Shown: positions 1 through 64,000 of the stretch, piece by piece
Numbering within the stretch: the stretch's first letter is position 1
Layout: each line of letters starts with the position of its first letter
DNA from: Clostridiales bacterium
GTDB taxonomy: Bacteria; Bacillota; Clostridia; Saccharofermentanales; DTU023
DNA length: 64,000 nucleotides
NCBI GenBank assembly: GCA_028724525.1
Contig: JAQYCV010000036.1
Span: 6,269-70,268 of the forward strand
Direction of reading: 5' to 3'
Program-made: the position numbers and the translations under genes
Notes under the pieces: model-generated
Told to the model about the DNA's origin: nothing
The model's input: only the letters and a program-made list of their open reading frames with translations
Database searches by the model: none

Positions 1-665
1 ATTTCGGCATTTTTCTCCTGAATTTCACCCAGTATGGCCCACTCTTGGCTGATGTCATAGGCTAACGTTTCTCTGGCTTTTTCATGCTCCAAGACCTGTA
101 TGAGCCATATTTTGTGCGGGGTTTCGACCACTAAGGGCGTGCTTTGTAAGATGCGCGTCTTAGACGTAATCTTATTGTTTCTAATGGCATCCCGACAGGC
201 TAAGTCGTTCACCAGCCATTTGCCAAAGACCTCGTAACTGATTTCCTGCATAACCCGGTTGACCAAGAGGGGTGTCCCATCCAATTTAGAGAAACAGAGG
301 CCGTCTGGGAGATTATCCAAGCTTTCCTTGATCGCATTGTGCCCCATGGTATTGCTACGCTTACGGAGGATCATCCGCCAGAAAATAATTTCGAGCATAA
401 AAACAATGACAAGGAAGCTGGCCAAGGCATACCAGGACAGGTCGGAAAACCAGGTTGCCACTAGGATTTGCCCACTGCCAATTTCCGCTAAGACCTGGGC
501 CGCCAAGAAACAAAAGACAAAAACCGCAAGCCTCGAAGCAATAACCTTGGCACCTGGTTTCAAGTCCACCAGTGCGACAGTAATCTGAATATTGCCCATG
601 AGGAGAATGAGGCTCATGACAAAGAAGGGGACGAGCATCGTATCTGGTAAGAAGGGTAGGGTCAT
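1..665 (-). CDS. membrane sensor protein, N-terminal 221 codons only (gene continues beyond the left window edge); about 3 TM helices followed by a PAS-like segment
   Basis: Missing from the ORF track because it has no stop inside the window. The reverse frame from ATG 665-663 is open down to position 1 (MTLPFLPDTMLVPFFVMSLILLMGN...HNAIKESLDNLPDGLCFSKLDGTPLLVNRVMQEIS...AYDISQEWAILGEIQEKNAE). Its start overlaps the stop of the upstream gene in an ATGA motif (662-665). It replaces track ORFs 259-588(+) and 361-669(-), whose translations look like shadow frames. Confidence 0.6.
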   Translation of the reverse strand, partial: MTLPFLPDTMLVPFFVMSLILLMGNIQITVALVDLKPGAKVIASRLAVFVFCFLAAQVLAEIGSGQILVATWFSDLSWYALASFLVIVFMLEIIFWRMILRKRSNTMGHNAIKESLDNLPDGLCFSKLDGTPLLVNRVMQEISYEVFGKWLVNDLACRDAIRNNKITSKTRILQSTPLVVETPHKIWLIQVLEHEKARETLAYDISQEWAILGEIQEKNAE

Positions 666-2305
666 GCACGGCCCCCTTCTACAGAGATTTGCCAGATCGG
701 CCTACCGGCAATCATGTCCTCTGCCAGGCTAAGTCTATCATCCGCTTCTTCTAACAATTCCTTGACTGACAAGGCTTGGCTTGCCTTTAGCTGTATAGCC
801 ACCTTCAAGGTCTGATTCTCCTGGTGCAAGTTCACAGAGATGGCCTTAAGACCCACAAAATGCCTTTCCAAAATCGTTTGAAAGATTTCATAGATTTGAA
901 GGCAGGCACCTGCGGGCAAAGAAGCGTTACTTTGCCAATCAAGCTGGGTCTCGACCCCACTTAGCCCTAAGTAATCTAAAGATTCCGCAAAGGCCAGGCT
1001 CAATTCCGCCAAGGGCAGGTCTGCTTGGTTTTTGGACAGTAAAAATAAATTAGCATAACGCTTAATATATACATTATAAATAGAGGCATGCTTGAGGGCT
1101 TTTTCAAAAGCCTCTTGATCGCTTGGTAGTTGGTTGATGATGCTTTCCAAACAATGAAACTGTTTGCTTAATTTGTTATCAATATAAGAACGAATTTCCT
1201 CCTGCTCCCCTAATTTAGCCATTTTCTCTGCCAGTTTATTATGGGCCAAAAGAAGGTCATGCTCGCTCAACATATCTTCATTAAGGGCATAGAGCTCGGC
1301 CTTGAGTTGATTCAGCTCCTTGAGGTCTACAAACCAAAAAGAATAGCCGCCTTGGATTTCTGCACTCTCTAATTGGGTGTTTTCATCTAGGAAGACAGGC
1401 TGAGTCAAGGCCTCGCGAATGAGCCTGTTACTCACAGATGCCCCTTCTTTGGGCTCAACGATAATCCGGCCTGCATAGTCCATAATGCCAATATTCATGG
1501 TGGACATCTTCAGAAAACGCTCATAGCCTCGGTTAGAGGGGATAAGCCTGGTGAAGACCAAAGTTTCAGTAAACATGATGGCGGCCAAAATATTGAACTC
1601 AGTACTGGTAAACATGAGCTTGATCTCTTGGAAGGGTTGCCAGTCAAAGATATAAAGGAAGGTATAGAGCGCCCAGACCAAAAGGATCAAGACCGGAAGG
1701 AAAATGGGCTTAAACTGCTTGCTGGCAAAGGAGGGTATGAGGGTCAGGATGAGGAGAGCGATCGCCAGTATACTGATATAGATCAGGACGGCGTAAAAAA
1801 CAGGACCGTACTGGTGGACCCCTTGTTCTGATACATCAAAAGCCAACTTGTGGAAATCGTTGCTGACGATGAGGGCGACTAGGATTTCTGTCGGAATCCA
1901 GAGGAGATTCCATAGCTTATTCATGGACTCCCGTTCTGACTTCGCAATCATTAAAGCGGTAAAAAATATTAGCTGGACAATATTGAGGCTACAGACATAG
2001 TAGCCGTAGCGAATGTGTTGAATTGCGAGCGGGTTATCCAGGAGGATTTCATATTTTAAGGTCCGGAGGGCGAGATAGCTGACCAAGAGATAGCTGATGA
2101 GGCGAAAATGTGCAATGGTGGCCGCCCGGAGCATCCTATTTTTCATGTTCCGCCTCCAGAGACAAATGACCAGGGTATAGAGGCAGAAAATAATAATATG
2201 GACAGGGAAGAGAATGACCTTCTTGGCCGATAAGAGGTGGAGGGTCGCAGCCGCAAAGACGCACAGGGTAGAGATCGTATAGCTAATTATTTCTTTGCGA
2301 TACAT
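662..2305 (-). CDS. polytopic membrane protein with a sensor-kinase-like cytoplasmic half (no recognisable H/N/G boxes)
   Basis: 547-aa ORF. The N-terminal ~260 aa form about 7 hydrophobic helices, resembling 7TM sensor-kinase input domains. The C-terminal half has a heptad-rich helix (LKELNQLKAELYALNEDML...EQEEIRSYIDNKLSKQFHCL) placed like a HisKA helix. I could not find a conserved phospho-acceptor His context or ATP-lid glycine motifs. Confidence 0.5.
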   Translation of the reverse strand: MYRKEIISYTISTLCVFAAATLHLLSAKKVILFPVHIIIFCLYTLVICLWRRNMKNRMLRAATIAHFRLISYLLVSYLALRTLKYEILLDNPLAIQHIRYGYYVCSLNIVQLIFFTALMIAKSERESMNKLWNLLWIPTEILVALIVSNDFHKLAFDVSEQGVHQYGPVFYAVLIYISILAIALLILTLIPSFASKQFKPIFLPVLILLVWALYTFLYIFDWQPFQEIKLMFTSTEFNILAAIMFTETLVFTRLIPSNRGYERFLKMSTMNIGIMDYAGRIIVEPKEGASVSNRLIREALTQPVFLDENTQLESAEIQGGYSFWFVDLKELNQLKAELYALNEDMLSEHDLLLAHNKLAEKMAKLGEQEEIRSYIDNKLSKQFHCLESIINQLPSDQEAFEKALKHASIYNVYIKRYANLFLLSKNQADLPLAELSLAFAESLDYLGLSGVETQLDWQSNASLPAGACLQIYEIFQTILERHFVGLKAISVNLHQENQTLKVAIQLKASQALSVKELLEEADDRLSLAEDMIAGRPIWQISVEGGRA

Positions 2306-2436
2306 AATCCCTTCCTCCCCTGTGCGCTAATGTGCACTAATAGTTATTAATATAGCAAGAAATCTTTCTTGCTACTATCCTATTTTGTCTTCTAGGCAAG
2401 CTTTTTGCGACTGCTCACTTGCCAGACAGCAAGCCC

Positions 2437-2467
2437 TTGACCTTGTAGTTAACTGCAATGTTATAAA
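2437..2467 (+). promoter_or_regulatory. MerR-type promoter: TTGACC - 19 bp spacer - TATAAA, with a palindromic operator in the spacer
   Basis: -35 TTGACC at 2437-2442 and -10 TATAAA at 2462-2467. The 19-nt spacer contains TTGTAGTTAACTGCAA (2443-2458), a 16-bp palindrome with 14/16 positions symmetric, centred on GTTAAC. An over-long 19-bp spacer with a dyad is the classic MerR-family architecture. Confidence 0.55.
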
Positions 2468-2491
2468 ATGCTCAGAAAGGAGAGGCAAGAT

Positions 2492-3322
2492 ATGACGATT
2501 AAAGAATTTGCTGACTTGTGTGACTGTAATCCTCAAACCCTACGTTATTATGACCAGGTGGGTCTGCTGAAACCGGTTAAGGTAGATGCTTGGACGAAAT
2601 ACCGTTACTATGCTGAGGATCAGGCTCTGCAATTCGTAAAAATTAAAAACTTGCAGCTGGCGGGCTTTTCAATCCAGGAGATCAAAGGCTTTTTGCAAGC
2701 GGATGACCACACCATCTGCTTGGCCTTGGCTGACAAAATAAAAGAGCAGGAGCTCAGACTGGAGCAGACCCGAACGATCCAGCAGTCATATCTCAACGAC
2801 ATCCAAACTATGAAAGATAAGGTAAAAGCTTTTCGTAACGAGGTCTTAGCCCTCATGGAGGCCTATGATCCAACAGAGGAATTTGGCATCAACGCTCAAG
2901 AGTACCGCACGATTATCGAGGGGGTAAGCCAGAATATAGAGGAGTGTGACCTGACCAGGGAGAACTTCTTTTATGATCTGCCAGGGGAGGAGGGGAAGGC
3001 CCAGGAGGAAGAACTCTTCCTGAAAGTCTTGGATAATCCGGACTATAAGCTGGTCAAAGACCAGCATGGCTGGATCCATGCTAAGGAAGTTTTAGACCCT
3101 TTGCACCTGCCTGACGATGGCAAAACTTATATGTTGGTCTTTGCAATTGGGCCGGATAAAGATAATCAGACCGCCTTCGCGAATACGGTTTTAACTTTAG
3201 TGATGCAGAGAAATCAGAAAACTCGCCCCCAAAGTGTCAAGGCTGGTGCTAGCCTGAACTGCAATGTGACGACTTCGGAGGATGGCCAAAACCACTTCTG
3301 GCTTTTACAAGCTGGCCAATAA
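2492..3322 (+). CDS. MerR family transcriptional regulator with a ~200-aa C-terminal domain of unknown function
   Basis: N-terminal HTH MTIKEFADLCDCNPQTLRYYDQVGLLKPVKVD...YRYY is the MerR signature. I prefer ATG 2492 (RBS AAAGGAGAGG 2476-2485) over the track start 2468, which sits directly against the -10 box. Confidence 0.85.
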   Translation: MTIKEFADLCDCNPQTLRYYDQVGLLKPVKVDAWTKYRYYAEDQALQFVKIKNLQLAGFSIQEIKGFLQADDHTICLALADKIKEQELRLEQTRTIQQSYLNDIQTMKDKVKAFRNEVLALMEAYDPTEEFGINAQEYRTIIEGVSQNIEECDLTRENFFYDLPGEEGKAQEEELFLKVLDNPDYKLVKDQHGWIHAKEVLDPLHLPDDGKTYMLVFAIGPDKDNQTAFANTVLTLVMQRNQKTRPQSVKAGASLNCNVTTSEDGQNHFWLLQAGQ

Positions 3323-3364
3323 ACAAGCACTTTGCCTGAAAACCCGACCATAGCTTGGTCATCC

Positions 3365-3398
3365 AGCCCCTGGCGCTTTTTGCCTCCAGGGGCTTTTA
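3365..3398 (+). terminator. rho-independent terminator after the MerR gene
   Basis: Stem AGCCCCTGG (3365-3373) pairs with CCAGGGGCT (3386-3394), with a 12-nt loop and a following T-run. Confidence 0.6.
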
Positions 3399-3459
3399 AT
3401 TTGACAAATGTGCTAATATACGTAGGTATCTTTATTGAACAGCGTATGAGGAGGTTTTT

Positions 3460-4821
3460 ATGCTGGAAAAATACTTCAAGCTTCAGGACCATAAGGTTAC
3501 AGCAAAGGGTGAAATTGCCGCTGGTATTACCACTTTTGTAACCATGGCCTATATTCTAGCGGTTAACCCACAGATTTTGGGCGCTACGGGCATGCCCGCA
3601 GGTGGTGTTTTAATCGCTACGGCTCTCTCGTCCTTTATTGCCTGCATGTGCATGGCTTTCATGGCAAACTTACCCTTTGCCTTGGCGCCCGGCATGGGGC
3701 TCAATGCCTACTTCGCCTTTGGTGTCGTCCTGGGCATGGGCTATAGCTGGCATATTGCTCTGTTTGCCGTCTTTATCGAGGGTATTATCTTTATTCTTCT
3801 GAGCTTTGTAGATGCTCGAGAAGCTATTTTCAATGCCATCCCCATGTCTTTGAAGCACGCGATCTCTGCTGGCATCGGCCTCTTCATTGCCTTTATTGGC
3901 CTGCAGAGTGCTAAGCTGGTCGTCAGCAATGATGCCACCCTGGTGGGTCTGCAAAAGTTTAACGCCAATTTCTCTACCGAAGGAATTGGTGCCCTGCTCT
4001 GCTTGATTGGTGTCGTCATCATTGGCGTGCTCAGTTATCACAAGGTGAAGGGTGCCATCCTGATTGGTATTTTTGCTACCTGGGCTCTGGGCATGATCAG
4101 CCAGGCTGTCGGTCTTTATGTGCCGAATCCTGAAGTGAGTGCCTTTTCTCTCTATCCCTCCTGGTCCGCCCCTGACTTTTCTGGCTTCGGTGAGATTTTT
4201 GGCCAATGCTTCAAACTGGACTTTAGCCAGGTTAAGTTCTTGGATATGTTCTCCATTGTTTTTGCCTTCCTCTTCGTTGATATTTTCGACACCATTGGCA
4301 CCCTGATTGGCTGCGCTACGCGCGGCAATATGCTGGATGCAGAAGGCAAACTGCCCAAGGCTAAACAAGCCCTTCTGGCCGATGCGATCGGTACGACCGT
4401 TGGTGCCGTGATGGGTACTTCTACAGTTACCACATATGTGGAAAGCTCTGCGGGTGTAGCAGAAGGTGGCCGTACGGGTTTAACCGCCTTTACAACAGGT
4501 ATCCTCTTCCTCTTGGCTATTATCCTCTCGCCTATCTTTATCGCCATTCCGGGCTTTGCGACAGCCGCCGCCCTAATTTATGTAGGCTTTGCTATGTTCA
4601 CCTCCATCCTGCGAGTGAATTTTGATGACCTGACAGAAGCGATCCCTGCATATATTGCGCTCATCGCCATGCCTCTTTTCTATTCCATCGCGGAAGGTAT
4701 TTCTCTAGGCGTCATCTTCTATGTCTTCATGAAAGTTTTCTCCGGCAAACGCAAGGATGTTTCTCCTTTGATGTTCATCCTCTGCCTGATCTTTGTCGCC
4801 CGCTATATCTTTATGAAATAA
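3460..4821 (+). CDS. NCS2-family purine (adenine/guanine/hypoxanthine) permease, AzgA/PbuG-like
   Basis: 453 aa with a multi-TM profile. The N-terminus MLEKYFKLQDHKVTAKGEIAAGITTFVTMAYILAVNPQIL and the later ...GTSTVTTYVESSAGVAEGGRTGLTA are typical of this permease family. RBS GAGGAGG lies upstream. Confidence 0.85.
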   Translation: MLEKYFKLQDHKVTAKGEIAAGITTFVTMAYILAVNPQILGATGMPAGGVLIATALSSFIACMCMAFMANLPFALAPGMGLNAYFAFGVVLGMGYSWHIALFAVFIEGIIFILLSFVDAREAIFNAIPMSLKHAISAGIGLFIAFIGLQSAKLVVSNDATLVGLQKFNANFSTEGIGALLCLIGVVIIGVLSYHKVKGAILIGIFATWALGMISQAVGLYVPNPEVSAFSLYPSWSAPDFSGFGEIFGQCFKLDFSQVKFLDMFSIVFAFLFVDIFDTIGTLIGCATRGNMLDAEGKLPKAKQALLADAIGTTVGAVMGTSTVTTYVESSAGVAEGGRTGLTAFTTGILFLLAIILSPIFIAIPGFATAAALIYVGFAMFTSILRVNFDDLTEAIPAYIALIAMPLFYSIAEGISLGVIFYVFMKVFSGKRKDVSPLMFILCLIFVARYIFMK

Positions 4822-4833
4822 GTTCTGAAACAA

Positions 4834-4863
4834 GTATTGCCTCCCCAGCTGGGGAGGCAATAC
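4834..4863. terminator. perfect 13-bp-stem hairpin between convergent genes (candidate bidirectional terminator)
   Basis: GTATTGCCTCCCC-AGCT-GGGGAGGCAATAC. The T-rich tail is clearer on the minus strand. Confidence 0.5.
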
Positions 4864-4902
4864 ACAAGATATCTTCTTGTCGAAAGGGCCTTTTAGCTTC
4901 TG

Positions 4903-5787
4903 CTAAAAGGCTCTTTCGTTCTTTTTAATCCGGTTGGGATCATTTTTGCGGCGGACAAAAAGTTGCTTGCCGTGGCCCTTGGTCACTTCCTTGTTGTCCA
5001 TCTCATAACGGCCTATGGATAGGAGCAAGCTGGACAGCTTAGCAAAGCCATAGTTACGGGCATCAAAAGAAGGCTGCTTTTTGGTCAAAAGCTGACCTAA
5101 TTCGCCTAGATAGGCCCAGCCGTCTTCATCTTCTAAGTCCTGGATACTCTGGTCAATGAGGTGGATGAGCTTATCATCCACATGCTCCAGGGCTTTTTTC
5201 TGAGATTTCCGCTTATTACTAGCGGATTTATTGCTGTCTTTGCTGGCGCTAGTCTTGCTACGAGAACTCGAAGTGGACCTACTAGATTTAGTGCTTTTAT
5301 CAGGCTCGGCCTTGTCACCTGCTTCGTCATCGTCAAATTCATCTTGCAAGATCTCTAGATAGATAAAGCGGTCACAGGCGGCGATAAAGGCATTGGGGGT
5401 TTTCTGTTCGCCAATGCCGTAGACTGTTTTACCCGCTTCACGCAAGCGGGTAGCCAGGCGGGTAAAGTCACTATCACTGGAGACGAGACAAAAAGCTTCC
5501 GCCCGTCCGGAGAACAAAATATCCATCGCATCAATAATGAGGGCTGAGTCAGTAGAGTTTTTGCCTGTTGTGTAGGCAAATTGCTGCACGGGATTCAAGG
5601 CATAGTCCAGCAGGTGGTTTTTCCAACCAGCAAGATTAGGCTTGGTCCAGTCACCATAAATGCGCTTAATGGTGGGGTTGCCGTAGCGGGCAATCTCTTG
5701 CATCATAGGCTGTACATAATGGTGAGAAATATTATCGGCATCAATGAGGACCGCTATACGGATTTCTTGATTGGTATTTTCTTCCAT
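4903..5787 (-). CDS. NYN (LabA-like) domain protein with a C-terminal OST-HTH/LOTUS domain
   Basis: IRIAVLIDADNISHHY...IKRIYGDWTKP...GKNSTDSALIIDAMD...FCLVSSDSDFTRLATRLREAGKTVYGIG matches the NYN/LabA pattern. A Ser/Lys-rich linker follows, then a LOTUS-like end (GWAYLGELGQLLTKKQPSFDARNYGFAKLSSLL). Confidence 0.8.
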   Translation of the reverse strand: MEENTNQEIRIAVLIDADNISHHYVQPMMQEIARYGNPTIKRIYGDWTKPNLAGWKNHLLDYALNPVQQFAYTTGKNSTDSALIIDAMDILFSGRAEAFCLVSSDSDFTRLATRLREAGKTVYGIGEQKTPNAFIAACDRFIYLEILQDEFDDDEAGDKAEPDKSTKSSRSTSSSRSKTSASKDSNKSASNKRKSQKKALEHVDDKLIHLIDQSIQDLEDEDGWAYLGELGQLLTKKQPSFDARNYGFAKLSSLLLSIGRYEMDNKEVTKGHGKQLFVRRKNDPNRIKKNERAF

Positions 5788-5914
5788 GGAGACTCCTTTC
5801 TATGATTTTCTATTTGCCTGGCCGCCCTTGCGCCTATCCGCTCTTCAGTCTTTTAGCAAAGAGATTCGGCTGAGGCGGGAAGTGGCTCTGAAAAGCCCTT
5901 AGCTACCATGCAAA

Positions 5915-6212
5915 CTCTTTAATTATAGTATGAAATTCTTCTCCTGTCAGAAATAAGGCCAGCCGACTGCTCTTTGAACCTAATAGGTGCTGTCAACCAA
6001 AGTGCAACTTGCAAGCTGTGGCGATCTGAGGGCATGGTACTTTGGTTTTTCGGATTCTCGGGCATTTTTGCAGCTAATGGGAGGGGGCGCCGGGCAAATT
6101 TGCAAGAAGTGGATGCTAATGAGGGCAAATCTGCAAATAATGGGTGGTTTAGGCGCCGAGAACCATCCATTACTTGCAGATTTGTCTGAAATCTAGGAAA
6201 TCCGAAATACTA
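5915..6212. repeat. repeat copy A of an inverted pair (partner at 13885-14130), containing an 18-bp-arm palindrome and phased TTGCA-core sites
   Basis: By hand alignment this region matches the reverse complement of 13885-14130. Examples are GGGCAAATCTGCAAATAATGGGTG...CCATTACTTGCAGATTTGTC.GAAATC and TTTTGCAGCTAATGGG. Boundaries are approximate. Confidence 0.65.
5922..5950 (-). promoter_or_regulatory. sigma-A-type promoter facing the NYN gene, located at the outer edge of repeat copy A
   Basis: On the minus strand: CTGACA (5950-5945), a 17-nt spacer, then TATAAT (5927-5922). This would give a leader of about 130 nt before ATG 5787. Confidence 0.5.
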
Positions 6213-6471
6213 CTGCGTCTAAAAGGTTGGCAAATCCCTGATTTAGCGGACTTGCCAACCAAAAGCAGCAAGTTGTGAGAAAAATGAAAAGTCTGGGTGA
6301 GCTGAGTATAGTTAAACTCATGTTAACAAGTGGTAAAAAGCCCACATCCTAGCTTACCTAACTTGCGAAAATCGCTTTGCCAAGTAGAATAAGAGGGGCT
6401 AGGTCTTTCCTGGCTGTCCTGCCAGAAAAGCTCCTTTTATCCGCCTATGTTTATTCCCAAGGGAGGTCGGT

Positions 6472-8010
6472 ATGCGTTATCTGGCAGTGATCAATTTAGG
6501 CTCTCATGAGGTATCGCTCAGCATATGCCAGCTGCGCAATCGGGAGTGCCCCCAACTTCTGGAGAAGGTCAGCAGGGCCTTGGCTTTTGGTGCGGACACC
6601 TATTCTGAGGGTGCAATTTCAGAAGAGAAAATTGTGGAGCTCATGGATGTCCTGGCAGACTTCCAGCTAAAACTCAAGGAATATCCCCATATCGAGCTGG
6701 TGGCTGTGGCCGAATCAGCTATCAGGGAGGCTGGTAACCGGCTCTTTATCCTTGACCTCATTCAGCGGCAGACGGGTCTTCAGGTCGATGTCCTCTCCAA
6801 TAATGACCAGGTCTATTATCAACTTCTGGCCCTGTCTCATAAGCTCCAGGATTTTGACCAGCTGATCGCGGAAACGACACTGGCTGTGGAGCTAGGCGCA
6901 GGCTCTATCCAATTTACCCTCTATGACCAGGGCCGGCTCCTCAGTACGCAAAATATGAAGCTCGGCTCTTTGCGGATCGCCTCTGTTCTGGAAGAGTTGC
7001 GAGAACACGCAAGTAACTTTGAGGACTATGTCCTAGAATATATTTCCGGTGACCTGGCCTACTATAAGTCTCATGAAAATCGGGTAGACCAGGTCAAAAA
7101 CCTGATCATTAATGGTGGCAATCTTTTCTATATCCGCCAGCTCGCGGGTTTGAGCGCTGGTAGCAAGATGGTTTTAAGCCAGGAGAATTTACAAAGTGCC
7201 CTAAAAACTCTCACTCGCAAAACAGGCCAAGCCTTGATCCGGGAAGACCACATTCCCTCTGAGCATGTGAAGCTCCTCTTGCCTACAGCCCTCATTGTCG
7301 GCGAGGTTTTCCGCTTTACCGGCCTCGACCGGGCCTATTTGCCCGATACCACTATGGAAGAAGGGATTATTCTTGCCTACGCCATGCGGGAAGCCCGTTA
7401 CCAGGTTCCGCATGACTTTGTCGCCGACCGCCTCAACCTGGTCAGAAGCATTTCTCAGCACTACAAGACAGACCAAGCCCACTGTGGGCAAGTTGAAAAA
7501 CTAGCCCTGCAGATCTTTGATGAGACCAAAAAGCTCCACGGCCTGGAAGCTCCTGACCGCGAAATGCTGCAACTAGCTGCTATTCTCCACAATGTCGGCA
7601 AATATATCAGCATTAGCAAGGATGACCGCAGGTCCTATGATATTGTCCGATCCTCAGAGATCCCTGGCATGTCTAATGTGGATATGGAATTTCTTGCCCG
7701 CTTAATTTATATCCATGACTTGCGTGACCTCCAGGATATGGACAAGGGCTTTGCTCACGATCGGACTAGGTCCCTCCGCCTCTTTAAACTCGCGGCCATT
7801 TTGATCTTGGCCAATGCCATGGATATCAGCCACAGGCAAAAAATTGCGCAAGTTAAGGTCCACATTAAGAAGGGAAGACCCCGTTTTAGCCTTTATTCTT
7901 CTGCGGACATCACCCTGGAACTTTGGAATCTGGAACAGGCTAAGGCCTTCTTTGATCAGGTCTTTTTAACCAATAGTGAGTTTGTGGCCCGCATACTGCC
8001 CCAAAGCTAA
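6472..8010 (+). CDS. ppx: Ppx/GppA-family exopolyphosphatase with a C-terminal HD domain
   Basis: 512 aa with an actin-like ATPase fold start (LAVINLGSHEVSLSI) and an HD region (LQLAAILHNVGKYIS). RBS GGGAGG lies upstream, and the gene sits directly upstream of ppk. Confidence 0.85.
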   Translation: MRYLAVINLGSHEVSLSICQLRNRECPQLLEKVSRALAFGADTYSEGAISEEKIVELMDVLADFQLKLKEYPHIELVAVAESAIREAGNRLFILDLIQRQTGLQVDVLSNNDQVYYQLLALSHKLQDFDQLIAETTLAVELGAGSIQFTLYDQGRLLSTQNMKLGSLRIASVLEELREHASNFEDYVLEYISGDLAYYKSHENRVDQVKNLIINGGNLFYIRQLAGLSAGSKMVLSQENLQSALKTLTRKTGQALIREDHIPSEHVKLLLPTALIVGEVFRFTGLDRAYLPDTTMEEGIILAYAMREARYQVPHDFVADRLNLVRSISQHYKTDQAHCGQVEKLALQIFDETKKLHGLEAPDREMLQLAAILHNVGKYISISKDDRRSYDIVRSSEIPGMSNVDMEFLARLIYIHDLRDLQDMDKGFAHDRTRSLRLFKLAAILILANAMDISHRQKIAQVKVHIKKGRPRFSLYSSADITLELWNLEQAKAFFDQVFLTNSEFVARILPQS

Positions 8011-8024
8011 GGAGAAAACACTTC

Positions 8025-10211
8025 ATGTTTTACCAAGAGGTTATAAATACTTTTGATCGTCCAGAAGTCTGTGCCCCTCTAGCCCCTGGCGAATCCGCCT
8101 ATCTCAACCGAGAGCTGTCTTGGATGGAATTTAATGACCGCTGCTTGGAAGAGGCCCGTGATAAAAATAACCCGCTTTACGAGCGGCTCAACTTCCTCGC
8201 CATCACTTGCAGCAATTTGGATGAATACACGACTATCCGCATTGCTTCTTTGATCAATATCATTGAGGCCGGCGGTAGTCGGCTAGACCCCGCTGGTCTT
8301 AGCCCCCAGGCGCAATTGGCCAAGCTCTTAGAGAGCAATAAGGCATTTTTCAAAAAGCAATATTCTACCTATAACCGGCAAATCGTACCGGCCTTGGAGG
8401 CAGAAGGCATCTTCCTCTTGCCCCCGGACCTTTTAAGCCAGGAGCAAAAAGCTGAGTTGGATACCTATTTTACCAAACGGGTTTTTCCGGTTTTGACCCC
8501 CATGGCGGTGGATGCCTCCCGGCCCTTTCCCTTGCTGGCTACCCGGTCGCTGAACTTGATCGTGATGCTAGAAGAAGAGGAGGATACCTCTCGGGGAGAA
8601 GACCTCCCGCCCTTTGCCCTCCTCCAGGTGCCGGCCAATCTCCCCCGCCTGGTGAAGCTCAAAACGGCCCAGACAGGCCGCCAGGAATTTGTCCTTTTAG
8701 AAGATGTCATCCGTTTGTTTTTAGACCGTCTTTTTGACAACCAAAAGATCACGGCTGTCTATGCCTTCCGTGTCATGCGGGATGCGGACTTTGATATTGA
8801 TGAGGACGAAAGCGCCGACCTCCTAGCCGAGATTGAAGAACGCCTAGAACTCCGCAAGCGGGGACAGGTGATCCGCCTGGAGATTGAGCACCAGGCCCCC
8901 AAGGATGTCCGCAAGATTTTTAAGCAGGTCTTAGACCTGCCGGATGAGCAAATTTTCCGGGTTCGCGGTCCGGTCGACCTCCTCCTGGTTCGCGGCATTA
9001 TGAAGGCCCTGCCCCGTCCTGATTTGCAATATCCCCCCTTTAGCCCTCAAGCTTCCCCGGGCTTTCTGGCCGACCCCGATCCCTTTGCCTGCATTCGCCA
9101 GGGGGATATTCTCCTCCACCACCCCTATGAAAGTTTCCAGCCCACAATAGATGTCATCGAGCGGGCTGCCAAAGATCCCCAAGTCCTCGCTATCAAGCAG
9201 ACCCTCTACCGCGTCTCAGGCCAGTCCCCCATTGTGAAGGCCTTGGCCAATGCCGCCTTGGCGGGCAAGCAGGTTATGGTTTTGGTAGAACTCAAAGCCC
9301 GCTTTGATGAGGCGAATAATATCCATTGGGCTAGACAATTGGAGCGGGCAGGCTGCCATGTCCTCTATGGGCTTAAGGGCTTAAAAACCCACTCCAAGAT
9401 CACCTTAATTGTCCGGGAAGAGGAGGACGGCCTCCGGCGTTATGTCCATGTGGGCACCGGCAATTACAATGATGCGACCGCCAAGATTTACACAGACATC
9501 GGCCTCTGGTCCTGCAACGAGAGCCTGGGCGATGACGCCTCAAATTTCTTTAACATGATCTCTGGCTATTCTCTGCCCTACAGCTGGAAACAGATTATCC
9601 CGGCCCCCCGATGGTTGCGGGATGATACGGTCTTCCGCATCCGCCAGGAGGCTGACCAGGCCCGTAAGGGCCATAAGGCCATGATTGTGGCCAAGATGAA
9701 CTCCCTCGTGGACCCTGCAATCATTGGGGAGCTCTACGCCGCCTCCCAAGCTGGGGTTATCATTCGCCTGATTGTGCGGGGCATTTCCTGCCTCCGGCCT
9801 GGCATCCAGGGCCTGTCAGAAAATATTGAAGTCCGGAGCCTAGTGGGCCGCTTCTTGGAGCATTCGCGGATTTTCTATTACTACAACGGGGGAGAGGAAG
9901 ACCTCTTAATTGGATCAGCGGACTGGATGCCAAGAAATCTGGACCGCCGGATTGAGTTAGTGACCCCGGTCTATGACGAGGACTGCCGGCACCGGATTTT
10001 CGAGATTTTAAGCCTGGAACTCCAAGATACAGAACGGGCGAGAATTGAATTGGCTTCCGGCGCTTATAAGCGGGTTGATAGGCGGGGTAAGGAAGTCTTA
10101 GATTCCCAGATCGAGCTCTGTCGGAGGGCAAGCTCTGCTGCCCAGGAGGCAAGGCCTGATCCCCTCAATCAAACCCGTTACGAACCCCGCTTTGGCCCTC
10201 GGGACAAATAA
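8025..10211 (+). CDS. ppk: polyphosphate kinase 1
   Basis: 728 aa. YLNRELSWMEFNDRCLEEARDKNNPLYERLNFLAI..., the later KTHSKITLIVR and the PLD-like repeats are characteristic of PPK1. Confidence 0.95.
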   Translation: MFYQEVINTFDRPEVCAPLAPGESAYLNRELSWMEFNDRCLEEARDKNNPLYERLNFLAITCSNLDEYTTIRIASLINIIEAGGSRLDPAGLSPQAQLAKLLESNKAFFKKQYSTYNRQIVPALEAEGIFLLPPDLLSQEQKAELDTYFTKRVFPVLTPMAVDASRPFPLLATRSLNLIVMLEEEEDTSRGEDLPPFALLQVPANLPRLVKLKTAQTGRQEFVLLEDVIRLFLDRLFDNQKITAVYAFRVMRDADFDIDEDESADLLAEIEERLELRKRGQVIRLEIEHQAPKDVRKIFKQVLDLPDEQIFRVRGPVDLLLVRGIMKALPRPDLQYPPFSPQASPGFLADPDPFACIRQGDILLHHPYESFQPTIDVIERAAKDPQVLAIKQTLYRVSGQSPIVKALANAALAGKQVMVLVELKARFDEANNIHWARQLERAGCHVLYGLKGLKTHSKITLIVREEEDGLRRYVHVGTGNYNDATAKIYTDIGLWSCNESLGDDASNFFNMISGYSLPYSWKQIIPAPRWLRDDTVFRIRQEADQARKGHKAMIVAKMNSLVDPAIIGELYAASQAGVIIRLIVRGISCLRPGIQGLSENIEVRSLVGRFLEHSRIFYYYNGGEEDLLIGSADWMPRNLDRRIELVTPVYDEDCRHRIFEILSLELQDTERARIELASGAYKRVDRRGKEVLDSQIELCRRASSAAQEARPDPLNQTRYEPRFGPRDK

Positions 10212-10336
10212 GGCAGTATCCCATATAAAAGGCCTGTCCCCTCGCCAAGCACATGCTGGCAAGGGGCAAGCCTTTAATCTAAGAGGGAATGAGGCATGAG
10301 GACTTAATACCTCATTCCCTGTATTAGAGTCTGAAT

Positions 10337-10933
10337 TTAATCTTCGTTACCCAAGTCTTCGTCGCCCAAGTTGGCAAAGACGTATTCCATAATCTCATCC
10401 ACACCCCAGATCTTCATGACCAAGTCGTCAGCGTGGGTCACCTTCCATTCGTCTTTTTCTTTCACCATGTCAATGGTGAGATCCAGAGTCTTGTTGGCGA
10501 TTTTCTTGACATCAATGGAGGGCATGGTATCCTCTCCAGCATTTTTGGCTTGGTCTTCTAGTTCCTTAAAGATAGCGCTCATATCAGACCGGGTCATCTC
10601 GTAGGTCAATTGCGTTTCCTTATCCTCAGGCTTGATCTCGCCCGACTTGAATTTAATGCTGGTGTTTTTAATGACATCCGTCATAAAATCAAAGCCCTCG
10701 TCGTCGGCGAACATGTCTTCCGATAAATCATCATCCGCAAAGTCTTTCAGATCGGCTTCGGCCATATACTTTTTGAGCTCGGGGCCGTCAAACTTAATCA
10801 GGGCATCAAAAAAAGCTTCTGCAGATTTTTTTGCCTTGTCCAGCTCTCCGCCTTTGGCGCCGCCAGCTGAGCAAGAGACTGCCGTCACGAGCATAACCGC
10901 AATAAGACACAGAATTCCAAGTTTCTTCTTCAT
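10337..10933 (-). CDS. small acidic lipoprotein of unknown function
   Basis: MKKKLGILCLIAVMLVTAVSCSAGG has a signal peptide and lipobox Cys. I prefer ATG 10933 (RBS GGAGG) to the track start 10966. Confidence 0.6.
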   Translation of the reverse strand: MKKKLGILCLIAVMLVTAVSCSAGGAKGGELDKAKKSAEAFFDALIKFDGPELKKYMAEADLKDFADDDLSEDMFADDEGFDFMTDVIKNTSIKFKSGEIKPEDKETQLTYEMTRSDMSAIFKELEDQAKNAGEDTMPSIDVKKIANKTLDLTIDMVKEKDEWKVTHADDLVMKIWGVDEIMEYVFANLGDEDLGNED

Positions 10934-11126
10934 AATAATTACCTCCATAGTTGCAAGGCAGGCCATGGACTTCCTGTCCTTGTTACCTTGCTCTCTTAAC
11001 TAATCTTAGAACACGGCCTGCATGAAAAAATCATCCTTTGTGAGGAGGTGAGGGCCAAGTGCAACTTATATGCTTAAATAAACAAAGTAGGAAACCTATC
11101 TTGTTTTTTCGAGAGGAGGGAACAAT

Positions 11127-13780
11127 ATGACAAAACAATATACAAAATGGTCCCAGACCAAACCCAGGAGAAGACTCTTAGTCTTCCTAGTCCTGGCTAG
11201 CCTCTTCCTAGGCCTACTTCCTGGGATTACGGTAGAGGCGAAAGCCAAAGGCTGGTATTTCGTTTGTAATGGCAAGGAGTATGGCCCCTTTGGCAGTGAA
11301 GACCAAGCAATGGCAAATGCGGAGAAATTAGACTTCACGCGCACGCCTGATCCGTACTATGAGAGTGGCGATGATACCCCGCAATATAATCTCAACGAGC
11401 CAGAGCCCACGCCGGCCCCTACTCCTGAGCCAGTTCCTGATACTCCCCGGGTCGTCACCGTTCAGGTGGTTTAGCAGGGGACAGACGGTAGCTTTTTAGG
11501 CACCATGTCCGGCCTCTTTACGCCCGGCATTTATCAGACTTCTTATTTTGCCCAAGGCAAGAGCTTCCCAGGCTATGTCTATTCGCCCCAAAATAAGGCT
11601 CAGCAGGACTTAACAGAACCAGTCGATCATTATGTGGCTGTTTATTACGACCCTGTAAACCAGCAACCCAATAATCCGCCTGCGCCGGCTAATCCCCAGC
11701 CGACACCCCAGCCTGCCCCTCCTGCGCCCGCCGGCAGGGAACCTAAACCCTTCCCAAACAGGCCAGGCTCAAATGTTCCTCCAGCGCCTCCCACACCAGA
11801 CTGGGAAGACTTACCAACAGGGGATGAAGACTACCCGGAGGATTGGCCAGAAGATAATAGAAGGCCTGCCAGCGACCGGAACGAGGAAAATACCAACCAG
11901 ATGCTCATCCACATTTTTGATTATGACAATAACCAGAGCCTGGGACCGGACATTGTTCTCTCAGATCTTCCGACAGGTACAGAAGTAGATCCTGCGACTA
12001 TTGCCCCAGACATCAACGGCTATATGCCTGACTTTATCCGGACCGCTGATAAATTTGTCCAAAAGCCGGGCCTCTATGAGGATGCCATCTATTACACACC
12101 CAATCCCTTCGGCTATGAATGGTTTGAGGACGAAGGCGACCAGCCCCAGACTCCTGGTGGGGAAGAGGGCGATATGCATTGCCCAGGAGATCCCATGTGC
12201 CCCGACCATCCTTGTGATTCCTCTGATCCCCAAAACCCCAAGTCAATCCCTGACCCGCCCATAGGCGACTGCCCCTGCAAAAATGGGGGAACGGTCTGCG
12301 AACAGCTGGGTCATGTGATCTGCACCCTTTTCCCGGCCAGCGAGATCAAGCAACCCCAGGGTGGGCGGATGCCCATTCCTGCGCCTGTAGCCGGCAAGAA
12401 GCCCCTGGACCAGAACTTCCCCCGTCAACAACGTTGGGACGAATCCTACGATGCCATTATCTATGGCTTTGACATGGCGGGCGCGGTTGCCGCTTTAACC
12501 ATAGCAGAAGAAGGAGGTAGGGTTGTCCTCTTGGACAAGGCTCCCTTAAAAGAGATTGGGTCCTATACTCCCTATACCGAGCAAGCCTTCCTCTATGCCA
12601 AAGATGCGAAAAAGTTCGCCAGCTTTATGGAGGCCTGGAATCAAGGCTATGATCACCTGGACCAAGGCCTGATCAAGGCCTTCTCCGAGGCATCTGAATA
12701 TGTACCCGCTTGATTTACCGCTCATGGGGCAGAAAAGCTTTACCGCTTCCCCCATGTCATGTATGAAGAATTCCCTGGCAGTGAAGGGGCTGGCGCCTTC
12801 CGCCTCAGCGAAAAGTCCAACTTTGACCAGGCGGCTTGGAAACTGATCCTTAAAGCCATGAAACCCTATGTCAAGAAGAATATCTTCTTCCTCAGCGAGG
12901 CCACGGTAACTGACCTGATCCAATATCCTCAAAGCGGAACTGTTGTAGGGGTCAAAGCCCACCTGGCCAAGAAAAACAAGGATGTCAGCTTCCAGGCCAA
13001 GTCCGGGGTTATCCTTGCAGGCGGTGGTTTTGAAAACAATGAAAACATGCTAGAAAACTTCCTCCAGATGCCGGCTGCCCGTGCCAAATACAGTAAACAC
13101 AATACCGGGGATACGATTCCCCTGGCTATACGGGCGGGTGCAGACCTCTGGCATATGGATAATGTCCTCGGCTACGAATTACATTTAGCCGGAGTGGATA
13201 AGCAGTACCAATTCCGCAACCCCCTCCAGGGTATTAAAAATTACCAGCTGGGTGGTCGGCCCTGCTTCGTTGTTGGGCCCAAGAGATTCCCAGCCAGGCC
13301 TGGGCCATTGTGGATGAAAAAGGCCTGACTCAGGCACCTCTTGCCCAGGGCTGGTCGCAAGACAATTTGGCGGAAGTCGCCGCCGGCAAGATCATCAAGG
13401 CAGATAGTTTAGAGGCCCTCGCCCAGGCGATCAAGCTGGATCCCGCTGACCTAGAGGACCAGTTCGCAGACTACCAAAGCTTCTGTCAGGATGGCTGGGA
13501 TTCCCAATTTGGCCGCCGGCCTCAAAACCTCTTGCCCCTAGAGGAAAACGGTCCTTACTACGCCATTCCTTTAACCCCCGTCCTGGAAGCCACCCTGGGT
13601 GGCCCCCGCCGGAATACAGCTTGCCAAGTCCTGGATACCAAGGGCGAGATTATTCCTCGGCTCTATAGCGCGGGTTCCTTGGGTTCCTTCTTCCCCAACC
13701 TCTTCCCGCAGGGGGCAGACCTCTCAGAGGCTGTGATTACAGGACAGATCGCTGGCGTCAATGCCCTCAAAAACAAATAA
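11127..13780 (+). pseudogene. disrupted gene for a secreted, proline-rich FAD-dependent oxidoreductase (fumarate-reductase/FAD_binding_2-like)
   Basis: Track ORFs 11127-11474, 11505-12713 and 12759-13328 all start at coordinates divisible by 3, so they share one frame. They are separated only by TAG 11472-11474 and TGA 12711-12713, and the codons between them are open. ORF 13310-13780 is in a different frame, so there is a frameshift or deletion between 13238 and 13326. Together they read: signal peptide, Pro-rich linker, dinucleotide-binding start (YDAIIYGFDMAGAVAALTIAEEGGRVVLLDK), GVILAGGGFENN, then the C-terminal RLYSAGSLGS...VITGQIAG. Confidence 0.6.
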
Positions 13781-13790
13781 AGAAGCGGAA

Positions 13791-13822
13791 GCCGCTGGTC
13801 CTCAAGACCAGCGGCTTTTTTT
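13791..13822 (+). terminator. rho-independent terminator
   Basis: GCCGCTGGTC-CTCAA-GACCAGCGGC followed by TTTTTTT. Confidence 0.85.
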
Positions 13823-13884
13823 AATTTCCAAGACCAGCAACTTTTTTGCTTATTTGTTTGCTTGAGTCTCGCTTGCTTTTCGGT

Positions 13885-14130
13885 TTTCTCGGATTTCCGA
13901 CAAATTTGCAAGTAATGGATAGCTGTTAGCGGCTAAAGCACCCATTACTTGCAAATTTGCCCTGTCTGACCTCCCACTAGTTGCTAATTTGCATAGAGAT
14001 CCACCCATTAGCTGCAATTATGCCGGAGAATCTCATAATCCGAAGTGCAAGAGCCCAGGGCACCCCCTGCTTGCAGTTTATTCGTCCAGGTAGATAGCCC
14101 ATATCGCAGGAAATTCAGTATAATAAGAAG
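13885..14130. repeat. repeat copy B (inverted relative to copy A): perfect 18-bp-arm palindrome plus phased TTGCA-core sites, ending at a TATAAT box facing the downstream operon
   Basis: CAAATTTGCAAGTAATGG (13901-13918), a 23-nt loop, then CCATTACTTGCAAATTTG (13942-13959). Further related sites have TGCA/TGCT cores at 13982, 14013, 14046 and 14072. TATAAT lies at 14119-14124. Confidence 0.65.
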
Positions 14131-14176
14131 TAAGCAGATAATTTTGCCTTGCAGGCTTTATGGAAAGAGGTTAGTC

Positions 14177-15091
14177 ATGTCTTCAGAACCTATTTTACTT
14201 ATCTTAGCTGCCGGCCTAGGCTCCCGCTATGGGGGACTCAAGCAAATCGATCCCCTGGGACCCCACGGGGAAATCCTCATGGAATATTCCCTTTATGATG
14301 CGGTTCAGGCTGGTTTTAAACGAGTTGTTTTTATTATTGGCGACGATGAAAATCTCTTTAAAGAGGCTATCGGTAGCCGTATGCCGGCAGACCTGGAGAT
14401 GACCTATTGCCCACAAAGGTTAGAGGACCTACCTGCGGGCTTTAGCCTGCCAGATGGTCGGATCAAGCCCTGGGGGACTGCCCATGCGGTTTTGGCCGCT
14501 CGGGATGTCCTGGATGCCCCCTTTGCCGTGATTAACTCGGATGACTACTACGGTCCCCAGGCCTATCGCTTGGTCTATGACTATTTAAAACAGGACGCTC
14601 AGCCTGGCCATGCCCTCTTGGTTAACTATATTCTTGAGAAGACTCTTTCTCCCCACGGCTATGTGACCCGGGCTATTTGCGATATTGATCAGGACAAGAG
14701 CCTTTGTTCGCTGGTAGAGCGTTTCCGCTTAGAAGCGGATGGCGATAGGGTCCGCTATTCCCAGGATGAAGGCCAGACCTATGGCTATGTGGCTAAGGAT
14801 GCCCCCTGTTCCATGAATTTTTGGGGCTTTGATCCAAGTTTTGTGGACCAATTGCAGGCTGGTTTTGTCCCCTTCCTAGACGAGGCTATGGCGAACAATC
14901 CCTTAAAAGCTGAATATCTGCTCCCGGAGCGCATAGGCAGCCTGATCCGGCTAGGGGACTTGCAGGTCCATTGTAAGCAAAGCGCCGACCAATGGATTGG
15001 TGTAACCTATAAGGAAGACAAGCCACATGTCGTGGCATCGATACAAAAGCTGATTGACCAAGGGAGGTACCCCGCAAAACTTTGGGGTTAA
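14177..15091 (+). CDS. sugar-phosphate nucleotidyltransferase family protein
   Basis: ILLILAAGLGSRYGGLKQIDPLG is the NTP-transferase G-loop. I prefer ATG 14177 (RBS AAAGAGG) to the track GTG 14045, which lies inside the repeat. Confidence 0.75.
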   Translation: MSSEPILLILAAGLGSRYGGLKQIDPLGPHGEILMEYSLYDAVQAGFKRVVFIIGDDENLFKEAIGSRMPADLEMTYCPQRLEDLPAGFSLPDGRIKPWGTAHAVLAARDVLDAPFAVINSDDYYGPQAYRLVYDYLKQDAQPGHALLVNYILEKTLSPHGYVTRAICDIDQDKSLCSLVERFRLEADGDRVRYSQDEGQTYGYVAKDAPCSMNFWGFDPSFVDQLQAGFVPFLDEAMANNPLKAEYLLPERIGSLIRLGDLQVHCKQSADQWIGVTYKEDKPHVVASIQKLIDQGRYPAKLWG

Positions 15092-15097
15092 GTGCTG

Positions 15098-16816
15098 ATG
15101 AATTTAAAAGACCAAACGATAGACCTCATCAGCCGGGTTCTCAAGATGGACCCGGTTGCTGTTTCCGAAATTGTCGAAACGCCCCCGCAGCCTGAACTAG
15201 GAGATTTAGCTCTCCCGTGCTTTAGGTTTGCCAAGCAAGAGCGCAAGGCCCCCCCACTGATCGCACAAGACCTAGCTGCAAAAATCTCCTCTGAAGCTGG
15301 TCATCTGGTCAAAGTGGAAGCCCTCGGCCCTTATGTGAACTTTTTCTATGACCGGTCCGCCTATGCCGCTTCTGTCTTTCAAACAGCAGCTGCCCAGCCG
15401 GATAAGCTCATTGGCCATGTGGCTGACCCTGAGCGGGAAAAGCAAGTAGTCCTGGTAGAGTATTCCTCACCCAATATTGCCAAGCCCTTCCATGTGGGCC
15501 ATGGCTTTTCAACCATCCTGGGGGATGCAATTGCTAAACTCTATGCCTATCAAGGCTATACGGTTAAACGCCTCAATCACCTGGGTGACTATGGGACCCA
15601 ATTTGGCCGCCTCATCTACGCCTGGTTAGCCTGGGGAAATGAAGAGGCCTTGGAAGAAGAGCCCATTAAAGAGTTGACCCGTGTTTACGTTAAATTCCAC
15701 CAGCTGGCCGAGGATAATCCAGAGATGTACGATGCGGCCCGGGACCACTTCCGCCGGCTGGAGCTGGGCGAAGAACTGGAATATCAGCTGTGGGAACGCT
15801 TCAGAAAGCTCAGCCTCAAAGAATTTGCCCGCATTTATGATCGCTTGAACATTGCCTTTGATTCCTACAATGGGGAAAGCTTTTACTCGGACAAGATGCC
15901 GGCCATTGTAGACCTCCTTCGCGCCCAGGGCCTGCTTGTGGAAAGCCAGGGTGCCCAGGTGGTCATGCTGGATGACTATAATCTTGCCCCCTGCATTATT
16001 CTCAAGTCAGATGGTTCTTCCATCTATGCCACCCGGGATATCACGGCAATATTCTACCGGGCGAAAACCTGGGACTATTACCGCAATGTTTATATCGTGG
16101 GCAAGGAACAGACCCACCACTTCCAGCAGGTCTTTGCGGTCTTGGATAAGCTAGGCCATCCTAAAGCTGGCCAAAACTTCCATGTGGCCTTTGGCCGCTT
16201 GTCTTTCGGTGACCAAGACTTTTCCACCCGGTCTGGCAAGGTTATTCTATTGGAAGACTTCCTCAATGAGACGGTCAAAAGGGTTTCCGAGATTATGGAC
16301 GAGGGTGGCTTCGATCTAGCTGATCAAAAAGAAGCGATTGCTGAGGCCATTGGGGTGGCCGCCGTTAAGTTCATTTACCTCCGGGCGGGCCGCGAGCATG
16401 ACATTGTCTTCTCCTGGGAAGAGATGCTGGACTTTGCGGGCGATACAGCCCCCTACCTGCTCTATGCCTATGCCCGGGCTCAAAGCGTCTTACGCAAGGC
16501 CCAAGTCAGTCCTGCTGACTTAGCCCAGGCTAAAGTAGAATTGCTAACGGAAGATACAGAATTTCAGGTTTTGAAGAGCTTGTCGCAGTTGGAGCAGGCC
16601 AGCATCGATGCCGTAGCGGCCTATGAGCCTTCTATCCTCACACGGCAGATCATCAGCTTGGTGAGGGACTACAGCCGCTTCTACCAGTCTGTATCCATCT
16701 TGAAGGCCGAAGATCCCGACCTGCGTTTAGCAAGACTGGCCCTCTGCAATCTCTTTGCCTCTCAACTCAAGCTGGCCCTAAGCCTACTTGGCATCGCTGT
16801 CGTCGAGAGAATGTAG
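15098..16816 (+). CDS. argS: arginine--tRNA ligase
   Basis: The class I HIGH motif is present (PNIAKPFHVGHGFSTILGD), and length and end-to-end pattern are ArgRS-like. The start is ATG 15098 or GTG 15092. Confidence 0.95.
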   Translation: MNLKDQTIDLISRVLKMDPVAVSEIVETPPQPELGDLALPCFRFAKQERKAPPLIAQDLAAKISSEAGHLVKVEALGPYVNFFYDRSAYAASVFQTAAAQPDKLIGHVADPEREKQVVLVEYSSPNIAKPFHVGHGFSTILGDAIAKLYAYQGYTVKRLNHLGDYGTQFGRLIYAWLAWGNEEALEEEPIKELTRVYVKFHQLAEDNPEMYDAARDHFRRLELGEELEYQLWERFRKLSLKEFARIYDRLNIAFDSYNGESFYSDKMPAIVDLLRAQGLLVESQGAQVVMLDDYNLAPCIILKSDGSSIYATRDITAIFYRAKTWDYYRNVYIVGKEQTHHFQQVFAVLDKLGHPKAGQNFHVAFGRLSFGDQDFSTRSGKVILLEDFLNETVKRVSEIMDEGGFDLADQKEAIAEAIGVAAVKFIYLRAGREHDIVFSWEEMLDFAGDTAPYLLYAYARAQSVLRKAQVSPADLAQAKVELLTEDTEFQVLKSLSQLEQASIDAVAAYEPSILTRQIISLVRDYSRFYQSVSILKAEDPDLRLARLALCNLFASQLKLALSLLGIAVVERM

Positions 16817-16819
16817 CCT

Positions 16820-18523
16820 ATGGATGATCAGAGCTTGGCCCTGCTAGGGGATATCCCCCGCTTTAGTGACCTGAGTTTTGCCCCCTGTCCAGAGGACCAT
16901 CTCCTCCAGCTCACAAAAGACATCCAGGCCCTGATCTCCCAGGAGAAGGGGGGAGAAGAAGCTGCCCGTAGCCTCTTGTCCTTTCAGCAAATCCTCTTAA
17001 ACCAGCAAAGTCAGGACAATTACCAGCGGATCTGCCAGGCTCTGCAGGGAGACCCAAAAGAGTCTAGTCAGACTCTCCCGCCAGATGCCGACACCAGCCT
17101 GCCTTTTAGCCAGGCCAAGGCGACTGTTTACCGGGCTATTGCCAATTATCCTTATGAAGCCATGGAGGGATCGGCTGAGGATATGGACCTGTGGTCCCGG
17201 GCCTGGCGCTGGTCCCGCTTTGAAGAATTGATCCCTGCGGTCATATGGGACCGGGAAAGAAAGCTCGTTCAAGCCTTGCAAGGCTTGAATCCCTCTCTGC
17301 TCAGCCTCTGGCAGGAGGTCAATCAGTCCGCTTTCCCTCCGGATGCCCAGGCCGCCCATGAAGATCGAGTCGTCTTTTTCCAGGCCTTGCTCCAGCAACT
17401 TAAGCAAGAGGGTCCTGAGAGAAGTAAGCTTTGTCTAGAACTTTTGACCCTCAGGCAGCAAATCGCCAAGACCACAGGTTTTGCCCATTATTCGGACTAC
17501 CATGAGGCCAGGCGGGGCAAGCGGTCTTTCGGACGCAAGGCCGAGCTCAATTTCCTGCAAAATTTCCGGGCACACTTTCTACCGATTTGGCAGGAGTTCA
17601 AGCGGCAAAAGGATTATCGCCTGGGCATCGGTCCTGAGCCTTGGCTGGACTATTTCGCCTTATCCCAATATGGCCAGGTCCCCTTAGTCTTAGAAGGGAG
17701 TGACCTGCGCAAGCAGTTTATTGCCTCCCTTGCTAGCTTGATTGGTCATCCCCAGCACTTCCTCTTAAGCCTCATGGACAAGGGTTATATCAGCTATGAC
17801 AGTATGGTGCGAGACCGCCTGGTAAGCCCTTCTAGCCTCCTCATGTCTGTGCCGGCCTCCTTTTTGGCCCTGCCTTTGGACGGGAAGCGGCCCCTGACCC
17901 AAAGCTTTTTGGATACGGGTTATGCCCTGGCTGATATTTCCGCCATGCTGAATTACCACAGCCTGGGTTCTTCCCGGCAAGATGCCTACAGTAAGCAGCT
18001 TTCTGCCTATATCTTCCTGGTTTTAGCGAGACGGGAACTGGCTAAGTATTATGGCGAAAATGCAGATCTGGCCTGGGATATGGCCTGGGCCCAGCAATTG
18101 CAACTATCTTTTCTCTATGGCTTTTTCTATATGTGGGAAAACCGCCTCTACCATATGTCGGGCCGACTGGATCCCTTGCGCATGCGCCAGGCCTTTCAAA
18201 AGATCCTGACCAATCAGTTAGGCTTCTTGGATTTGCCCCAGTTTTCCGATGAAATCTTAGACCTCCTCTGGCCCTATGTTTTCGCCTGCAACTTGGAAGC
18301 CTACCAGTCTCTTGCCCCCGTCCTATCTCTGGTGACGATCTTAACCCTCCATCCCCAGCACCTTTCCCGTAGCCTCTTATCGAGCAAGTTGAATAACTTC
18401 CTCCTGACCAATCCAGGCGGAGCGATTCTCGACCGTTTGCAGGAAGCCTCTCTGCCTGATCCTTTCAGCCAGGCGAGTTTACAAAAGGCTAGTTTTTCCT
18501 TCTGTGACCTCTTAGCCCTCTAA
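16820..18523 (+). CDS. M3B oligoendopeptidase-F-like protein lacking the HExxH zinc motif (probable pseudo-peptidase)
   Basis: 567 aa with a PepF-like layout (LTLRQQIAKTTGFAHYSDYHEARRGKRSF...). No HExxH occurs anywhere. The position expected for it reads FLDTGYALADI. Confidence 0.45.
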   Translation: MDDQSLALLGDIPRFSDLSFAPCPEDHLLQLTKDIQALISQEKGGEEAARSLLSFQQILLNQQSQDNYQRICQALQGDPKESSQTLPPDADTSLPFSQAKATVYRAIANYPYEAMEGSAEDMDLWSRAWRWSRFEELIPAVIWDRERKLVQALQGLNPSLLSLWQEVNQSAFPPDAQAAHEDRVVFFQALLQQLKQEGPERSKLCLELLTLRQQIAKTTGFAHYSDYHEARRGKRSFGRKAELNFLQNFRAHFLPIWQEFKRQKDYRLGIGPEPWLDYFALSQYGQVPLVLEGSDLRKQFIASLASLIGHPQHFLLSLMDKGYISYDSMVRDRLVSPSSLLMSVPASFLALPLDGKRPLTQSFLDTGYALADISAMLNYHSLGSSRQDAYSKQLSAYIFLVLARRELAKYYGENADLAWDMAWAQQLQLSFLYGFFYMWENRLYHMSGRLDPLRMRQAFQKILTNQLGFLDLPQFSDEILDLLWPYVFACNLEAYQSLAPVLSLVTILTLHPQHLSRSLLSSKLNNFLLTNPGGAILDRLQEASLPDPFSQASLQKASFSFCDLLAL

Positions 18524-18551
18524 AGGGCCTTAAACGCGTAAATCAGACCCT

Positions 18552-20060
18552 ATGTTGAAACTTCCCAAGCAATTTATCGCAGAAATGACAGACCTCTGGT
18601 CCTCCTATAACCCGCCCGGTGACCTGGAGGATTTTCTGGCTAGCTTCCAGGACGAGCCTAGTGCCGGCTTGATCCTCAATCGACTTAAGGTCCAGACCTT
18701 GTCCGACTTGTCTTGCGGCGACTTGCCTCCGGTGCCCTGGGCCAGGGCGGGCTACTTCTTGCCCCAGGGCCACAAGCTGTCGTCTAGCCTGGCTTATCGC
18801 CAGGGACTGTTCTACCTACAAGATCCCTCTGCCATGCTGCCGGCCGATCTGGCAGATGCCCAGCCGGGAGAAAAAGTCCTGGACCTGTGCGCTGCCCCAG
18901 GAGGCAAGGCTTTTGCCGTCCTGGGAAGTTTAGGCGACCAAGGACTTTTATGGGCCAATGAAATTAATGAAAAGCGGGCCCGGGCCCTCAGCCGTAATGT
19001 CGAATTGGCCGGCTCTGCCCTCTGCCTGATCTCTTGCCGGGATGCCCTGGGCTTTGCCCAGCAGCTCTCGGGCGCCTTGCCAGTTTTTGACTTGGTTTTG
19101 GCCGATGTGCCCTGCACGGGCTCTGCCATGTTCCGCAAGGACCCCCGAGCCTTGCGGTCCTGGTCCCGCTACCGGGGCCAGGCCATCCTGGACCTCCAGG
19201 CGGCCATTTTAGAGGAAGCTGCGGCCAATCTCCGGCCCGGTGGTCGCTTAGTGTATTCCACTTGTTCTTATTCTTGGGCTGAGAACGAGGGCCAGCTGAT
19301 TCGCTTTCTCGACCGCCATCCTGATTTCTCCCTGCTGCCTGCCTGCCGGCCTGAAGTCAGTCCTGGTCTGGCAGATCCTGACGGCAGATATCCCACGACA
19401 TACAGTCTTAGGATCTGGCCCCATCTGGCTAGGGGAGAGGGCCAATTCGCAGCCCTCCTTGTCAAGGCAGAGGATCCTGCTGAGCCTTTGCCAGAGCCAA
19501 GCCTGCCTTTGAAGCAGAAAAATTTGCGGCCAGACCGTCAGGTCCATGCTAGCTGGGAGGCCTTTCGTCAGGATAACCTGAGTGGCCAGGGAAGGTTGGC
19601 GGCCGCCCTCGCTAGCCAGCATTTTTACCTCCGGACCCAAGAAGACAAGCTCCACCTGGTCCCTGCCCAGGCTCCTCTGGCCCGGCAAAGCTACTATATG
19701 AAAACGGGCCTCTACCTGGGTCAAAGCAAGGGGGAGGGAGAAGCCCTTAGCTTTCAGCCCAGCCAGGCCCTGGTGCAATTTCTCTCCCTGGAGGACCTCA
19801 GCTGGGCCCTAGACCTAGCGGATGGCCCCCTGCTCCGGGCGAGCCTTCGCGGGGAGACCCTCCTTAGAGACCAGGTCTTGGCGGCATATTCTCACCAAGA
19901 GGTCCATTTATATCATGAGGGGGCTTGTCTTTCCGACGATGCTTTCAGTAAGATAAAAGCTGGAGCTTATCTTGCCTTGACCCACCAGGGCCGTCCCCTC
20001 ATGTGGCTCAAACAGCAAGACCACTTCTTCAAAAACGCCTACCCCAGATCCTGGATTTAG
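18552..20060 (+). CDS. RsmB/RsmF-family RNA cytosine-C5 methyltransferase
   Basis: SAM motif VLDLCAAPGGKA and the catalytic motifs DVPCTGSAMFRKDP and LVYSTCSYSWAENE. Confidence 0.85.
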   Translation: MLKLPKQFIAEMTDLWSSYNPPGDLEDFLASFQDEPSAGLILNRLKVQTLSDLSCGDLPPVPWARAGYFLPQGHKLSSSLAYRQGLFYLQDPSAMLPADLADAQPGEKVLDLCAAPGGKAFAVLGSLGDQGLLWANEINEKRARALSRNVELAGSALCLISCRDALGFAQQLSGALPVFDLVLADVPCTGSAMFRKDPRALRSWSRYRGQAILDLQAAILEEAAANLRPGGRLVYSTCSYSWAENEGQLIRFLDRHPDFSLLPACRPEVSPGLADPDGRYPTTYSLRIWPHLARGEGQFAALLVKAEDPAEPLPEPSLPLKQKNLRPDRQVHASWEAFRQDNLSGQGRLAAALASQHFYLRTQEDKLHLVPAQAPLARQSYYMKTGLYLGQSKGEGEALSFQPSQALVQFLSLEDLSWALDLADGPLLRASLRGETLLRDQVLAAYSHQEVHLYHEGACLSDDAFSKIKAGAYLALTHQGRPLMWLKQQDHFFKNAYPRSWI

Positions 20061-20082
20061 ACCAGGTAGAAAGTGTAGCCAG

Positions 20083-20679
20083 ATGGAAATAGTCCTCGCG
20101 ACCCATAACCCCGATAAGGTCAAAGAATTTCATGAAATTCTCCAGGACCCCACGATTAGCTTTATCAGTCTGCATGCCCTGGGCCTGGACCAAGAGGTGG
20201 AAGAGACGGGTTTGTCCTATCAGGAGAATTCTGACATCAAGGCCCAGGCCGCCTTTAAGCAAGTCCATCGACCCGTCTTAGCCGATGATTCGGGCCTGTC
20301 TGTAGATGTCTTAGACGGCTACCCCGGTATTTATTCCGCCCGCTTTGCGGGCGCCCACACTTCTTATCAAGATAAGATCAGGAGGCTCTGGGAACTTTTG
20401 AAACCCTTCCCCCAAGAGAGTTGGACGGCGACTTTTTACTGCTCTTTAAGCTATATTTCTGCTTCGGGCAAGACTTATCATTACCAGCGCACGGTGGATG
20501 GTATTTTATTGCCTGAGCGGCGGGGAGACCACGGCTTTGGCTATGACCCTATTTTCTACATTCCAAGTTTAGGCAAGACCACAGCTGAGCTGGAGTCCCG
20601 GCAAAAGCACCAGATCAGCCACCGGGGCTTAGCCCTCAAAGCCTGGCATCAGGATTTCCAGGCGGGCAAGCTAGACTAG
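20083..20679 (+). CDS. rdgB: RdgB/HAM1 non-canonical purine NTP pyrophosphatase
   Basis: MEIVLATHNPDKVKEF...ETGLSYQENS...DDSGLSVDVLDGYPGIYSARF...HGFGYDPIF...ISHRG. Confidence 0.9.
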   Translation: MEIVLATHNPDKVKEFHEILQDPTISFISLHALGLDQEVEETGLSYQENSDIKAQAAFKQVHRPVLADDSGLSVDVLDGYPGIYSARFAGAHTSYQDKIRRLWELLKPFPQESWTATFYCSLSYISASGKTYHYQRTVDGILLPERRGDHGFGYDPIFYIPSLGKTTAELESRQKHQISHRGLALKAWHQDFQAGKLD

Positions 20680-20687
20680 GGGGGTGT

Positions 20688-21158
20688 ATGGCCGCTAAGG
20701 GTAAGACCAAGAAAGCTAAGGCCAAGCAATATATCATCGTAGCCGAACATGTTGCAGGTGAGACCCTGCGCCGGGTCGTCCGGGTGAAAGGTCGCCTAGC
20801 AGATAATCCTAGCATCTCGATCAACCAGGCCTGCAAAGAAGAGGGGATTTCACGTTCGGCTTATTATAAGTACAAGGACAATGTCTTTGCTTACCAAAGC
20901 CAGGAGGGCAAGCAGCTTTTTCACTTCAACATCCTGACTGCTCTGTCTGCTAGTAGCCTCAGCCAAATCAGCCAGATCTTGGAGCCCTATGCAGAACAAT
21001 TGCAACAGGCTAACCAGCAGCGCGTTGGCCCCAATCTTTCCCAGCTCAACTTAAGTATCTGGCTGGGAAGTGTTAAAATAGCCAAGCAAGTCCAGGAGGA
21101 CCTCCGCCAGGTCCGGGGCCTGCAGGACTGTAAACTGACCTCAGATGATATGCGCTAA
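20688..21158 (+). CDS. UPF0735/PheB-like ACT-domain protein
   Basis: ISRSAYYKYKDNVFAY plus the following beta-alpha region resembles B. subtilis PheB (LSRSAFYKYRDAVFPF). The comparison is recalled from memory. Confidence 0.55.
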   Translation: MAAKGKTKKAKAKQYIIVAEHVAGETLRRVVRVKGRLADNPSISINQACKEEGISRSAYYKYKDNVFAYQSQEGKQLFHFNILTALSASSLSQISQILEPYAEQLQQANQQRVGPNLSQLNLSIWLGSVKIAKQVQEDLRQVRGLQDCKLTSDDMR

Positions 21159-21210
21159 GTCTAGCCAGACTTTCTAAGCCATATTTTTGAGCCCTGAGAA
21201 AGGAGGATTT

Positions 21211-22230
21211 ATGCGTTCAACTTGGCAGCTCAACCTAGAAGCCTTTCGCTTCTATCGTTTAAAGGCTGATAAATTTGTCAAGTTTAGCCTCCTTATCATT
21301 TTGGGCCTACAACTTTTGGCCCGCATTGCCCCGCTGGGCGACCGGAATTTTTTCCCCTTTACCTATGCGCTCGAGCGTCTGGGCCGGCTGAGTCCCGAAG
21401 AAGTGATCGGCCAGCTCAGCCCAGGGAATTGGCTGATTATTGGCCTCTACACCCTCAGCCTTTTACTGGCCTCCATCCTATCCGTCATCTATATGCAGGT
21501 CTTTGTTCTCGAGCAGACTTCCTATGCGGCCTGGGGCCATAAAAGACCAGAAGACCAGGAACTCCAGGAGAGTATTCAGGCTTTTCGGATGCAGATCAAA
21601 GTTTTGCGTAGCCTGACCCAGACTCTAGGAAAAGAATGGCAGGGCCAGCGTTCAGCAGACCCCTCGGCCATGGACTCTGGCTATTTCTGGGAAGAACCTA
21701 TTCCTGTTACAAGCCTGGATCAGGATGCCGGCGTACGCGAGGAATTGCCCGCAGACCAAGGCTGGGAAAGGGAAGACCCCCAGCAGGAGACAGCCCTAGC
21801 CTATACTGTCCGCCGTTTTGGCCAGACTTGGCCCCGCCAGTTACTTTTCCTCCTTATCTTAGATCTAGTTTACGGGTCTTCCGTCCTCTTATTGGGCCTG
21901 CCCTTTTATTTCTATCTCTCGGCCTATCTCTTTGCCCCTATCCTATTTATGCAGGGCCTCCGCTTTGGCCCGGGCATGCGGCAGTCCTATGCAGAAACCA
22001 AGGGATTAAAACTCTTTATCATTTCTAACTACTTTATGGTGAATCTCGTTTTCCTTCTGGCAGAAGGCTTAATTTCGATGATTTTCCAGGAAGCTTCTTA
22101 CGGCCTGGGCATTTGGCAGAGTCTGCTCTTTGCCCTCCGCTTTCTCGTCTTTGCCCGCTTCGCTGCCTTGATGTATCTCGTTATCCGAGAAGCACGTCCG
22201 GAAGATGACCTTGCCATGTCTAAATTGTGA
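21211..22230 (+). CDS. integral membrane protein of unknown function
   Basis: Several hydrophobic helices. ATG 21211 is preceded by AAAGGAGG. Confidence 0.5.
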   Translation: MRSTWQLNLEAFRFYRLKADKFVKFSLLIILGLQLLARIAPLGDRNFFPFTYALERLGRLSPEEVIGQLSPGNWLIIGLYTLSLLLASILSVIYMQVFVLEQTSYAAWGHKRPEDQELQESIQAFRMQIKVLRSLTQTLGKEWQGQRSADPSAMDSGYFWEEPIPVTSLDQDAGVREELPADQGWEREDPQQETALAYTVRRFGQTWPRQLLFLLILDLVYGSSVLLLGLPFYFYLSAYLFAPILFMQGLRFGPGMRQSYAETKGLKLFIISNYFMVNLVFLLAEGLISMIFQEASYGLGIWQSLLFALRFLVFARFAALMYLVIREARPEDDLAMSKL

Positions 22231-22278
22231 CGACTTGCATTTCCTTAGCTCGACCCGACTAAAGAAAGGAGCAAGCCC

Positions 22279-23394
22279 ATGCTTGACTTGGATAGCAAAC
22301 GCCGCGAACTAGAAGATGCCCGTTTAGAAATTGAAGATTTACGCCTAGCTTTAAAACCAGACCTAATGGCAGAAGAAGCCCAAGAACTGGAGGCTGCCAG
22401 CTATAAGGAAGATTTTTGGCAGGATGTGGACAAGGCCCGCGACCTGCAAACAGAGCTGAGCCGGCTCAAGAAAAGTCTAGAACAATTTGCCAATGTCCAG
22501 GCTGAATATGAGGACCTCTTGGCCCTCCTGGACCTGATCCAGGAGGAAGATGACCTGAGCCTGGTCCCAGAATTAGAAGCCAGGGAGTTGGCCTGGCAGC
22601 ACCTGCTCCAGGACCTCCGTCTGCAAACTTATTTCACTGATAAACTAGATGCCAATAATGCCCTCCTCACCCTACACGCTGGGGCGGGGGGAACTGAAGC
22701 CTGTGACTGGGCCTCCATGCTCTTCCGCATGTATGCCCGTTGGGCAGAACACGAAGACCTCAGCCTAGAAGTTCTGGATTCTGTCGATGGAGATGAGGCG
22801 GGCCTCAAGAGCATTAGCTTTGCTATTCGGGGTGATTATGCCTATGGCCTCTTAAAACATGAGATGGGGGTCCACCGCCTGGTGAGAATCTCCCCCTTTG
22901 ACTCATCCGGTCGTCGGCACACTTCTTTCGCCTCGCTGGAGGTCTTGCCTGAATTGGATGATACGATCGAGCTGGATTTGCGAGAAGATGATCTCCGGAT
23001 CGATTATTACCGGTCCTCTGGAGCGGGAGGCCAGCACGTGAACAAAACCTCTTCGGCTGTTCGCATCACACATATCCCCACGAATATTGTCGTGGCCTGC
23101 CAGAATGAACGGTCTCAGATCCAAAACCGTGAGATGGCCATGCGGATGCTCAAGGCCAAGCTCTACACCCTAGCCCGCCAACAACAGCTGGCGGCTATTG
23201 ATGACCTTAAGGGCGATCAAAAAGATATCGCCTGGGGTAGCCAGATTCGCTCCTATGTCTTTTGCCCCTACACCCTGGTCAAGGACAATCGGACCGACTA
23301 TCAGACAGCTGATGTAGAGGGGGTTATGGATGGCGACCTCAACCCCTTTATCGAAGCCATGCTGGCCCTGTCAGCCGCAACAGACCACAGCTAG
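22279..23394 (+). CDS. prfB: peptide chain release factor 2, encoded without the programmed +1 frameshift
   Basis: SPF tripeptide (RISPFDSSGRRHTSF) and GGQ (SGAGGQHVNKTSSAVRITHIPT). The N-terminus is colinear with E. coli RF2 across the usual frameshift site (LRLALKPDL). Confidence 0.95.
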   Translation: MLDLDSKRRELEDARLEIEDLRLALKPDLMAEEAQELEAASYKEDFWQDVDKARDLQTELSRLKKSLEQFANVQAEYEDLLALLDLIQEEDDLSLVPELEARELAWQHLLQDLRLQTYFTDKLDANNALLTLHAGAGGTEACDWASMLFRMYARWAEHEDLSLEVLDSVDGDEAGLKSISFAIRGDYAYGLLKHEMGVHRLVRISPFDSSGRRHTSFASLEVLPELDDTIELDLREDDLRIDYYRSSGAGGQHVNKTSSAVRITHIPTNIVVACQNERSQIQNREMAMRMLKAKLYTLARQQQLAAIDDLKGDQKDIAWGSQIRSYVFCPYTLVKDNRTDYQTADVEGVMDGDLNPFIEAMLALSAATDHS

Positions 23395-23406
23395 GGAGGG
23401 GGCCTC

Positions 23407-24624
23407 GTGACCACAAGCATCGGTATTTTTGGCGGGTCTTTTGACCCCTTCCACCTGGGCCATAGGCGGATTCTCGAAGCGGCCCTGGCTGCTTATGATT
23501 TTAAGCGCTTCTACCTCATGCCCACCTCTTCGCCGGCTTATAAGGATAGGGCCCTGTCTCTAGCTGTTTATCGCTATGTGATGACCCAGCTGGCGACGGC
23601 GGACCTCAACCAGGTCAAGCTGTCCCGGATGGAGCTAAAGCACACGGAGGGGCCCAATTACACAGCCAACACCCTGGCCAAGCTCCATAAAAAGTGGGCG
23701 AAGAAGACCAAGGAGCCGGTCCAGTTTAAGTTGGTCCTGGGTTCAGACGCCTTGGACTATTTTTCCAGCTGGCACAAGCCTGCAGAGATCATGGCCCAGG
23801 CAGATCTTGTTATTGCCCTGCGAGGCTGTGATGCCAAGGAGGAGAAGGCTTATCGGAAGAAGGCTAAAAACTTGCAGAAGGCCTATGGCGGGTCCATAGA
23901 ATTTTTCCCCATGCAAGCCATAGAGATTTCCTCTACAGACTTACGGCAGCAACTGGTCAGAAATGAAGTCAAGAAAAAGTATTACCCCGGCCCGGTGGCG
24001 GATTTTCTGCGCCAGCACCGGCCCTACGCTTTCTACCAGGATTTTCAGGCCCTTAAGCCAGAAACCCATGACCAGCTCCGGGTGTTTGAGCAGGCTATTT
24101 GGCATAAAATGCCAACCCGCCGCCTCATCCATGTGGCGAATGTCTCTCTCTACGCTACCCATCTCGCCCGGATCCATGGCCTAGATCCAGACAAGGCTGC
24201 TGTGGCTGGCCTCTTGCACGATTCCTGCAAGAACATTCCCTTGCCCGAGCAGTACACCTATGTCCGGCAATCCGGCTTTGCCTATGCGGTGAATGCGGCC
24301 ATTGCCCACGGACCGGCCTCCGCCTATTGGAATAAAATGGCCTTAGGGGTCACAGATGAGGATATCTACCATGCGGTCATGTACCATACGACTGGACGGC
24401 CCGGCATGACCCCTCTGGAAAAAGTGATTTACCTGGCGGATAAAATCGAGTTTGGGAGGCCCTTCCGTGATCTGGATAAAATTCGCCAGGCTGCCGAGCT
24501 TGACCTGGATGAGGCCATGCGGCTCTGCCTGCGGGAAGTCGAGCTGGCCATGCGGCGGAATTTCACCAATATGCATGAGTTATCCATCAAGCTCATGTTG
24601 GAACTGGGCATGTTTTTAGCCTAG
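23407..24624 (+). CDS. nadD: fusion of nicotinate-nucleotide adenylyltransferase (NadD) and a YqeK-type HD-domain hydrolase
   Basis: N-terminal IGIFGGSFDPFHLGHRRILEAA matches NadD. The C-terminal half, HVANVSLYATHLARIHGLDPDKAAVAGLLHDSCK...YHTTGRPGMTPLEKVIYLADKIE, matches a YqeK HD domain. GTG start. Confidence 0.85.
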   Translation: MTTSIGIFGGSFDPFHLGHRRILEAALAAYDFKRFYLMPTSSPAYKDRALSLAVYRYVMTQLATADLNQVKLSRMELKHTEGPNYTANTLAKLHKKWAKKTKEPVQFKLVLGSDALDYFSSWHKPAEIMAQADLVIALRGCDAKEEKAYRKKAKNLQKAYGGSIEFFPMQAIEISSTDLRQQLVRNEVKKKYYPGPVADFLRQHRPYAFYQDFQALKPETHDQLRVFEQAIWHKMPTRRLIHVANVSLYATHLARIHGLDPDKAAVAGLLHDSCKNIPLPEQYTYVRQSGFAYAVNAAIAHGPASAYWNKMALGVTDEDIYHAVMYHTTGRPGMTPLEKVIYLADKIEFGRPFRDLDKIRQAAELDLDEAMRLCLREVELAMRRNFTNMHELSIKLMLELGMFLA

Positions 24625-24670
24625 TTAGGCTATAATATACAAAATAAAGCTTAAGGAGATTAAAGAAGCC

Positions 24671-25042
24671 TTGAATTCTGCAGAACTGAGTCAAATTATT
24701 GCTGACATCCTGGATGCCAAAAAAGCCGATGAAGTATCCGTCCTCCCTGTAGGCCCCAAAACCACTCTGACTGAGTATTTTGTCCTCGCTTCCGCAACAA
24801 CCCCTAACCATGCCAAGGCCTTGGAAGATGAGTTGACTTACCAAATCAAGGAGAAATTTGACCTCACGCCTTTGGCCGTTGAGGGCTTGGAATCTGGCCG
24901 CTGGATCCTGGTAGACTACGCTTCTGTGGTGGTCCATATTATGTGCAAGCAAGACCGGGAATTCTATGACTTGGAAAAGTTTTGGACTAAGAAGGAAGCG
25001 GAGAGTCTGAGCCCGGAGGATGATGCCTTTAGCTCAGAGTAA
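24671..25042 (+). CDS. rsfS: ribosome silencing factor RsfS
   Basis: YFVLASATTPNHAKAL...WILVDYASVVVHIMCKQDREFYDLEKFW. TTG start. Confidence 0.85.
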   Translation: MNSAELSQIIADILDAKKADEVSVLPVGPKTTLTEYFVLASATTPNHAKALEDELTYQIKEKFDLTPLAVEGLESGRWILVDYASVVVHIMCKQDREFYDLEKFWTKKEAESLSPEDDAFSSE

Positions 25043-25121
25043 AATCTCCTGGCAAAACTTGCTAGCAAATGGCCTGATTTGTCGTTAAAGTTTAGAAACA
25101 ATAGCTTTCCCATAAGGCATC

Positions 25122-25994
25122 ATGTTCCCTATGGGAAATTTTTTTAAGAAGAAGCAAGAAGCCAGGCCTAATCCTGCAGGACCACCAGACGCCCGGCCCT
25201 ATTTCTGGCCTGAAGAAGCAACCTATCCTGGCTATACGGGGCCAGCCGACCGCCGGGCCAGCCTAGAAGCAGACCAGGCAGGCCGCCTGCCCTATCCACT
25301 TCTGCTTGGGGCCCTTTTTGTCTTGTGCCTCCTCTTGGCGGCCCTCCTAGGCCGTGAGGGAGGTAGCCGTTTTAGCCCTGCCTGGGAGACCATCCAGCTG
25401 GAGAGCCAAGGCCAAGCACGGCCTCTAGCTTCAGACCCGGTGCGCCTGGAAGAAGTGTCACAGTTGGACATAGCGGACCTGCCGACCAGCCCTCAAGTTT
25501 CCCAGCCTGCTGAGGCTAAGATTCCCCTTTATATTTCCGGCGCGGTCGTCCACCCAGGCGTTTATTATTTGCCGTCAGGCAGCCTCTTAATCGACTTGGT
25601 CGAGGCCGCCGGAGGCTTCCTGGAGGCTCAAGTCCCGTCTGACCTAAACTTAGCCGCCAGCCTACCTGCCCATGCCCATGTCCACATTGCAGATGCCAGT
25701 GACCGTGCCAAGGGGACGCATAGTCAGCTTAGTTATGAGGCAAGCCCGGATGGGGGAAAGGAAGCTACAGGAAGTTTTCAAGGGCCTAATGGACCTAAAG
25801 GACTCATTTCTCTCAATCATGCAGGACAGGCAGACTTAGAACAGATTCCTGGTGTTGGGCCCAAAACCGCCCAGGCCATCTTGCGCTTGAGACAAGACTT
25901 GGGCCGGGAAATGGTCCTTGAAGACCTCCTGACCCTGCCCGGCATTAAGGAAAAACGCTTTGACCAAATCAAGGGATATTTCGCCTTGCCATAA
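25122..25994 (+). CDS. comEA: ComEA-family DNA-binding protein (TM anchor, SLBB domain, helix-hairpin-helix)
   Basis: IPLYISGAVVHPGVYYLPSGSLLIDLVEAAGG (SLBB) and ISLNHAGQADLEQIPGVGPKTAQAILRLR (HhH). Confidence 0.8.
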   Translation: MFPMGNFFKKKQEARPNPAGPPDARPYFWPEEATYPGYTGPADRRASLEADQAGRLPYPLLLGALFVLCLLLAALLGREGGSRFSPAWETIQLESQGQARPLASDPVRLEEVSQLDIADLPTSPQVSQPAEAKIPLYISGAVVHPGVYYLPSGSLLIDLVEAAGGFLEAQVPSDLNLAASLPAHAHVHIADASDRAKGTHSQLSYEASPDGGKEATGSFQGPNGPKGLISLNHAGQADLEQIPGVGPKTAQAILRLRQDLGREMVLEDLLTLPGIKEKRFDQIKGYFALP

Positions 25995-26064
25995 AAGATC
26001 CGTCGAGGCTTGACAAGGTCCAAAGCCCATACGTATAATGCTAGACGTGCTTAAAAGTGCCCAT

Positions 26065-26142
26065 GGTGGTATTAGCTCAGCTGGTTAGAGTGCCAGGTTG
26101 TGGCCCTGGAGGTCGTGGGTTCGAATCCCATATACCACCCCA
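26065..26142 (+). tRNA. tRNA-His (GTG)
   Basis: Hand-folded cloverleaf. The anticodon loop TTGTGGC sits between CCAGG and CCTGG. G-1 pairs with C73, and CCA is encoded. Confidence 0.9.
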
Positions 26143-26158
26143 CTTTGCACACTGACAT

Positions 26159-26233
26159 TGGGGTATAGCCAAGCGGTAAGGCACGGGACTTTGACTCCCG
26201 CATTCGTAGGTTCAAATCCTGCTACCCCAGCCA
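26159..26233 (+). tRNA. tRNA-Gln (TTG)
   Basis: Acceptor TGGGGTA/TACCCCA, anticodon loop CTTTGAC, T-loop GGTTCAAATCC, CCA encoded. Confidence 0.9.
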
Positions 26234-26309
26234 GATTCATTAGCTCAGCCGGTAGAGCACCTGACTTTTAATCAGGGGGTCGAGGGTTCGAATCCCTCAT
26301 GAATCACCA
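26234..26309 (+). tRNA. tRNA-Lys (TTT)
   Basis: Acceptor GATTCAT/ATGAATC, anticodon loop CTTTTAA, 76 nt, CCA encoded. It begins immediately after the tRNA-Gln CCA. Confidence 0.9.
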
Positions 26310-26315
26310 GCTAAA

Positions 26316-26347
26316 AGCCCTGAAACTACAAAGTTTCGGGGCTTTTC
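26316..26347 (+). terminator. rho-independent terminator after the tRNA cluster
   Basis: AGCCCTGAAAC-TACAAA-GTTTCGGGGCT followed by TTTT. Confidence 0.75.
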
Positions 26348-26484
26348 CTTTTGGGCGTAATTTTCCGTATCCAATTGTCCGCGATCCCTGCGGATTTCGG
26401 TAGGCTTTTCAGTTATGCTAGCCCTTTTCCTTAGATGAATCTAAGTTTTCTGTTTTTCTCACAAGTTTGTAGCTTATGCAACAA

Positions 26485-26512
26485 TTTCTTCTTAAAAGTT
26501 TCTTCTTAAAAG
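26485..26512 (+). repeat. perfect tandem duplication of a 14-nt unit (TTTCTTCTTAAAAG x2) upstream of the adhesin promoter
   Basis: Unit 1 is 26485-26498 and unit 2 is 26499-26512, read directly from the sequence. Confidence 0.9.
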
Positions 26513-26539
26513 TTGAAGCTAGGAAAGTCATGCTATAAT
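26513..26539 (+). promoter_or_regulatory. candidate extended -10 promoter for the surface-protein gene
   Basis: TTGAAG (26513-26518), a 15-nt spacer, then TGcTATAAT (26531-26539). Confidence 0.45.
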
Positions 26540-26560
26540 TGCTCTCCGGACATTGTTGTA

Positions 26561-26577
26561 TTTTTTTTTTTTTTTTT
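26561..26577 (+). repeat. T17 homopolymer tract between the candidate promoter and the RBS of the surface-protein gene
   Basis: 17 consecutive T counted at 26561-26577. Confidence 0.95.
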
Positions 26578-26616
26578 GTACATTTAGATACTTATATAAA
26601 TAGGGAGAGGAACTTC

Positions 26617-29600
26617 ATGAGAAAGACAAGACACAGTAAAGGACATCTTAGAATCATTACAGCACTCTTGCTGGTGATCCTTATGGCTTTTTCCATCCTG
26701 CCATTGAGCGCTTTTGCTATGGATGCAGACCAGAAAAATACGGAAATCGCGCCTAATTCAGAAGAACTGGCCGGACTTGGAGACCAGGATGACGACACGA
26801 ACAAGAAGTCTGAGGACAAGTCTGGCGTTGATGCTGGCGACAGCAATGCGTCAACAGGCAAAGACGAAAACAAGCCTGAAACTCCAGCTGAAGAAGAGGG
26901 AGAGCAAAAGGAATCTTCCGATAAAAAGCCAGAAACCAATCTAGTCGAAAGCTCGGATGTTGATAAAAAAGACGGTGCTAGCAAGGATAGAGAAGCCTGG
27001 AAAAAGGCCTTGGAAGAAAAGCTGAAGAAAGGGTCCAAAGAGGATCCTGATATCCAACTCTTCAGTATTATCCAGCCCACGAAGCCCACCTACACCTACA
27101 TTTTCAAGGTAGACGATACTGAATACGACAAGCAGATTGTAAAGAATGGAGAAAAGCTCTTAGAGCCGGAGACCCCCGAGAAAGCTCATCATCGTTTTCT
27201 GGGCTGGCAACAAGAGAACCCTGAAGGCAGTGGTAACTATGTCGATTTCGATTTCAGCGAACCCATCTCAATAGCAGAAGATGCCACAAGTCAGGAAATC
27301 GAATTAGTGGCTAACTTTGAAGAGGTCTACTATGTCTACTTCATGTGGCCCCGGCAGGGTGAGGTTAAAGAGGAAGACAAAGATAAGTATGAAGTAATAG
27401 CCTCTCACGAAGGTAAGCCGGGTGAATCCATTAAAACAACAGATATTATTTCCCCCGATATGATGTTCCACGATATTATTTCTCCTGAACTGGAGGGACA
27501 GGAATTTGAGGGCTGGTACAAGGATAAAAAACTCACAGATGCGTGTGCTGATCCTTTAATTATAGGAAACGAAGACATCACCCTCTGGCCCAAGTTCCAG
27601 CCGACCGGCTATTGGCTGCACTTTTTCCCGGGTGAAGGTGCTTCTACTGTTATCTCACAATTTGTAAAGCGGAATAGCACACCTGCTATACCTGACCCTA
27701 CAAGGTTTGGCTATACTTTTAAACACTGGTCTTCCTCAAAAGATGGTCCTGAATTTGACTTTGCACAAGAATTAACTAAAGACACCGACCTCTATGCTGT
27801 TTGGGACCTCGCAAAAGCTAAATACACCGTCGTTTTTTGGAAGCAACGTGCAACTGACGACAAGAATGCACCCAATGATCAGAAAACCTACGATCTTGTA
27901 GAAGTGTATAAAGACGTTAGAGAAGGAACAACAGATGCCATAGTGCGCCCAACAAATGAGGACGAAAACTGGGCTAATACAAAAGACGAATTCCAGCACT
28001 TCCACTATAACTCTGAAAACTCTAAAGAAGTTATAGTCAAGCCGGATGGTTCGACAGTCCTCAATGTTTACTATGACCGTGATCTTTTTTATATCAAATT
28101 ACACTTTAGAGATGAGTCTGGACTATATCCCGATGATAAGGTTAAAACTATAACTGGACTCTACGGATCTGTTTTAATGGAAGGGACTCCTGACTATAAG
28201 ATTGCCTACGAAAGTGATGCCAGTGTTGGTAAAGATGACTGGCAGTATATGTGGTCGGGGAGTAAGGAAAAACCAAAACCCTCAATAAAACTAGATGAAC
28301 AAAATAAACCAGTTGAACCAAATAAACCAGATGTACGGGGCTTCCCCCTAACCTTTCGCTTTGAAGGCCCCAACTACGATTTTGGAAATGTGACGAAAAC
28401 AGACAAAGAGAACGATACAGCACACTTGTATCAAAGGCCTGATACCCCTGCCAACTTAGTTAATTGGATAGATTTTCAACGGCTAAATGGCAAGTACCCA
28501 GATGTAAATGACGGATTTGATGCGGATGAAACGTCGATAGGCGTTTATGGCACTTATTACCCGAACCTAGGTGTATACAAAGGCTTTACTCTGGCTTTTT
28601 TCAGTAAAAAAAATGAACCAACTGAGGATGAATGGGAGAGCTTTGCAGGAAAAACGGAGATAGATACGACGGGCTCAGAACAACATAGGTTTCGCATTAG
28701 AGCAAGTAGAAACGAATACAAGCTGACTTTCCGGAATTATAATGAAACCATAACCTCTAAAACTCTGCTCTATCAAGAACCTTTGAAGGGTTATTCTTTT
28801 ACCCCTAGCAGACCTGAGCACTTACCTGACTACTACGGGTTTAAGGGTTGGTACAAGAATTATAAAGATGGCGAATTCACAAACAAATGTGATTTTGACA
28901 AAGAAACCATGCCCTATAACGATATGGTCCTTTTTGCCAAATGGGGACCCAAGAGCGATGAAGATACGATGGCTATAGCCTATTGTAGTAAGCTGGGTGG
29001 GGACAAGAAAACATTAACTACGGAGTATGGGGACATAATTGAAAAAGAATCCCTGCCAAAAGTTGTCAGAGAGGATGGAACCCTAATCCAAGAAGGTGAT
29101 GCAGACTATCTCGTCAAAATCCCTAATAGTGCCCAATGGATAGGCTGGACAACAAAGGATGCCGAGGGAAAATACCAGCTTTATTCTTTTGGCCAAGCGG
29201 TTTACAAAAGGACTGAGCTTTATCCCTACTATATCGAGAAGGGCCTGTACACTGTTACTTATCATTACCCTGGGAACGATGGCAGTGAAAAGAACAAGAT
29301 AGATCCTAAGACCTACACAAAGCACTCCCAGGCTGATGTCCTCCCTTGGCCTCCTGACGGTAAAGTTCCAGAAGGCAAGATCTTCTTAGCCTGGACTACC
29401 AATAAGGAGGTGAGCGACAAATCGGCAGTCCCGGTAGCTTCGACTTCATCAGATTCTATGCAGGTTGGCCAAGCCTCTGAATTCAAGCTGTTTGCCACTT
29501 CTATGGCCGCTGTAGCTGCAAAAAGTGGCTATACGCCAAAAGATGCCATCGTCGTGGAAAATAATGTAGATTTCTACCCTGTGTTTGGACCTATCCCCGA

Positions 29601-30645
29601 GGAGGTTCAGATTACTTATGACGGCAACGGGGGAGAATTACCTGGTGGCGCTAATACCGTCAAATTTGATCCTGTCGCTAACAATAGCCTGCTCAAGATC
29701 TTAGATAATACGGAGGCTGACGGCCTCGGCTTTAAACGTACAGTTCAACTTAGCTCTGGTCCCCATGCTTGCGAATTCAGGCTCTGGGAGTATACACGCA
29801 AGGGTAAAACCTATAAGACTAAGCCCGGTGATGAATACACCTTGGACAGTGAGGATCCTAATAACAATGTCCTTAGAGCTGTATGGGCCAAACCTATAGA
29901 AATCAAGGTTACCACTGTTTGGGAAGACCAAGATAACAAGGCTAAGAAGCGGCCTGATCACCTAGATGTTCAGCTACGCAGAGATGGTACCGATCTTGGT
30001 GATCCTCTCAAGTTAAATCCGGATGTAAAATGGCAGGGCTGGTTTGGTCAGGATGGCGACCTCTTAGATATCGACGAAGCTTGCAATCCGTATACATACG
30101 ACATAGTAGCCCCCGATGTCACAGGCTATAAGAAAACTGTAAAGGGAGATGTGAAAAATGGCTTTACCATTAGCTACACCCTGCCAGTTGAGCCAAGTCC
30201 AGAGGGACGGAAGTACGTCGTCATAGTCGACCCCAATGGGGGTGTCTGGCCCGATGGGAGTTCAGAGAACTTACGCTACTTATTTGACGGAGGCGATATC
30301 TTTACGTTACCCGAACCCCCAAGCAAGGCAGGCCATGTCTTCGACTATTGGCAAGGGTCTCGCTACAACCCCGGTGACGAGTATGTCGTCACGGAAGACC
30401 ACTACTTCTTAGCCATTTGGAATCCGACAGAAGTACCTGAAATACGGGTGCCGATTCCAGTCGGTGGACAGACGAGCACCCCAAGCCCCTCCCGGCCTAC
30501 TCCGATGCAGGCCACACCGGTTCCTGCACAAGTCGTAGCCCTACCCCGGACCGGGGAATCCAGGCTGGAAAGCTACAGTTTATCTGCCAGCCTAGGCTTG
30601 CTGGCCGGTGTCCTAATCTTGTTGAGGAAAAAGTATAAAGCTTAG
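26617..30645 (+). CDS. LPXTG-anchored cell-wall surface protein with multiple Listeria-Bacteroides (Flg_new-type) repeats and a Cna-B-like domain
   Basis: Signal peptide MRKTRHSKGHLRIITALLLVILMAFSILPLSAFA (ATG 26617, RBS GGGAGAGG). Repeats recur with the pattern F.GW...F.F....DL.A.W, for example GYTFKHWSSSKDGPEFDFAQELTKDTDLYAVW. VTTVWEDQDNKAKKRPDHLDVQLRRDG is Cna-B-like. The C-terminus has LPRTGE, a hydrophobic helix, then RKKYKA. Confidence 0.85.
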   Translation: MRKTRHSKGHLRIITALLLVILMAFSILPLSAFAMDADQKNTEIAPNSEELAGLGDQDDDTNKKSEDKSGVDAGDSNASTGKDENKPETPAEEEGEQKESSDKKPETNLVESSDVDKKDGASKDREAWKKALEEKLKKGSKEDPDIQLFSIIQPTKPTYTYIFKVDDTEYDKQIVKNGEKLLEPETPEKAHHRFLGWQQENPEGSGNYVDFDFSEPISIAEDATSQEIELVANFEEVYYVYFMWPRQGEVKEEDKDKYEVIASHEGKPGESIKTTDIISPDMMFHDIISPELEGQEFEGWYKDKKLTDACADPLIIGNEDITLWPKFQPTGYWLHFFPGEGASTVISQFVKRNSTPAIPDPTRFGYTFKHWSSSKDGPEFDFAQELTKDTDLYAVWDLAKAKYTVVFWKQRATDDKNAPNDQKTYDLVEVYKDVREGTTDAIVRPTNEDENWANTKDEFQHFHYNSENSKEVIVKPDGSTVLNVYYDRDLFYIKLHFRDESGLYPDDKVKTITGLYGSVLMEGTPDYKIAYESDASVGKDDWQYMWSGSKEKPKPSIKLDEQNKPVEPNKPDVRGFPLTFRFEGPNYDFGNVTKTDKENDTAHLYQRPDTPANLVNWIDFQRLNGKYPDVNDGFDADETSIGVYGTYYPNLGVYKGFTLAFFSKKNEPTEDEWESFAGKTEIDTTGSEQHRFRIRASRNEYKLTFRNYNETITSKTLLYQEPLKGYSFTPSRPEHLPDYYGFKGWYKNYKDGEFTNKCDFDKETMPYNDMVLFAKWGPKSDEDTMAIAYCSKLGGDKKTLTTEYGDIIEKESLPKVVREDGTLIQEGDADYLVKIPNSAQWIGWTTKDAEGKYQLYSFGQAVYKRTELYPYYIEKGLYTVTYHYPGNDGSEKNKIDPKTYTKHSQADVLPWPPDGKVPEGKIFLAWTTNKEVSDKSAVPVASTSSDSMQVGQASEFKLFATSMAAVAAKSGYTPKDAIVVENNVDFYPVFGPIPEEVQITYDGNGGELPGGANTVKFDPVANNSLLKILDNTEADGLGFKRTVQLSSGPHACEFRLWEYTRKGKTYKTKPGDEYTLDSEDPNNNVLRAVWAKPIEIKVTTVWEDQDNKAKKRPDHLDVQLRRDGTDLGDPLKLNPDVKWQGWFGQDGDLLDIDEACNPYTYDIVAPDVTGYKKTVKGDVKNGFTISYTLPVEPSPEGRKYVVIVDPNGGVWPDGSSENLRYLFDGGDIFTLPEPPSKAGHVFDYWQGSRYNPGDEYVVTEDHYFLAIWNPTEVPEIRVPIPVGGQTSTPSPSRPTPMQATPVPAQVVALPRTGESRLESYSLSASLGLLAGVLILLRKKYKA

Positions 30646-30670
30646 GAAAGCTTAATCAATCAGCATAAAA

Positions 30671-30702
30671 GGGGCTGTCTTCTGGTGAGACAGCCCCTTT
30701 TC
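30671..30702 (+). terminator. rho-independent terminator of the surface-protein gene
   Basis: GGGGCTGTCT-TCTGGTG-AGACAGCCCC followed by TTTT. Confidence 0.8.
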
Positions 30703-30880
30703 CTTGCTACGTTAGATAAGGGCGAGGGCTACTGTAAATAACGACCTTTTAGGACTTCACTTTTACGTGATCTTTGAACAAAGCAAGTCTTAGAAATGCA
30801 AAAGGGCTCCAGTGTACACCAGAGCCCTCACCCGTAGAGGGTTTGTCTTTTAAAATGTCCGCATGGGACTTTGTAGTATC

Positions 30881-31836
30881 ATTCTAAGCCCTGGTTCAAT
30901 TAATTGTCAACTTAACTTTACATTTTTTCTTTCAATTTATTATGTGTCAAAAGATCTATGATTGCCTTATCTATTTTGTCTAATGATGTATCAGAAAGAG
31001 ATATTCCAGATAGGCTATCTTCCTTATAGAGTGGGTTATATATTCTTAGCTTCGATATTGTGACAATCTGATTGACAAGAGCAATGCTTCCATACTTCAT
31101 TCGTTTCAGCTCTGTATTATACTTGCTTGCTTCTTGTAATCTGCCTCTAGCTGTCTCAATTTGTTTCGATGCTTTTTGGAAGCATAGCAATACATCACTA
31201 TCCGTAGGGTCATTTTGGGTCATTTTTTTTATCTGCTTGTAATTGTTGAAGTTGTTCAGAGCAAATGTCGATAATGTGCTCGTTTTCATCTTGAATGTTT
31301 TTAGTCTTAAGATATAGCTTTTGTTGCAAATCATTCCCTATATAAATGCTTCCTTTAGGGAGGTTATTTAAGTCATGCTTCGGTTTTTGTGATGTAAGTG
31401 GGATAACTTGAACAACTCTCTGTCTTTTACCTGAATCACTTAAAACAACACAATAGTGCAAGCCACCTTGTTCGCTTCCAATGCGAAAGCCTAAATGTGC
31501 TTTTATCACTGCCCCACGTTTAAAAGTAGCGAATTGTTCAACCTCTCTTTCTTTGCGCATAAATTTTGTGTAATCTTCAATCCAATAGGCCAATTTATCA
31601 GCAAGCATGGGATCTTGAGTATCAATGGTCTCTTCAAGAAAAAGTCGAAGGGTCTCAATACTTTTATTGCAATGCTGTTTAATGTCTTCCTTTGATTTTC
31701 GGATGCTCATAATTTTAATACCTGGTCATAGTGGTCAGAGAGTGTTAATAATTGATTCTTCTTGTGAAAAAATAGTGTAGTACTCAAGGCTATCTCGTTT
31801 AGAGGGCTATTTTTGCCGCCAGATTCTAAGCCTGGT
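30881..31836. mobile_element. AT-rich islet of about 0.93 kb bounded by 15/14-nt direct repeats at the 3' end of ogt (candidate integrated cassette or remnant; no recombinase gene)
   Basis: DR1 is ATTCTAAGCCCTGGT (30881-30895) and DR2 is ATTCTAAGCCTGGT (31823-31836). DR2 includes the ogt stop codon (31826-31828). Hand counts of sampled 60-nt lines gave about 22% and 43% GC inside, against about 70% just outside. Confidence 0.55.
30918..31710 (-). pseudogene. extended MazF/PemK-fold toxin-like gene split by a frameshift in an A8 run (track ORFs 31210-31710 and 30918-31334)
   Basis: ORF1 carries the first half of the fold: FKRGAVIKAHLGFRIGSEQGGLHYCVVLS...VVQVIPLTSQ. ORF2 carries the second half: YGSIALVNQIVTISKLRI...GISLSDTSLDKIDKAIIDLL. 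For comparison, B. subtilis MazF reads VKRGDVY..GSEQGGVRPVLV..AAITAQ..DSVILLEQIRTIDKQRL..MMDKVDEAL. The frames meet at the coding-strand A8 run (31223-31230), and an A7 run would give one 263-codon ORF. Confidence 0.6.
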
Positions 31837-32938
31837 AGTTAAACATTTCCAAGTTGAGCAGGCGGTCTTTCATCTCCACGCTGCCTCCGAAACCAACGAG
31901 CTGGCCGTCTTGGCCAATAACGCGGTGGCAGGGGATGAGGAGGCCCAAGGGGTTGGCGGCGCAGGCGCGACCGACCGCCCGGGCATAGGCTGGAGCCTTT
32001 TCAGGGCCCACGATCTTAGCCGCCAAATCTCCATAGGACCAGGCGGTGCCGTAGGGGATCTCTTTCATGGTTTCCCAGACTTGGCGTTGGAAGGGAGTGC
32101 CCTTGATGATTTTATACGGCAGGTCGAAATTTCTAGTCTCCCCCGCCAAGTAAGCGGTTACTTGCTTTTCGGCCTCCCGGAGGAGGGGAGAATAGCTGAT
32201 CCTGCCCATTGGGGAGTCGGATGAGGGTTCTGCTTGGCCTTGGGGCAGGGTCCCTGGCTGATAGCGGCCGTCGGCATCCAGTAAGCCTAGGTCATTGAGG
32301 AGGAAGGCAGGAGGGCCTGGAGAAAAAACTTCTTGGGGCTGGATGAAATCCACACCGGTAAGATAGGCATGCTGCCTGTCTTCATGTAAAATGATGCCAA
32401 AGTTGTGGAAGGGCACATGGATGAAGGAAGAGGAGAGGGCCAGGCGGCGGAGATAAAAGCCCCACTTGGCTTGGGGCCAGGGACCTGGGCACCAGGCCTT
32501 GCACCAGCACTGGAGGCCTGCCTCTTCCAGCTCCTTTAACATTTCGGCCTCCGGCGGCTTGGAGCCTTGGAAGGTCACGGATAAGTCATACAGTTCCGGG
32601 AAGTAGTTAAAAAGATCTTGGCAGAGGACTAGGCAGTCTTCTGCACTTAAGTTCGCATCTTGTTTTGGATATACGAGGACGCGCGTACCGCTGGTCATAT
32701 GAGCTTCTGCCTGCAAAAGTAGTAAGTTTTCCTGGCCCTGGTCAGATTGCCAGATAAAAATACTATCGAGGGGACAAGACTCCTGCCACTGACGCATGAA
32801 AGCTTGGCGCTGGCGGTTAGTTTTCAGACAGGATACAGGCAAGGGATAGGGCTTCAGAGCCTTATTATCCTTGAGCAGTAGTTTGATCAGTTTATGGCCG
32901 GACCCAGGTTTCATAGCGGAATTGTATCTCTCCTTCAC
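31826..32938 (-). CDS. ogt: methylated-DNA--protein-cysteine methyltransferase with a ~200-aa extra N-terminal region
   Basis: The C-terminal TPFQRQVWETMKEIPYGTAWSYGDLA...ANPLGLLIPCHRVIGQDGQLVGFGG contains the PCHR active site. The N-terminal region has no motif I recognise. Either candidate start overlaps the folA 3' end. Confidence 0.8.
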   Translation of the reverse strand: MKERYNSAMKPGSGHKLIKLLLKDNKALKPYPLPVSCLKTNRQRQAFMRQWQESCPLDSIFIWQSDQGQENLLLLQAEAHMTSGTRVLVYPKQDANLSAEDCLVLCQDLFNYFPELYDLSVTFQGSKPPEAEMLKELEEAGLQCWCKAWCPGPWPQAKWGFYLRRLALSSSFIHVPFHNFGIILHEDRQHAYLTGVDFIQPQEVFSPGPPAFLLNDLGLLDADGRYQPGTLPQGQAEPSSDSPMGRISYSPLLREAEKQVTAYLAGETRNFDLPYKIIKGTPFQRQVWETMKEIPYGTAWSYGDLAAKIVGPEKAPAYARAVGRACAANPLGLLIPCHRVIGQDGQLVGFGGSVEMKDRLLNLEMFNYQA

Positions 32939-33395
32939 TTAAGTAAGGCCCCTGGTCTTTTAGGACGAAACCACTGGCCTCGAGGTCTGGGAAGTGGACA
33001 TCTGCTGGAAAGACCTGGTCTATCCGGGTCAGCTCCACACGGTGGGTATCAGCGAGCAGGGTTTCATAGACAGAAGCTCCCCCGATGATGCAAAAATCAT
33101 CTTCCGTACGGCCTTCCTTTTTGAGTTCTGTAACGCGTTTTTCAAGTTCTTCAATCGAACGGACAATTTCTGCGCCGGGGACATCCTCTGGTCTCAATTT
33201 GCGGCTAAGGATGATATTTAAGCGACCAGGTAGGACTTTTTGCCCTGGGAAGGTTGCCAGGGTCTTGGCCCCATAAATTAAGACCTTACCCATGGTCATT
33301 TGCTTGAAGCGTCTTAAATCTTGGCGGATGGGTTGGAGCAACTGTCCATCCCGGCCAATTCCGTTAGCTTGATCAATGGCGACAATAGCAATCAT
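32892..33395 (-). CDS. folA: dihydrofolate reductase
   Basis: MIAIVAIDQANGIGRDGQLLQPIRQDLRRFKQMTMGKVLIYGAKT...IIGGASVYE. Confidence 0.9.
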   Translation of the reverse strand: MIAIVAIDQANGIGRDGQLLQPIRQDLRRFKQMTMGKVLIYGAKTLATFPGQKVLPGRLNIILSRKLRPEDVPGAEIVRSIEELEKRVTELKKEGRTEDDFCIIGGASVYETLLADTHRVELTRIDQVFPADVHFPDLEASGFVLKDQGPYLSEGEIQFRYETWVRP

Positions 33396-33431
33396 GAGAA
33401 GTCCTTTTCTATTCGTATATGAAATCCTGCC

Positions 33432-34259
33432 TTAAATTGCGACAGGGATATTTTTGAGTTGAGGGCCATGCTGGTAATTTTCCAGCTGGAAGTCCTCAGG
33501 CTTAAAGTCGTAAAATCTTTGGACATCAGGATTGATGACCAGTTTGGGAGCCGGATAGGCCGGCCGGGTAAGCAGGTCCTCAACCAGGGGAATGTGCCGG
33601 TCATAGATATGGGCATCAGCAATGACGTGTACGAGTTCTCCCACTTCTAGCTGGCATTCCCGGGCCAGCATATGGAGGAGAATAGCATATTGGACGACAT
33701 TCCAGCCATTGGCGACCAGCATATCCTGACTTCTTTGATTCAAAAGTCCAGAAAGCCTGCCCTGGTCCACATGGAAGGTCATGGAGTAGGCACAAGGGTA
33801 GAGGGCCATTTCGGGGAGGTCCTGGATGTTATACATATGGCAAATCAGCCGGCGGCTTTCAGGATTCTCTTTCAGATCTTTTATCAAGCGGTCAACCTGG
33901 TCAAATTCCCCGTCTGGGTACTGGGTTTTGCGCCCCAATTGGTAGCCGTAGGCCTTGCCAATCGTGCCGTCTTCCTTGGCCCAGGCATCCCAAATACGGG
34001 AGTTAAGATCGGCTAGGCGGTTAGATTTTTTTTGCCAAATCCATAAAATTTCGTCAATACACTTGTGCAGGGGAACAGGCCGTAGGGTCAAGATAGGGAA
34101 CTCTTTTTGTAGGTCATAGCGGTTGACCAGGGCAAAGACTTTTTTACTACGGGCGGGTGTGCCATCTGGCCAAACTGTGCGCACTTTGCCTGTCTGCCAA
34201 ATGCCCTGGTCCAGAATTTGGCGGGCGCTCGCTTGGAACACTTGATCAGCATAGCTCAT
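33432..34259 (-). CDS. thyA: thymidylate synthase (ThyA, B. subtilis ThyA-like subclass)
   Basis: The catalytic Cys lies in LYPCAYSMTFHV, followed by NQRSQDMLVANGWNVVQY and DAHIYDRH. I prefer the MSYADQVF start (34259) over the track GTG 34292 because it matches the ThyA N-terminus. Neither start has a clear SD sequence. Confidence 0.85.
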   Translation of the reverse strand: MSYADQVFQASARQILDQGIWQTGKVRTVWPDGTPARSKKVFALVNRYDLQKEFPILTLRPVPLHKCIDEILWIWQKKSNRLADLNSRIWDAWAKEDGTIGKAYGYQLGRKTQYPDGEFDQVDRLIKDLKENPESRRLICHMYNIQDLPEMALYPCAYSMTFHVDQGRLSGLLNQRSQDMLVANGWNVVQYAILLHMLARECQLEVGELVHVIADAHIYDRHIPLVEDLLTRPAYPAPKLVINPDVQRFYDFKPEDFQLENYQHGPQLKNIPVAI

Positions 34260-34460
34260 AGGAGGAACCTCGAATGATAATAAATAAGGCACTTCTCAAA
34301 ACAAAGTCCTAGCAAGCTTTGATGGGCCTTTATTAGGTCTTTTTAGGCCCTTGTTGGGCGCTTTGTTTTGAACAAGCCTGGCTTCAAGAATCAATAAAAT
34401 GATTATAGTTTAGGCCAACTTGCATTTCAACTTATGAACAGCTAGAATTTATCCGTATTT

Positions 34461-34536
34461 CGGGGCGTAGCTCAGGTGGTAGAGCGCTTGGTTCGGGACC
34501 AAGAGGCCGCTGGTTCGAGTCCAGTCGCTCCGACCA
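34461..34536 (+). tRNA. tRNA-Pro (CGG)
   Basis: Acceptor CGGGGCG/CGCTCCG, anticodon loop TTCGGGA, 76 nt, CCA encoded. Track ORF 34449-34706(-) is a shadow over it. Confidence 0.9.
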
Positions 34537-34566
34537 TTTTTTCTCATCATTTGGAGGGAGGATGCC

Positions 34567-35763
34567 ATGACTAACCCCCATTCCAGACCCAGATCTCGTA
34601 ATTTAATTGCCTTCCTCATCGTACCCTTGGCTTTTCTGGCCTTTGTTATTCTTGTTATTTTTCTTCTGAAATATAATGATGAGCTTGATCGGCGAATTTT
34701 GGCCAATATTCAAGAGTCTGATGGCCACGAGCTAGATAACAGTCAGACTGGTGATACCGAGCCAAGTCAACCCATGGTGACTGAGGCCAAATTTGAACTC
34801 GCAGACGAAGGGGACGAAGACGAAGAGGAAGAGCAGAGTCAGCCGACCCAGGGCCCTCCAAAACCAGATTCGGATAACCCTCGGACTAAAGACCAGGTCT
34901 ATTGGCGGGACCTAGATGAATTTTATGAGGAGATTCAAGACCACCGCCAAGAGCCTGAGCGTTTTAATCGGCCTATCAGCCGTCTCCTGCTTTTCCTAGA
35001 CGAGCAATATGTTGCGGCTTATGGACCCGATGACCAGGATCAAGAGGCCCTTTTGAGGATTTTTCCCTGCTCCAGTGGCATGGTGCCTGGCCATACCCCC
35101 CTTGGTTTGCACCACTTGGGGGCTAAGTGGCCTGAGAGCTGGCTTTTTGATAATGCCTTGGCCCAGTATGGTTACCAGATTACAGGTAATATTCTTTTTC
35201 ACTCCCTCCCATCCTATGATGGCAGTCTGAAAAGCGGACTGAAGCTATCTGACCTCAATTCTATGGGTTATGCGGCTTCCCATGGCTGTGTCCGCCTTTT
35301 TTGTATGGATGCCAAGTGGCTCTATGACAATGCCCCTGTAGGTTGCCCTGTAGAAGTCTTGCAAAATCGCGGGGATAAGTACCAGGATCTGCCAGACCAT
35401 ATTTTCTATTTACGGCTTAAGCCAGGCGCTCCCCAGTGGGACCCTACGGACCCTGATCCTGCAAACCCTTATGTGGATAAGGACGTATTGAAAAAGTGGG
35501 CGCAAGAAGAACCCTGGCTTGAGGATTACGAAGTCATTCCACCCGTCTGGCCCGATCTCAGTAGCCCAGCGCCTGCGCCTCAGGAGGTGGAAAGTACTAG
35601 CCAAGCAAGTCAGCCTGCCTACACGGGGCCTACTAGCCCGCCTCCCTTGGATCCCAATAAAAAGCCGGATAGCCAGGTGCTAGAAACAAGTCCGCCCCCT
35701 CTGGCCCCGCCGACAGGACCGGCAGAACAGCCTGGCCAGCCGAATCCCTTGCCTGGTCCCTAG
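34567..35763 (+). CDS. membrane-anchored L,D-transpeptidase (YkuD domain) with acidic and Pro-rich flanking regions
   Basis: TM anchor followed by ...GNILFHSLPSYDG...MGYAASHGCVRLFCMDAKWLYDN (catalytic HGC). RBS GGAGGGAGG. Confidence 0.8.
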   Translation: MTNPHSRPRSRNLIAFLIVPLAFLAFVILVIFLLKYNDELDRRILANIQESDGHELDNSQTGDTEPSQPMVTEAKFELADEGDEDEEEEQSQPTQGPPKPDSDNPRTKDQVYWRDLDEFYEEIQDHRQEPERFNRPISRLLLFLDEQYVAAYGPDDQDQEALLRIFPCSSGMVPGHTPLGLHHLGAKWPESWLFDNALAQYGYQITGNILFHSLPSYDGSLKSGLKLSDLNSMGYAASHGCVRLFCMDAKWLYDNAPVGCPVEVLQNRGDKYQDLPDHIFYLRLKPGAPQWDPTDPDPANPYVDKDVLKKWAQEEPWLEDYEVIPPVWPDLSSPAPAPQEVESTSQASQPAYTGPTSPPPLDPNKKPDSQVLETSPPPLAPPTGPAEQPGQPNPLPGP

Positions 35764-35888
35764 GCTAGACTTTTAGTTAACTAGGCTTTGCGGGCGTACT
35801 CGTCTATAATATCTAGGTTAGAAAGTTACAAGGAAAGAACCAAACGGCTGACAGCCTGGCTTGGCTGCTTCTAGCTGTGCGCTAAAAT

Positions 35889-36785
35889 ATGAAACTTGGT
35901 AAATTAGAAAAACTATTACTTGCTATCGCTATCACTCTGGCCTTGATTACCGGGGCCATTTTTGCCGCAGAGGCTATTTTCTCCAAGCCCTCTCAGCCGG
36001 AAACCTCGGCTAGCTTTAATTTTCAAAGGCCTGCAGATGAAGGCGGAGAGCCCTCCTCTAGCAAACCGGCTAGCCCGGACCCGGATCAGACAGAGCCTGG
36101 TCCCAATCAGACGGAGACTGTAAGTCAGGTACCCGAACCAGACCCCCGGCTAGGCCTGGAAAGGATTCCGGGCCAGGAGAGCGACCTAGACCGCATTAAG
36201 CGCTTGATCGCGCCTGAGAGCCCAGGCGATATAGAGAAGAACTACATGATCCGAGTTTTTAAGGATCGGCAACTGGTGACTGTTTTTGAAGATCCCAAGG
36301 GCGATGGATCCTTTGACTATCTCATCAAGGCCTTTAATTGTTCTTCTGCCGCCGACGGCCACAATACCCCCAGCGGTCAACACAAGATTGGGCTCAAGCT
36401 CTATTCTGGCTATATGATTGACGCTTCTTATGGACAATATTGTTCGGAATTCCTGCAATACCATTATTTTCATGCCGTACCCTCCTATGGGGGGGTAGAA
36501 GAAGCGGGGGTCAGCTGGGAGGACTACAACAAATTGGGCCAGGCTGCTTCTCACGGATGTATTCGCCTGGAGACCAAGGCCGCTAAGTGGATCTATGACT
36601 ACTGCAAGGAAGCAACGCCAGTAGAAATATTGGATTCTTCTGAGGACTTTCCTTACTTACCAGACAAGGTGGACCAGCTGAAGATGTCCCCCGATGGCCC
36701 CAAATGGGATCCCACTAATCCCAACCCCCTCAATCCTTACCAGCAAGATCCCAGCCTACTTTTAGACTATAACCATCAAGGTTAG
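35889..36785 (+). CDS. membrane-anchored L,D-transpeptidase (YkuD domain), paralogue of the preceding gene
   Basis: HYFHAVPSYGG...LGQAASHGCIRLETKAAKWIYDY. Confidence 0.8.
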   Translation: MKLGKLEKLLLAIAITLALITGAIFAAEAIFSKPSQPETSASFNFQRPADEGGEPSSSKPASPDPDQTEPGPNQTETVSQVPEPDPRLGLERIPGQESDLDRIKRLIAPESPGDIEKNYMIRVFKDRQLVTVFEDPKGDGSFDYLIKAFNCSSAADGHNTPSGQHKIGLKLYSGYMIDASYGQYCSEFLQYHYFHAVPSYGGVEEAGVSWEDYNKLGQAASHGCIRLETKAAKWIYDYCKEATPVEILDSSEDFPYLPDKVDQLKMSPDGPKWDPTNPNPLNPYQQDPSLLLDYNHQG

Positions 36786-36851
36786 AGGCTGGCTATTGCC
36801 TTAGCTACATATATAAATTAACATGCATTATACGAAACATAGGAGGTCATT

Positions 36852-38108
36852 ATGAAAGGAAATTTAATCTACGGACAATCTGGCGGCCCGACTTCGGTCA
36901 TCAACGCAAGCGCGGCTGGTGTATTCTTGGAAGCCTTATCTCATAGTGCAGAGATTGAGAAAGTCTATGCTGCCCACCACGGAATCGTAGGTATTTTACA
37001 AGAGGACTTTTTTGATATGGGGCAAGAAGACCCCCAAGAGCTTAAACTCCTCAAGCAAACCCCCTCTTCCGCCTTGGGATCCTGCCGTTACAAGCTGGCC
37101 GCCCTGGAAGACGATGAAACAGATTATGCCCGTATTTTAGAAGTCTTTAAAAAATATAATATCCGCTATTTCTTCTACAATGGTGGCAATGACTCCATGG
37201 ATACCTGCTCCAAAGTTTCTCAGTATCTCCGGTCGAAGAATTATGATTGCCGGGTGATCGGGGTTCCTAAGACGATCGACAATGACTTGGCAGTTACCGA
37301 TCACTGCCCTGGCTACGGGTCTGCCGCACGTTACATTGCGACGACCTTAATGGAAATTTATCAGGATGCTACCGTCTATGATGCAGGACAGATTACCTTT
37401 GTGGAAATTATGGGCCGGCATGCAGGTTGGTTGGCTGCAGCTTCTGCTGTAGCGGCTGCTCAAGGCTGTGGCCCTGACTTGATTTACCTGCCGGAGCGTG
37501 TTTTTGACTTGGAAAAAGTGATTGCCGATATCCAAGAAGTCTATGACCGCAAGGGCAAAGTCATTGTCTGCTTCTCCGAAGGTGTCAAGACTGCGGATGG
37601 CAAGTTTATTCCAGAACTGGATCCCCAAGCCGACCTCTCTGTGGATGCCTTTGGCCATAAGCAATTGGGTGGTGCGGCCGAGACCCTGGCTAAGATCGTG
37701 GGCACCCGTATTCCTACGAAAATTAGAGCCATTGAACTTTCACTCATGCAGCGTTGTGCCGCCCACTTGGCTTCAGAGCGAGATGTCGAGGATAGCTTCC
37801 GGGCAGGCCAGGCAGCTGTGCAAGCGGCCCTAGCTGGCAAGACGGATATCATGATTGGTTTTGCTCGTCCTGACCAGGGGGCCTACCAAACCCAAATCCA
37901 GGAAATCCCCTTGGAAGTTGTGGCCAATGCTGAGAAAAAGCTTCCTGATGCCTGGATCAACGCCGCGGGCAACGGCCTGGAAGAGCCCTTCTTGGACTAT
38001 ATAATGCCCCTCATCTCCGGTCAGCCCGAACGCATTTTAGATCCGCACGGTCTGCCACGTTTTGCAAGACTGAAGTTTGTGCAAGCCGGCCAGAAAGTGG
38101 ATAAATAA
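36852..38108 (+). CDS. pfp: 6-phosphofructokinase, predicted pyrophosphate-dependent type
   Basis: GNLIYGQSGGPTSVINAS. GGNDS has Asp at the position of E. coli PfkA Gly104, and PKTIDND has Lys at the position of Gly124. These are the known PPi-specificity determinants. Confidence 0.8.
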   Translation: MKGNLIYGQSGGPTSVINASAAGVFLEALSHSAEIEKVYAAHHGIVGILQEDFFDMGQEDPQELKLLKQTPSSALGSCRYKLAALEDDETDYARILEVFKKYNIRYFFYNGGNDSMDTCSKVSQYLRSKNYDCRVIGVPKTIDNDLAVTDHCPGYGSAARYIATTLMEIYQDATVYDAGQITFVEIMGRHAGWLAAASAVAAAQGCGPDLIYLPERVFDLEKVIADIQEVYDRKGKVIVCFSEGVKTADGKFIPELDPQADLSVDAFGHKQLGGAAETLAKIVGTRIPTKIRAIELSLMQRCAAHLASERDVEDSFRAGQAAVQAALAGKTDIMIGFARPDQGAYQTQIQEIPLEVVANAEKKLPDAWINAAGNGLEEPFLDYIMPLISGQPERILDPHGLPRFARLKFVQAGQKVDK

Positions 38109-38119
38109 GTCAAACTTAC

Positions 38120-39607
38120 ATGTTACGCGCGATACTGATCAGCCATATTAGCCAGGAGGACCTGAATAGCTTAAGCCTACAGCTCAATGGGGCTTTAATT
38201 GGCCAGGCTGACACGGCTAAATCTGGCAATCGGGTGATTAGCGGCAACCGGGAAATCCACCTGGTTGCTGGCTTTTATGCGAGCACAGGGGATCGGTCGG
38301 AGCGGCGGTATATCCAAGAACAAGATCGCCTCTTTAAACTCCTCTTTGCTGATTTGCAAACCCAGGGCCTGGCCGCTTTACCCGGCCTGGCCCATAAGCA
38401 TTTTCCAGAGGCAGCCTCTCTCTTGATCGCCTCTGCGGAAATGGTTTTAATCTGGCAGGATGCGCAAAAAGGTGTCTATCTTCTCCGCAACAAGGCCTTG
38501 TTCCGCCTGCAACCCACCATGCGGCCTCATGGCCTCTGGCCGGAGGATTGGATGACCTATGGCGATTTCTACGCCTTTGTTCCGCAAGAAGAGGATCTCT
38601 TGCTCTTTTTAGCGCCCGAATTTGTAGACCGCTTCAAACCGGAACAGCTGGAGGAGATCTTCTCCTCCAAGCTTCAGCTTTTTTCCATGATGTCAGAGCT
38701 GAACCGCCTGGGCCGGACCTATGGCTTTAATTTTGAGCAGTCTTGGCTGGCCATGCAGTTCCAGCGCCTGGAGCTTAACCGTATCTATAAGGGCCATGCC
38801 AATGAGTTTCTGAGTGAGGAAGTCCGCCGCATAGCCCGGACCGAAGACTTTTCTCGGGCCATTCCCCGGTCCAAGGCTTCTCGGGTTTTGCATGGGCAAG
38901 ATCTAATTCCTGTTCGTGCTGTTAAACCCTTGCAGCGACCAGCTAACTTTACGCCTAGGCCCGTCCAGCCTGCGCTGGAAGACCGACCCCGTTTGGGTGA
39001 TTGGCAGCGTAAGCGCCAAGCTGCCAGCCGGATTAATCTTATCGATGAAGAGAATCGACAAAAACGCCAGGCTACGCTTGATACCTATGCCCAGCGCCGG
39101 GATCCCATGGACAACTATTTTGACAAGGTCCGTGAATTCTCTTTCGGGCCATGGAAGCGCAAAATGCGTCAGCTCTTAGACAAATTTTTCAGCCTGTGGC
39201 CAGACCAGCCCCTGCTATCTAAGTTTTTTGCCAGCTCTTGTATTTTGCTCCTAATCCTTATTCTCGCTTTAGGCTTTCAAAGTCTGACTCGGCGGCGGGG
39301 ACAAGCCCCCCTGGTAGAGGAGACAGAGCCTGTTATGTCTACTGAGTTAGCGGACCGGAATGCCATTGTCCAGGCCCCCCAGGAAACCAATTTAGAGGTC
39401 AAGCAGCTGGTCACGGTCAACAACCTGCAAGTTCGCCAGGCTAAGGATCCTAGCTCTGCCCTCATTGCCTCCGTTAAACGGGGAGAGGTGGTGGTCCAGC
39501 TAGCACCGGAAGAGGACGGTTGGGTCTATGTTCGGGTGGACCAGGGCATAGAAGGTTATGTTTATGCCTCCTATCTCTTCTCGCGAGAAACTGCCACGAG
39601 TGAGTAA
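38120..39607 (+). CDS. single-pass membrane protein with a C-terminal bacterial SH3 domain; N-terminal domain unknown
   Basis: The TM segment is CILLLILILALGF. The C-terminal VRQAKDPSSALIASVKRGEVVVQLAPEEDGWVYVRVDQGIEGYVYASYL is SH3b-like. Confidence 0.55.
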   Translation: MLRAILISHISQEDLNSLSLQLNGALIGQADTAKSGNRVISGNREIHLVAGFYASTGDRSERRYIQEQDRLFKLLFADLQTQGLAALPGLAHKHFPEAASLLIASAEMVLIWQDAQKGVYLLRNKALFRLQPTMRPHGLWPEDWMTYGDFYAFVPQEEDLLLFLAPEFVDRFKPEQLEEIFSSKLQLFSMMSELNRLGRTYGFNFEQSWLAMQFQRLELNRIYKGHANEFLSEEVRRIARTEDFSRAIPRSKASRVLHGQDLIPVRAVKPLQRPANFTPRPVQPALEDRPRLGDWQRKRQAASRINLIDEENRQKRQATLDTYAQRRDPMDNYFDKVREFSFGPWKRKMRQLLDKFFSLWPDQPLLSKFFASSCILLLILILALGFQSLTRRRGQAPLVEETEPVMSTELADRNAIVQAPQETNLEVKQLVTVNNLQVRQAKDPSSALIASVKRGEVVVQLAPEEDGWVYVRVDQGIEGYVYASYLFSRETATSE

Positions 39608-39675
39608 TAAGCGCTGGACAAGTACGGATGAATTGCGCTATTATGGCTTAGCTTTACACAAGCGCTTGTCCACTT

Positions 39676-39749
39676 GCGGGTGTAGTTCAATGGTAGAACA
39701 TCAGCCTTCCAAGCTGAATACGAGGGTTCGATTCCCTTCACCCGCTCCA
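39676..39749 (+). tRNA. tRNA-Gly (TCC)
   Basis: Acceptor GCGGGTG/CACCCGC, anticodon loop CTTCCAA, 74 nt, CCA encoded. Confidence 0.9.
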
Positions 39750-39751
39750 AT

Positions 39752-39828
39752 GGGCGCATAGCTCAGCTGGATAGAGCAACGGCCTTCTAAGCCGTAGGTC
39801 GCAGGTTCGAATCCTGCTGCGCTCGCCA
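39752..39828 (+). tRNA. tRNA-Arg (TCT)
   Basis: Acceptor GGGCGCA/TGCGCTC, anticodon loop CTTCTAA, 77 nt, CCA encoded. Confidence 0.9.
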
Positions 39829-39831
39829 GAG

Positions 39832-39860
39832 ACCCTGGAAGCTCTTTCCAGGGTTTTTTC
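39832..39860 (+). terminator. rho-independent terminator after tRNA-Gly/Arg
   Basis: ACCCTGGAA-GCTCT-TTCCAGGGT followed by TTTTT. Confidence 0.8.
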
Positions 39861-39880
39861 TTAGCAAAGAAAGGTCACTT

Positions 39881-41869
39881 ATGCCTAAAGCAGGAACTTA
39901 CAATAATGAAAGTATTAGCTCCCTCAAAGGTGCTGACCGGGTACGTAAACGTCCAAGCGTTATTTTTGGCTCGGATGACTTAGCAGGCTGCCAACACTCT
40001 TTTTTTGAAATTCTTTCCAACTCCATAGATGAAGCGCGGGAGGGTTATGGCAAACTGATCACGGTCACCCGCTACAAGGATTATTCCCTGGAAGTCACGG
40101 ACGAAGGTCGAGGGATCCCCCTAGATTACAACAAGAATGAGGACCGGTATAACTGGGAACTTGTTTATTGTGAACTCTATGCAGGGGGCAAGTATGACAA
40201 TGTGGCTGGAGGGACCTATAAATTCAGCCTGGGCCTCAATGGTTTGGGCGCTTGTGCCACCCAGTACGCCTCTGAATACTTTGATGTTTCCGTTTACCGG
40301 GATGGCTTTCATTATGAGTTGCATTTTGCCAAGGGCGAAAATATTGGCGGCCTCAAGAAGACCCCCTACACCGGCCGAAAGCGGGGGACTAGCCAGCGCT
40401 GGAAACCTGATAAGGATGTGTTTACTGAGGTGAAGATCCCTCTGGACTACTTGCAGCAGGTCCTCCGTCAGCAGGCGATTATCAATGCCGGAATCAGCTT
40501 CCGCCTGGTTGATGAAATCTCTGGACAAAGCTATGACTACTACTATGCTGATGGCATCAAGGGCCATGCGGAAGAACTTCTAGGCCAAGATGGCCTGACT
40601 GACCTGGCCTATTTTTCCGGTGAGGGCCGGGGCAAGGACCGGCAGGACAAGGAAGACTACTTGGTCAAGGCCGAGGTTGTTTTTGCCTTTAGCAACCATG
40701 ATCCGGTGATCGAGTATTATCACAACTCTTCCTGGCTAGAATATGGGGGATCACCCGAACGGGCAGCCCGGTCTGCCTTTGTTGCAGAATTTGATGCGGC
40801 AGCCAAGGCGCAAAATAAATACCAAAATGAGGAGAGCAAAATATCTTTTAAAGATATCTCGGACAGCCTGGTCCTCATTATTTCTTCTTTTTCGACTTTT
40901 TCCTCCTACGAAAACCAGACTAAAAAGGCCATTAATAACCGCTATATTCAGGCTTTTTTGACTGACCTCCTGCGCAACCACCTCCGGGTCTGGTTCATTG
41001 AACACCAGGCGGAAGCCAACCGGGTCTTGGACCAAATCTTGGTCAATAAACGGTCGCGAGAAAATGCGGAAAAACAACGTCTCAACCTGAAGAAGCGTTT
41101 GTCCGGCCAAATTGATAATATCTACCACCGGGTTGATAATTTCGTGGACTGCCGGACTAAGGACGTCAACCGCCGTGAGCTCTATATCGTGGAAGGAAAT
41201 TCTGCTCTGGGCTCAGTTAAGATGGCACGTGACGCGGAATTCCAAGCGGTTATTCCCCTCCGGGGCAAGATCCTGAACTGTCTCAAGGCCTCCTACAATC
41301 AAATTTTCAAAAATGATATCATCATGGACCTGATTAAACTCTTGGGTTGCGGCATCCACATTGAGGGGAAGAAGAAGCGGGAGATTGCGGAATTTGACCT
41401 TGACAAGCTCCTCTGGGAGAAGATCATCATCTGTACGGACGCCGACGTGGACGGCTTCCAAATCCGGACCCTGATTTTGGCCATGTTTTATCGCTTGACC
41501 CCGGAATTAATCAACGAGGGAAAAATATATATTGTAGAATCTCCTCTCTTTGAGATTACCCACCAGGTCAAAGGAGAAGACCGGTCTTACTTTGCCTATT
41601 CCGACCAGGAGAAAAATCAAATTGTGGACTCCTTGCCTAAGGGAAAAATCCATATCCAGCGGTCTAAGGGCTTAGGGGAAAACGAACCTGACATGATGTG
41701 GCTGACGACCATGAATCCTGATACCAGGCGTCTTTACCAGGTCTATCCTGAAGACCAGGAGAGCGCTGCGGCTTGCTTTGATACCCTTTTAGGCAATGAC
41801 TTAGAGGGCCGCAAACAATATATCGCAGACTATGGACATGAATATATGTCCATGCTGGATGTGATTTAA
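39881..41869 (+). CDS. parE: type IIA DNA topoisomerase subunit B (ParE-like)
   Basis: GHKL ATPase N-terminus (FEILSNSIDEAREG, GLNGLGA) and Toprim (ELYIVEGNSALGS, DADVDGFQIRTL). The gyrB versus parE choice rests only on the partner subunit. Confidence 0.7.
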   Translation: MPKAGTYNNESISSLKGADRVRKRPSVIFGSDDLAGCQHSFFEILSNSIDEAREGYGKLITVTRYKDYSLEVTDEGRGIPLDYNKNEDRYNWELVYCELYAGGKYDNVAGGTYKFSLGLNGLGACATQYASEYFDVSVYRDGFHYELHFAKGENIGGLKKTPYTGRKRGTSQRWKPDKDVFTEVKIPLDYLQQVLRQQAIINAGISFRLVDEISGQSYDYYYADGIKGHAEELLGQDGLTDLAYFSGEGRGKDRQDKEDYLVKAEVVFAFSNHDPVIEYYHNSSWLEYGGSPERAARSAFVAEFDAAAKAQNKYQNEESKISFKDISDSLVLIISSFSTFSSYENQTKKAINNRYIQAFLTDLLRNHLRVWFIEHQAEANRVLDQILVNKRSRENAEKQRLNLKKRLSGQIDNIYHRVDNFVDCRTKDVNRRELYIVEGNSALGSVKMARDAEFQAVIPLRGKILNCLKASYNQIFKNDIIMDLIKLLGCGIHIEGKKKREIAEFDLDKLLWEKIIICTDADVDGFQIRTLILAMFYRLTPELINEGKIYIVESPLFEITHQVKGEDRSYFAYSDQEKNQIVDSLPKGKIHIQRSKGLGENEPDMMWLTTMNPDTRRLYQVYPEDQESAAACFDTLLGNDLEGRKQYIADYGHEYMSMLDVI

Positions 41870-41894
41870 GCGGGATGCCAGGAGGTAATTGACA

Positions 41895-44177
41895 GTGGCT
41901 AAGAAAAGATCAAACGGCCAGGACAAGTCTCCGGCCCCAGCCAAAGCCCTTCCGGACTATCAGGCTTTCGCAGACAATGTCCATCCGGGAGAGACCGAGC
42001 TGGTTACCATTACAGATACGCTCAAAGATAATTACATGCCCTATGCCATGTCGGTTATTGTCTCCCGGGCGATTCCGGAAATTGATGGCTTTAAGCCCTC
42101 CCAGCGCAAGGTGCTCTATACTATGTACCGCATGGGCCTCTTGCGCGAACAAAGGGCCAAGTCTGCAGATATTGTGGGCCAGACCATGGCTTTTAACCCT
42201 CATGGTGACCAGACCATCTATGAAACCATGGTTCGGATGACCCGGGGCAACGAGGCCCTCCTCCACCCCTGGATCGATTCTAAGGGCAACATGGGTAAGG
42301 TCTATTCACGGGATATGCAGTATGCGGCCTACCGCTATACAGAAGCCCGCTTGGACAAGTCCTGCGAGATCTTGTTTCAAGGGCTGGAAAAAGATGCCGT
42401 AGACTTTGTCGATAACTATTCCGGCTCCTTGCGTGAACCTGTCCTCTTACCGGCAGCCCTGCCCACGATCTTATTGAACGCCAACCAGGGCATTGCAGTC
42501 GGTATGGCTTCCAATATCCCTTCTTTCAATCTCAAGGAAGTCTGCGAGGCCACCCGGGCCCTTATCAAGAATCCCCAGGCCGACCTCTTAGAGATCATGC
42601 CTGCCCCGGACTTTTCAACGGCAGCCTCCATCATTTATGACCGCGACCAGATGGCTGCCATCTATGAGACGGGTAGGGGGTCTTTCAAAATCAAGGCCAA
42701 GTGCCAGATTACAAAGAAGCCCCTGCGTATTGAGATTTTAGAGATCCCCTACACCACAACTATCGAAGCCATCATTGAGGATATCAATAAAAATATCAAA
42801 AATGGTAAGCTGAAAGAAATCATCGATGTACGTGACGAGACAGATCTCAAGGGCCTCCGCATTACCCTGGACCTCAAGAAAAATTCAGATGCAGACTTGG
42901 TCTTGAAAAAACTCTATGCCCTCACTCCCTTAATCTCTTCCTTTGCCTGTAACTGCAATATTCTTGTGGACAACAAGCCTGGTGTTTTGGGCGTCCGGGA
43001 TATTCTTTTAGCCTGGCTGGCTTGGCGGCGTGTTTGCCTGGCGAGAGAGTTGGCCTTCGACAAGTCCAAGTTGGAGGATAAGCTCCACCTGGTCCGGGCC
43101 CTGGAGGCTGTACTCTTGGACATTGACCGGGCTATTCGGATTATTCGCCGGACAGAAAAAGAAGAGGACGTTGTGCCGCACTTGATGGCGGCTTTTGCCA
43201 TTGACGAGACCCAAGCAGAATATGTGGCGGAAATCAAGCTCCGCCACTTGAACCGGGAATATCTCCTGCGCCGGACCCAAGAAATTACGGCTTTGGAAGA
43301 TCAAATCCACGACCTTGAAGCTATTCTCCAAGACGGAAAACGGCTGGACCAGCTGATTGCGACCCAACTCAAGACCTATGCCAATAGCTATGGTAAGGAC
43401 CGGAAAACCCAGCTGGTTCCAGCTGAGCACTTGGAGAGCCTAAAGCTCGAACCCCAGATTGAAGACTATAATCTCAAGCTGTTTTTTACTCAAGAAGGCT
43501 ATCTCAAAAAGTTGCCTTTGACCTCTCTCCGGTCGGCCGGTGACCTCAAGGTCAAGGATGATGACCAGATTATTCAAGAGCTGGAGACCAGTAACAAGTC
43601 GGAAGTGCTTTTCTTTTCCGACCGGGGTAATGTCTATAAGCTTTTCTGCTACGAAATTGACGACCACAAACCCTCGCAATGGGGGGAGTTTGCTCCTAAT
43701 ATCTTAGATTTGGAAGCAGGAGAAAAGATTCTCTTTATCCATGCCAGCCAAGATTTCTCAGGCTATTTACTCCTAGTCTTTGCGGATGGTCGCATGGTCA
43801 AGGTCGCTGTAGACAGCTATGCGACCAAAAACAAACGTAAGAAGCTGGTCAATGGTATCTATGGCAAGGCCCCTCTTAAGGCTCTTTTCTTTGTTCCTGA
43901 AGAAAGGGGCAACGGGGATATGCTGGCCCTGTCTAGCCAAAATCGCATGATCCTTTTAGATACAGATTTGGTGCCTTACAAGAAAACTCGGTCTTCCCAA
44001 GGGATCCAGGCTTTGGGCCTCAAGGGCGACAATATCCTGACCCAGGCCTGGCTTGTTTCCCCAGACAAGGCAGAAGACTATGCCTATTACCGGGTCAGGA
44101 GCCTGCCTGCCTATGGACGTTTCTTGAAGGATGATTTACTAGAGGAACGCCAGATGACCTTGGAACTAGAAAACTAG
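41895..44177 (+). CDS. parC: type IIA DNA topoisomerase subunit A (ParC-like)
   Basis: YMPYAMSVIVSRAIPEIDGFKPSQRKVLYTMY and the active-site region AYRYTEARL. At about 760 aa it is shorter than typical GyrA, and I saw no GyrA-box (QRRGGKG-like) motif. GTG 41895 sits 9 nt after AGGAGG and is preferred to TTG 41889. Confidence 0.7.
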   Translation: MAKKRSNGQDKSPAPAKALPDYQAFADNVHPGETELVTITDTLKDNYMPYAMSVIVSRAIPEIDGFKPSQRKVLYTMYRMGLLREQRAKSADIVGQTMAFNPHGDQTIYETMVRMTRGNEALLHPWIDSKGNMGKVYSRDMQYAAYRYTEARLDKSCEILFQGLEKDAVDFVDNYSGSLREPVLLPAALPTILLNANQGIAVGMASNIPSFNLKEVCEATRALIKNPQADLLEIMPAPDFSTAASIIYDRDQMAAIYETGRGSFKIKAKCQITKKPLRIEILEIPYTTTIEAIIEDINKNIKNGKLKEIIDVRDETDLKGLRITLDLKKNSDADLVLKKLYALTPLISSFACNCNILVDNKPGVLGVRDILLAWLAWRRVCLARELAFDKSKLEDKLHLVRALEAVLLDIDRAIRIIRRTEKEEDVVPHLMAAFAIDETQAEYVAEIKLRHLNREYLLRRTQEITALEDQIHDLEAILQDGKRLDQLIATQLKTYANSYGKDRKTQLVPAEHLESLKLEPQIEDYNLKLFFTQEGYLKKLPLTSLRSAGDLKVKDDDQIIQELETSNKSEVLFFSDRGNVYKLFCYEIDDHKPSQWGEFAPNILDLEAGEKILFIHASQDFSGYLLLVFADGRMVKVAVDSYATKNKRKKLVNGIYGKAPLKALFFVPEERGNGDMLALSSQNRMILLDTDLVPYKKTRSSQGIQALGLKGDNILTQAWLVSPDKAEDYAYYRVRSLPAYGRFLKDDLLEERQMTLELEN

Positions 44178-44246
44178 GTAGCCCTAATCTCCGGCTGGCC
44201 TCAGCCTTAAAATGACCTAGCCGCAGGTCTTGAGAGGAGAGACTTT

Positions 44247-46106
44247 TTGCGTAACAAAAAGGAAGAATACATATATCCCAAGGCTAAAAAAAGCAAAATT
44301 TCTCGCAATAGCCTCCTGCTTCTGGCCAGCCTTATCGCTCTTCTGGCCTTGATTATTGGTCTCTTCTACTTCCGCCAGGCCCGAAATGACCAGGCTATCT
44401 TGGGAAATTTTGAGAGAGCCTTACAAGAGCAAAATTATACGGCTGCCATGGACCTTTATTACCGTGTCCAGGACCGGGCGACCGATCAAGAGTTAGCGGC
44501 CGATGACAGGCTACCTGCCCAGAGCATGCAAGTCGCTATGGAAGGCAAAGTCGCAGACCTAGTGGCTTCCAGTCTCCAACGCCTAGAAGCCGGAGAGTCT
44601 TTGACAGAGGAGGAGAAAAGCCGGATTGAAGACCTGCGCTTTCTGTCCTCCATGCAGGTTATTCCCTTTTTGCGGGAGAAAACGGAAGCTCTTTTAGATG
44701 GCAAACTGGAGCCTGGCCTCTGGGAGAAGATGGCCCAGGCTTTTTCAGACTTGGATAATTTGCAAAACTATACCCAAGAGCTTTTAGATCAAAAGCCCAG
44801 CCTCTTAGCCAAGATTGAAAAGTTTGTGGAGGCCGGCGACCTGGAGCAGGGGGATAAATGGCAGCTGACCTGGTCGGCTTGGGAGGACTTGGCCCAAGAC
44901 TTTGAGGGTTCTGCCTTTGCCCGCGAATATGCCTCCTTCCGCTTAGCCGCCTTCCAGGGGAGGGAATACTCTCATTTGATGACCCTGACCGGACAAATGA
45001 TGGAGGCTGAGCAGTACTATACGGCCTACAGTCTCCTTACCCTCATGCATGAAGTTTTTCCAGACCGGGCCGCCCTAAGAGACCGGCTGGAGGAGTGTAG
45101 CAAGCTGATTCCTCCGGCTGTAGAGAGCTGGCAGGGAGATGTCCTGGTCTTATCTTTCCGCCCCTTGATTGTCCGGCCAGAATTGGCCTTTAGTCGTAGT
45201 ACAGAAGCCGGCTACGCCAAGAGCTCTTTAATAACGGCTCAAGAATTTTTAAAACTTCTGGATATCCTCTACCGCAATGACTATGTCCTGATTTCCAGCC
45301 GGCAATTGGAATCTTGGCCCCAAAAAAGAGTCGAGCTGAAGGTACCCGTGGGTAAGAAGCCTCTCCTCTTAATTTTTGATCGCTGGGAATATTCTGTCCT
45401 GAACCAGGTCGCCGGGACGGCGTCTAAATTAAGTGTGGACAAGGATGGCCGCTTAGTGGCCCAGGCAGGCTTGGGCCAAGCCCGCGACTTAGATGCCATC
45501 CCCCTCTTAGAAGACTTCCTACAAGCGCATCCTGATTTCGCTTTTGACGGAGCTAAAGGACTGGTCGCTCTGAATCTCCAAGAAAATCTTCTGGGCTATG
45601 CCGTGAGCCCTGAGCAGGTGGAGGCAAGTCAAGAAGCATGGAAACAAGTGGGCCAGACCTATCCTGACCTGACTGAGGAAGAAATCCTCGCCCAAAGAGA
45701 AGAACTATCCCAAGTCATGACCTATTTGCAGAAGCATGGCTGGTCCTTTGCTGCTGCGGGATATGTAGGTTATGATACCGGAGCCTTGGGTCTAGAGGAC
45801 TTGGCAGGGGAATTGGACCAATGGTCCCAGCTGATGGCCTCCTGGTTACCGGAAACACCTTACTTTGTCTTTCCTAATGGGGCTCATGTCTATAATCGGG
45901 AGGATAGCTTGGACCTCATGCTAGAAAGGGGCTTTCGCATCTTTTTTGGCCAGGGGCCTAAACCCTATCATTTCTATACCAGAAGTTATGCCCACTTCGA
46001 TAGCCTGAGTTTAAATGGCTATAGTCTCTCTTCGCCAGAGGCCTATTTGGCTAGACTTTTCGCTGGCCAAGATATCTTGGATCATGCGCTTAGGGATGGA
46101 GACTAG
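44247..46106 (+). CDS. membrane-anchored protein of unknown function (C-terminal part possibly polysaccharide-deacetylase-like)
   Basis: 619 aa with a TTG start, an N-terminal TM (LLLLASLIALLALIIGLFYF), and long helical repeats followed by a globular domain. The family assignment is weak. Confidence 0.4.
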   Translation: MRNKKEEYIYPKAKKSKISRNSLLLLASLIALLALIIGLFYFRQARNDQAILGNFERALQEQNYTAAMDLYYRVQDRATDQELAADDRLPAQSMQVAMEGKVADLVASSLQRLEAGESLTEEEKSRIEDLRFLSSMQVIPFLREKTEALLDGKLEPGLWEKMAQAFSDLDNLQNYTQELLDQKPSLLAKIEKFVEAGDLEQGDKWQLTWSAWEDLAQDFEGSAFAREYASFRLAAFQGREYSHLMTLTGQMMEAEQYYTAYSLLTLMHEVFPDRAALRDRLEECSKLIPPAVESWQGDVLVLSFRPLIVRPELAFSRSTEAGYAKSSLITAQEFLKLLDILYRNDYVLISSRQLESWPQKRVELKVPVGKKPLLLIFDRWEYSVLNQVAGTASKLSVDKDGRLVAQAGLGQARDLDAIPLLEDFLQAHPDFAFDGAKGLVALNLQENLLGYAVSPEQVEASQEAWKQVGQTYPDLTEEEILAQREELSQVMTYLQKHGWSFAAAGYVGYDTGALGLEDLAGELDQWSQLMASWLPETPYFVFPNGAHVYNREDSLDLMLERGFRIFFGQGPKPYHFYTRSYAHFDSLSLNGYSLSSPEAYLARLFAGQDILDHALRDGD

Positions 46107-46977
46107 GTCCCACTAAGGTGCCTGGATCTTCCGGACGGAAGGAGTTTTTGACCTGCATGCTAAGACCCTTGGCTTGCAAGGGTCGGACGGCTTCGGGGTG
46201 CAAGACGCTTGCACCATGCTCTGCCATTTCTAACATCTGGTCATAGGTCAGATAGGGAAGGGGCTGGGCTTCAGGATGAACCCGGGGATCGGTGACAAAA
46301 ACTCCGGACACATCGGTCCAGATTTCACAGTCTGCTTGCAGGGCGGCTGCCAGCCAGGCTGCGGTGACATCTGAGCCTCCCCGGGATAGGGGACGACGTT
46401 TGCCAGCTGCGTCTCGGCCATAGAAGCCGGGAATGACCAAGAGGTCATAGCGCTCTAAAAGGGTGACTAGCTGGTCCCGTATCTTGTCCAAGGAATCCTC
46501 ATGGATTCGATAATGTTCGCCAGCCTTATAGACTAAAATGCCCGCTTGGCTCGCACCGACAAAGCTTGCTTTATAGCCGGACTTGCAGAGATAGGCGGCC
46601 ATGACGGAAGCGGAAAATATTTCCCCTAAGGCAATCAGGCCGTCATAGCGGTCGACACTGAGATCTTTTTCCTCTTCCTTTAAACGTTCGCTGATACGCT
46701 GGCCGTGTAGCATATCTGCCTGCCGAACGCCCAAGTCTTCCGTGATTTCTTGGAAGTGTGCTTCTATCTCTTGACGAAGGAGGAGGGACTTTTCTTCGTC
46801 CTGGGAATAGGCCAAGTCGATGAGAAGGTCAGTGATTTTCCGATCCTGGGGAAAGCGCTTGCCCGGGGCTGAGCAAACACAAATTCTGCGATCTGGCTCG
46901 GCTCTCAGTATATCTGCTGCTTGGCGAAAGCGAGTAGCGGTAGCCAGTGAACTGCCTCCAAACTTCGCGACTAACAT
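46090..46977 (-). CDS. aspartate-kinase-like amino-acid kinase, catalytic domain only (no ACT domains)
   Basis: MLVAKFGGSSLATATRFRQAADIL...ICVCSAPGK...RGGSDVTAAWLAAAL...TDVSGVFVTDPR. The ORF ends right after the kinase fold, and its 3' end overlaps the convergent gene by 17 nt. Confidence 0.65.
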   Translation of the reverse strand: MLVAKFGGSSLATATRFRQAADILRAEPDRRICVCSAPGKRFPQDRKITDLLIDLAYSQDEEKSLLLRQEIEAHFQEITEDLGVRQADMLHGQRISERLKEEEKDLSVDRYDGLIALGEIFSASVMAAYLCKSGYKASFVGASQAGILVYKAGEHYRIHEDSLDKIRDQLVTLLERYDLLVIPGFYGRDAAGKRRPLSRGGSDVTAAWLAAALQADCEIWTDVSGVFVTDPRVHPEAQPLPYLTYDQMLEMAEHGASVLHPEAVRPLQAKGLSMQVKNSFRPEDPGTLVGPSLHP

Positions 46978-47125
46978 TTGCCCTGCCTCCTTCCATCTTT
47001 TGACTTAAAGCGCCTCATGATAGCATGCGATGGCCCATCTCCGCCAGCTTCTTTGCTATAATCCAGCTGACAGTAGCCTGGCTACTGGAAAGCTGACCAA
47101 GTGGCCAGGAGAGGCGGAGCTGTGC

Positions 47126-47662
47126 ATGGCAAGACTATTTATACCAGATTTCTATGTAGAAGAGCTTTTGGATGTTGATTGGACCTTTCTCGAAGACCAG
47201 GGTGTTCGGCATGTTTATTTAGATATCGATAACACTCTGGAATTACAAGGGGCCAGGCAAGCAGGTCCTAGAACTCAGGCCATTTGCCAGTCTGTCTTAG
47301 ATGCGGGCCTTGGCCTTTCTGTTCTATCCAATGCAGCAACAGAGAGGGCGCGGACCTTCTGCGCCCCCTTAGGTCTTGACTATCTAGGACAAGCGGCTAA
47401 GCCCCTAACTGGCCGCATGAGACAGGATATGGAGACTAAAGGCCTAAAGCCCCAAGAGCTCGCCCTAGTGGGAGACCAGATTTTTACAGATCTCTGGTGC
47501 GCCAGAGCCTTGGGATGCCAGGCTGTTCTGGTCCGCAGCTTGGGCGGCCAGGAAGGATTTTGGCTCCGAGTCAAGCGCAAACTGGAAAAATTTCTCCTCT
47601 TGCTAGGCCAGGACCCCCGTAAGGCTCCTCGCCTGCCTCTCAAGACCAAGCCTATTGCGTGA
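47126..47662 (+). CDS. yqeG: YqeG-family HAD-IIIA phosphatase
   Basis: VRHVYLDIDNTL (the DxD nucleophile motif) and LVGDQIFTDLWCA. ATG 47126 (RBS AGGAGAGG) is preferred to the track start 47030. Confidence 0.75.
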   Translation: MARLFIPDFYVEELLDVDWTFLEDQGVRHVYLDIDNTLELQGARQAGPRTQAICQSVLDAGLGLSVLSNAATERARTFCAPLGLDYLGQAAKPLTGRMRQDMETKGLKPQELALVGDQIFTDLWCARALGCQAVLVRSLGGQEGFWLRVKRKLEKFLLLLGQDPRKAPRLPLKTKPIA

Positions 47663-47753
47663 CCTGGCTCGATAGCATAGAATATTACAAGTTTACTAGA
47701 TCAAGATAGGACCACAGGGGTCAGGCCTTTCGTGGTTAGTTTTAGGAGGATTT

Positions 47754-48317
47754 ATGATTAGTGCAGGTGATTTCCGTAACGGTGTATGCTTTGAGATGGA
47801 TGGACAACTCTACCAGGTTGTAGAATTCCAGCATGTTAAGCCTGGTAAAGGCGCCGCCTTTGTCCGCACCAAATATCGCAATATCAAGACTGGAGCCGTT
47901 GTAGAAAACAGCTTTAACCCCAATGAAAAATACGAAGAGGTCCAGCTCAACCGTGATGATATGTCCTATCTTTACAATGATGGCAACCTCTACTATTTCA
48001 TGAACACACAGACTTTCGAACAGATTCCTGTCAATGCAGACGCGATTGGTGATGGCCTCCGCTTCCTGAAAGAAAATATGGAAGTCCGCATGATGACCTA
48101 TAAGGGTGAGGTTATCTCCATTGAGATCCCTAATTTTGTGGAACTGGAAGTCACGGAATGTGAGCCTGGTGTCCGTGGAGATACTGCGACTAACGCTACC
48201 AAATCCGCCATTGTGGAAACTGGGGCAGAAATCCGGGTACCTCTCTTTATCAACCAAGGTGATGTTATTCGCATCGATACCCGGACTGGGGATTATATGG
48301 AGCGGGCCAAGTCATAA
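47754..48317 (+). CDS. efp: elongation factor P
   Basis: [47 protein letters not shown]. Confidence 0.95.
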
Positions 48318-48338
48318 TTTTGACCCCGCCTGATCAAG

Positions 48339-48716
48339 ATGCCTGACTATAACGAGTATCCGCCAATCAAAGGGGAGCGTACCCTCTCACAGGGCTTTAT
48401 TGCTCAATATGCCGCGGAGGCCGCCCTCAGCGTATCTGGGGTGGCCAAACTCGATACAGGCTTGGTCGTGTCGCTTAAGGAAGCCCTAGGGGCTGAGCAC
48501 TACGGCAAGGGGGTCCGGGTCCGCTTTGATCGGCAAGACCCCGCCCTCGTGAATATAGACGTTTATCCGATCATGTTTTACGGCTATATCTTGCCGAACG
48601 TAGCCTGGACGGTACAAGAAAAAATTAAATCCGCTGTTGAGGAGTACACAGGGCTGAGTGTCAATGCAGTCAATGTCCAGGTCATGGGAGTTGTAGAAGA
48701 AGGAGCAGAACTATGA
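48339..48716 (+). CDS. Asp23/Gls24-family envelope stress protein
   Basis: ISQGFIAQYAAEAALSVSGVAKL...VNIDVY...V.EKIKSAVEEYTGLSVNAVNVQV. Confidence 0.8.
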   Translation: MPDYNEYPPIKGERTLSQGFIAQYAAEAALSVSGVAKLDTGLVVSLKEALGAEHYGKGVRVRFDRQDPALVNIDVYPIMFYGYILPNVAWTVQEKIKSAVEEYTGLSVNAVNVQVMGVVEEGAEL

Positions 48717-49264
48717 GCCGTTGGAATCGTATCTTAGCTGTTATTTTTTCTTTCCTCTTAGCCTTGGGGTCTTTAATCACCATCCTCATGTTTTTGTCAG
48801 AAGATATTATGTCGGCCATGATCGCCTTTCTTTTGCGGATCCAGAAAATTTCCGGCTGGCGAGGTTCCATCGTGGCCGCTTCCATTATTATCTTTATCCT
48901 GGCTTTGGTGGCTCTCCTCCTGACGATTATGACCGGTCGCCTGCATAAGGCCCGGGTCCGGTCTTCTAACCTGGGTGATGTGGATATCGGTGTAGACGCG
49001 ATTGAAAGCATAGCGCTCAACGCTGCTAATAATGCCCAAGCGGGCGTCAAATCAGTCAAGGCCCGCGTAGCGCCTAAAGATGGTGATAATATCATTGTTA
49101 GCCTGAACATTAGCTCTTATCCAGATGTAGAGATCCCTGCCATGATGACCAAGGTCCAGGAGAGAGTGAAGAAGGATGTCGAGCGCTATACGGGTATTCA
49201 AGTCGCAGAGGTCCCCATCAAGGTCAGTCAGGTTGACACTGTATCCGCCCGCATTGAACGCTAG
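48713..49264 (+). CDS. AmaP-like membrane anchor for Asp23 (alkaline shock response)
   Basis: Two N-terminal TM helices followed by an Asp23-like domain (GVDAIESIALNAANN...VKKDVERYTGIQVAEVPIKV). Its start overlaps the upstream gene by 4 nt. Confidence 0.7.
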   Translation: MSRWNRILAVIFSFLLALGSLITILMFLSEDIMSAMIAFLLRIQKISGWRGSIVAASIIIFILALVALLLTIMTGRLHKARVRSSNLGDVDIGVDAIESIALNAANNAQAGVKSVKARVAPKDGDNIIVSLNISSYPDVEIPAMMTKVQERVKKDVERYTGIQVAEVPIKVSQVDTVSARIER

Positions 49265-49274
49265 GTCCTGTGCT

Positions 49275-49520
49275 ATGCCAGAAAACAAGTCCTTTCTTCA
49301 ACAAATCTCTCAAGATATTGAGCAACTCTCGACCGGGGGGAAGGGAGCCGTTTTAGGTTTTATCCTCGGCCTCCTACTCATTGTGTTCGGTCTGTGGAAG
49401 ACCATTTTTGTCCTCCTTATGACCCTGATCGGCTATATTGTTGGCCTGCGCGTTTTTACCCGTTATGGTTCTGTGAGAGATTTTTTAGACAAGATTTTCC
49501 CCCCCGGTTTTTTCAGGTAG
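49275..49520 (+). CDS. small DUF2273-like integral membrane protein
   Basis: MPENKSFLQQISQDIEQLSTGGKGAVLGFILGLLLIVFGLWKTIFVLLMTLIGYIVG. The start is trimmed from track 49176 to ATG 49275, after the upstream stop. Confidence 0.65.
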   Translation: MPENKSFLQQISQDIEQLSTGGKGAVLGFILGLLLIVFGLWKTIFVLLMTLIGYIVGLRVFTRYGSVRDFLDKIFPPGFFR

Positions 49521-49529
49521 AGGCTGCAA

Positions 49530-49940
49530 ATGACAAGAAGTGAAATTCGAGAACAAGCTTTACGTTTCTTATACCAGCTGGCCGTGCAAGTGGACGACTC
49601 TGTCCAGCAGGAAGAGCGCTTTTTAAGCTATAACGATTTTTCGGAAGCAGACCTGAAGTTTTTTCATAACCTAGTCGACGGTGTAATGGATCATGCGGAT
49701 GAATTAGACCAGGAAATCACTACAGCCCTGGTGGATTGGAAGTTTGACCGCCTGCCTTTGATTGACCAAAATATCCTCCGGATGGCTTGGTTTGAAATCA
49801 AGTATTCTTCCGAAGTGCCTCCTGCGGTAGCTATTTCGGAAGCCGTTCAGCTTGCTAAACTCTATTCAGATGAAGGCGCCCATTCGTATATCAATGCCGT
49901 GCTGGGTTCCTTGTACCGCCAGCATGAGGCTAAGGAATGA
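49530..49940 (+). CDS. nusB: transcription antitermination factor NusB
   Basis: MTRSEIREQALRFLYQL...DQNILRMAWFEIKYSSEVPPAVAISEAVQLAK. Confidence 0.9.
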   Translation: MTRSEIREQALRFLYQLAVQVDDSVQQEERFLSYNDFSEADLKFFHNLVDGVMDHADELDQEITTALVDWKFDRLPLIDQNILRMAWFEIKYSSEVPPAVAISEAVQLAKLYSDEGAHSYINAVLGSLYRQHEAKE

Positions 49941-51241
49941 GTGCCGTTCGCCTTACTGTTGCGGAGTTAAATGCCTTAGCCAGTGAAATCTTAGGCCAGG
50001 CCCCCTTGGCAGATTGCGAACTCCTAGGGGAAGTTTCTGCGGCTACACTGGCCGCCTCTGGACATTTTTATTTCACCCTCAAGGATGCGAGCGCCAGTGT
50101 ATCCTGTGTCATGTTTCGTCAGGACTTTTCCCGCCTGGCCAAAAGACCGCAGGTCGGTGACCAGGTTATTTTACGAGGACGGGCTGGCCTCTATCAAAGA
50201 GACGGCCGCTTCCAGTTTTATGCACAAGACTTGCGCCTAGGCGGCCAAGGAAATCTTTGGCAGCAATTTGAGGCCTTGAAGGCGGAGTTAGAGGCCAAGG
50301 GCTATTTTGCGCCTGACCATAAGCAGGCCCTCCCTTCCTTGCCCCATACGATAGGGATTGTGACCTCTTCTAAAGGGGCGGCTGTCCACGATATTATCAA
50401 TGTGAGTCAGCGCCGCTTTCCGGGCATTAAACTCCAACTCATTCCGGTTGCAGTCCAAGGGCCAGGGGCCAGCCAGGAGATTGCCCGCGCTATCAAAATT
50501 TTTAACCATTTAGGCCAGGCAGACCTCTTAATTGTAGGCCGAGGAGGAGGATCTCAAGAGGACCTTTGGGCCTTCAATGAGCGGCTAGTGGCAGATGCCA
50601 TTTACCAGTCGACCATCCCCATTATCTCTGCAGTGGGCCATGAAACGGACTTTTCCATCTCCGACTTTGTCGCTGACCTCAGAGCCCCTACTCCCTCTGC
50701 GGCGGCAGAGCTCGCTGTACCCGTAAAGGCAGACCTTGTCCAGGGCCTCCAGACCCTCCAACAGAGCCTTAAGCGGGCCATGGTCCAGCAAGTGGTAAGT
50801 CACAAACAGTTAGGCCAGGCTTTTAACCGCCGCCTTTACCGGGCCTGGACCAGCCGCCTGGCTGAGGCATCGCAAAGACTCGACACACTTATGCGGCACC
50901 CCCTTCTCCAGTCTCCGCTTCAGACTTTAAAACTACGCCGTCAGGAATTGGCTAGCCTAGAGAAGGACCTGCTGAACTTACAGGCTCAGGGATCTGATCG
51001 CCGCCACCGCCAGTTGGCAGACCTTAGCGGAAAATTAGAATTATTAAATCCCTACAATATCTTACAAAGAGGCTATACGGCTGTCTTAGATGGAGAGGGC
51101 AGAATCCTCTCCCGGGTCAGCCAAGTCCAGGAGGCTAGTCAGGTCCATATACGCTTTATCGATGGCCAGGCTATAGCGGATATTAGAGAGATCTCATGTG
51201 ATAATAAAGGCTCTAGCCTTTCTAATACTGAGGGTCATTAG
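49937..51241 (+). CDS. xseA: exodeoxyribonuclease VII large subunit
   Basis: OB-fold N-terminus (GEVSAATLAASGHFYFTLKD), then IGIVTSSKGAAVHDI and GRGGGSQEDLWAFNE. Confidence 0.9.
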   Translation: MSAVRLTVAELNALASEILGQAPLADCELLGEVSAATLAASGHFYFTLKDASASVSCVMFRQDFSRLAKRPQVGDQVILRGRAGLYQRDGRFQFYAQDLRLGGQGNLWQQFEALKAELEAKGYFAPDHKQALPSLPHTIGIVTSSKGAAVHDIINVSQRRFPGIKLQLIPVAVQGPGASQEIARAIKIFNHLGQADLLIVGRGGGSQEDLWAFNERLVADAIYQSTIPIISAVGHETDFSISDFVADLRAPTPSAAAELAVPVKADLVQGLQTLQQSLKRAMVQQVVSHKQLGQAFNRRLYRAWTSRLAEASQRLDTLMRHPLLQSPLQTLKLRRQELASLEKDLLNLQAQGSDRRHRQLADLSGKLELLNPYNILQRGYTAVLDGEGRILSRVSQVQEASQVHIRFIDGQAIADIREISCDNKGSSLSNTEGH

Positions 51242-51262
51242 TCCCTACACAAGGAGCAAGTT

Positions 51263-51559
51263 ATGCAAGAACCCCACATTTCCCATAGCCCAGAAACAAC
51301 TGCCTCTGACCAAGGTCAAACGCCTCGTCTGGAATCGATGTCCTATGAAGAGGCTATTGGTGAGTTAGAAGAAATTGTCAAACGCCTAGAAAAGGGTGAA
51401 GCGAAGTTGGAAGAATCGGCCCAGCTCTATGAGCGGGGCTTAGCCTTAGCCAAACACTGTTCGGGCATCCTCCAGGATATGGAGGATAGGGTGAGCCAGC
51501 TGAGCCTGACACCCGAGGGCGAAATTCTCGAGCAAGACTTCACACTAGGAGCGGACTAA
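51263..51559 (+). CDS. xseB: exodeoxyribonuclease VII small subunit
   Basis: SYEEAIGELEEIVKRLEKGEAKLEESAQLYERGLALAKHC. The true start may be the internal Met. Confidence 0.85.
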   Translation: MQEPHISHSPETTASDQGQTPRLESMSYEEAIGELEEIVKRLEKGEAKLEESAQLYERGLALAKHCSGILQDMEDRVSQLSLTPEGEILEQDFTLGAD

Positions 51560-53424
51560 TGTCTGCTTTTCCCGCTATCCAAAGTCCCCAAGATATTAAG
51601 GGCTATTCAGTCGAGGAACTGGAGAGCCTGGCGGCTAGTTGTCGAGCGGAAATCCTGCAGGCTGTATCGAAGAATGGCGGCCATTTGGCCTCTAATTTAG
51701 GCACAGTTGAATTAACCCTAGCCCTGGCTAAGACCTTTAACTTTGGCCCGGAAGGGGACCGGCTCATTTTTGATGTGGGCCACCAATGTTATACCTGGAA
51801 GCTCTTAACCGGGCGACTTGATGGCTTTGATAAGCTTCGCCAGCAGGATGGCCTGGCGGGCTTTCCCAAAATGACGGAATCTGCTTTTGACTACTATAAT
51901 GCAGGCCACTCCTCCGATGCTATTTCTATTGCACTGGGCTACCAGCGGGCAGACCGCCTTCAAGGCCGGACCCGGCAAAATATTGCCCTTGTGGGGGATG
52001 GTGGTCTGACAGGCGGGGTGAGTTATGAGGCTCTGAATGATGCTGGCCAAAAGCAAGATCCCATCAAGATCATTTTGAATGACAACCAAATGTCCATAGA
52101 CCACAATGTGGGCGGTCTGACCCGGCATTTGGAAAAACTCAGAATGTCCCAATCCTATCGGGACCTCAAGCAGAAGGTCAGCGGCCGCCTGAGCCCTCAC
52201 GGTTTTTTGCGCAAGGGCTTGAACAAGCTGAAAAGGGCCTTCCGTATGCGGCTCCACCAAAACTCCGCCTTTTTTGAGGCCCTGGGCTTCCGCTATTATG
52301 GGCCGGTGGACGGCCATGACCTAGAGGCCCTCCTGCGGTCTCTGAAGGCCCTGCAAGATTCCCCTCACCCTACAGTCCTTCATGTGATGACCCAAAAGGG
52401 GAGGGGCTATCCCTTTGCGGAGCAAGACCCCGCCTCTTATCATGGGGTAGGTAGCTTTGCCCTGGAAGAGGGCTTGAAGAAGTCAGACAGGCCCCAGAAT
52501 AGCTTTTCGGCCTGCTTGTCCCGTAAGCTAGTAGACCTGGGGGCTAAAGATAATCGGGTATGCGCCATTACGGCCGCCATGGCACAAGGGACGGGACTCG
52601 CGGATTTTGCCAAGGCTTTTCCAGACCGATATTTTGATGTCGCCATAGCCGAACAGCATGCGGCTAGCCTGGCAGCTGGGCTGGCCTTAGGGGGCATGCG
52701 GCCCTTTGCTGCGATATATTCTACCTTTAGCCAGAGGGCAGTGGACCAGATTCTCCATGATATATGCCTGCAAAACTTGGGCGTTACCCTCCTCCTAGAC
52801 CGGTCCGGCCTGGTTGGCAATGATGGAGAAACGCACCAAGGCCTTTACGATACTGCTATATTCCAAGCCTTCCCCCATTTGCAACTTTTTGCACCGGCAG
52901 ACAGCCAGGATCTGGACCTCATCCTGGACTATGCTTTAAGTCAAGACGGGCCGGTCATGGTGCGCTATCCCAAGACTCAAGCCAAGCCTGACCTTGACCT
53001 AGCCCCCCAGGACCGCCATCTGTTCCAGGCCAGACAGGTGGCTGAAGGTCCAGACTACACCCTCCTTGTCTTTGGTAGCCTGGCTGGCAGTGCCCTGGCC
53101 GCCAGCCAACAAGTCTCCCAAGAGGCAGGCCTGCAGGCCGATGTCTTTTCCCTGGTCTGTGGCAAGGGAGCTGACTTGGCAAGCGTCAAGGCCTCTCTGG
53201 CGAAGACACGAAAATTGCTCATTGTTGAAGAAGCACACGGTGCTTATGGCTTCGCAGGTCAGGCCGTTTTAAGTCTATCTTCCCCTCAGGAGCCTTTTAG
53301 CTATAAAATTATTTCTGTCCAGGACCCCTTAAGGGGACAGGCCAGTCGAGACCAACTCCTCCAAGCAGAAGGCCTGGATGTTTCGGGCCTTGCTCGGCAG
53401 ATACAAGCGTTCTTGCAATCATAG
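51559..53424 (+). CDS. dxs: 1-deoxy-D-xylulose-5-phosphate synthase
   Basis: GGHLASNLGTVELTLAL...IFDVGHQCYTWKLLTGR...GDGGLTGG. Confidence 0.95.
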   Translation: MSAFPAIQSPQDIKGYSVEELESLAASCRAEILQAVSKNGGHLASNLGTVELTLALAKTFNFGPEGDRLIFDVGHQCYTWKLLTGRLDGFDKLRQQDGLAGFPKMTESAFDYYNAGHSSDAISIALGYQRADRLQGRTRQNIALVGDGGLTGGVSYEALNDAGQKQDPIKIILNDNQMSIDHNVGGLTRHLEKLRMSQSYRDLKQKVSGRLSPHGFLRKGLNKLKRAFRMRLHQNSAFFEALGFRYYGPVDGHDLEALLRSLKALQDSPHPTVLHVMTQKGRGYPFAEQDPASYHGVGSFALEEGLKKSDRPQNSFSACLSRKLVDLGAKDNRVCAITAAMAQGTGLADFAKAFPDRYFDVAIAEQHAASLAAGLALGGMRPFAAIYSTFSQRAVDQILHDICLQNLGVTLLLDRSGLVGNDGETHQGLYDTAIFQAFPHLQLFAPADSQDLDLILDYALSQDGPVMVRYPKTQAKPDLDLAPQDRHLFQARQVAEGPDYTLLVFGSLAGSALAASQQVSQEAGLQADVFSLVCGKGADLASVKASLAKTRKLLIVEEAHGAYGFAGQAVLSLSSPQEPFSYKIISVQDPLRGQASRDQLLQAEGLDVSGLARQIQAFLQS

Positions 53425-53436
53425 AGAGGTGATTCC

Positions 53437-54249
53437 ATGTTAGTAGGCCTCTATGCCAACCCAGATCGTGACCCCGATTTTGTCTATCGTCAGCAGTTGA
53501 CCCAGCTCTTTGCCGACAAGGGGGTCCAGGTCCTTACGGACCCTGCAAAATTTGGATCCGCTGACCTCGTGATCTCTTTGGGTGGAGATGGTACCTTCCT
53601 CACTCTTGCCCATTTGGACACGGTTATTGATAAGCCCTGCATAGGTGTTAATCTGGGTTCTGTGGGCTTCCTCACAGAAATTGAACCCCAAGACCTGGCT
53701 CAGGCTGTTGACCAAATTTGCCAGGGCCAATATGAGATTGACGAACGCATGATGTTGTCTATGCAAGTCCTAGACGACCAGGGCCAGCTGCTTCAAAAAC
53801 GGGAGGCCTTGAATGATGTTGCCATGATGAGGCTGGCTGGGGGCCGGATAGTCACCGTAGATTTTTGGATCAACTCCCATCCGGTAGAGCGCATTCCTGG
53901 GGATGGCCTGATCATTTCGACCTCTACCGGGTCTACAGCTTATTCGCTGGCGGCGGGTGGCCCCATTGTCCACCCAGACATGGATGTAATTATAATCACC
54001 CCGATTTGTCCCCATACTCTGCATAATCGTAGCTATTTGGCCCCAGGAGATGCTACAATTGAGCTGAGATTAAGTGAAGATAGTTCTGCTGCTATGGTCT
54101 CGGCTGATGGCAAGCAGTCCATTAAAATTGAGCAGGGTATGATAAAAATACAAAAGTCTCGCAGGACTTTTAAAATCCTCCGCCTGGGAGGAGACCGTTT
54201 TTACCAAGTCCTGCCGCAAAAGATCCAAGAAAGGGGAATGCTTAGATGA
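53437..54249 (+). CDS. nadK: NAD kinase
   Basis: LVISLGGDGTFL...GVNLGSVGFL...TGSTAYSLAAGGPIV. Confidence 0.9.
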   Translation: MLVGLYANPDRDPDFVYRQQLTQLFADKGVQVLTDPAKFGSADLVISLGGDGTFLTLAHLDTVIDKPCIGVNLGSVGFLTEIEPQDLAQAVDQICQGQYEIDERMMLSMQVLDDQGQLLQKREALNDVAMMRLAGGRIVTVDFWINSHPVERIPGDGLIISTSTGSTAYSLAAGGPIVHPDMDVIIITPICPHTLHNRSYLAPGDATIELRLSEDSSAAMVSADGKQSIKIEQGMIKIQKSRRTFKILRLGGDRFYQVLPQKIQERGMLR

Positions 54250-54728
54250 GAAGTGCAAAGAATCCACGTCAATCCCGTATCCTCCAAATTGTGAAGAGCC
54301 AGAACATCTCCACCCAGGGAGACCTCGTCGATGCCCTCAGGGAAGCAGGTATGCAAGTCACACAGGCGACTGTTTCCCGCGATATCAAGGAGCTGGGGAT
54401 TATCAAGGTCACGACCGCAAGCGGCGACCTCAAGTATGTGCCCATGGCTCAGACAGGCGAAGGCGCCTCCGGACGCTTCATGAAGGTTTTCCGGGAAGCG
54501 GTTACTTCAATTCATACTGCTGACGCCCTGGTCATCATTAAGACCCTGCCTGGCATGGCCCAAGCAGCCGCTTCTGCCCTTGACTCTATGCATTTAGAAT
54601 CGCTGATTGGCACGATAGCAGGGGATGATACCATCTTTGTTGCCAACCCTAGCAAAGAGGATGCCGAGGCTATGAAAGACCATCTGATTTCCGTATCCCA
54701 GATTGACCCGGAGTTGCCTGGCTACTAG
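54246..54728 (+). CDS. argR: arginine repressor
   Basis: RQSRILQIVKSQNISTQGDLVDALREAGMQVTQATVSRDIKELGIIKV...GTIAGDDTIF. Confidence 0.9.
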   Translation: MRSAKNPRQSRILQIVKSQNISTQGDLVDALREAGMQVTQATVSRDIKELGIIKVTTASGDLKYVPMAQTGEGASGRFMKVFREAVTSIHTADALVIIKTLPGMAQAAASALDSMHLESLIGTIAGDDTIFVANPSKEDAEAMKDHLISVSQIDPELPGY

Positions 54729-54730
54729 AG

Positions 54731-56443
54731 ATGGGGATGCTCCTCGAGCTTACAATCTGTAACTTTGCCCTCATTCCCCAGCTGGAAATCCGCCTGGACG
54801 AGGGCTTAACCATTATTTCCGGCGAAACAGGGGCCGGAAAATCCATTTTTCTTGATGCCCTGGCTTTTATTGGCGGTCAAAGAGCCAGCCGGGATTTAGT
54901 GCGTAAACCTGCGGACAAAGCCCAGGTCTATGCCTTATTTCAAGACGTTTTTAACCTGATCCCCTCAGACTTACAAGACCGCTTAGATCTGACTGCTGAA
55001 GACCTATCCGGTCGGGACCTCCTGCTTTACCGGGAAATAGACAGCAAAGGCCGGTCCTTGGCCAAAGTGAACGGCCGTCCAGTTACCATTGCCCTGCTCC
55101 GTGAACTGGGCAATTATCTCTTTAATTTGCACGCCCAAAATGAGCAAATCTCCCTCTTTGAAGTCCAAAAGCAGGCAGAGATCTTGGATGCCTATTGCTC
55201 GGAAAGCTTGGACCCTTACAAGGCCCAATGGGTGAGCTTACGTGCTAAGCGTATTCAGGAGCTCAAAGCTTTAAAAAAATTGGGGCTGAACCCCCAAGAG
55301 CGTGACCGCAAGCTGGATCTTTTAGCTTATCAAATCCAAGAAATTTCTGCGGCTTTTATGACGGAGCAAGCACTCAAGGACCTGGAGGCCAGTTTTCAGG
55401 AAATTACGGAGATAGATCGGATCCAGGCTTATACTTGTGAGGGACTGCAGATGCTGGATCCTGAACAAGACCACAGTGCCCTCAATTTGCTGTCCCGGGC
55501 CTTAAGCTCTTTACAGAAAGCAGGTAGATTTTCGCCTAGGCTGGCCCAGATAGAACAGAATTTAGCCGAGGCCCAGGAAGCCTTACATCAAGAGGTACAA
55601 GCTCTCAAGATCTTCCTGCAAGAGCTGGAGGAAAAATCGGCTGACAGCCAGGCTATCCGCGACCGGATAGAGGCTTGGGACCGCTTGGATCAAAAGTATG
55701 GCCCGGGTTGGGACCAGGTATCGCGTTTCTATGAAGAGGCTAAGGCAGACTATGCCTTTACCCGTGATTCTGAAAGCCATTTTCAGGACCTGCGCCAAGC
55801 CCTTCAAAAGGGTCAAGACCAAGCAAGCGACCTGGCCCAGGCCATGCATGAGATCCGCTTAGAGGCAGGGACCCAGCTATCCGCTTCTATTAAGAAAGTT
55901 TTGGCTAACCTTCAGATGCCGGGGGTCGATTTTCAAGTCCAGGTCAAGCTGGCCCAGCCGCAGGACAAAAATTTTTGGGCCCCGGAGGGCCGGGACCAGG
56001 TTGAATTTTTCATTTCGACCAACTATGGCGAGGACTTGCTCCCCTTAGCCAAGGTCGCTTCCGGCGGAGAGGCTTCACGGATTTTGTTGGCCATAAAATC
56101 TATTTTGGCCGATTTAGATGCTGTCCCCCTCTTAATTTTTGATGAGATTGACACCGGCATCTCGGGCCAAGCTGCCCACCAATTAGGTGAGAAACTGCGC
56201 CAGCTGGGCCGCCAGCACCAGGTCATAGCCGTCACTCATACGGCGCAGATTGCGGCCATGGCCGACCAGCATTTATATATCTACAAAGAATTAGAAGGGG
56301 ACCGGACGGTCACTAAACTTCAAAAGTTAGACCTTAAGGCCAGGCAGGCGGAGCTGGCTCGGCTTCTCACAGGCTCTGCCCAGGATGAAAAGGCCCTGGC
56401 ACTTGCGGGGACACTTTTGCAACCCTACAATAGACATAATTAG
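54731..56443 (+). CDS. recN: DNA repair protein RecN
   Basis: LLELTICNFALIPQLEIRLDEGLTIISGETGAGKSI (Walker A) and the C-terminal ASGGEASRILLAIK...LIFDEIDTGISG. Confidence 0.95.
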   Translation: MGMLLELTICNFALIPQLEIRLDEGLTIISGETGAGKSIFLDALAFIGGQRASRDLVRKPADKAQVYALFQDVFNLIPSDLQDRLDLTAEDLSGRDLLLYREIDSKGRSLAKVNGRPVTIALLRELGNYLFNLHAQNEQISLFEVQKQAEILDAYCSESLDPYKAQWVSLRAKRIQELKALKKLGLNPQERDRKLDLLAYQIQEISAAFMTEQALKDLEASFQEITEIDRIQAYTCEGLQMLDPEQDHSALNLLSRALSSLQKAGRFSPRLAQIEQNLAEAQEALHQEVQALKIFLQELEEKSADSQAIRDRIEAWDRLDQKYGPGWDQVSRFYEEAKADYAFTRDSESHFQDLRQALQKGQDQASDLAQAMHEIRLEAGTQLSASIKKVLANLQMPGVDFQVQVKLAQPQDKNFWAPEGRDQVEFFISTNYGEDLLPLAKVASGGEASRILLAIKSILADLDAVPLLIFDEIDTGISGQAAHQLGEKLRQLGRQHQVIAVTHTAQIAAMADQHLYIYKELEGDRTVTKLQKLDLKARQAELARLLTGSAQDEKALALAGTLLQPYNRHN

Positions 56444-56461
56444 ATATCTCAGGAGGATAAC

Positions 56462-57985
56462 ATGGGAAATATTTTAGCTCTGAACGGTCACGATCTAACT
56501 ATTGATGATATCGTGGCCGTTAGTCGTTATGGCAAAAAGGTGGCCATCAGTCCGGATTCTCAGGAAAAAATCTTAGCTTCGGAAGGCATTGTAGCCGATA
56601 TTGTCGCCTCCAATGCTCCTGTATATGGGGTTTCTACGGGTTATGGCGAGTTTTCAACCGTCCGTATCAGTGAGGAAGAAAATAAAGCCCTGCAGCGCAA
56701 TCTCATTCTGAGTCATGCCTGTGGTGTAGGCGAAGCCTTCAAGGAAGACGAAGTGCGGGCCATTATGCTCCTCCGCCTCAACACCTTATGCTCCGGCTAT
56801 TCTGGTGTCAGCCATGAAGTTCCTGCCATCCTAGTCGAAATGCTCAATGAAAATGTTATTCCCTATATTCCTAAAAAAGGTTCTTTGGGCGCTTCCGGGG
56901 ACCTGGCCAATTTGGCCCATATGGCCTTGACCATGTTGGGCAAGGGAGAGGTCGTTGACCAGGGCAAACGCCGACCCTCTGCGGACCTGCTAAAGGAAAA
57001 AGGTATTAAGCCCGTCACTCTCAAGGGCAAGGATGGCCTAGCCATTATCAATGGCACCCCTGTTATGACTGGTCTGGGTGTTTTGGCCCTCTATGATGCT
57101 GAAAAACTCTTGCGGGCCGCTAACCAGGCTGCTGCTCTGTCCTTCGAGGCCCTCATGGGCATTACTGCCGCCTTGGATCCCCGCGTCCATGCGGTTAGAC
57201 CCCATCCCGGACAAATAGCCACTGCCGCCTATCTCCGCAAAATGCTGGAAGGCTCCTCCTCGGTCAACCAGCGAGAAGGTGATGTCCAGGATGCCTATAC
57301 CCTCCGCTGCGTACCTCAGGTCCATGGGGCAGTGACTGACGCTATTGCCCAGGTTCGTCAGGTCTTAGAAATAGAGATTAACGCAGTGACCGATAACCCC
57401 CTGGTTTTCCCGGACAACCATGATGTTATTTCGGGTGGCAATTTCCACGGCGAGCCTCTGGCCTTGCAGTTGGATTTCCTAGCCATTGCTGTATCTGAAC
57501 TAGCGAATATCTCCGAACGCCGAATTGAACGCCTGGTCAACCCCCAACTCAACTATGGTTTGCCTGCCTTCCTAGTCGAAAAAGGTGGCGTGAATTCTGG
57601 CTTTATGATTCCTCAGTACACGGCAGCCAGCCTGGTTTCAGAGAATAAGATCCTGGCCCATCCGGCTTCTGTAGACTCTATTCCCTCTTCTGCCAATAAG
57701 GAAGACCATGTGTCCATGGGTGCTAATGCTGCCCGCAAGGTAGGAGAAATCATCAAGAATGTCCGCGATGTTTTAGCTATTGAATGGCTGGTAGCAGCCC
57801 AGGCTTGTGACTTGCGCGGAGTCAAGCAATTTGGCCAGGGCACAGGCCAGGTTTACCAAGAGGTCCGTAAACTTGTTAAGTTTTATGAGGAAGACCGTAT
57901 CATGTACCCCGATATGCATGCCATCTCCCAACTTTTGGCAGAGGCAAGCGTACTGGATAGGGTAGAGGCTAAACTCACCCAATAA
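56462..57985 (+). CDS. hutH: histidine ammonia-lyase
   Basis: GSLGASGDLANLAHMAL contains the MIO-forming Ala-Ser-Gly triad, and the overall pattern is HAL-like. Confidence 0.9.
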   Translation: MGNILALNGHDLTIDDIVAVSRYGKKVAISPDSQEKILASEGIVADIVASNAPVYGVSTGYGEFSTVRISEEENKALQRNLILSHACGVGEAFKEDEVRAIMLLRLNTLCSGYSGVSHEVPAILVEMLNENVIPYIPKKGSLGASGDLANLAHMALTMLGKGEVVDQGKRRPSADLLKEKGIKPVTLKGKDGLAIINGTPVMTGLGVLALYDAEKLLRAANQAAALSFEALMGITAALDPRVHAVRPHPGQIATAAYLRKMLEGSSSVNQREGDVQDAYTLRCVPQVHGAVTDAIAQVRQVLEIEINAVTDNPLVFPDNHDVISGGNFHGEPLALQLDFLAIAVSELANISERRIERLVNPQLNYGLPAFLVEKGGVNSGFMIPQYTAASLVSENKILAHPASVDSIPSSANKEDHVSMGANAARKVGEIIKNVRDVLAIEWLVAAQACDLRGVKQFGQGTGQVYQEVRKLVKFYEEDRIMYPDMHAISQLLAEASVLDRVEAKLTQ

Positions 57986-58046
57986 GCAGGCAGGGGCCCT
58001 TAGGCTCTGCCTAGATTTGCTTGATCTAGCATTGGAAAGGATAAGT

Positions 58047-58964
58047 ATGTCTAAAAAATTAATTGAATGTGTCCCTAATTTCTCTAACGGCCGTGATCCC
58101 GAAGTCTTACAGAAAATCATGGCCCCCTTCTTCGCGGCCCCGGATGTCCAGGTCTTAGACTATAGCCAGGATAAGGACCATAACCGGGCTGTCGTCACCC
58201 TGGTGGGAACACCTGAAGATCTGGAAAATTCAGTCGTTGAAGCGGTCGGTATTGCCGCCCAACTGATTGACCTGCGCCAGCACCAGGGTGAACACCCCCG
58301 TATGGGCGCGACGGACGTTATACCGTTTGTCCCTATCCGCAATGCCAGTGTGCAGGACTGCATTGACCTTTCCAAGCGTGTAGGGGAGCGGATCGCTAAA
58401 GAACACCATATACCGGTATACCTCTATGAGGAATCTGCGACTGATCCTGAACGCGTCAATTTAGCCCGTATCCGCAAAGGCCAGTTTGAGGGCTTTGCCG
58501 AAAAAATTAAGGATCCTGCCTGGAAGCCTGACTATGGTGAAGCAGAAATTCACCCTTCTGCCGGCGTCGTAGCCGTAGGTGCCCGGGAATTCTTGGTTGC
58601 CTACAACATCAATCTAGACACAGATAAATTGGAGATTGCCGATGCGATTGCTCGGAAAGTCCGCCACATCGGTGGTGGCTTTAGATATGTCAAAGGCATG
58701 GGCGTCGAACTCTCAGACCGTCGTCAAGTCCAGGTATCCATGAACCTCACCAACTTCCATAAGTCTCATATCTACCAAGTCTTTGAAACCGTCAAGATGG
58801 AAGCCCGCCGTTATGGTGTCAATGTAGTGGGTTCTGAAATTATTGGCCTGCTCCCTCTGGCTGCCCTGGTCGATACCGCAAACTATTACCTGCAGCTGGA
58901 AGACTTTGGCCAAGACCAAGTGATTGAGGCCAGACTGCTGGGAGATCCCTCACATGAAGAATAA
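58047..58964 (+). CDS. ftcD: glutamate formimidoyltransferase
   Basis: MSKKLIECVPNFSNGRD...HNRAVVTLVG...HPRMGATDVIPFVP. ATG 58047 is preferred to TTG 58017. Confidence 0.85.
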   Translation: MSKKLIECVPNFSNGRDPEVLQKIMAPFFAAPDVQVLDYSQDKDHNRAVVTLVGTPEDLENSVVEAVGIAAQLIDLRQHQGEHPRMGATDVIPFVPIRNASVQDCIDLSKRVGERIAKEHHIPVYLYEESATDPERVNLARIRKGQFEGFAEKIKDPAWKPDYGEAEIHPSAGVVAVGAREFLVAYNINLDTDKLEIADAIARKVRHIGGGFRYVKGMGVELSDRRQVQVSMNLTNFHKSHIYQVFETVKMEARRYGVNVVGSEIIGLLPLAALVDTANYYLQLEDFGQDQVIEARLLGDPSHEE

Positions 58965-60207
58965 ACAAGTCTTACTCTCCCACTCCATTTACACGGCGGT
59001 AGAGGGGCAAGAATTGGTCGACGGTTATCTGGTCCTTGAAGAGGGGCGGATTGCCAAGTTGGCTCATGGCGAGCCCTCCTCGGCTGACTTAAAGGATGCC
59101 CAGGTCCATGATTTCCGGGGCCAGACGATCACGCCTGGCCTCGTCGATGCCCATACCCACCTGGTCCATGGAGGGTCCCGAGAGCAGGAATTAGCCCTCA
59201 AGCTAGCGGGTGCCTCCTATATGGAAATTCACCAGGAGGGTGGGATCAAATCCACTATGCGGGCAACCCGAGAAGCGACCGAGGCAGAACTCCTAGACAA
59301 GGCCCTGGCCACCTTGCTGTCTATGTTGCAGCATGGCACGACGACCGTGGAGACTAAGTCCGGTTATGGTCTGGATAAGGAGACAGAACTTCGCGTTTTG
59401 CGGATCAATCGGGAACTCAACAAGCTCCAGCCGCTAGACTTGGTTTCTACTTATATGGGTGCCCATGACACTCCTCCTGAATTCCCTGACCAGGCCGCCT
59501 ATATCAAATTTATCTTGGAAGAGGTCATGCCCCAAGTCCAGAAGGAAAAGCTGGCAGAATTCTGTGATATTTTCTGCGAAGAAGGCATCTTTTCCCTAGA
59601 GGAAACGCGGGAGATTGGCGAAGCCGCCAAGAGGATGGGCTTCAAACTGAAAATTCATGCTGATGAAATTGTCCCCATGGGAGGGGCCGGTTTGGCCGCT
59701 GACCTAGGGGCCGTTTCCTCGGAGCACCTTATGGCCATCGCAGATGAAGATATTCCCAAATTGGCCAAGTCTGGCACTGTGGCAGTCCTCTTGCCTGCGA
59801 CGACCTTCTTCCTCCGGTCTGAGCACTTTGCTCCCGCTAAGAAGATGTGGGACCAGGGCGTAACCGTGGCCATAGCGTCGGATTACAACCCAGGTTCTTC
59901 GCCCTGTGAAAACCTGCAGATGGCCATGGATATGGCTTGCTTGGGCATGGGTCTCCAGCCCCTGCAGATCCTCAAGGCGGTCACCCTCAATGCGGCCAAG
60001 GCCATTTGCCGTGACCATGAGATCGGTAGCCTGGAAGTAGGGAAGAGAGCAGATTTGACCATCTTCAAGGCTCTTAATCCGGACTACATTTTCTACCACT
60101 TTGGCCTTAACCGGGTCAGCCATGTCTTTAAAGACGGTTGGCAAGTTTTACGAGATGGCCAAATAGACCAAGCGGCTCTCCAGTCTGTACTGCGGACTAA
60201 GAGATAG
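58954..60207 (+). CDS. hutI: imidazolonepropionase
   Basis: ITPGLVDAHTHLVHGGSRE...KIHADE...ASDYNPGSSP. ATG 58954 overlaps the ftcD stop. Confidence 0.9.
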   Translation: MKNKQVLLSHSIYTAVEGQELVDGYLVLEEGRIAKLAHGEPSSADLKDAQVHDFRGQTITPGLVDAHTHLVHGGSREQELALKLAGASYMEIHQEGGIKSTMRATREATEAELLDKALATLLSMLQHGTTTVETKSGYGLDKETELRVLRINRELNKLQPLDLVSTYMGAHDTPPEFPDQAAYIKFILEEVMPQVQKEKLAEFCDIFCEEGIFSLEETREIGEAAKRMGFKLKIHADEIVPMGGAGLAADLGAVSSEHLMAIADEDIPKLAKSGTVAVLLPATTFFLRSEHFAPAKKMWDQGVTVAIASDYNPGSSPCENLQMAMDMACLGMGLQPLQILKAVTLNAAKAICRDHEIGSLEVGKRADLTIFKALNPDYIFYHFGLNRVSHVFKDGWQVLRDGQIDQAALQSVLRTKR

Positions 60208-60273
60208 TTTTACGTTCTTTACCAGCCATGCTGGAAATATAAATAAGGGATATATCCCCCATACGAGGTAATT

Positions 60274-60921
60274 ATGGAAAAGAAAATGCTCGACATGGAC
60301 TTACGTGAAGTCCTCGCCCTGACCGCCAGTGATGCTCCTGCCCCAGGTGGTGGTGCTATTGCAGGCTTGGCCGCTGCCTTAGGCGCAGCCCTTGGCCAAA
60401 TGGTCTTAGCCCTGTCTTACGGCAAAAAGGCCTATGAAAACCTGGATGATGCTACGAAGGCCTCCCTCAAAGAAGCGGATGCTCAGCTGGCAGACCTGCG
60501 AGACTGCCTCTTTAACCTGATGCAGGAAGATACGGATGCTTTTACTAGCTATATGGATGCCCTCCGCCTGCCTAAGGAAAGTGAAGAAGAGCAAAAAGTC
60601 CGTCGGGCTGCTCTGGATAAATGTGCCTTGCACTCCATGGCTGTCCCTCTCGAAACAGCGGAGCGTTGCTTAACTGTGCTACAATGCCTGCCGCAAATTG
60701 CCCAATATGGTAATAAGAATGCAGTAACAGATGCTGGTGTGGCTGCTCTTCTGGCCAACGCCGCCTGCGAGGCTGCCCTCCTTAATGTTAAGATCAACCT
60801 GCCGACCATTAAGGATGAGACAGTCGTTAGCAAGGCCGCCAAGCGGTCTGAGGAATTGCTCCAAGCCTCTAAGAAATTACAAAAAGAGGTCCTGGACATT
60901 GTCTATGGCAAATTAGCCTAG
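60274..60921 (+). CDS. formiminotetrahydrofolate cyclodeaminase / cyclohydrolase-family protein (FTCD_C-like)
   Basis: LTASDAPAPGGGAIAGLAAALGAALGQMVLALSYGKK...NKNAVTDAGVAALLANAACEAALLNVKINL. Confidence 0.8.
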   Translation: MEKKMLDMDLREVLALTASDAPAPGGGAIAGLAAALGAALGQMVLALSYGKKAYENLDDATKASLKEADAQLADLRDCLFNLMQEDTDAFTSYMDALRLPKESEEEQKVRRAALDKCALHSMAVPLETAERCLTVLQCLPQIAQYGNKNAVTDAGVAALLANAACEAALLNVKINLPTIKDETVVSKAAKRSEELLQASKKLQKEVLDIVYGKLA

Positions 60922-60928
60922 CTGTATT

Positions 60929-61807
60929 TTATATTTTATTAAATTGGAAGCGGTCCAGGACTGCTTGCATATCCGAGGGGACCGGGTCGTCTAAGACGAT
61001 CCGGTCTTCTGTATAGGGGAGGGGAAATTCTAGATGGTAGGCGTGGAGGGCCTGCCGGCCAAGTTCTATATCTAGAGCCTCCTGGCGCCCATACATGGAG
61101 TCACCCAAGAGGGGATGCCCCACATGGTAAGTATGGACCCGAATTTGGTGGGTCCGGCCCGTATAAAGCCTGAATTCTACTAGGCTGAGGTCAGGGTCTG
61201 CAGCATAGGCCAAGACCCGGTAGCCAGTCTGGGCAGGCTTGCCCTTGGGGTTGACCTCGCGCTCCATGATGCTCCCCTGGGCCCGGGCTATGGGGGCATC
61301 AATGACACCCTCATTCTGGTCCAGTTGCCCGTGGCAGATGCCTAAATATTTTTTGATGATCTTGCTCTGGCTGAGCCGGTAATGGGTATAGGCGTTGAGG
61401 GCAATGATTACGAGGCCCGTCGTGTCCCGGTCCAAACGTTGGACAGGGTGGAGGGGCTGGTCAGCGATGAGGCCGCAGAGGTCCACAAGCTGGGAATTTA
61501 AAGACTTGTGAACCACCTGGCCCGCTTTTTTTGACATGACGACCAGGTTAGGGTCTTGGAAGACCGGTTCTTGGTCAGGGGGGAAATGTAAACGAGGCGC
61601 TTCTATTTCCAGGTCGGCCAGGGCCAGAATTTGGTCTCCTGTCTTGACGGGATACCACAACATGGCTTCTTCCTGGTTCAGGTAAGTTTTTCCCTCCCAA
61701 CGCAAGCGTTTCAGCATACGGCGGGAAATTTTAAACTCCTCCCGCAGGACCTCACGAAGGGATTGGCCGGCGTATTTTTCTTCCACAGTGTAAGCAAATT
61801 TTTGCAA
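60929..61807 (-). CDS. RluA-family 23S rRNA pseudouridine synthase (S4 domain plus catalytic domain)
   Basis: HPVQRLDRDTTGLVIIALN (catalytic Asp) and GRTHQIRVH. Confidence 0.85.
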   Translation of the reverse strand: MQKFAYTVEEKYAGQSLREVLREEFKISRRMLKRLRWEGKTYLNQEEAMLWYPVKTGDQILALADLEIEAPRLHFPPDQEPVFQDPNLVVMSKKAGQVVHKSLNSQLVDLCGLIADQPLHPVQRLDRDTTGLVIIALNAYTHYRLSQSKIIKKYLGICHGQLDQNEGVIDAPIARAQGSIMEREVNPKGKPAQTGYRVLAYAADPDLSLVEFRLYTGRTHQIRVHTYHVGHPLLGDSMYGRQEALDIELGRQALHAYHLEFPLPYTEDRIVLDDPVPSDMQAVLDRFQFNKI

Positions 61808-61861
61808 ATTTTTAGCTCCTCAAAGGCTCTTTGCCCTGTATTTTTCGGCAAAATGCTTTAA

Positions 61862-61890
61862 TTGACATCAACTAACAAGCACCATACAAT
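61862..61890 (+). promoter_or_regulatory. near-consensus sigma-A promoter upstream of rny
   Basis: TTGACA (61862-61867), a 17-nt spacer, then TACAAT (61885-61890). Confidence 0.65.
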
Positions 61891-61939
61891 ATTAAGCGTA
61901 CAAATCGTTCCTGTGCAACTTGAAAATTTAATATAGGAG

Positions 61940-63511
61940 GTGATTGCCATAGAGTGGCTATTTTTAATATTAGGCCTCGGTGTGGGGGCCGTTCTTGCAT
62001 TTGTATTAACCCTTTCCTACCACAGGAAGGGCTTAGATAAACTAAGTCAAAAGCTAGAAGAAGACCGCTTGAGGGTAAAAGTAGAGTCTGAAAAGACCAT
62101 TGCGGATGCAGAGAAGTCTGCAGAAAACCGCAAGCGCGAATTACTCATTCAGGCAAAAGAAGAGCTACAACAAGCCAAATTGGACCTAGAAAGTGATGTC
62201 CGCGACAAGAGGCACGAACTCAAAAACGAGGAAAGCCGTCTTCAGCAAAAGCAGGATCAGTTAAATAAAAAACTGAAAGAAGCTGAGCATAAGAACAAGG
62301 AGGCGGAGAATCGCCTGCGTTCCGCAACGGAGCGTGAGGCCCGCCTCGCCAACGCTGAAGAGGAAAAACGCCTTGAGCTAGAGCGTATAGCGGACCTGAC
62401 CACTCAAGAGGCCAAGGATATTATTATGACCAGCACGGAAGAAAGCCTGCGTCATGATATGGCTGTCATGCTACGCCGGATGGAAGAAGAAGCCAATGAG
62501 ACGGCAGATTTAAAAGCCAAGGAAATCATTGTAGCTTCCATACAGCGCTATGCTTCTGACTATGTTGGCGATGCAACTGTATCTGTAGTCACCCTGCCCA
62601 ATGAAGAGATGAAAGGTCGCATCATAGGGCGGGAAGGAAGAAATATCCGTACTATTGAAAGCTTAACCGGGGTAGATTTGATCATCGATGACACCCCTGA
62701 AGCGGTAATCCTCTCCAGTTTTGATCCTATCCGTCGGGAAATCGCCCGTATAGCCATTGAAAAACTTGTCTATGACGGCCGCATCCATCCCGCTCGGATT
62801 GAGGAGATGGTAGAAAAGGCTGGGAAAGAAATCGAACAGTCCATTAAAGAGGCGGGCGAACAAGCTGTGTTTGAAACCGGCGTTGTGGGCCTGCACCCGG
62901 AAATTGTTCGCTTGCTAGGCCGGATGCGCTACCGTACCAGCTATGGACAAAATGTCCTGCGCCACTCCATTGAGGTCTGCCATCTTTCTGGTGCTATGGC
63001 AGCCGAACTCGGTTTGGATGTCAGTCTCGCCAAACGTGCGGGCCTCCTCCATGACCTGGGCAAGGCTGTAGACTTTGAGATGGAAGGGTCCCACATGGAA
63101 ATTGGGGCTGACCTGGCTCGTAAATATCACGAGTCAGATGTCGTCATTAACGCGATCGAGTCTCACCATGGTGATGTGGAAGTGAACAACTTCATTTCCA
63201 GCCTGGTTTGTGCAGCAGATGCTATCTCTGCAGCGCGCCCGGGAGCCCGCCATGAAAATGTGGAAACCTACATTAAGCGCATTGAAAAACTGGAAGAAAT
63301 TGCCAACTCCTTCACTGGTGTGGAAAAGAGTTTTGCCGTTCAAGCTGGTCGCGAGATCAGAGTGATGGTGCAGCCGGATAATGTCAAGGACGATGACATG
63401 ATCTTAACTGCCCATGAAATGGCCAAACAAATTGAATCTGAACTTAATTATCCTGGACAGATTAAAGTCCAGCTAATTAGGGAAAGTCGTGTTGTAGACT
63501 ATGCCAAATAG
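61940..63511 (+). CDS. rny: ribonuclease Y
   Basis: N-terminal TM, a long charged coiled coil, a KH domain ([25 protein letters not shown]) and an HD domain ([13 protein letters not shown]...LLHDLGKA). The GTG start overlaps the AGGAGG, so the exact start is uncertain. Confidence 0.9.
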
Positions 63512-63537
63512 GCTCATCACTGAGAATGAACAGCATG

Positions 63538-63567
63538 GGGCTGTCTCGCTTGCGAGGCAGCCCTTTT
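63538..63567 (+). terminator. rho-independent terminator after rny
   Basis: GGGCTGTCTC-GCTTGC-GAGGCAGCCC followed by TTTT. Confidence 0.8.
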
Positions 63568-63592
63568 AGATTTCTATGCTAAAATGTGACCT

Positions 63593-64000
63593 GTGAAAAG
63601 TTTATGGAAAAAGTGTCAGTCTTCCCAGTCGGCCTTAGACCAGGGGAGATTTCAGGGCAAGGGGATAGGCAAGTGCCTGGTCCTTCTGATTTGCCTCTCC
63701 AGTCTGGTCTTGGCTTTTGCCTGCCCAGATATCCGGGCGGAAGGGGCTGATAAGAGGATATGTTTGGCCTGGCTTAAGCGGTCTAGTCTCAATCCCTTGG
63801 AGACTTTTGATTTTTCCGGCCAGGCTGCTATGCAGCTGGTATACCGCGGCCTCTTCATGATAGATGATGCGGAAATGTTGCGGACGGACCTGGCGGAAGA
63901 AGCCAGCTGGTCGCCTGACCACTATCAACTTACCATCAAACTACGCAAGGATGTTTCCTTTAGCGACCGTACGCCCCTGACCAGCCGAGATGCTGCCTTG
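63593..64000 (+). CDS. ABC-transporter substrate-binding lipoprotein, family 5 (peptide/nickel, OppA/DppA-like), N-terminal part; runs off the right window edge
   Basis: Missing from the track because it has no stop in the window. The frame is open from 63590 to 64000. It reads ...KCLVLLICLSSLVLAFACPD (lipobox Cys) then NPLETFDFSGQAAMQLVYRGLFMIDDAEMLRTDLAEEASWSPDHYQLTIKLRKDVSFSDRTPLTSRDAAL, the usual SBP_bac_5 opening. GTG 63593 is the only canonical start and has no SD, so the start is uncertain. This replaces minus-strand track ORFs 63635-63928 and 63652-63858. Confidence 0.6.
   Translation, partial: MKSLWKKCQSSQSALDQGRFQGKGIGKCLVLLICLSSLVLAFACPDIRAEGADKRICLAWLKRSSLNPLETFDFSGQAAMQLVYRGLFMIDDAEMLRTDLAEEASWSPDHYQLTIKLRKDVSFSDRTPLTSRDAAL

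Follow-up and report, generated by a model that had tools for sequence, protein, structure and literature searches.

A disrupted MazF/PemK-family toxin gene and a two-repeat small RNA beside ogt in a Clostridiales genome: probable remnant of a phage module

The region described here lies in a stretch of 64 kb, which is referred to as the window, between a gene for tRNA-Lys(UUU) at 26234–26309 (+) and ogt at 31826–32938 (−). The ogt ORF encodes an O6-alkylguanine-DNA methyltransferase with a long N-terminal extension (PF01035, 4.7e-28; TIGR00589, 1.2e-27; match to Pfam DNA_binding_1) and ends in NYQA followed by the stop codon. The gene is given as 362 aa in the NCBI assembly, from a later start than the 370-aa ORF, and an exact-protein look-up of the latter returned no match. 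To the left of ogt are a disrupted gene for a long MazF/PemK-family toxin at 30918–31710 (−) and a gene for a small structured RNA at 30796–30874 (−). Convergent with these two is a gene for an LPXTG-anchored surface protein of 1342 aa at 26617–30645 (+), with six Flg_new, a Cna_B and a Gram_pos_anchor domain in Pfam and its own terminator at 30667–30701 (pair I4). Between tRNA-Lys and ogt, the ORFs of at least 120 aa belong to the surface protein and to the split toxin, besides one nested ORF on the opposite strand, in agreement with the initial annotation, which had seen no integrase or transposase.

The AT-rich patch beside ogt is compositionally foreign, as had been noticed from the sequence: the GC content is 36.1% in 30801–31723, 54.8% in ogt, and 50.5% in the whole window. 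The figure of about 70% earlier given for ogt applies only to 100-nt windows at its 3′ end (0.68–0.71) and not to the gene overall. The surface-protein gene has 45% GC and the toxin module 36%, with flanks of 50–55%. No terminator-like site was found on the minus strand between the ogt stop and the toxin start, and transcription of ogt may continue into the toxin gene. The islet occurs only once in the 64-kb window.

The toxin gene is present in the window as two overlapping ORFs, 31210–31710 (166 aa) and 30918–31223 (101 aa). A helical hairpin at the N terminus and the first half of the MazF fold are in the former, and the rest is in the frame of the latter; correspondingly, positions 1–50 of the Pfam PemK_toxin profile fall on the 166-aa ORF and positions 54–108 on the 101-aa ORF. 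A 10-bp tandem duplication at 31207–31226 (GGGTCATTTT twice, family D11) is not present in the closest relatives with this gene order, L008 and L002, both of which encode an intact protein of 260 aa. Intact alleles are, for example, 2789–3571 of L008, ORF020 of S. aureus phage 92, and Javan166_0069 of a Streptococcus phage. Because this duplication frameshifts the gene, the toxin gene of the window is most likely inactive. Rescue by ribosomal frameshifting was considered and rejected, since by hand the −1 frame meets TGA at once and a +1 shift is needed. The shortened 166-aa product is called on four contigs (NCBI and two Logan runs). The islet had been thought to carry one toxin-like gene as its only cargo; it does contain a single MazF/PemK-family gene, but this is split into two ORFs here, and the small RNA gene is present as well.

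The 260-aa reconstruction scores 41.1 bits against Pfam PemK_toxin (PF02452; cutoff 23.1), and the 166-aa fragment scores 30.2 bits, while searches of the fragments against NCBIfam gave weak, sub-threshold chance matches only. The reconstruction has 64 homologues, mostly of 200–300 aa and mostly aligned over >80% of the length, and it matches phrog_1412 at 7e-45, a family that PHROGs labels “antitoxin mazE-like”. PADLOC 2.0 gave no match and has no model for the protein. The AF2 model (pLDDT 92.6) has a predicted MazF core, for which the best Foldseek matches are the MazF proteins of S. aureus and B. subtilis (E about 3e-6, target TM 0.75–0.82). A PDB profile search found MazF/EndoA at 1e-7, in two stretches either side of an insertion. 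This coiled-coil insertion of about 75 residues and the N-terminal helical hairpin make up about half of the protein. The sequence GGLHY aligns with GGVRP of the MazF homologue 7bxy in the PDB, placing an invariant histidine, His85, where that protein has Arg. The catalytic Arg of B. subtilis MazF also aligns with an invariant His of the toxin family, and Ser107 of the PLTS motif is conserved. Given the replacement of Arg by an invariant His, RNase activity is not assured, and the intact family toxin is best described as a putative endoribonuclease.

What is the partner of this toxin? No MazE or PemI gene adjoins it; in the window, ogt is upstream and the small RNA gene downstream. The upstream ORFs at 143 toxin loci fall into 49 clusters, including cI-like, ImmA/IrrE-type, and others. 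Since the upstream neighbours vary so among the loci, the toxin is, as judged from its gene neighbourhoods, without a protein antitoxin partner. The N-terminal hairpin and coiled coil could instead have a regulatory function within the protein, as a fused sensor or antitoxin by which the long MazF-like protein regulates itself, with the RNA irrelevant to toxin control. The PHROGs label is in keeping with this idea, as is the large share of the protein taken up by extra helices. However, no MazE-like match was found in the toxin in Pfam, NCBIfam or the PDB profile search, and self-regulation leaves a near-universal, co-inherited RNA gene unexplained. We therefore regard it as improbable.

The small RNA gene begins, with its promoter, 8 nt past the toxin stop. 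The promoter at 30881–30910 (−) is of near-consensus sigma-70 type, with TTGACA at 30910–30905, an 18-nt spacer, and TAGAAT at 30886–30881, giving 11 of 12 consensus matches. The same promoter is seen at the same position in L003, L005, L148, L142, and most loci of the family. The predicted transcript of about 80 nt, with its 5′ end placed from the promoter, consists of two 28-nt units and a terminator. Each unit has ACAAA followed by a 4-bp hairpin with a 5-nt loop, so that ACAAAG and a hairpin are followed, with a 28-nt period, by ACAAAC and a hairpin. The stems are 30869–30866/30860–30857 and 30842–30839/30833–30830, and a conserved single-stranded AUUUUAAAAGACAAA lies between the units. 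The minimum free energy of the window RNA is −28.6 kcal/mol (z = −3.25). The intrinsic terminator at 30802–30829 (−) has 12 pairs and then a T-run. It is kept in L003, with compensatory changes as read by eye, and an analogous terminator stands 3′ of the RNA in the family loci inspected. The initial annotation had correctly noted this 12-bp hairpin and T-run on the minus strand (30829–30802) and had taken it for the original terminator of ogt. It is, however, the terminator of the small RNA gene, and it is kept with the toxin gene in genomes in which there is no ogt nearby.

The RNA model R1, from the build of which the window was excluded, matches 30830–30874 (−) with 27.7 bits and E = 0.0035, and this is its sole match in the window. 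In the family, an outer helix usually surrounds the two RNA units; the window RNA is without this helix, P1 of the commonest form, and its R1 score is modest. In the unfitted alignment A5, 92% of cells are paired, compared with 28–51% for slid controls, and compensatory changes occur in 13 of the 15 pairs, which none of 500 shuffles reaches. Covariation is similar in the fitted alignment A6. When 1.1 Mb of loci were searched with R1, about 110 matches were obtained at E ≤ 0.05, from phage and metagenome sequences. All are on the toxin strand, and they lie just 3′ of the toxin gene, except for two extra upstream copies. The units are near-identical to each other in several relatives (L065, L092, phage 92). 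The family is absent from Rfam 15, and at permissive thresholds Rfam gave sub-threshold chance matches only at the position of the window RNA. The Rfam pemK motif (RF02913) gave no match at E ≤ 1 in 30600–31900, and none where the RNA lies in 20 loci. Antisense action of the type I kind was also rejected, since the duplex energies of the small RNA with the toxin start region are no better for cognate than for noncognate combinations (p = 0.55).

In phages, the toxin gene is located directly after the repressor and before int, in the same direction of transcription. This repressor–integrase position is found in L005, Javan166, 315.1, and phage 92, and at 81 of 131 loci, whereas the window keeps no phage gene. 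The toxin and RNA pair adjoins a serine recombinase at 49 loci and a tyrosine integrase at 32, and the genes upstream of it are of several unrelated kinds; the copies in the window and in L003 are accompanied by no phage gene. From this distribution, the pair appears normally to be a linked two-gene module of the lysogeny region of temperate phages of Firmicutes. In the literature searched, we found no account of a MazF/PemK toxin whose RNA partner is encoded downstream; PMC6755750, considered as an account of such a pair, proved irrelevant.

Could the small RNA be real and yet not be an antitoxin? It might serve the phage as a regulator, for example of lysogeny, the integrase or excision, or be a stable element at the 3′ end of the toxin transcript. 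Its location between the toxin gene and int in phages is what would be expected of a regulatory RNA, and in streptococcal phages the same gap is occupied by Spy779816, another RNA family in Rfam. Several observations point the other way. The RNA stays with the toxin gene where int and the repressor are missing, as in the window and L003, and it does so across two unrelated recombinase families. It is kept in L003 and in prophage L005 although the toxin proteins are 45–67% identical. Furthermore, the RNA type changes along with the toxin clade, as read from the sequences, among an AAGACA type, the AGAAUACGUU type of L136, and a phage 92 type. Finally, the RNA has its own strong promoter and is therefore not merely a 3′ untranslated region. 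On balance, we consider a role other than that of antitoxin unlikely.

How did the pair come to lie beside ogt? In the initial annotation, the islet was a 0.93-kb cassette inserted site-specifically at the ogt stop, with duplication of a target of 14–15 nt and displacement of the ogt terminator, represented by the hairpin. Both copies of the direct repeat are indeed where they had been placed, the outer, ATTCTAAGCCCTGGT, at 30881–30895 and the inner, ATTCTAAGCCTGGT, at 31823–31836, and the latter does include the ogt stop codon (CTA, 31826–31828) and last codons. The repeats roughly match the position of the drop in GC content. The 14-mer is not frequent, in a count that covers the window (1 exact match and 3 with ≤2 mismatches; 0.52 expected). 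However, the exact common core of the two copies is only 10 nt (family D10), and the remainder requires an indel. Local alignment of a 51-nt target, taken from around the ogt stop, with the 1.1 kb downstream gave a score of 12, a value equalled or exceeded in 15% of 400 Markov shuffles, and thus the repeat pair is not above chance.

The relatives show what the outer repeat is. It coincides with the −10 box and 9 nt of the spacer of the small RNA promoter. In L003 and L004, homology spans 31723 to 30801, and so passes beyond the outer repeat by 80 nt to the hairpin, although there is no ogt near the module there, which adjoins an IS fragment and a tRNA. Part of this stretch past the outer repeat is also kept in prophage L005, which has 30881–30831 in common with the window. 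The repeats are therefore not the boundaries of an element. The inner copy is not kept in L008 and L002, in which it reads GATTAGAGCC or AATTAGAGCC, and the 10-nt core is therefore missing there. The stretch 30896–30917 had been compared with a degenerate ogt end; a resemblance of about 7 identities in 15 can be seen by eye, but the −35 box and spacer of the promoter occupy it. The likeness of the ogt end to the −10 box and adjoining spacer of this promoter, which gives the two direct repeats, is coincidental. Caution is needed with short repeats found at a change in GC content, since a promoter box can resemble a gene end by chance.

Empty sites provide a further comparison. A scan of contigs yielded one relative, L001, and the empty sites were obtained through protein homologues and their contigs. 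In L001, L009, and L014, ogt is followed by 53–198 nt and then by tRNA-Lys/Gln/His. Homology of the window with these genomes ends at 31824–31836, within about 10 nt of the ogt stop as an insertion there would have it, and at 26320–26351. The lineage-specific segment that they lack extends from tRNA-Lys, its left border, to the ogt stop (26347–31823). Hence the relatives miss 5.5 kb and not 0.93 kb, ogt is not joined in them to the sequence left of 30881, as an empty site of the cassette had been expected to show, and nothing like 30646–30880 was found in any of the three. Their spacers have only the tRNA-Lys terminator hairpin in common with the insert. A search for a duplicated tRNA-Lys 3′ end or a repeat of the tRNA region near the islet gave only chance matches of 7–11 nt. 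Thus, neither the repeats nor the relatives nor the empty sites support a site-specific insertion that used the ogt stop as its target and duplicated it, and the cassette model, already contradicted by these results, must be considered highly improbable.

At this site, the segment is carried by one independent lineage only, represented by the window, L008, and L002. It might be argued that this gene order, with the toxin module and the surface protein between ogt and tRNA-Lys, is the ancestral one and that L001, L009, and L014 lost the segment by deletion; the empty-site lineages are just three and all fairly distant (ogt 54–72% identical). However, the empty genomes are unlike one another, with ogt identities of 72, 61, and 54% and different spacer sequences, and deletion would therefore need several independent, precise losses. 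The segment has 36–45% GC in surroundings of 50–55%, and the toxin module is typical phage cargo. We find an ancestral origin very improbable. Recent transfer had been considered from the identity of 97–100% between the toxin modules of the window and L008. No conclusion can be drawn from this value, because the region is mosaic throughout and thyA, too, is 100% identical.

We conclude, with a probability of about 75%, that the islet is a decayed two-gene phage module, composed of a broken MazF-like toxin gene and a small RNA gene whose product would have neutralised the toxin, and that the repeats are coincidental. The choice left by the initial annotation between a minimal cassette mobilised in trans and the last remnant of a larger element falls to the remnant, which fits best with a module normally located between phage repressor and integrase. 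The module and the surface-protein gene together fill the 5.5 kb that this lineage would have gained, in one step or in two, between ogt and tRNA-Lys. In the mechanism that we envisage, a presumably abundant small RNA, with the 5′ end predicted above, would bind the MazF-like endoribonuclease and neutralise it, plausibly with a single two-repeat RNA for each toxin dimer. The pair may then act like a type III toxin–antitoxin or abortive-infection system that protects lysogens. After the toxin gene broke, the RNA gene would have been left as a harmless relic.

Beyond this locus, we propose tentatively, and at less than even odds, that the long MazF/PemK proteins of phrog_1412, including ORF020 of S. 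aureus phage 92 and SpyM3_0682 of S. pyogenes 315.1, form with the downstream two-repeat RNA an undescribed RNA-antitoxin (type III-like) or abortive-infection family. It would be the first with a bona fide MazF-family toxin and with the RNA gene 3′ of the toxin under its own promoter, and the window would contain a decayed chromosomal copy. The widespread phage MazF-like protein is now annotated as “type II toxin”, as “antitoxin mazE-like” or as hypothetical; it is accompanied by a tightly linked, covarying small RNA, missing from Rfam 15, and by no protein partner. If the RNA is an antitoxin, it represents a new family and a new gene layout for type III systems, and it would account for the “orphan” MazF-like genes in prophages of S. 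aureus and S. pyogenes.

The exclusion genes rexAB of phage lambda are expressed from its lysogeny module. The module described here is a directly testable candidate for defence in a rexAB-like position in many temperate phages. Like prophage exclusion genes and the phrog_1412 “moron”, its toxin gene is found, in phages, in the lysogeny module after the repressor and before int; unlike these, the window copy keeps no phage gene, and a role in exclusion is putative here. The 5.5-kb segment as a whole resembles integrative islands with att duplication, in that a foreign, low-GC segment abuts the 3′ ends of ogt and tRNA-Lys. In contrast to such islands, it has no recombinase and no duplicated tRNA-Lys end, and the candidate repeat is at chance level and inside a conserved unit.

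Known type III toxins have a Kid/MazF-like fold. As in the type III systems ToxIN, AbiQ–antiQ, CptIN, and TenpIN, the module combines a protein toxin with a tandem-repeat small RNA, here of two 28-nt units, it is found in Firmicutes and on mobile elements, and it has neither a protein antitoxin nor antisense pairing to the toxin mRNA. However, its RNA gene is downstream of the toxin, with its own promoter and terminator, its toxin belongs to Pfam PemK_toxin and not to the ToxN, CptN or TenpN families, its two RNA units are usually inside an outer helix, and neutralisation is putative here. The type III families have 1.9–5.6 repeats of 31–62 nt, and their defining layout is repeats, then terminator, then toxin, with the RNA gene upstream (Blower 2012, PMC3401426). 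Earlier searches required repeats upstream of the toxin (PMC3401426) and may therefore have missed systems with a downstream RNA.

With the type II systems MazEF, PemIK, and Kis–Kid, the module shares a toxin of the MazF/PemK family, by sequence and fold. It differs from them in that the toxin is twice the size, at 260 aa, by virtue of the N-terminal helical hairpin and coiled-coil insertion, in the invariant His that replaces the Arg of GGxRP, and in that its upstream neighbours vary, with no MazE or PemI gene adjoining it. The Rfam pemK motif (RF02913) is likewise a structured RNA tied to pemK genes in Firmicutes, but it is classed as cis-regulatory, and the module RNA differs from it in sequence and structure. 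RF02913 matches none of the module RNAs, its only match being at 7493–7590 (−) of L159, on the opposite strand.

The direct repeats at the end of ogt, ATTCTAAGCCCTGGT (30881-30895) and ATTCTAAGCCTGGT (31823-31836), are present as the initial annotation described them. The inner copy spans the stop codon of the minus-strand ORF 31826..32938, which has a C-terminal O6-alkylguanine-DNA methyltransferase domain (Pfam PF01035, 4.7e-28; TIGR00589, 1.2e-27). The sequence between the repeats is AT-rich, with 36.1% GC in 30801-31723 versus 54.8% in ogt and 50.5% in the whole window, although the earlier figure of about 70% GC holds only for the last ~150 nt of ogt. The exact common core of the repeats is only 10 nt. 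A 51-nt target spanning the ogt stop was aligned locally with the 1.1 kb downstream, and the repeat score was equalled or exceeded in 15% of 400 Markov shuffles. The features described are real, yet the repeat is statistically unremarkable.

Read on the minus strand, the outer repeat lies within a promoter with 11 of 12 consensus positions, TTGACA (30910-30905) and TAGAAT (30886-30881) separated by an 18-nt spacer. It thus corresponds to the -10 box and 9 nt of the spacer rather than to a target copy, and the supposed degenerate ogt codons just inside it are the -35 box and the remaining spacer. Downstream on this strand is a putative small RNA with two units, ACAAAG followed by the hairpin GUCC-CAUGC-GGAC, and ACAAAC followed by (A)CCC-UCUAC-GGG(U), joined by the single strand AUUUUAAAAG. 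The 12-bp hairpin and T-run (30829-30802, minus strand) exist, but as the terminator of this RNA gene and not as an old ogt terminator.

The unit is also found away from ogt. Loci L003 and L004 carry a 67% identical toxin gene beside a tRNA 3' end and an IS-type rve_2 fragment, without ogt, and their alignment to the window extends from 31723 to 30801, that is, from the toxin ribosome-binding site through the toxin stop and the outer repeat to the hairpin. In a prophage (L005), the toxin is only 45% identical, yet 30881-30831 is kept at 83%. These comparisons indicate that the outer repeat and the supposed ogt terminator are parts of one small-RNA gene. Site-specific insertion with target duplication, as first proposed, is not supported, since the outer repeat falls inside a conserved unit that includes the hairpin, the inner copy is not kept in the closest relatives, and the repeat is within chance. 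The end of ogt (31823-31852, minus strand) itself holds a weak promoter-like site, TTGGAA-18-TAGAAT (9/12 matches), directed toward the toxin gene. Its -10 box is the inner repeat, degraded to TAGAGC in the relative L008. In L003 (1-370), this second chromosomal copy of the module follows the tRNA 3' end, a terminator, and an integrase C-terminal fragment (rve_2, 5.6e-05), which the gene call joins in frame to the toxin ORF, giving 306 aa.

Three related genomes (L001, L009, and L014; ogt 72%, 61%, and 54% identical to that of the window) have the order tRNA-Pro, thyA, folA, ogt, 53-198 nt, tRNA-Lys/Gln/His, comEA, rsfS, nadD, and prfB. These empty sites are unlike the one predicted, in which the ogt stop would be followed directly by the sequence left of 30881. 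The window has the same gene set plus a 5.5-kb segment (26347-31823) that separates tRNA-Lys from the ogt stop and carries an LPXTG surface-protein gene (26617-30645; six Flg_new domains and Cna_B; 45% GC) and the toxin-RNA module (36% GC). Similarity to the empty genomes is lost within about 10 nt of the ogt stop. Each genome has its own ogt C-terminus and following spacer, so the exact insertion point is not definable. We detected neither a duplicated tRNA-Lys end nor a recombinase at the site, and the islet has no other copy in the window. The foreign origin of the islet, its toxin cargo, and the lack of a recombinase at the site are supported, as is the alternative that it is a remnant of a larger element.

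About 40 nt before the start of the surface-protein gene is a run of 17 T (26561-26577), the sole homopolymer of ≥12 nt in the window and a possible phase-variation tract. On the other side, ogt (31826-32938, minus strand) has an N-terminal extension of ~250 aa without a Pfam domain, kept in relatives, which overlaps the end of folA (32892-33395, minus strand). DHFR-Ogt fusions of ~510 aa (PF00186 + PF01035) occur in other lineages (P0070, P0073, and P0078).

The cargo is a single toxin-like gene, as annotated, but it is split on the minus strand into two ORFs that overlap, 31210..31710 (166 aa, Pfam PemK_toxin positions 1-50) and 30918..31223 (101 aa, positions 54-108). A perfect tandem duplication of 10 bp (31207-31226; GGGTCATTTT twice) separates the two. 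Deletion of one copy yields a 260-aa protein (PemK_toxin 41.1 bits, cutoff 23.1) that matched 64 homologues, most of 200-300 aa and most over >80% of its length. The closest relatives, Logan assemblies L008 and L002 (95% and 91% nucleotide identity across the aligned region), share the ogt-then-toxin order and lack the duplication, and L008 encodes the intact 260-aa protein. Gene calls for the shortened 166-aa protein occur on four contigs, with two independent Logan runs among their sources, which shows that the frameshift is a genuine allele. The window is 100% identical to NCBI GCA_034177165.1 contig JAXFSZ010000015.1. Between 28900 and 34499, identity to L008 is mosaic (thyA 100%, folA-ogt 81-97% in patches, toxin module 97-100%, surface-protein gene 50-95%), which suggests frequent recombination or mixed assemblies.

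An AlphaFold2 model of the toxin (58-sequence alignment, pLDDT 92.6) has an N-terminal helical hairpin (residues 7-54), followed by a β-barrel, a long antiparallel coiled-coil insertion (127-200), and strands and a helix at the C-terminus. Foldseek against the PDB ranks S. aureus and B. subtilis MazF first (target TM 0.75-0.82), and a PDB-sequence profile search finds MazF/EndoA at ~1e-7 in two stretches on either side of the insertion. At the Arg position of the GGxRP motif, the family has an invariant His (GGLHY). The protein is already known as sequence family PF02452/phrog_1412 (7e-45), which PHROGs labels "antitoxin mazE-like" in the moron category.

We collected 160 loci with toxin relatives, 80 from IMG/VR (of 129 confirmed there) and 80 metagenomic. 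With the AAGAC motif as anchor, about 80% of 96 distinct toxin-downstream sequences have one layout, in which two units, in most cases enclosed by an outer helix P1, stand between a consensus promoter and a terminator. Each unit is AAAACAnnG or AAGACAnnG, a GCNN-loop-NNGC hairpin, and CAGUAU. We aligned 31 distinct canonical RNAs with MAFFT, without structure fitting and without the window; in this alignment, 92% of cells are paired versus 28-51% with the 3' partners slid. Compensatory changes occur in 13/15 pairs, and the observed values were reached in 0/500 shuffles. The covariance model derived from this alignment (R1) matches the 64-kb window once, at 30830-30874 on the minus strand (27.7 bits, E=0.0035), and 1.1 Mb of loci about 110 times at E<=0.05. 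All matches are on the toxin strand. They lie directly 3' of the toxin gene, except that L066 (copies at 3879-3946 and 4830-4899) and L149 (1778-1832 and 2784-2860) each have an extra upstream copy besides the usual downstream one. By inspection, the downstream sequences of other toxin clades have different RNA motifs and the same two-repeat logic, for example, the L136 type (repeated AGAAUACGUU) and S. aureus phage 92.

Of 131 loci, 49 have a large serine recombinase as the first ORF 3' of the pair and 32 have a tyrosine integrase there. Upstream, many loci have a cI-like HTH + S24 repressor (30) or an ImmA/IrrE metallopeptidase (24). Cultured phages (Streptococcus phage Javan166, S. pyogenes 315.1, and S. 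aureus phage 92) have the order repressor, PemK-like gene, unannotated gap of 200-310 nt, and integrase; R1 scores 53.8 bits in the Javan166 gap. From these conserved contexts, the module is ordinary lysogeny-module cargo whose toxin and RNA genes are co-inherited. In streptococcal phages, the S. pyogenes small RNA Spy779816 (Rfam) separates the new RNA from the integrase gene and is encoded on the opposite strand (L176 3247-3333 and L177 3311-3400, both minus; 76.1 bits in Javan166). Many other loci have a GC-rich hairpin, GCCCC...GCGCCAAC...GGGGC, at this position.

We infer that the toxin and small RNA form a type III-like, protein-RNA toxin-antitoxin pair. This fits the lack of a protein partner, the strong promoter of the RNA, its two repeats, the co-inheritance, and the lack of cognate complementarity between the RNA and the toxin translation start (p=0.55). 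Each repeat unit presents an ACA-containing single strand, and ACA is the cleavage site of E. coli MazF. The two-repeat RNA might occupy both sites of a MazF-type dimer. Since the toxin is frameshifted in the window, the RNA gene is likely the only part of the module still functional there. In known type III systems, the RNA consists of 1.9-5.6 repeats of 31-62 nt each and lies upstream of the toxin gene with a terminator between (PMC3401426), whereas here the RNA is downstream. The upstream-repeat search criterion (PMC3401426) would miss this layout.

The protein family is not new, but the RNA, and the fact that it is linked to the toxin gene, are missing from Rfam 15, which has no corresponding family, and from PADLOC 2.0, in which the toxin also has no match. 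A full-text literature search returned no description of the RNA or of the linkage, although either may have been described outside the literature covered. The Rfam pemK motif RF02913 is a different RNA, matched only elsewhere, in L159 (7493-7590, minus strand, 62.9 bits). The long MazF-like gene of L159 is 2.7 kb away from this genuine pemK RNA, so both kinds of RNA can coexist in one element.

Follow-up and report, generated by a model that had tools for sequence, protein, structure and literature searches.

An extended PemK/MazF-fold protein of prophage lysogeny modules and the conserved small RNA gene behind it, a possible toxin and RNA antidote found with a split toxin gene in a Clostridiales bacterium

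MazF and PemK are textbook type II toxins, which are neutralised by a protein. The window, a 64,000-nt stretch of contig JAQYCV010000036.1 from a Clostridiales bacterium, carries on its minus strand two overlapping ORFs that read as one extended PemK/MazF-fold protein when joined (Table 1), and the locus raises the question of what would hold such a protein in check. The original prediction listed no antitoxin gene and proposed either that the extra parts of the protein act as a built-in antitoxin in a fused single-gene module, or that the gene is an inactive relic.

Table 1. Features of the toxin and small RNA locus, in positions of the window.
Feature	Position	Strand	Length	Details
Spacer from ogt-fusion gene to toxin start	31711-31825	-	115 nt	
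ORF1	31210-31710	-	166 aa	N-terminal helical hairpin, N-terminal barrel half (GSEQGGLHY, VIPLTSQ), first helix of the inserted hairpin
ORF2	30918-31223	-	101 aa, counted from the ATG	Mechanical ORF extends to 31334; second helix of the inserted hairpin, C-terminal barrel half (GSIALVNQIVTISKLRI), then C-terminal helix
Perfect tandem duplication (TRF)	31207-31226	.	10 bp, two copies	GGGTCATTTT twice; on the coding strand AAAATGACCC twice
Small-RNA promoter (predicted)	30881-30910	-		TTGACA 30910-30905, 18-nt spacer, TAGAAT 30886-30881
Small RNA	30800-30876	-	~75 nt	Predicted start ~30874; ACAAAG 30874-30869, hairpin 1 30869-30857, invariant AAGAC 30849-30845 in a single-stranded A-rich stretch, hairpin 2 30842-30830, terminator hairpin and U-run 30829-30800

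With the duplication removed, the gene encoded a protein of 260 aa that reads ...QADKKNDPTDSD... across the junction; the 263 aa given originally contained an extra 'MTQ'. The joined protein matched Pfam PF02452 (PemK_toxin) with 41 bits against a cut-off of 23.1 bits. The match fell into two stretches, with profile positions 1-50 at residues 64-112 and positions 54-108 in the C-terminal part, and ORF1 and ORF2 by themselves scored 30.2 and 14 bits, respectively. A precomputed PF02452 assignment was present on 34 of 34 homologues, and a profile of the family matched the MazF, EndoA and MoxT chains in the PDB at E=2e-7. The AlphaFold model (pLDDT 89, pTM 0.78) showed an N-terminal helical hairpin (residues 7-54) and an inserted helical hairpin (residues 127-200, with helices 127-163 and 168-200) within an SH3-like MazF barrel. 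The best Foldseek matches in the PDB were the MazF proteins of S. aureus and B. subtilis, with target-normalised TM values of 0.73-0.77 and a probability of 1.00. Both the MazF/PemK fold and the N-terminal extension with internal helical insertion, as first described from the sequence, were thus confirmed. PemK was the one family found in the Pfam search, which matched no ToxN, CptN or TenpN; the PDB profile search at E<=1 gave MazF-type chains and noise only, with no match to these three, and ToxN and CptN were not among the 50 Foldseek matches listed.

The motifs GGLH, PLTS and QIxTISKxRI were invariant in the family alignment. Alignment with 7bxy and 4hke (HMMER) placed the invariant H85 of GGLHY opposite R25 of B. 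subtilis MazF and T106 opposite T48; some family members have Ser or Gly at the latter position, and the next residue, S107, is invariant. We take R25/T48 in B. subtilis and R29/T52 in E. coli to be the catalytic positions of MazF. The protein is presumed to be a sequence-specific endoribonuclease, and this activity is an assumption because an invariant His replaces the catalytic Arg of MazF.

A full-length profile match (E=7e-45, residues 10-252 to positions 8-235 of 237) assigned the protein to phrog_1412, which PHROGs places in the category 'moron' under the label 'antitoxin mazE-like'. On a protein with the toxin fold this label is a mis-annotation; RefSeq phages annotate the family as PemK/MazF toxin. 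The view that this architecture was not a described family was therefore correct in that no functional study of phrog_1412 was found in the literature, but the family itself is catalogued and annotated. It comprised 394 clusters at 50% identity (E<=1e-30), with relatives in 327 stretches of a species-representative genome collection and in 159 stretches of IMG/VR viral contigs.

The home of phrog_1412 was almost always the interval between repressor and integrase in prophage lysogeny modules. The gene order repressor, long PemK, integrase was seen in all seven contigs inspected, and a phage integrase lay beside the gene in 64 of 101 dereplicated loci, where the first large downstream ORF encoded either a tyrosine integrase (46 loci) or a serine recombinase (18 loci). 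The same layout was found in Streptococcus phage Javan166, S. pyogenes prophage 315.1 and S. aureus phage SA13, and Staphylococcus aureus phietaviruses are among the carriers. Upstream neighbours in the 101 loci were mixed, with HTH_3 in 21, ImmA in 12, S24 in 8 and the remainder spread over 95 families. The suspected defence or mobile-element flavour of the gene is borne out by the adjacent integrases. A known defence system was not recognised, as no protein family of PADLOC-DB 2.0 matched at E<=1 and the NCBIfam search gave nothing significant; the lack of a PADLOC model for the protein leaves the defence reading with no independent annotation, which counts against it. In the window, the toxin gene and the small RNA gene described below stand alone with no other phage part, as a 1.2-kb AT-rich islet flanked by ogt and a surface-protein gene, and the toxin gene has a G+C content of 35% against 50.5% for the window. 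Flanking direct repeats were considered as insertion scars and rejected: a 10-nt repeat of the sequence ATTCTAAGCC (30881 and 31823) is roughly what would be expected by chance in 1.5 kb, and L007, a 91%-identical relative, does not conserve it.

No MazE-, PemI- or AbrB-type gene was found by Pfam scan among the first upstream ORFs (the first ORF of >=90 aa per locus) in 101 dereplicated loci, and no ORF flanking the gene in the window fits as a co-transcribed protein antitoxin. Clustering of the ORFs of 25-130 aa located up to 700 nt to either side of the gene, in 110 dereplicated loci, yielded no conserved small-ORF antitoxin. The small-ORF clusters obtained downstream were translations of an RNA gene, read in both strands and several frames, and a conserved small protein antitoxin was rejected on this basis. 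An adjacent conventional antitoxin was thus missing from the homologue neighbourhoods scanned, and the original statement that there is no antitoxin gene holds for MazE/PemI-type genes, in the window as in the homologues, but has to be weighed against a conserved RNA gene downstream in 104 of 111 loci.

The upstream side was poor in conserved features. As first reported, no ORF fits between the gene and ogt, and the 115-nt spacer contained no tandem repeat (TRF) and no conserved element. The TGACCA-N3-TGACCA motif noticed near the start is present at 31723-31737, within this spacer; it is altered in L007, and upstream regions were not conserved across loci, with 11 members in the largest upstream DNA-similarity cluster. 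A regulatory function of the repeat was rejected for these reasons, and upstream toxI-like repeats were discarded since TRF found none upstream and the upstream regions are not conserved. The search that had led the original prediction to exclude an RNA partner covered the upstream side only.

Directly downstream lies a small RNA gene that is conserved and is built from two to three imperfect repeat units (Table 1), contradicting the claim that an RNA partner is missing. When grouped by DNA similarity, the 150 nt past the stop codon fell into a single cluster for 104 of 111 dereplicated loci, the window included. The predicted promoter begins 8 nt past the toxin stop, matches at 11 of 12 positions and is the best site of the region; the same element was present in 89 of 109 homologous loci when a loose pattern was used. 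The RNA of the window folds with an MFE of -28.6 kcal/mol (z=-3.7) and matched the covariance model with 56.6 bits (E=4e-9, 30801-30884). Of the 99 dereplicated loci searched with this model, 80 had a match directly 3' of the gene, and L043, L059 and L150, three of these 80, carry a second copy directly 5' of it; elsewhere in ~1 Mb the model gave one weak match only. The three helices were 95% paired, compared with 26-51% when the partners were slid, and the covariation score was 0.53, compared with at most 0.16; none of 500 shuffles reached the score of 0.53. ACA and AAGAC are invariant, with one such motif ahead of each hairpin, and the terminator unit often has a third AAGAC. RNA classes tracked protein clades, the class being that of the nearest protein neighbour in 90 of 93 cases.

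The RNA did not belong to a known family: Infernal searches of Rfam, including permissive ones on a 200-nt slice (E<=10), matched none, RF02913 'pemK' included, in the window, 27 homologous loci and the slice. RF02913 is a candidate structured RNA whose name refers to an association with pemK genes, a trait that it would share with the RNA described here; according to the citing passage of PMC7657543, it comes from the Weinberg et al. 2017 set. A leader or attenuator of the integrase gene was also rejected. The RNA is not a leader of the next gene because the type of that gene varies: a single RNA class can be followed by genes for tyrosine or serine integrases, by unrelated genes or by convergent ones. 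An antisense, type I-like action on the toxin start was disfavoured because complementarity of the RNA to its own toxin start region (7.51 nt) showed no excess over that of cross-locus controls (7.49 nt), which is also an indirect hint at direct RNA-protein contact.

On balance, we favour the reading that the locus is a type III-like toxin and RNA-antitoxin module for abortive infection or addiction, without its prophage and with a split toxin. The small RNA is probably the antidote of the PemK-like toxin, and we infer nuclease activity, toxicity, RNA-protein binding and a role in defence. The usual carrier would be the lysogeny module of Bacillota temperate phages, from which the copy in the window appears to have been stranded and disrupted. 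The first part of the module would be a PemK/MazF protein of ~250 aa with a conserved N-terminal hairpin and a variable hairpin between the fold halves, and the second a ~75-100 nt RNA with a strong promoter of its own, located right after the protein gene. The RNA, abundant and short-lived, would bind the nuclease, probably as one RNA per dimer, with the AAGAC/ACA motifs offered as pseudo-substrates and the helical additions of the protein serving as the RNA-binding platform. [quoted passage not shown] Once the module is no longer transcribed, because a phage has taken over the host or the prophage has been lost, the RNA would decay and the freed nuclease would arrest the cell, resulting in abortive infection, superinfection exclusion or prophage addiction.

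Compared with the type II proteins Kid, B. subtilis EndoA/YdcE, S. aureus MazF and B. anthracis MoxT, the protein shares PF02452 and the barrel fold, the GSEQGG loop, the T/S at the second catalytic position and the QIRTIDK-like strand. It differs in its length (~250 aa against ~115 aa), in the conserved N-terminal hairpin and the helical hairpin between the fold halves, in the invariant His in place of the catalytic Arg, and in having a repressor-integrase location and a small RNA gene downstream with no MazE/PemI gene. Type III systems (ToxIN, CptIN, TenpIN; AbiQ) resemble the locus in their Kid/MazF-like fold with extra elements, in an adjacent short, repetitive, structured RNA with a terminator, and in their link to phage or abortive infection. 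ToxN is Kid/MazF-like and its extra folds bind its RNA, and CptIN occurs in the same gut Clostridia (PMC3401426). Unlike ToxN, CptN and TenpN, the toxin described here is a PemK member at the sequence level. Its RNA lies downstream with a promoter of its own in nearly all loci, whereas in every classical family the RNA lies upstream and a terminator between the two genes sets the RNA:toxin ratio. Classical repeats are exact tandem arrays of 1.9-5.6 units of 31-62 nt that form pseudoknots, while here two to three imperfect hairpin units were found and no TRF array. Both the downstream position and the imperfect units count against the simple model.

A parallel in RNA architecture is found in a Clostridioides difficile prophage, whose AbiF protein has as its antidote RCd22, an RNA that contains two hairpin motifs and was first catalogued by comparative genomics and later shown to be a type III-like antitoxin (PMC12373285). 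Both systems are prophage-encoded and place a two-hairpin ncRNA with a terminator beside an RNA-targeting protein, whose toxicity we infer in the present case. The AbiF toxin is Abi_2/HEPN-like and not MazF-like, RCd22 lies upstream and also attenuates transcription whereas the RNA described here lies downstream, and the two RNAs have no sequence relation. GajC of type II Gabija, compared by description only, is encoded in E. coli in an operon of two genes and acts together with the GajB helicase; unlike the present protein, it has no reported N-terminal hairpin and no RNA partner (PMC13069673).

The preferred reading has to be weighed against a pair that does not kill, in which the protein matures or controls the RNA, or the RNA is a regulator derived from the 3'-UTR; its targets could be lysogeny, integration or other RNase cargo. 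Such a pair would be in keeping with the constant position between repressor and integrase, and the change from catalytic Arg to His allows another activity. A covarying inverted repeat, in which the last 3-4 nt of the -10 box and the next bases pair with a segment past hairpin 2, points the same way: a read-through transcript folds around the two hairpins, and because the repeat spans the end of the -10 box, a longer read-through transcript matters in a way that the simple toxin-antidote model does not explain. Moreover, RNA homologues (39-61 bits) occurred without an adjoining long PemK in ~24 IMG/VR contigs of 5-6 sequence types, next to a PBECR3 nuclease, an HSDR_N/NYN pair or a late-gene regulator. 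That the RNA also occurs apart from the long-PemK toxin likewise counts against the simple model. We nevertheless regard a non-toxic pair as unlikely. The toxin-RNA pair persists in the window without any phage gene, its partners elsewhere are unrelated repressors and both types of integrase, with the next gene convergent in 18 loci, and PHROGs classes the family as moron. Furthermore, the two close chromosomal copies are damaged differently, the window by the duplication and L007 by replacement of the C-terminal third, and two distinct lesions fit selection against, or dispensability of, a toxic gene.

The single-gene module put forward originally, in which the extension and/or the insertion would block the active site or dimerisation in cis until a phage cue releases the toxin, and the RNA would be incidental, now appears improbable. 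Fused toxin-antitoxin defence proteins such as CapRel exist, no conserved protein antitoxin adjoins the gene, and the N-terminal hairpin shows good conservation, its residues W43, Y42, Y47 and E54 varying little or not at all. The insertion, however, is poorly conserved and ranges from almost nothing in members of 201-212 aa to more than 170 residues in a 353-aa member, and a conserved built-in antitoxin is disfavoured because the inserted helices vary so greatly in length. The proposal is further undercut by the retention of the downstream RNA in 104 of 111 loci and in the orphan islet, and by RNA classes that co-vary with the protein clades.

The state of the toxin gene in the window bears on a further alternative, that the split gene still works as two chains whose halves reassemble through the antiparallel helices. 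The gene is split by the duplication at residues 162-167, the loop at the tip of the inserted hairpin, with every residue kept. The ORF1 stop lies four codons into the out-of-frame duplicated segment, and the first copy supplies an in-frame ATG for ORF2, 11 nt ahead of this stop, and the ORFs overlap by 14 nt; ORF2 is called as a 101-aa gene in three assemblies. Neither half has a further lesion, the RNA gene is intact, and the allele is stable over the three assemblies. A homopolymer slip or sequencing error was ruled out, as the lesion is a 10-bp tandem duplication that is missing in L007 and seen in three assemblies. Each of these is 100% identical to the window, however, and they represent one lineage; the new ATG has no Shine-Dalgarno sequence, being preceded by CAGATAAAAAAA, and the different second lesion in L007 suggests decay. 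A functional two-chain protein is thus very unlikely. A recent pseudogene is the simplest reading of the split gene, and the toxin gene of the window is most likely inactive, for which the original alternative of an inactive relic is suitable.

Least probable of all is a conventional type II pair with its antitoxin encoded elsewhere or provided by the phage repressor (HTH, or ImmR/ImmA), its partner having been lost here: HTH-XRE domains are common among type II antitoxins, an HTH_3 gene ends 3-38 nt ahead of the toxin in five of the seven contigs inspected, and mazE is mentioned in RefSeq and PHROGs labels, but HTH, S24 or M78 genes lie upstream in only ~40 of 101 loci and with different architectures (113-aa HTH, 189-aa HTH, 214-226-aa HTH+S24), cargo intervenes in some loci (Ltp and NYN, HSDR_N, or a PH-domain protein), no MazE/AbrB/PemI family occurs among the neighbours, and the 'mazE-like' label belongs to the mis-annotated toxin-fold protein.

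For this genome by itself the consequence of the toxin-antidote reading is modest, as its copy is split and orphaned. More tentatively, and with some doubt on our part, phrog_1412 and its two-hairpin RNA may form a widespread family that has so far escaped recognition, the fourth among type III-like toxin-antitoxin or abortive-infection systems, in which a genuine PemK/MazF toxin comes first and the RNA follows with a promoter of its own. If so, this would be the first such family with a bona fide PemK/MazF toxin and an inverted gene order, spanning the temperate-phage lysogeny modules of Clostridia, streptococci and staphylococci. The toxin-less RNA copies would then be decoy antidotes used for escape, or antidotes shared with PBECR3/NYN RNase toxins; phage PhiTE reportedly escapes by using a pseudo-ToxI. 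The module would also be a common unannotated immunity or addiction gene pair in prophages of gut Clostridia, S. pyogenes and S. aureus, where current annotations mislabel the protein as 'antitoxin mazE-like' or 'hypothetical' and omit the RNA altogether. Tractable, culturable hosts carry it, namely those of the S. aureus phietaviruses and of S. pyogenes prophage 315.1. If a small RNA does neutralise a large phage-borne branch of MazF/PemK, the boundary between type II and type III systems would become less sharp, and the branch would show how one nuclease fold switched the chemistry of its antidote.

The regions flanking the gene for the long PemK, an extended PemK/MazF-fold protein of ~250 aa, were compared by all-against-all BLAST in 111 dereplicated loci including the window (450 nt past the stop codon and 350 nt upstream). 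The downstream regions of 104 loci, that of the window included, fell into one similarity cluster, with conservation limited to the first ~150 nt, although the proteins are just 35-45% identical. The upstream regions formed small clusters only, the largest with 11 members. The original prediction of a toxin with no RNA partner had missed this small RNA gene directly downstream. By its layout from promoter to terminator, the conserved block looks like a gene in its own right. A promoter of the TTGACA-17/18-TATAAT type was present in 89 of 109 loci (loose pattern). Next come a single-stranded ACA(A/N)(A/N)G, a 4-bp GC hairpin, an A-rich linker that carries an invariant AAGAC, a second hairpin and a Rho-independent terminator often opening with a third AAGAC.

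Features of the split toxin gene, the small RNA gene and a flanking gene in the window
Feature	Position	Strand	Remark
ORF1	31710-31210	minus	166 aa
ORF2	31223-30918	minus	101 aa counted from its ATG; overlaps ORF1
-35 box (TTGACA)	30910-30905	minus	
-10 box (TAGAAT)	30886-30881	minus	
Hairpin 1	30869-30857	minus	
AAGAC motif	30849-30845	minus	
Hairpin 2	30842-30830	minus	
Terminator	30829-30802	minus	
LPXTG-type surface protein gene	26539-30645	plus	1368 aa; convergent with the islet, on one side

A generic promoter and terminator scan of the window returned exactly the same promoter (11/12 matches, the best of the region) and the same terminator. The 79-nt RNA of the window alone was predicted to form three hairpins (-28.6 kcal/mol, z=-3.7). 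A MAFFT alignment of 48 sequences was made without regard to structure. In it, pairing in the three helices was 95%, versus 26-51% when the partners were slid; the covariation score, 0.53 versus at most 0.16, was reached by none of 500 shuffles, and double changes were seen in 15 of 17 pairs. The covariance model from that alignment placed the element directly behind the gene in 80 of 99 dereplicated loci searched, with one weak match elsewhere in ~1 Mb. The window scored 56.6 bits but was in the seed; its independent support is BLAST similarity to three homologous loci (L010, L058 and L060). Three of the 80 loci had a second RNA copy just upstream of long PemK (L043 5875-5966, L059 5830-5918 and L150 5881-5970), which is the classical type III order. 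The RNA of Streptococcus phage Javan166 scored 70 bits. The gap after the gene in S. aureus phage SA13 and S. pyogenes prophage 315.1 gave no significant covariance-model score; by eye, both share the layout of promoter, two hairpins and terminator, each SA13 hairpin being preceded by ACAAG. No Rfam family matched the small RNA, RF02913 'pemK' included, even when 200 nt were searched at E<=10.

The link between RNA and protein is supported by their near-universal adjacency, by the orphan islet of the window, which keeps exactly toxin and RNA, and by RNA sequence classes that track protein clades: in 90 of 93 cases the nearest protein neighbour shared the RNA class. The RNA is independent of the next gene: after class A, one of its sequence classes, came a tyrosine integrase in 36 cases, a serine integrase in 12, another co-oriented gene in 9 and a convergent gene in 8. 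IMG/VR was also scanned independently of the protein, with a pattern for the RNA only, which gave 88 matches. A long PemK ended 5-105 nt upstream of 40 matches (374 nt in one), ~24 were chance matches in GC-rich coding DNA, and ~24, of 5-6 sequence types, were true RNA homologues without long PemK (covariance model 39-61 bits). The last group counts against exclusivity of the RNA to long PemK. Neighbours of such copies were a PBECR3 barnase/RelE-like nuclease (L187), an HSDR_N nuclease with a NYN RNase (the L221 group: L190, L198, L221 and L252) or a 276-aa membrane protein (the L205 group: L185, L194, L205, L206, L225, L227 and L256); others lay between a DUF1492/sigma-70-r4 late regulator gene and the terminase region (L184, L212, L214, L218, L222, L224, L242 and L245), and L263 was a further IMG/VR locus without long PemK. 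Such toxin-less copies may serve as decoy antidotes or neutralise other nucleases.

An inverted repeat in most class-A loci pairs the final 3-4 nt of the -10 box and the 6-7 nt that follow with a segment just past hairpin 2. This pairing covaried even with the variable fourth -10 base (CAAT/ATTG, GAAT/ATTC and TAAT/ATTA), and the median helix was 9 nt within the own locus versus 6 nt across loci (class-A loci, e.g. L100 6790-6870). The window copy was without the pairing. Since the paired -10 bases cannot be in a transcript from the small RNA promoter, a transcript that reads through from the toxin gene must likewise fold around this pair of hairpins.

The PemK/MazF fold call of the original prediction was borne out. 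The joined protein scored 41 bits against Pfam PemK_toxin (cut-off 23.1), with the match divided into two stretches ~85 residues apart, and the family profile matched MazF, EndoA and MoxT chains in PDB, again in two stretches (E=2e-7 to 1e-3). The AlphaFold model, from 33 family sequences, was confident (pLDDT 89, pTM 0.78), with helices at 7-29 and 34-54, barrel strands at 67-125, helices at 127-163 and 168-200, strands at 205-216 and a C-terminal helix. Its best PDB matches in Foldseek were S. aureus MazF and B. subtilis MazF (TM 0.73-0.77, normalised to target). In HMMER alignments, an invariant His (GGLHY) stood where B. subtilis MazF has its catalytic Arg, and the T of PLTS at the catalytic Thr. 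The N-terminal hairpin was conserved, W43 and E54 being invariant and Y42 and Y47 nearly so. The length of the insertion ranged from almost none (members of 201-212 aa) up to that of a 353-aa member.

We favour, at about even confidence, a type III-like arrangement of long PemK and small RNA. The nuclease would be kept inactive by bound RNA, itself strongly expressed, until host or prophage transcription is shut off; the RNA would then decay and the nuclease be released. MazF acts as a dimer, and the two RNA units would fit a MazF-type dimer. Close precedents are ToxN, a Kid/MazF-like protein with extra folds that grip its RNA (PMC3401426), and the prophage AbiF of C. difficile, which is neutralised by RCd22, an RNA with two hairpin motifs that had initially been known just as a conserved motif (PMC12373285). 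Four points hold confidence in the type III-like arrangement at this level: His in place of the catalytic Arg, an RNA that lies downstream, RNA copies without the toxin, and the unexplained inverted repeat. The built-in cis antitoxin proposed earlier is argued against by the variable insertion, and the added helices would more probably provide a platform for RNA binding. Antisense action is unlikely, as complementarity of the RNA to its own toxin start region was 7.51 nt versus 7.49 nt for other loci.

In all seven distinct contigs examined, long PemK was inside a lysogeny module, in the order CI-like or ImmR-like HTH repressor, long PemK, and tyrosine or large serine integrase, with Ltp, NYN, HSDR_N or ImmA as intervening cargo in some. 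Among 101 dereplicated loci, 46 had a tyrosine integrase and 18 a serine recombinase as the first large downstream ORF, and upstream neighbours were heterogeneous (HTH_3 21, Peptidase_M78 12, S24 8, the remainder over 95 families), with no MazE/PemI/AbrB-type antitoxin. The same order was found in phage Javan166, prophage 315.1 (SpyM3_0682), phage SA13 (gp02) and its relatives 92 and SA12. RF02589, the S. pyogenes small RNA Spy779816, matched the Javan166 locus (L268) at 3747-3833 on the minus strand (76 bits, threshold 67), opposite in strand to the new small RNA and between it and the integrase gene; a weaker match was at L269 3811-3900, and at that spot, upstream of the integrase, many other loci had a GC-rich hairpin whose loop contains ...GCCAACA.... 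FuFi-1 RNA (RF02986) occurred in the early regions of several of these prophages, ~3-4 kb upstream of long PemK (L074 2716-2874, L106 2641-2862 and L113 970-1188; 122-133 bits).

The 1.2-kb islet with both ORFs had 35-37% G+C versus 50.5% for the window, and no phage genes were found around it in the window. On its other flank, upstream of the toxin gene and on the same strand, was an ogt-fusion/folA/thyA cluster. The 'ogt' gene (31826-32938, minus strand) encodes 370 aa, of which only residues 282-364 matched the methylguanine methyltransferase DNA-binding domain, and the N-terminal ~280 residues had no Pfam match; the mechanically listed ORF overlaps the folA end (32892-33395) by 47 nt and the deposited call (362 aa) by 23 nt. 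A tRNA-Pro (CGG) lies beyond thyA at 34461-34536 on the plus strand, 2.7 kb from the islet, and the interval between the two showed neither an integrase nor an att-like repeat. The 10-nt direct repeat ATTCTAAGCC at 30881-30890 (small RNA -10 box) and 31823-31832 (ogt stop codon) brackets the toxin gene and extends to CCAGG(G)CTTAGAAT (13/14 with one indel); it is about at chance level for 1.5 kb, and L007, a syntenic contig 91% identical to the window, had no conserved copy.

Tandem Repeats Finder and a repeat finder showed that the toxin gene is split by a perfect 10-bp tandem duplication, two copies of GGGTCATTTT at 31207-31226 (coding strand, AAAATGACCC twice), and not by the frameshift in an A-run first described. 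L007 was without the duplication, its product there being continuous (...EDKKNDPTDSDVL...). Taking out one copy gave a protein of 260 aa, rather than the 263 aa of the earlier join, whose 'MTQ' was spurious. NCBI assembly GCA_034177165.1 and two independent read-set assemblies carried the split allele, all three 100% identical to the window; with the duplication in three further assemblies, the lesion is real, and the split allele is a single lineage. L007 had different damage: homology was lost at about codon 185, the product stopped at 187 aa, and the last third of the toxin gene was swapped for unrelated sequence (L007 1715-1768), a second, independent lesion unless assembly produced this junction at the contig end. 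The duplication site is exactly the loop joining the two inserted helices of the AlphaFold model. No residue is lost by the split, which lies at the hairpin tip and makes an overlapping ATG. On these grounds a functional two-chain protein can be considered, but we hold it to be very improbable; there is no ribosome-binding site and the close relative L007 is damaged differently, so that a pseudogene is the simpler reading. The split toxin gene beside an intact-looking RNA gene fits recent inactivation.

A word-indexed search found 34 relatives, mostly of 230-270 aa (query coverage 92-98%), and in an exhaustive profile search the clusters at 50% identity numbered 394 at E<=1e-30 and 1029 at E<=1e-10. 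A species-representative genome collection yielded 327 matched stretches with confirmed relatives, from which 80 loci were kept, mostly from Lachnospiraceae, Oscillospiraceae and other Clostridia, plus Streptococcus; IMG/VR viral contigs yielded 159 more confirmed stretches. RefSeq phage records with long PemK include NC_021863.1 (gp02), NC_007064.1 and NC_009018.1. PHROGs gave a full-length match to phrog_1412 (E=7e-45; category 'moron'), labelled 'antitoxin mazE-like' despite the toxin fold, as in RefSeq; other records read 'repressor protein' or 'pathogenicity island protein', and PADLOC and NCBIfam had nothing for long PemK. These labels are inconsistent with one another and probably wrong. 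The closest described architecture is GajC, a protein of type II Gabija with a split MazF-like domain (PMC13069673). No functional study of the family was found in the literature searched, and as far as that literature goes it is catalogued, mislabelled and apparently unstudied. The small RNA lies outside Rfam and, if it is the antidote, the pair would be a new family of type III-like systems with a true PemK toxin and a reversed gene order.
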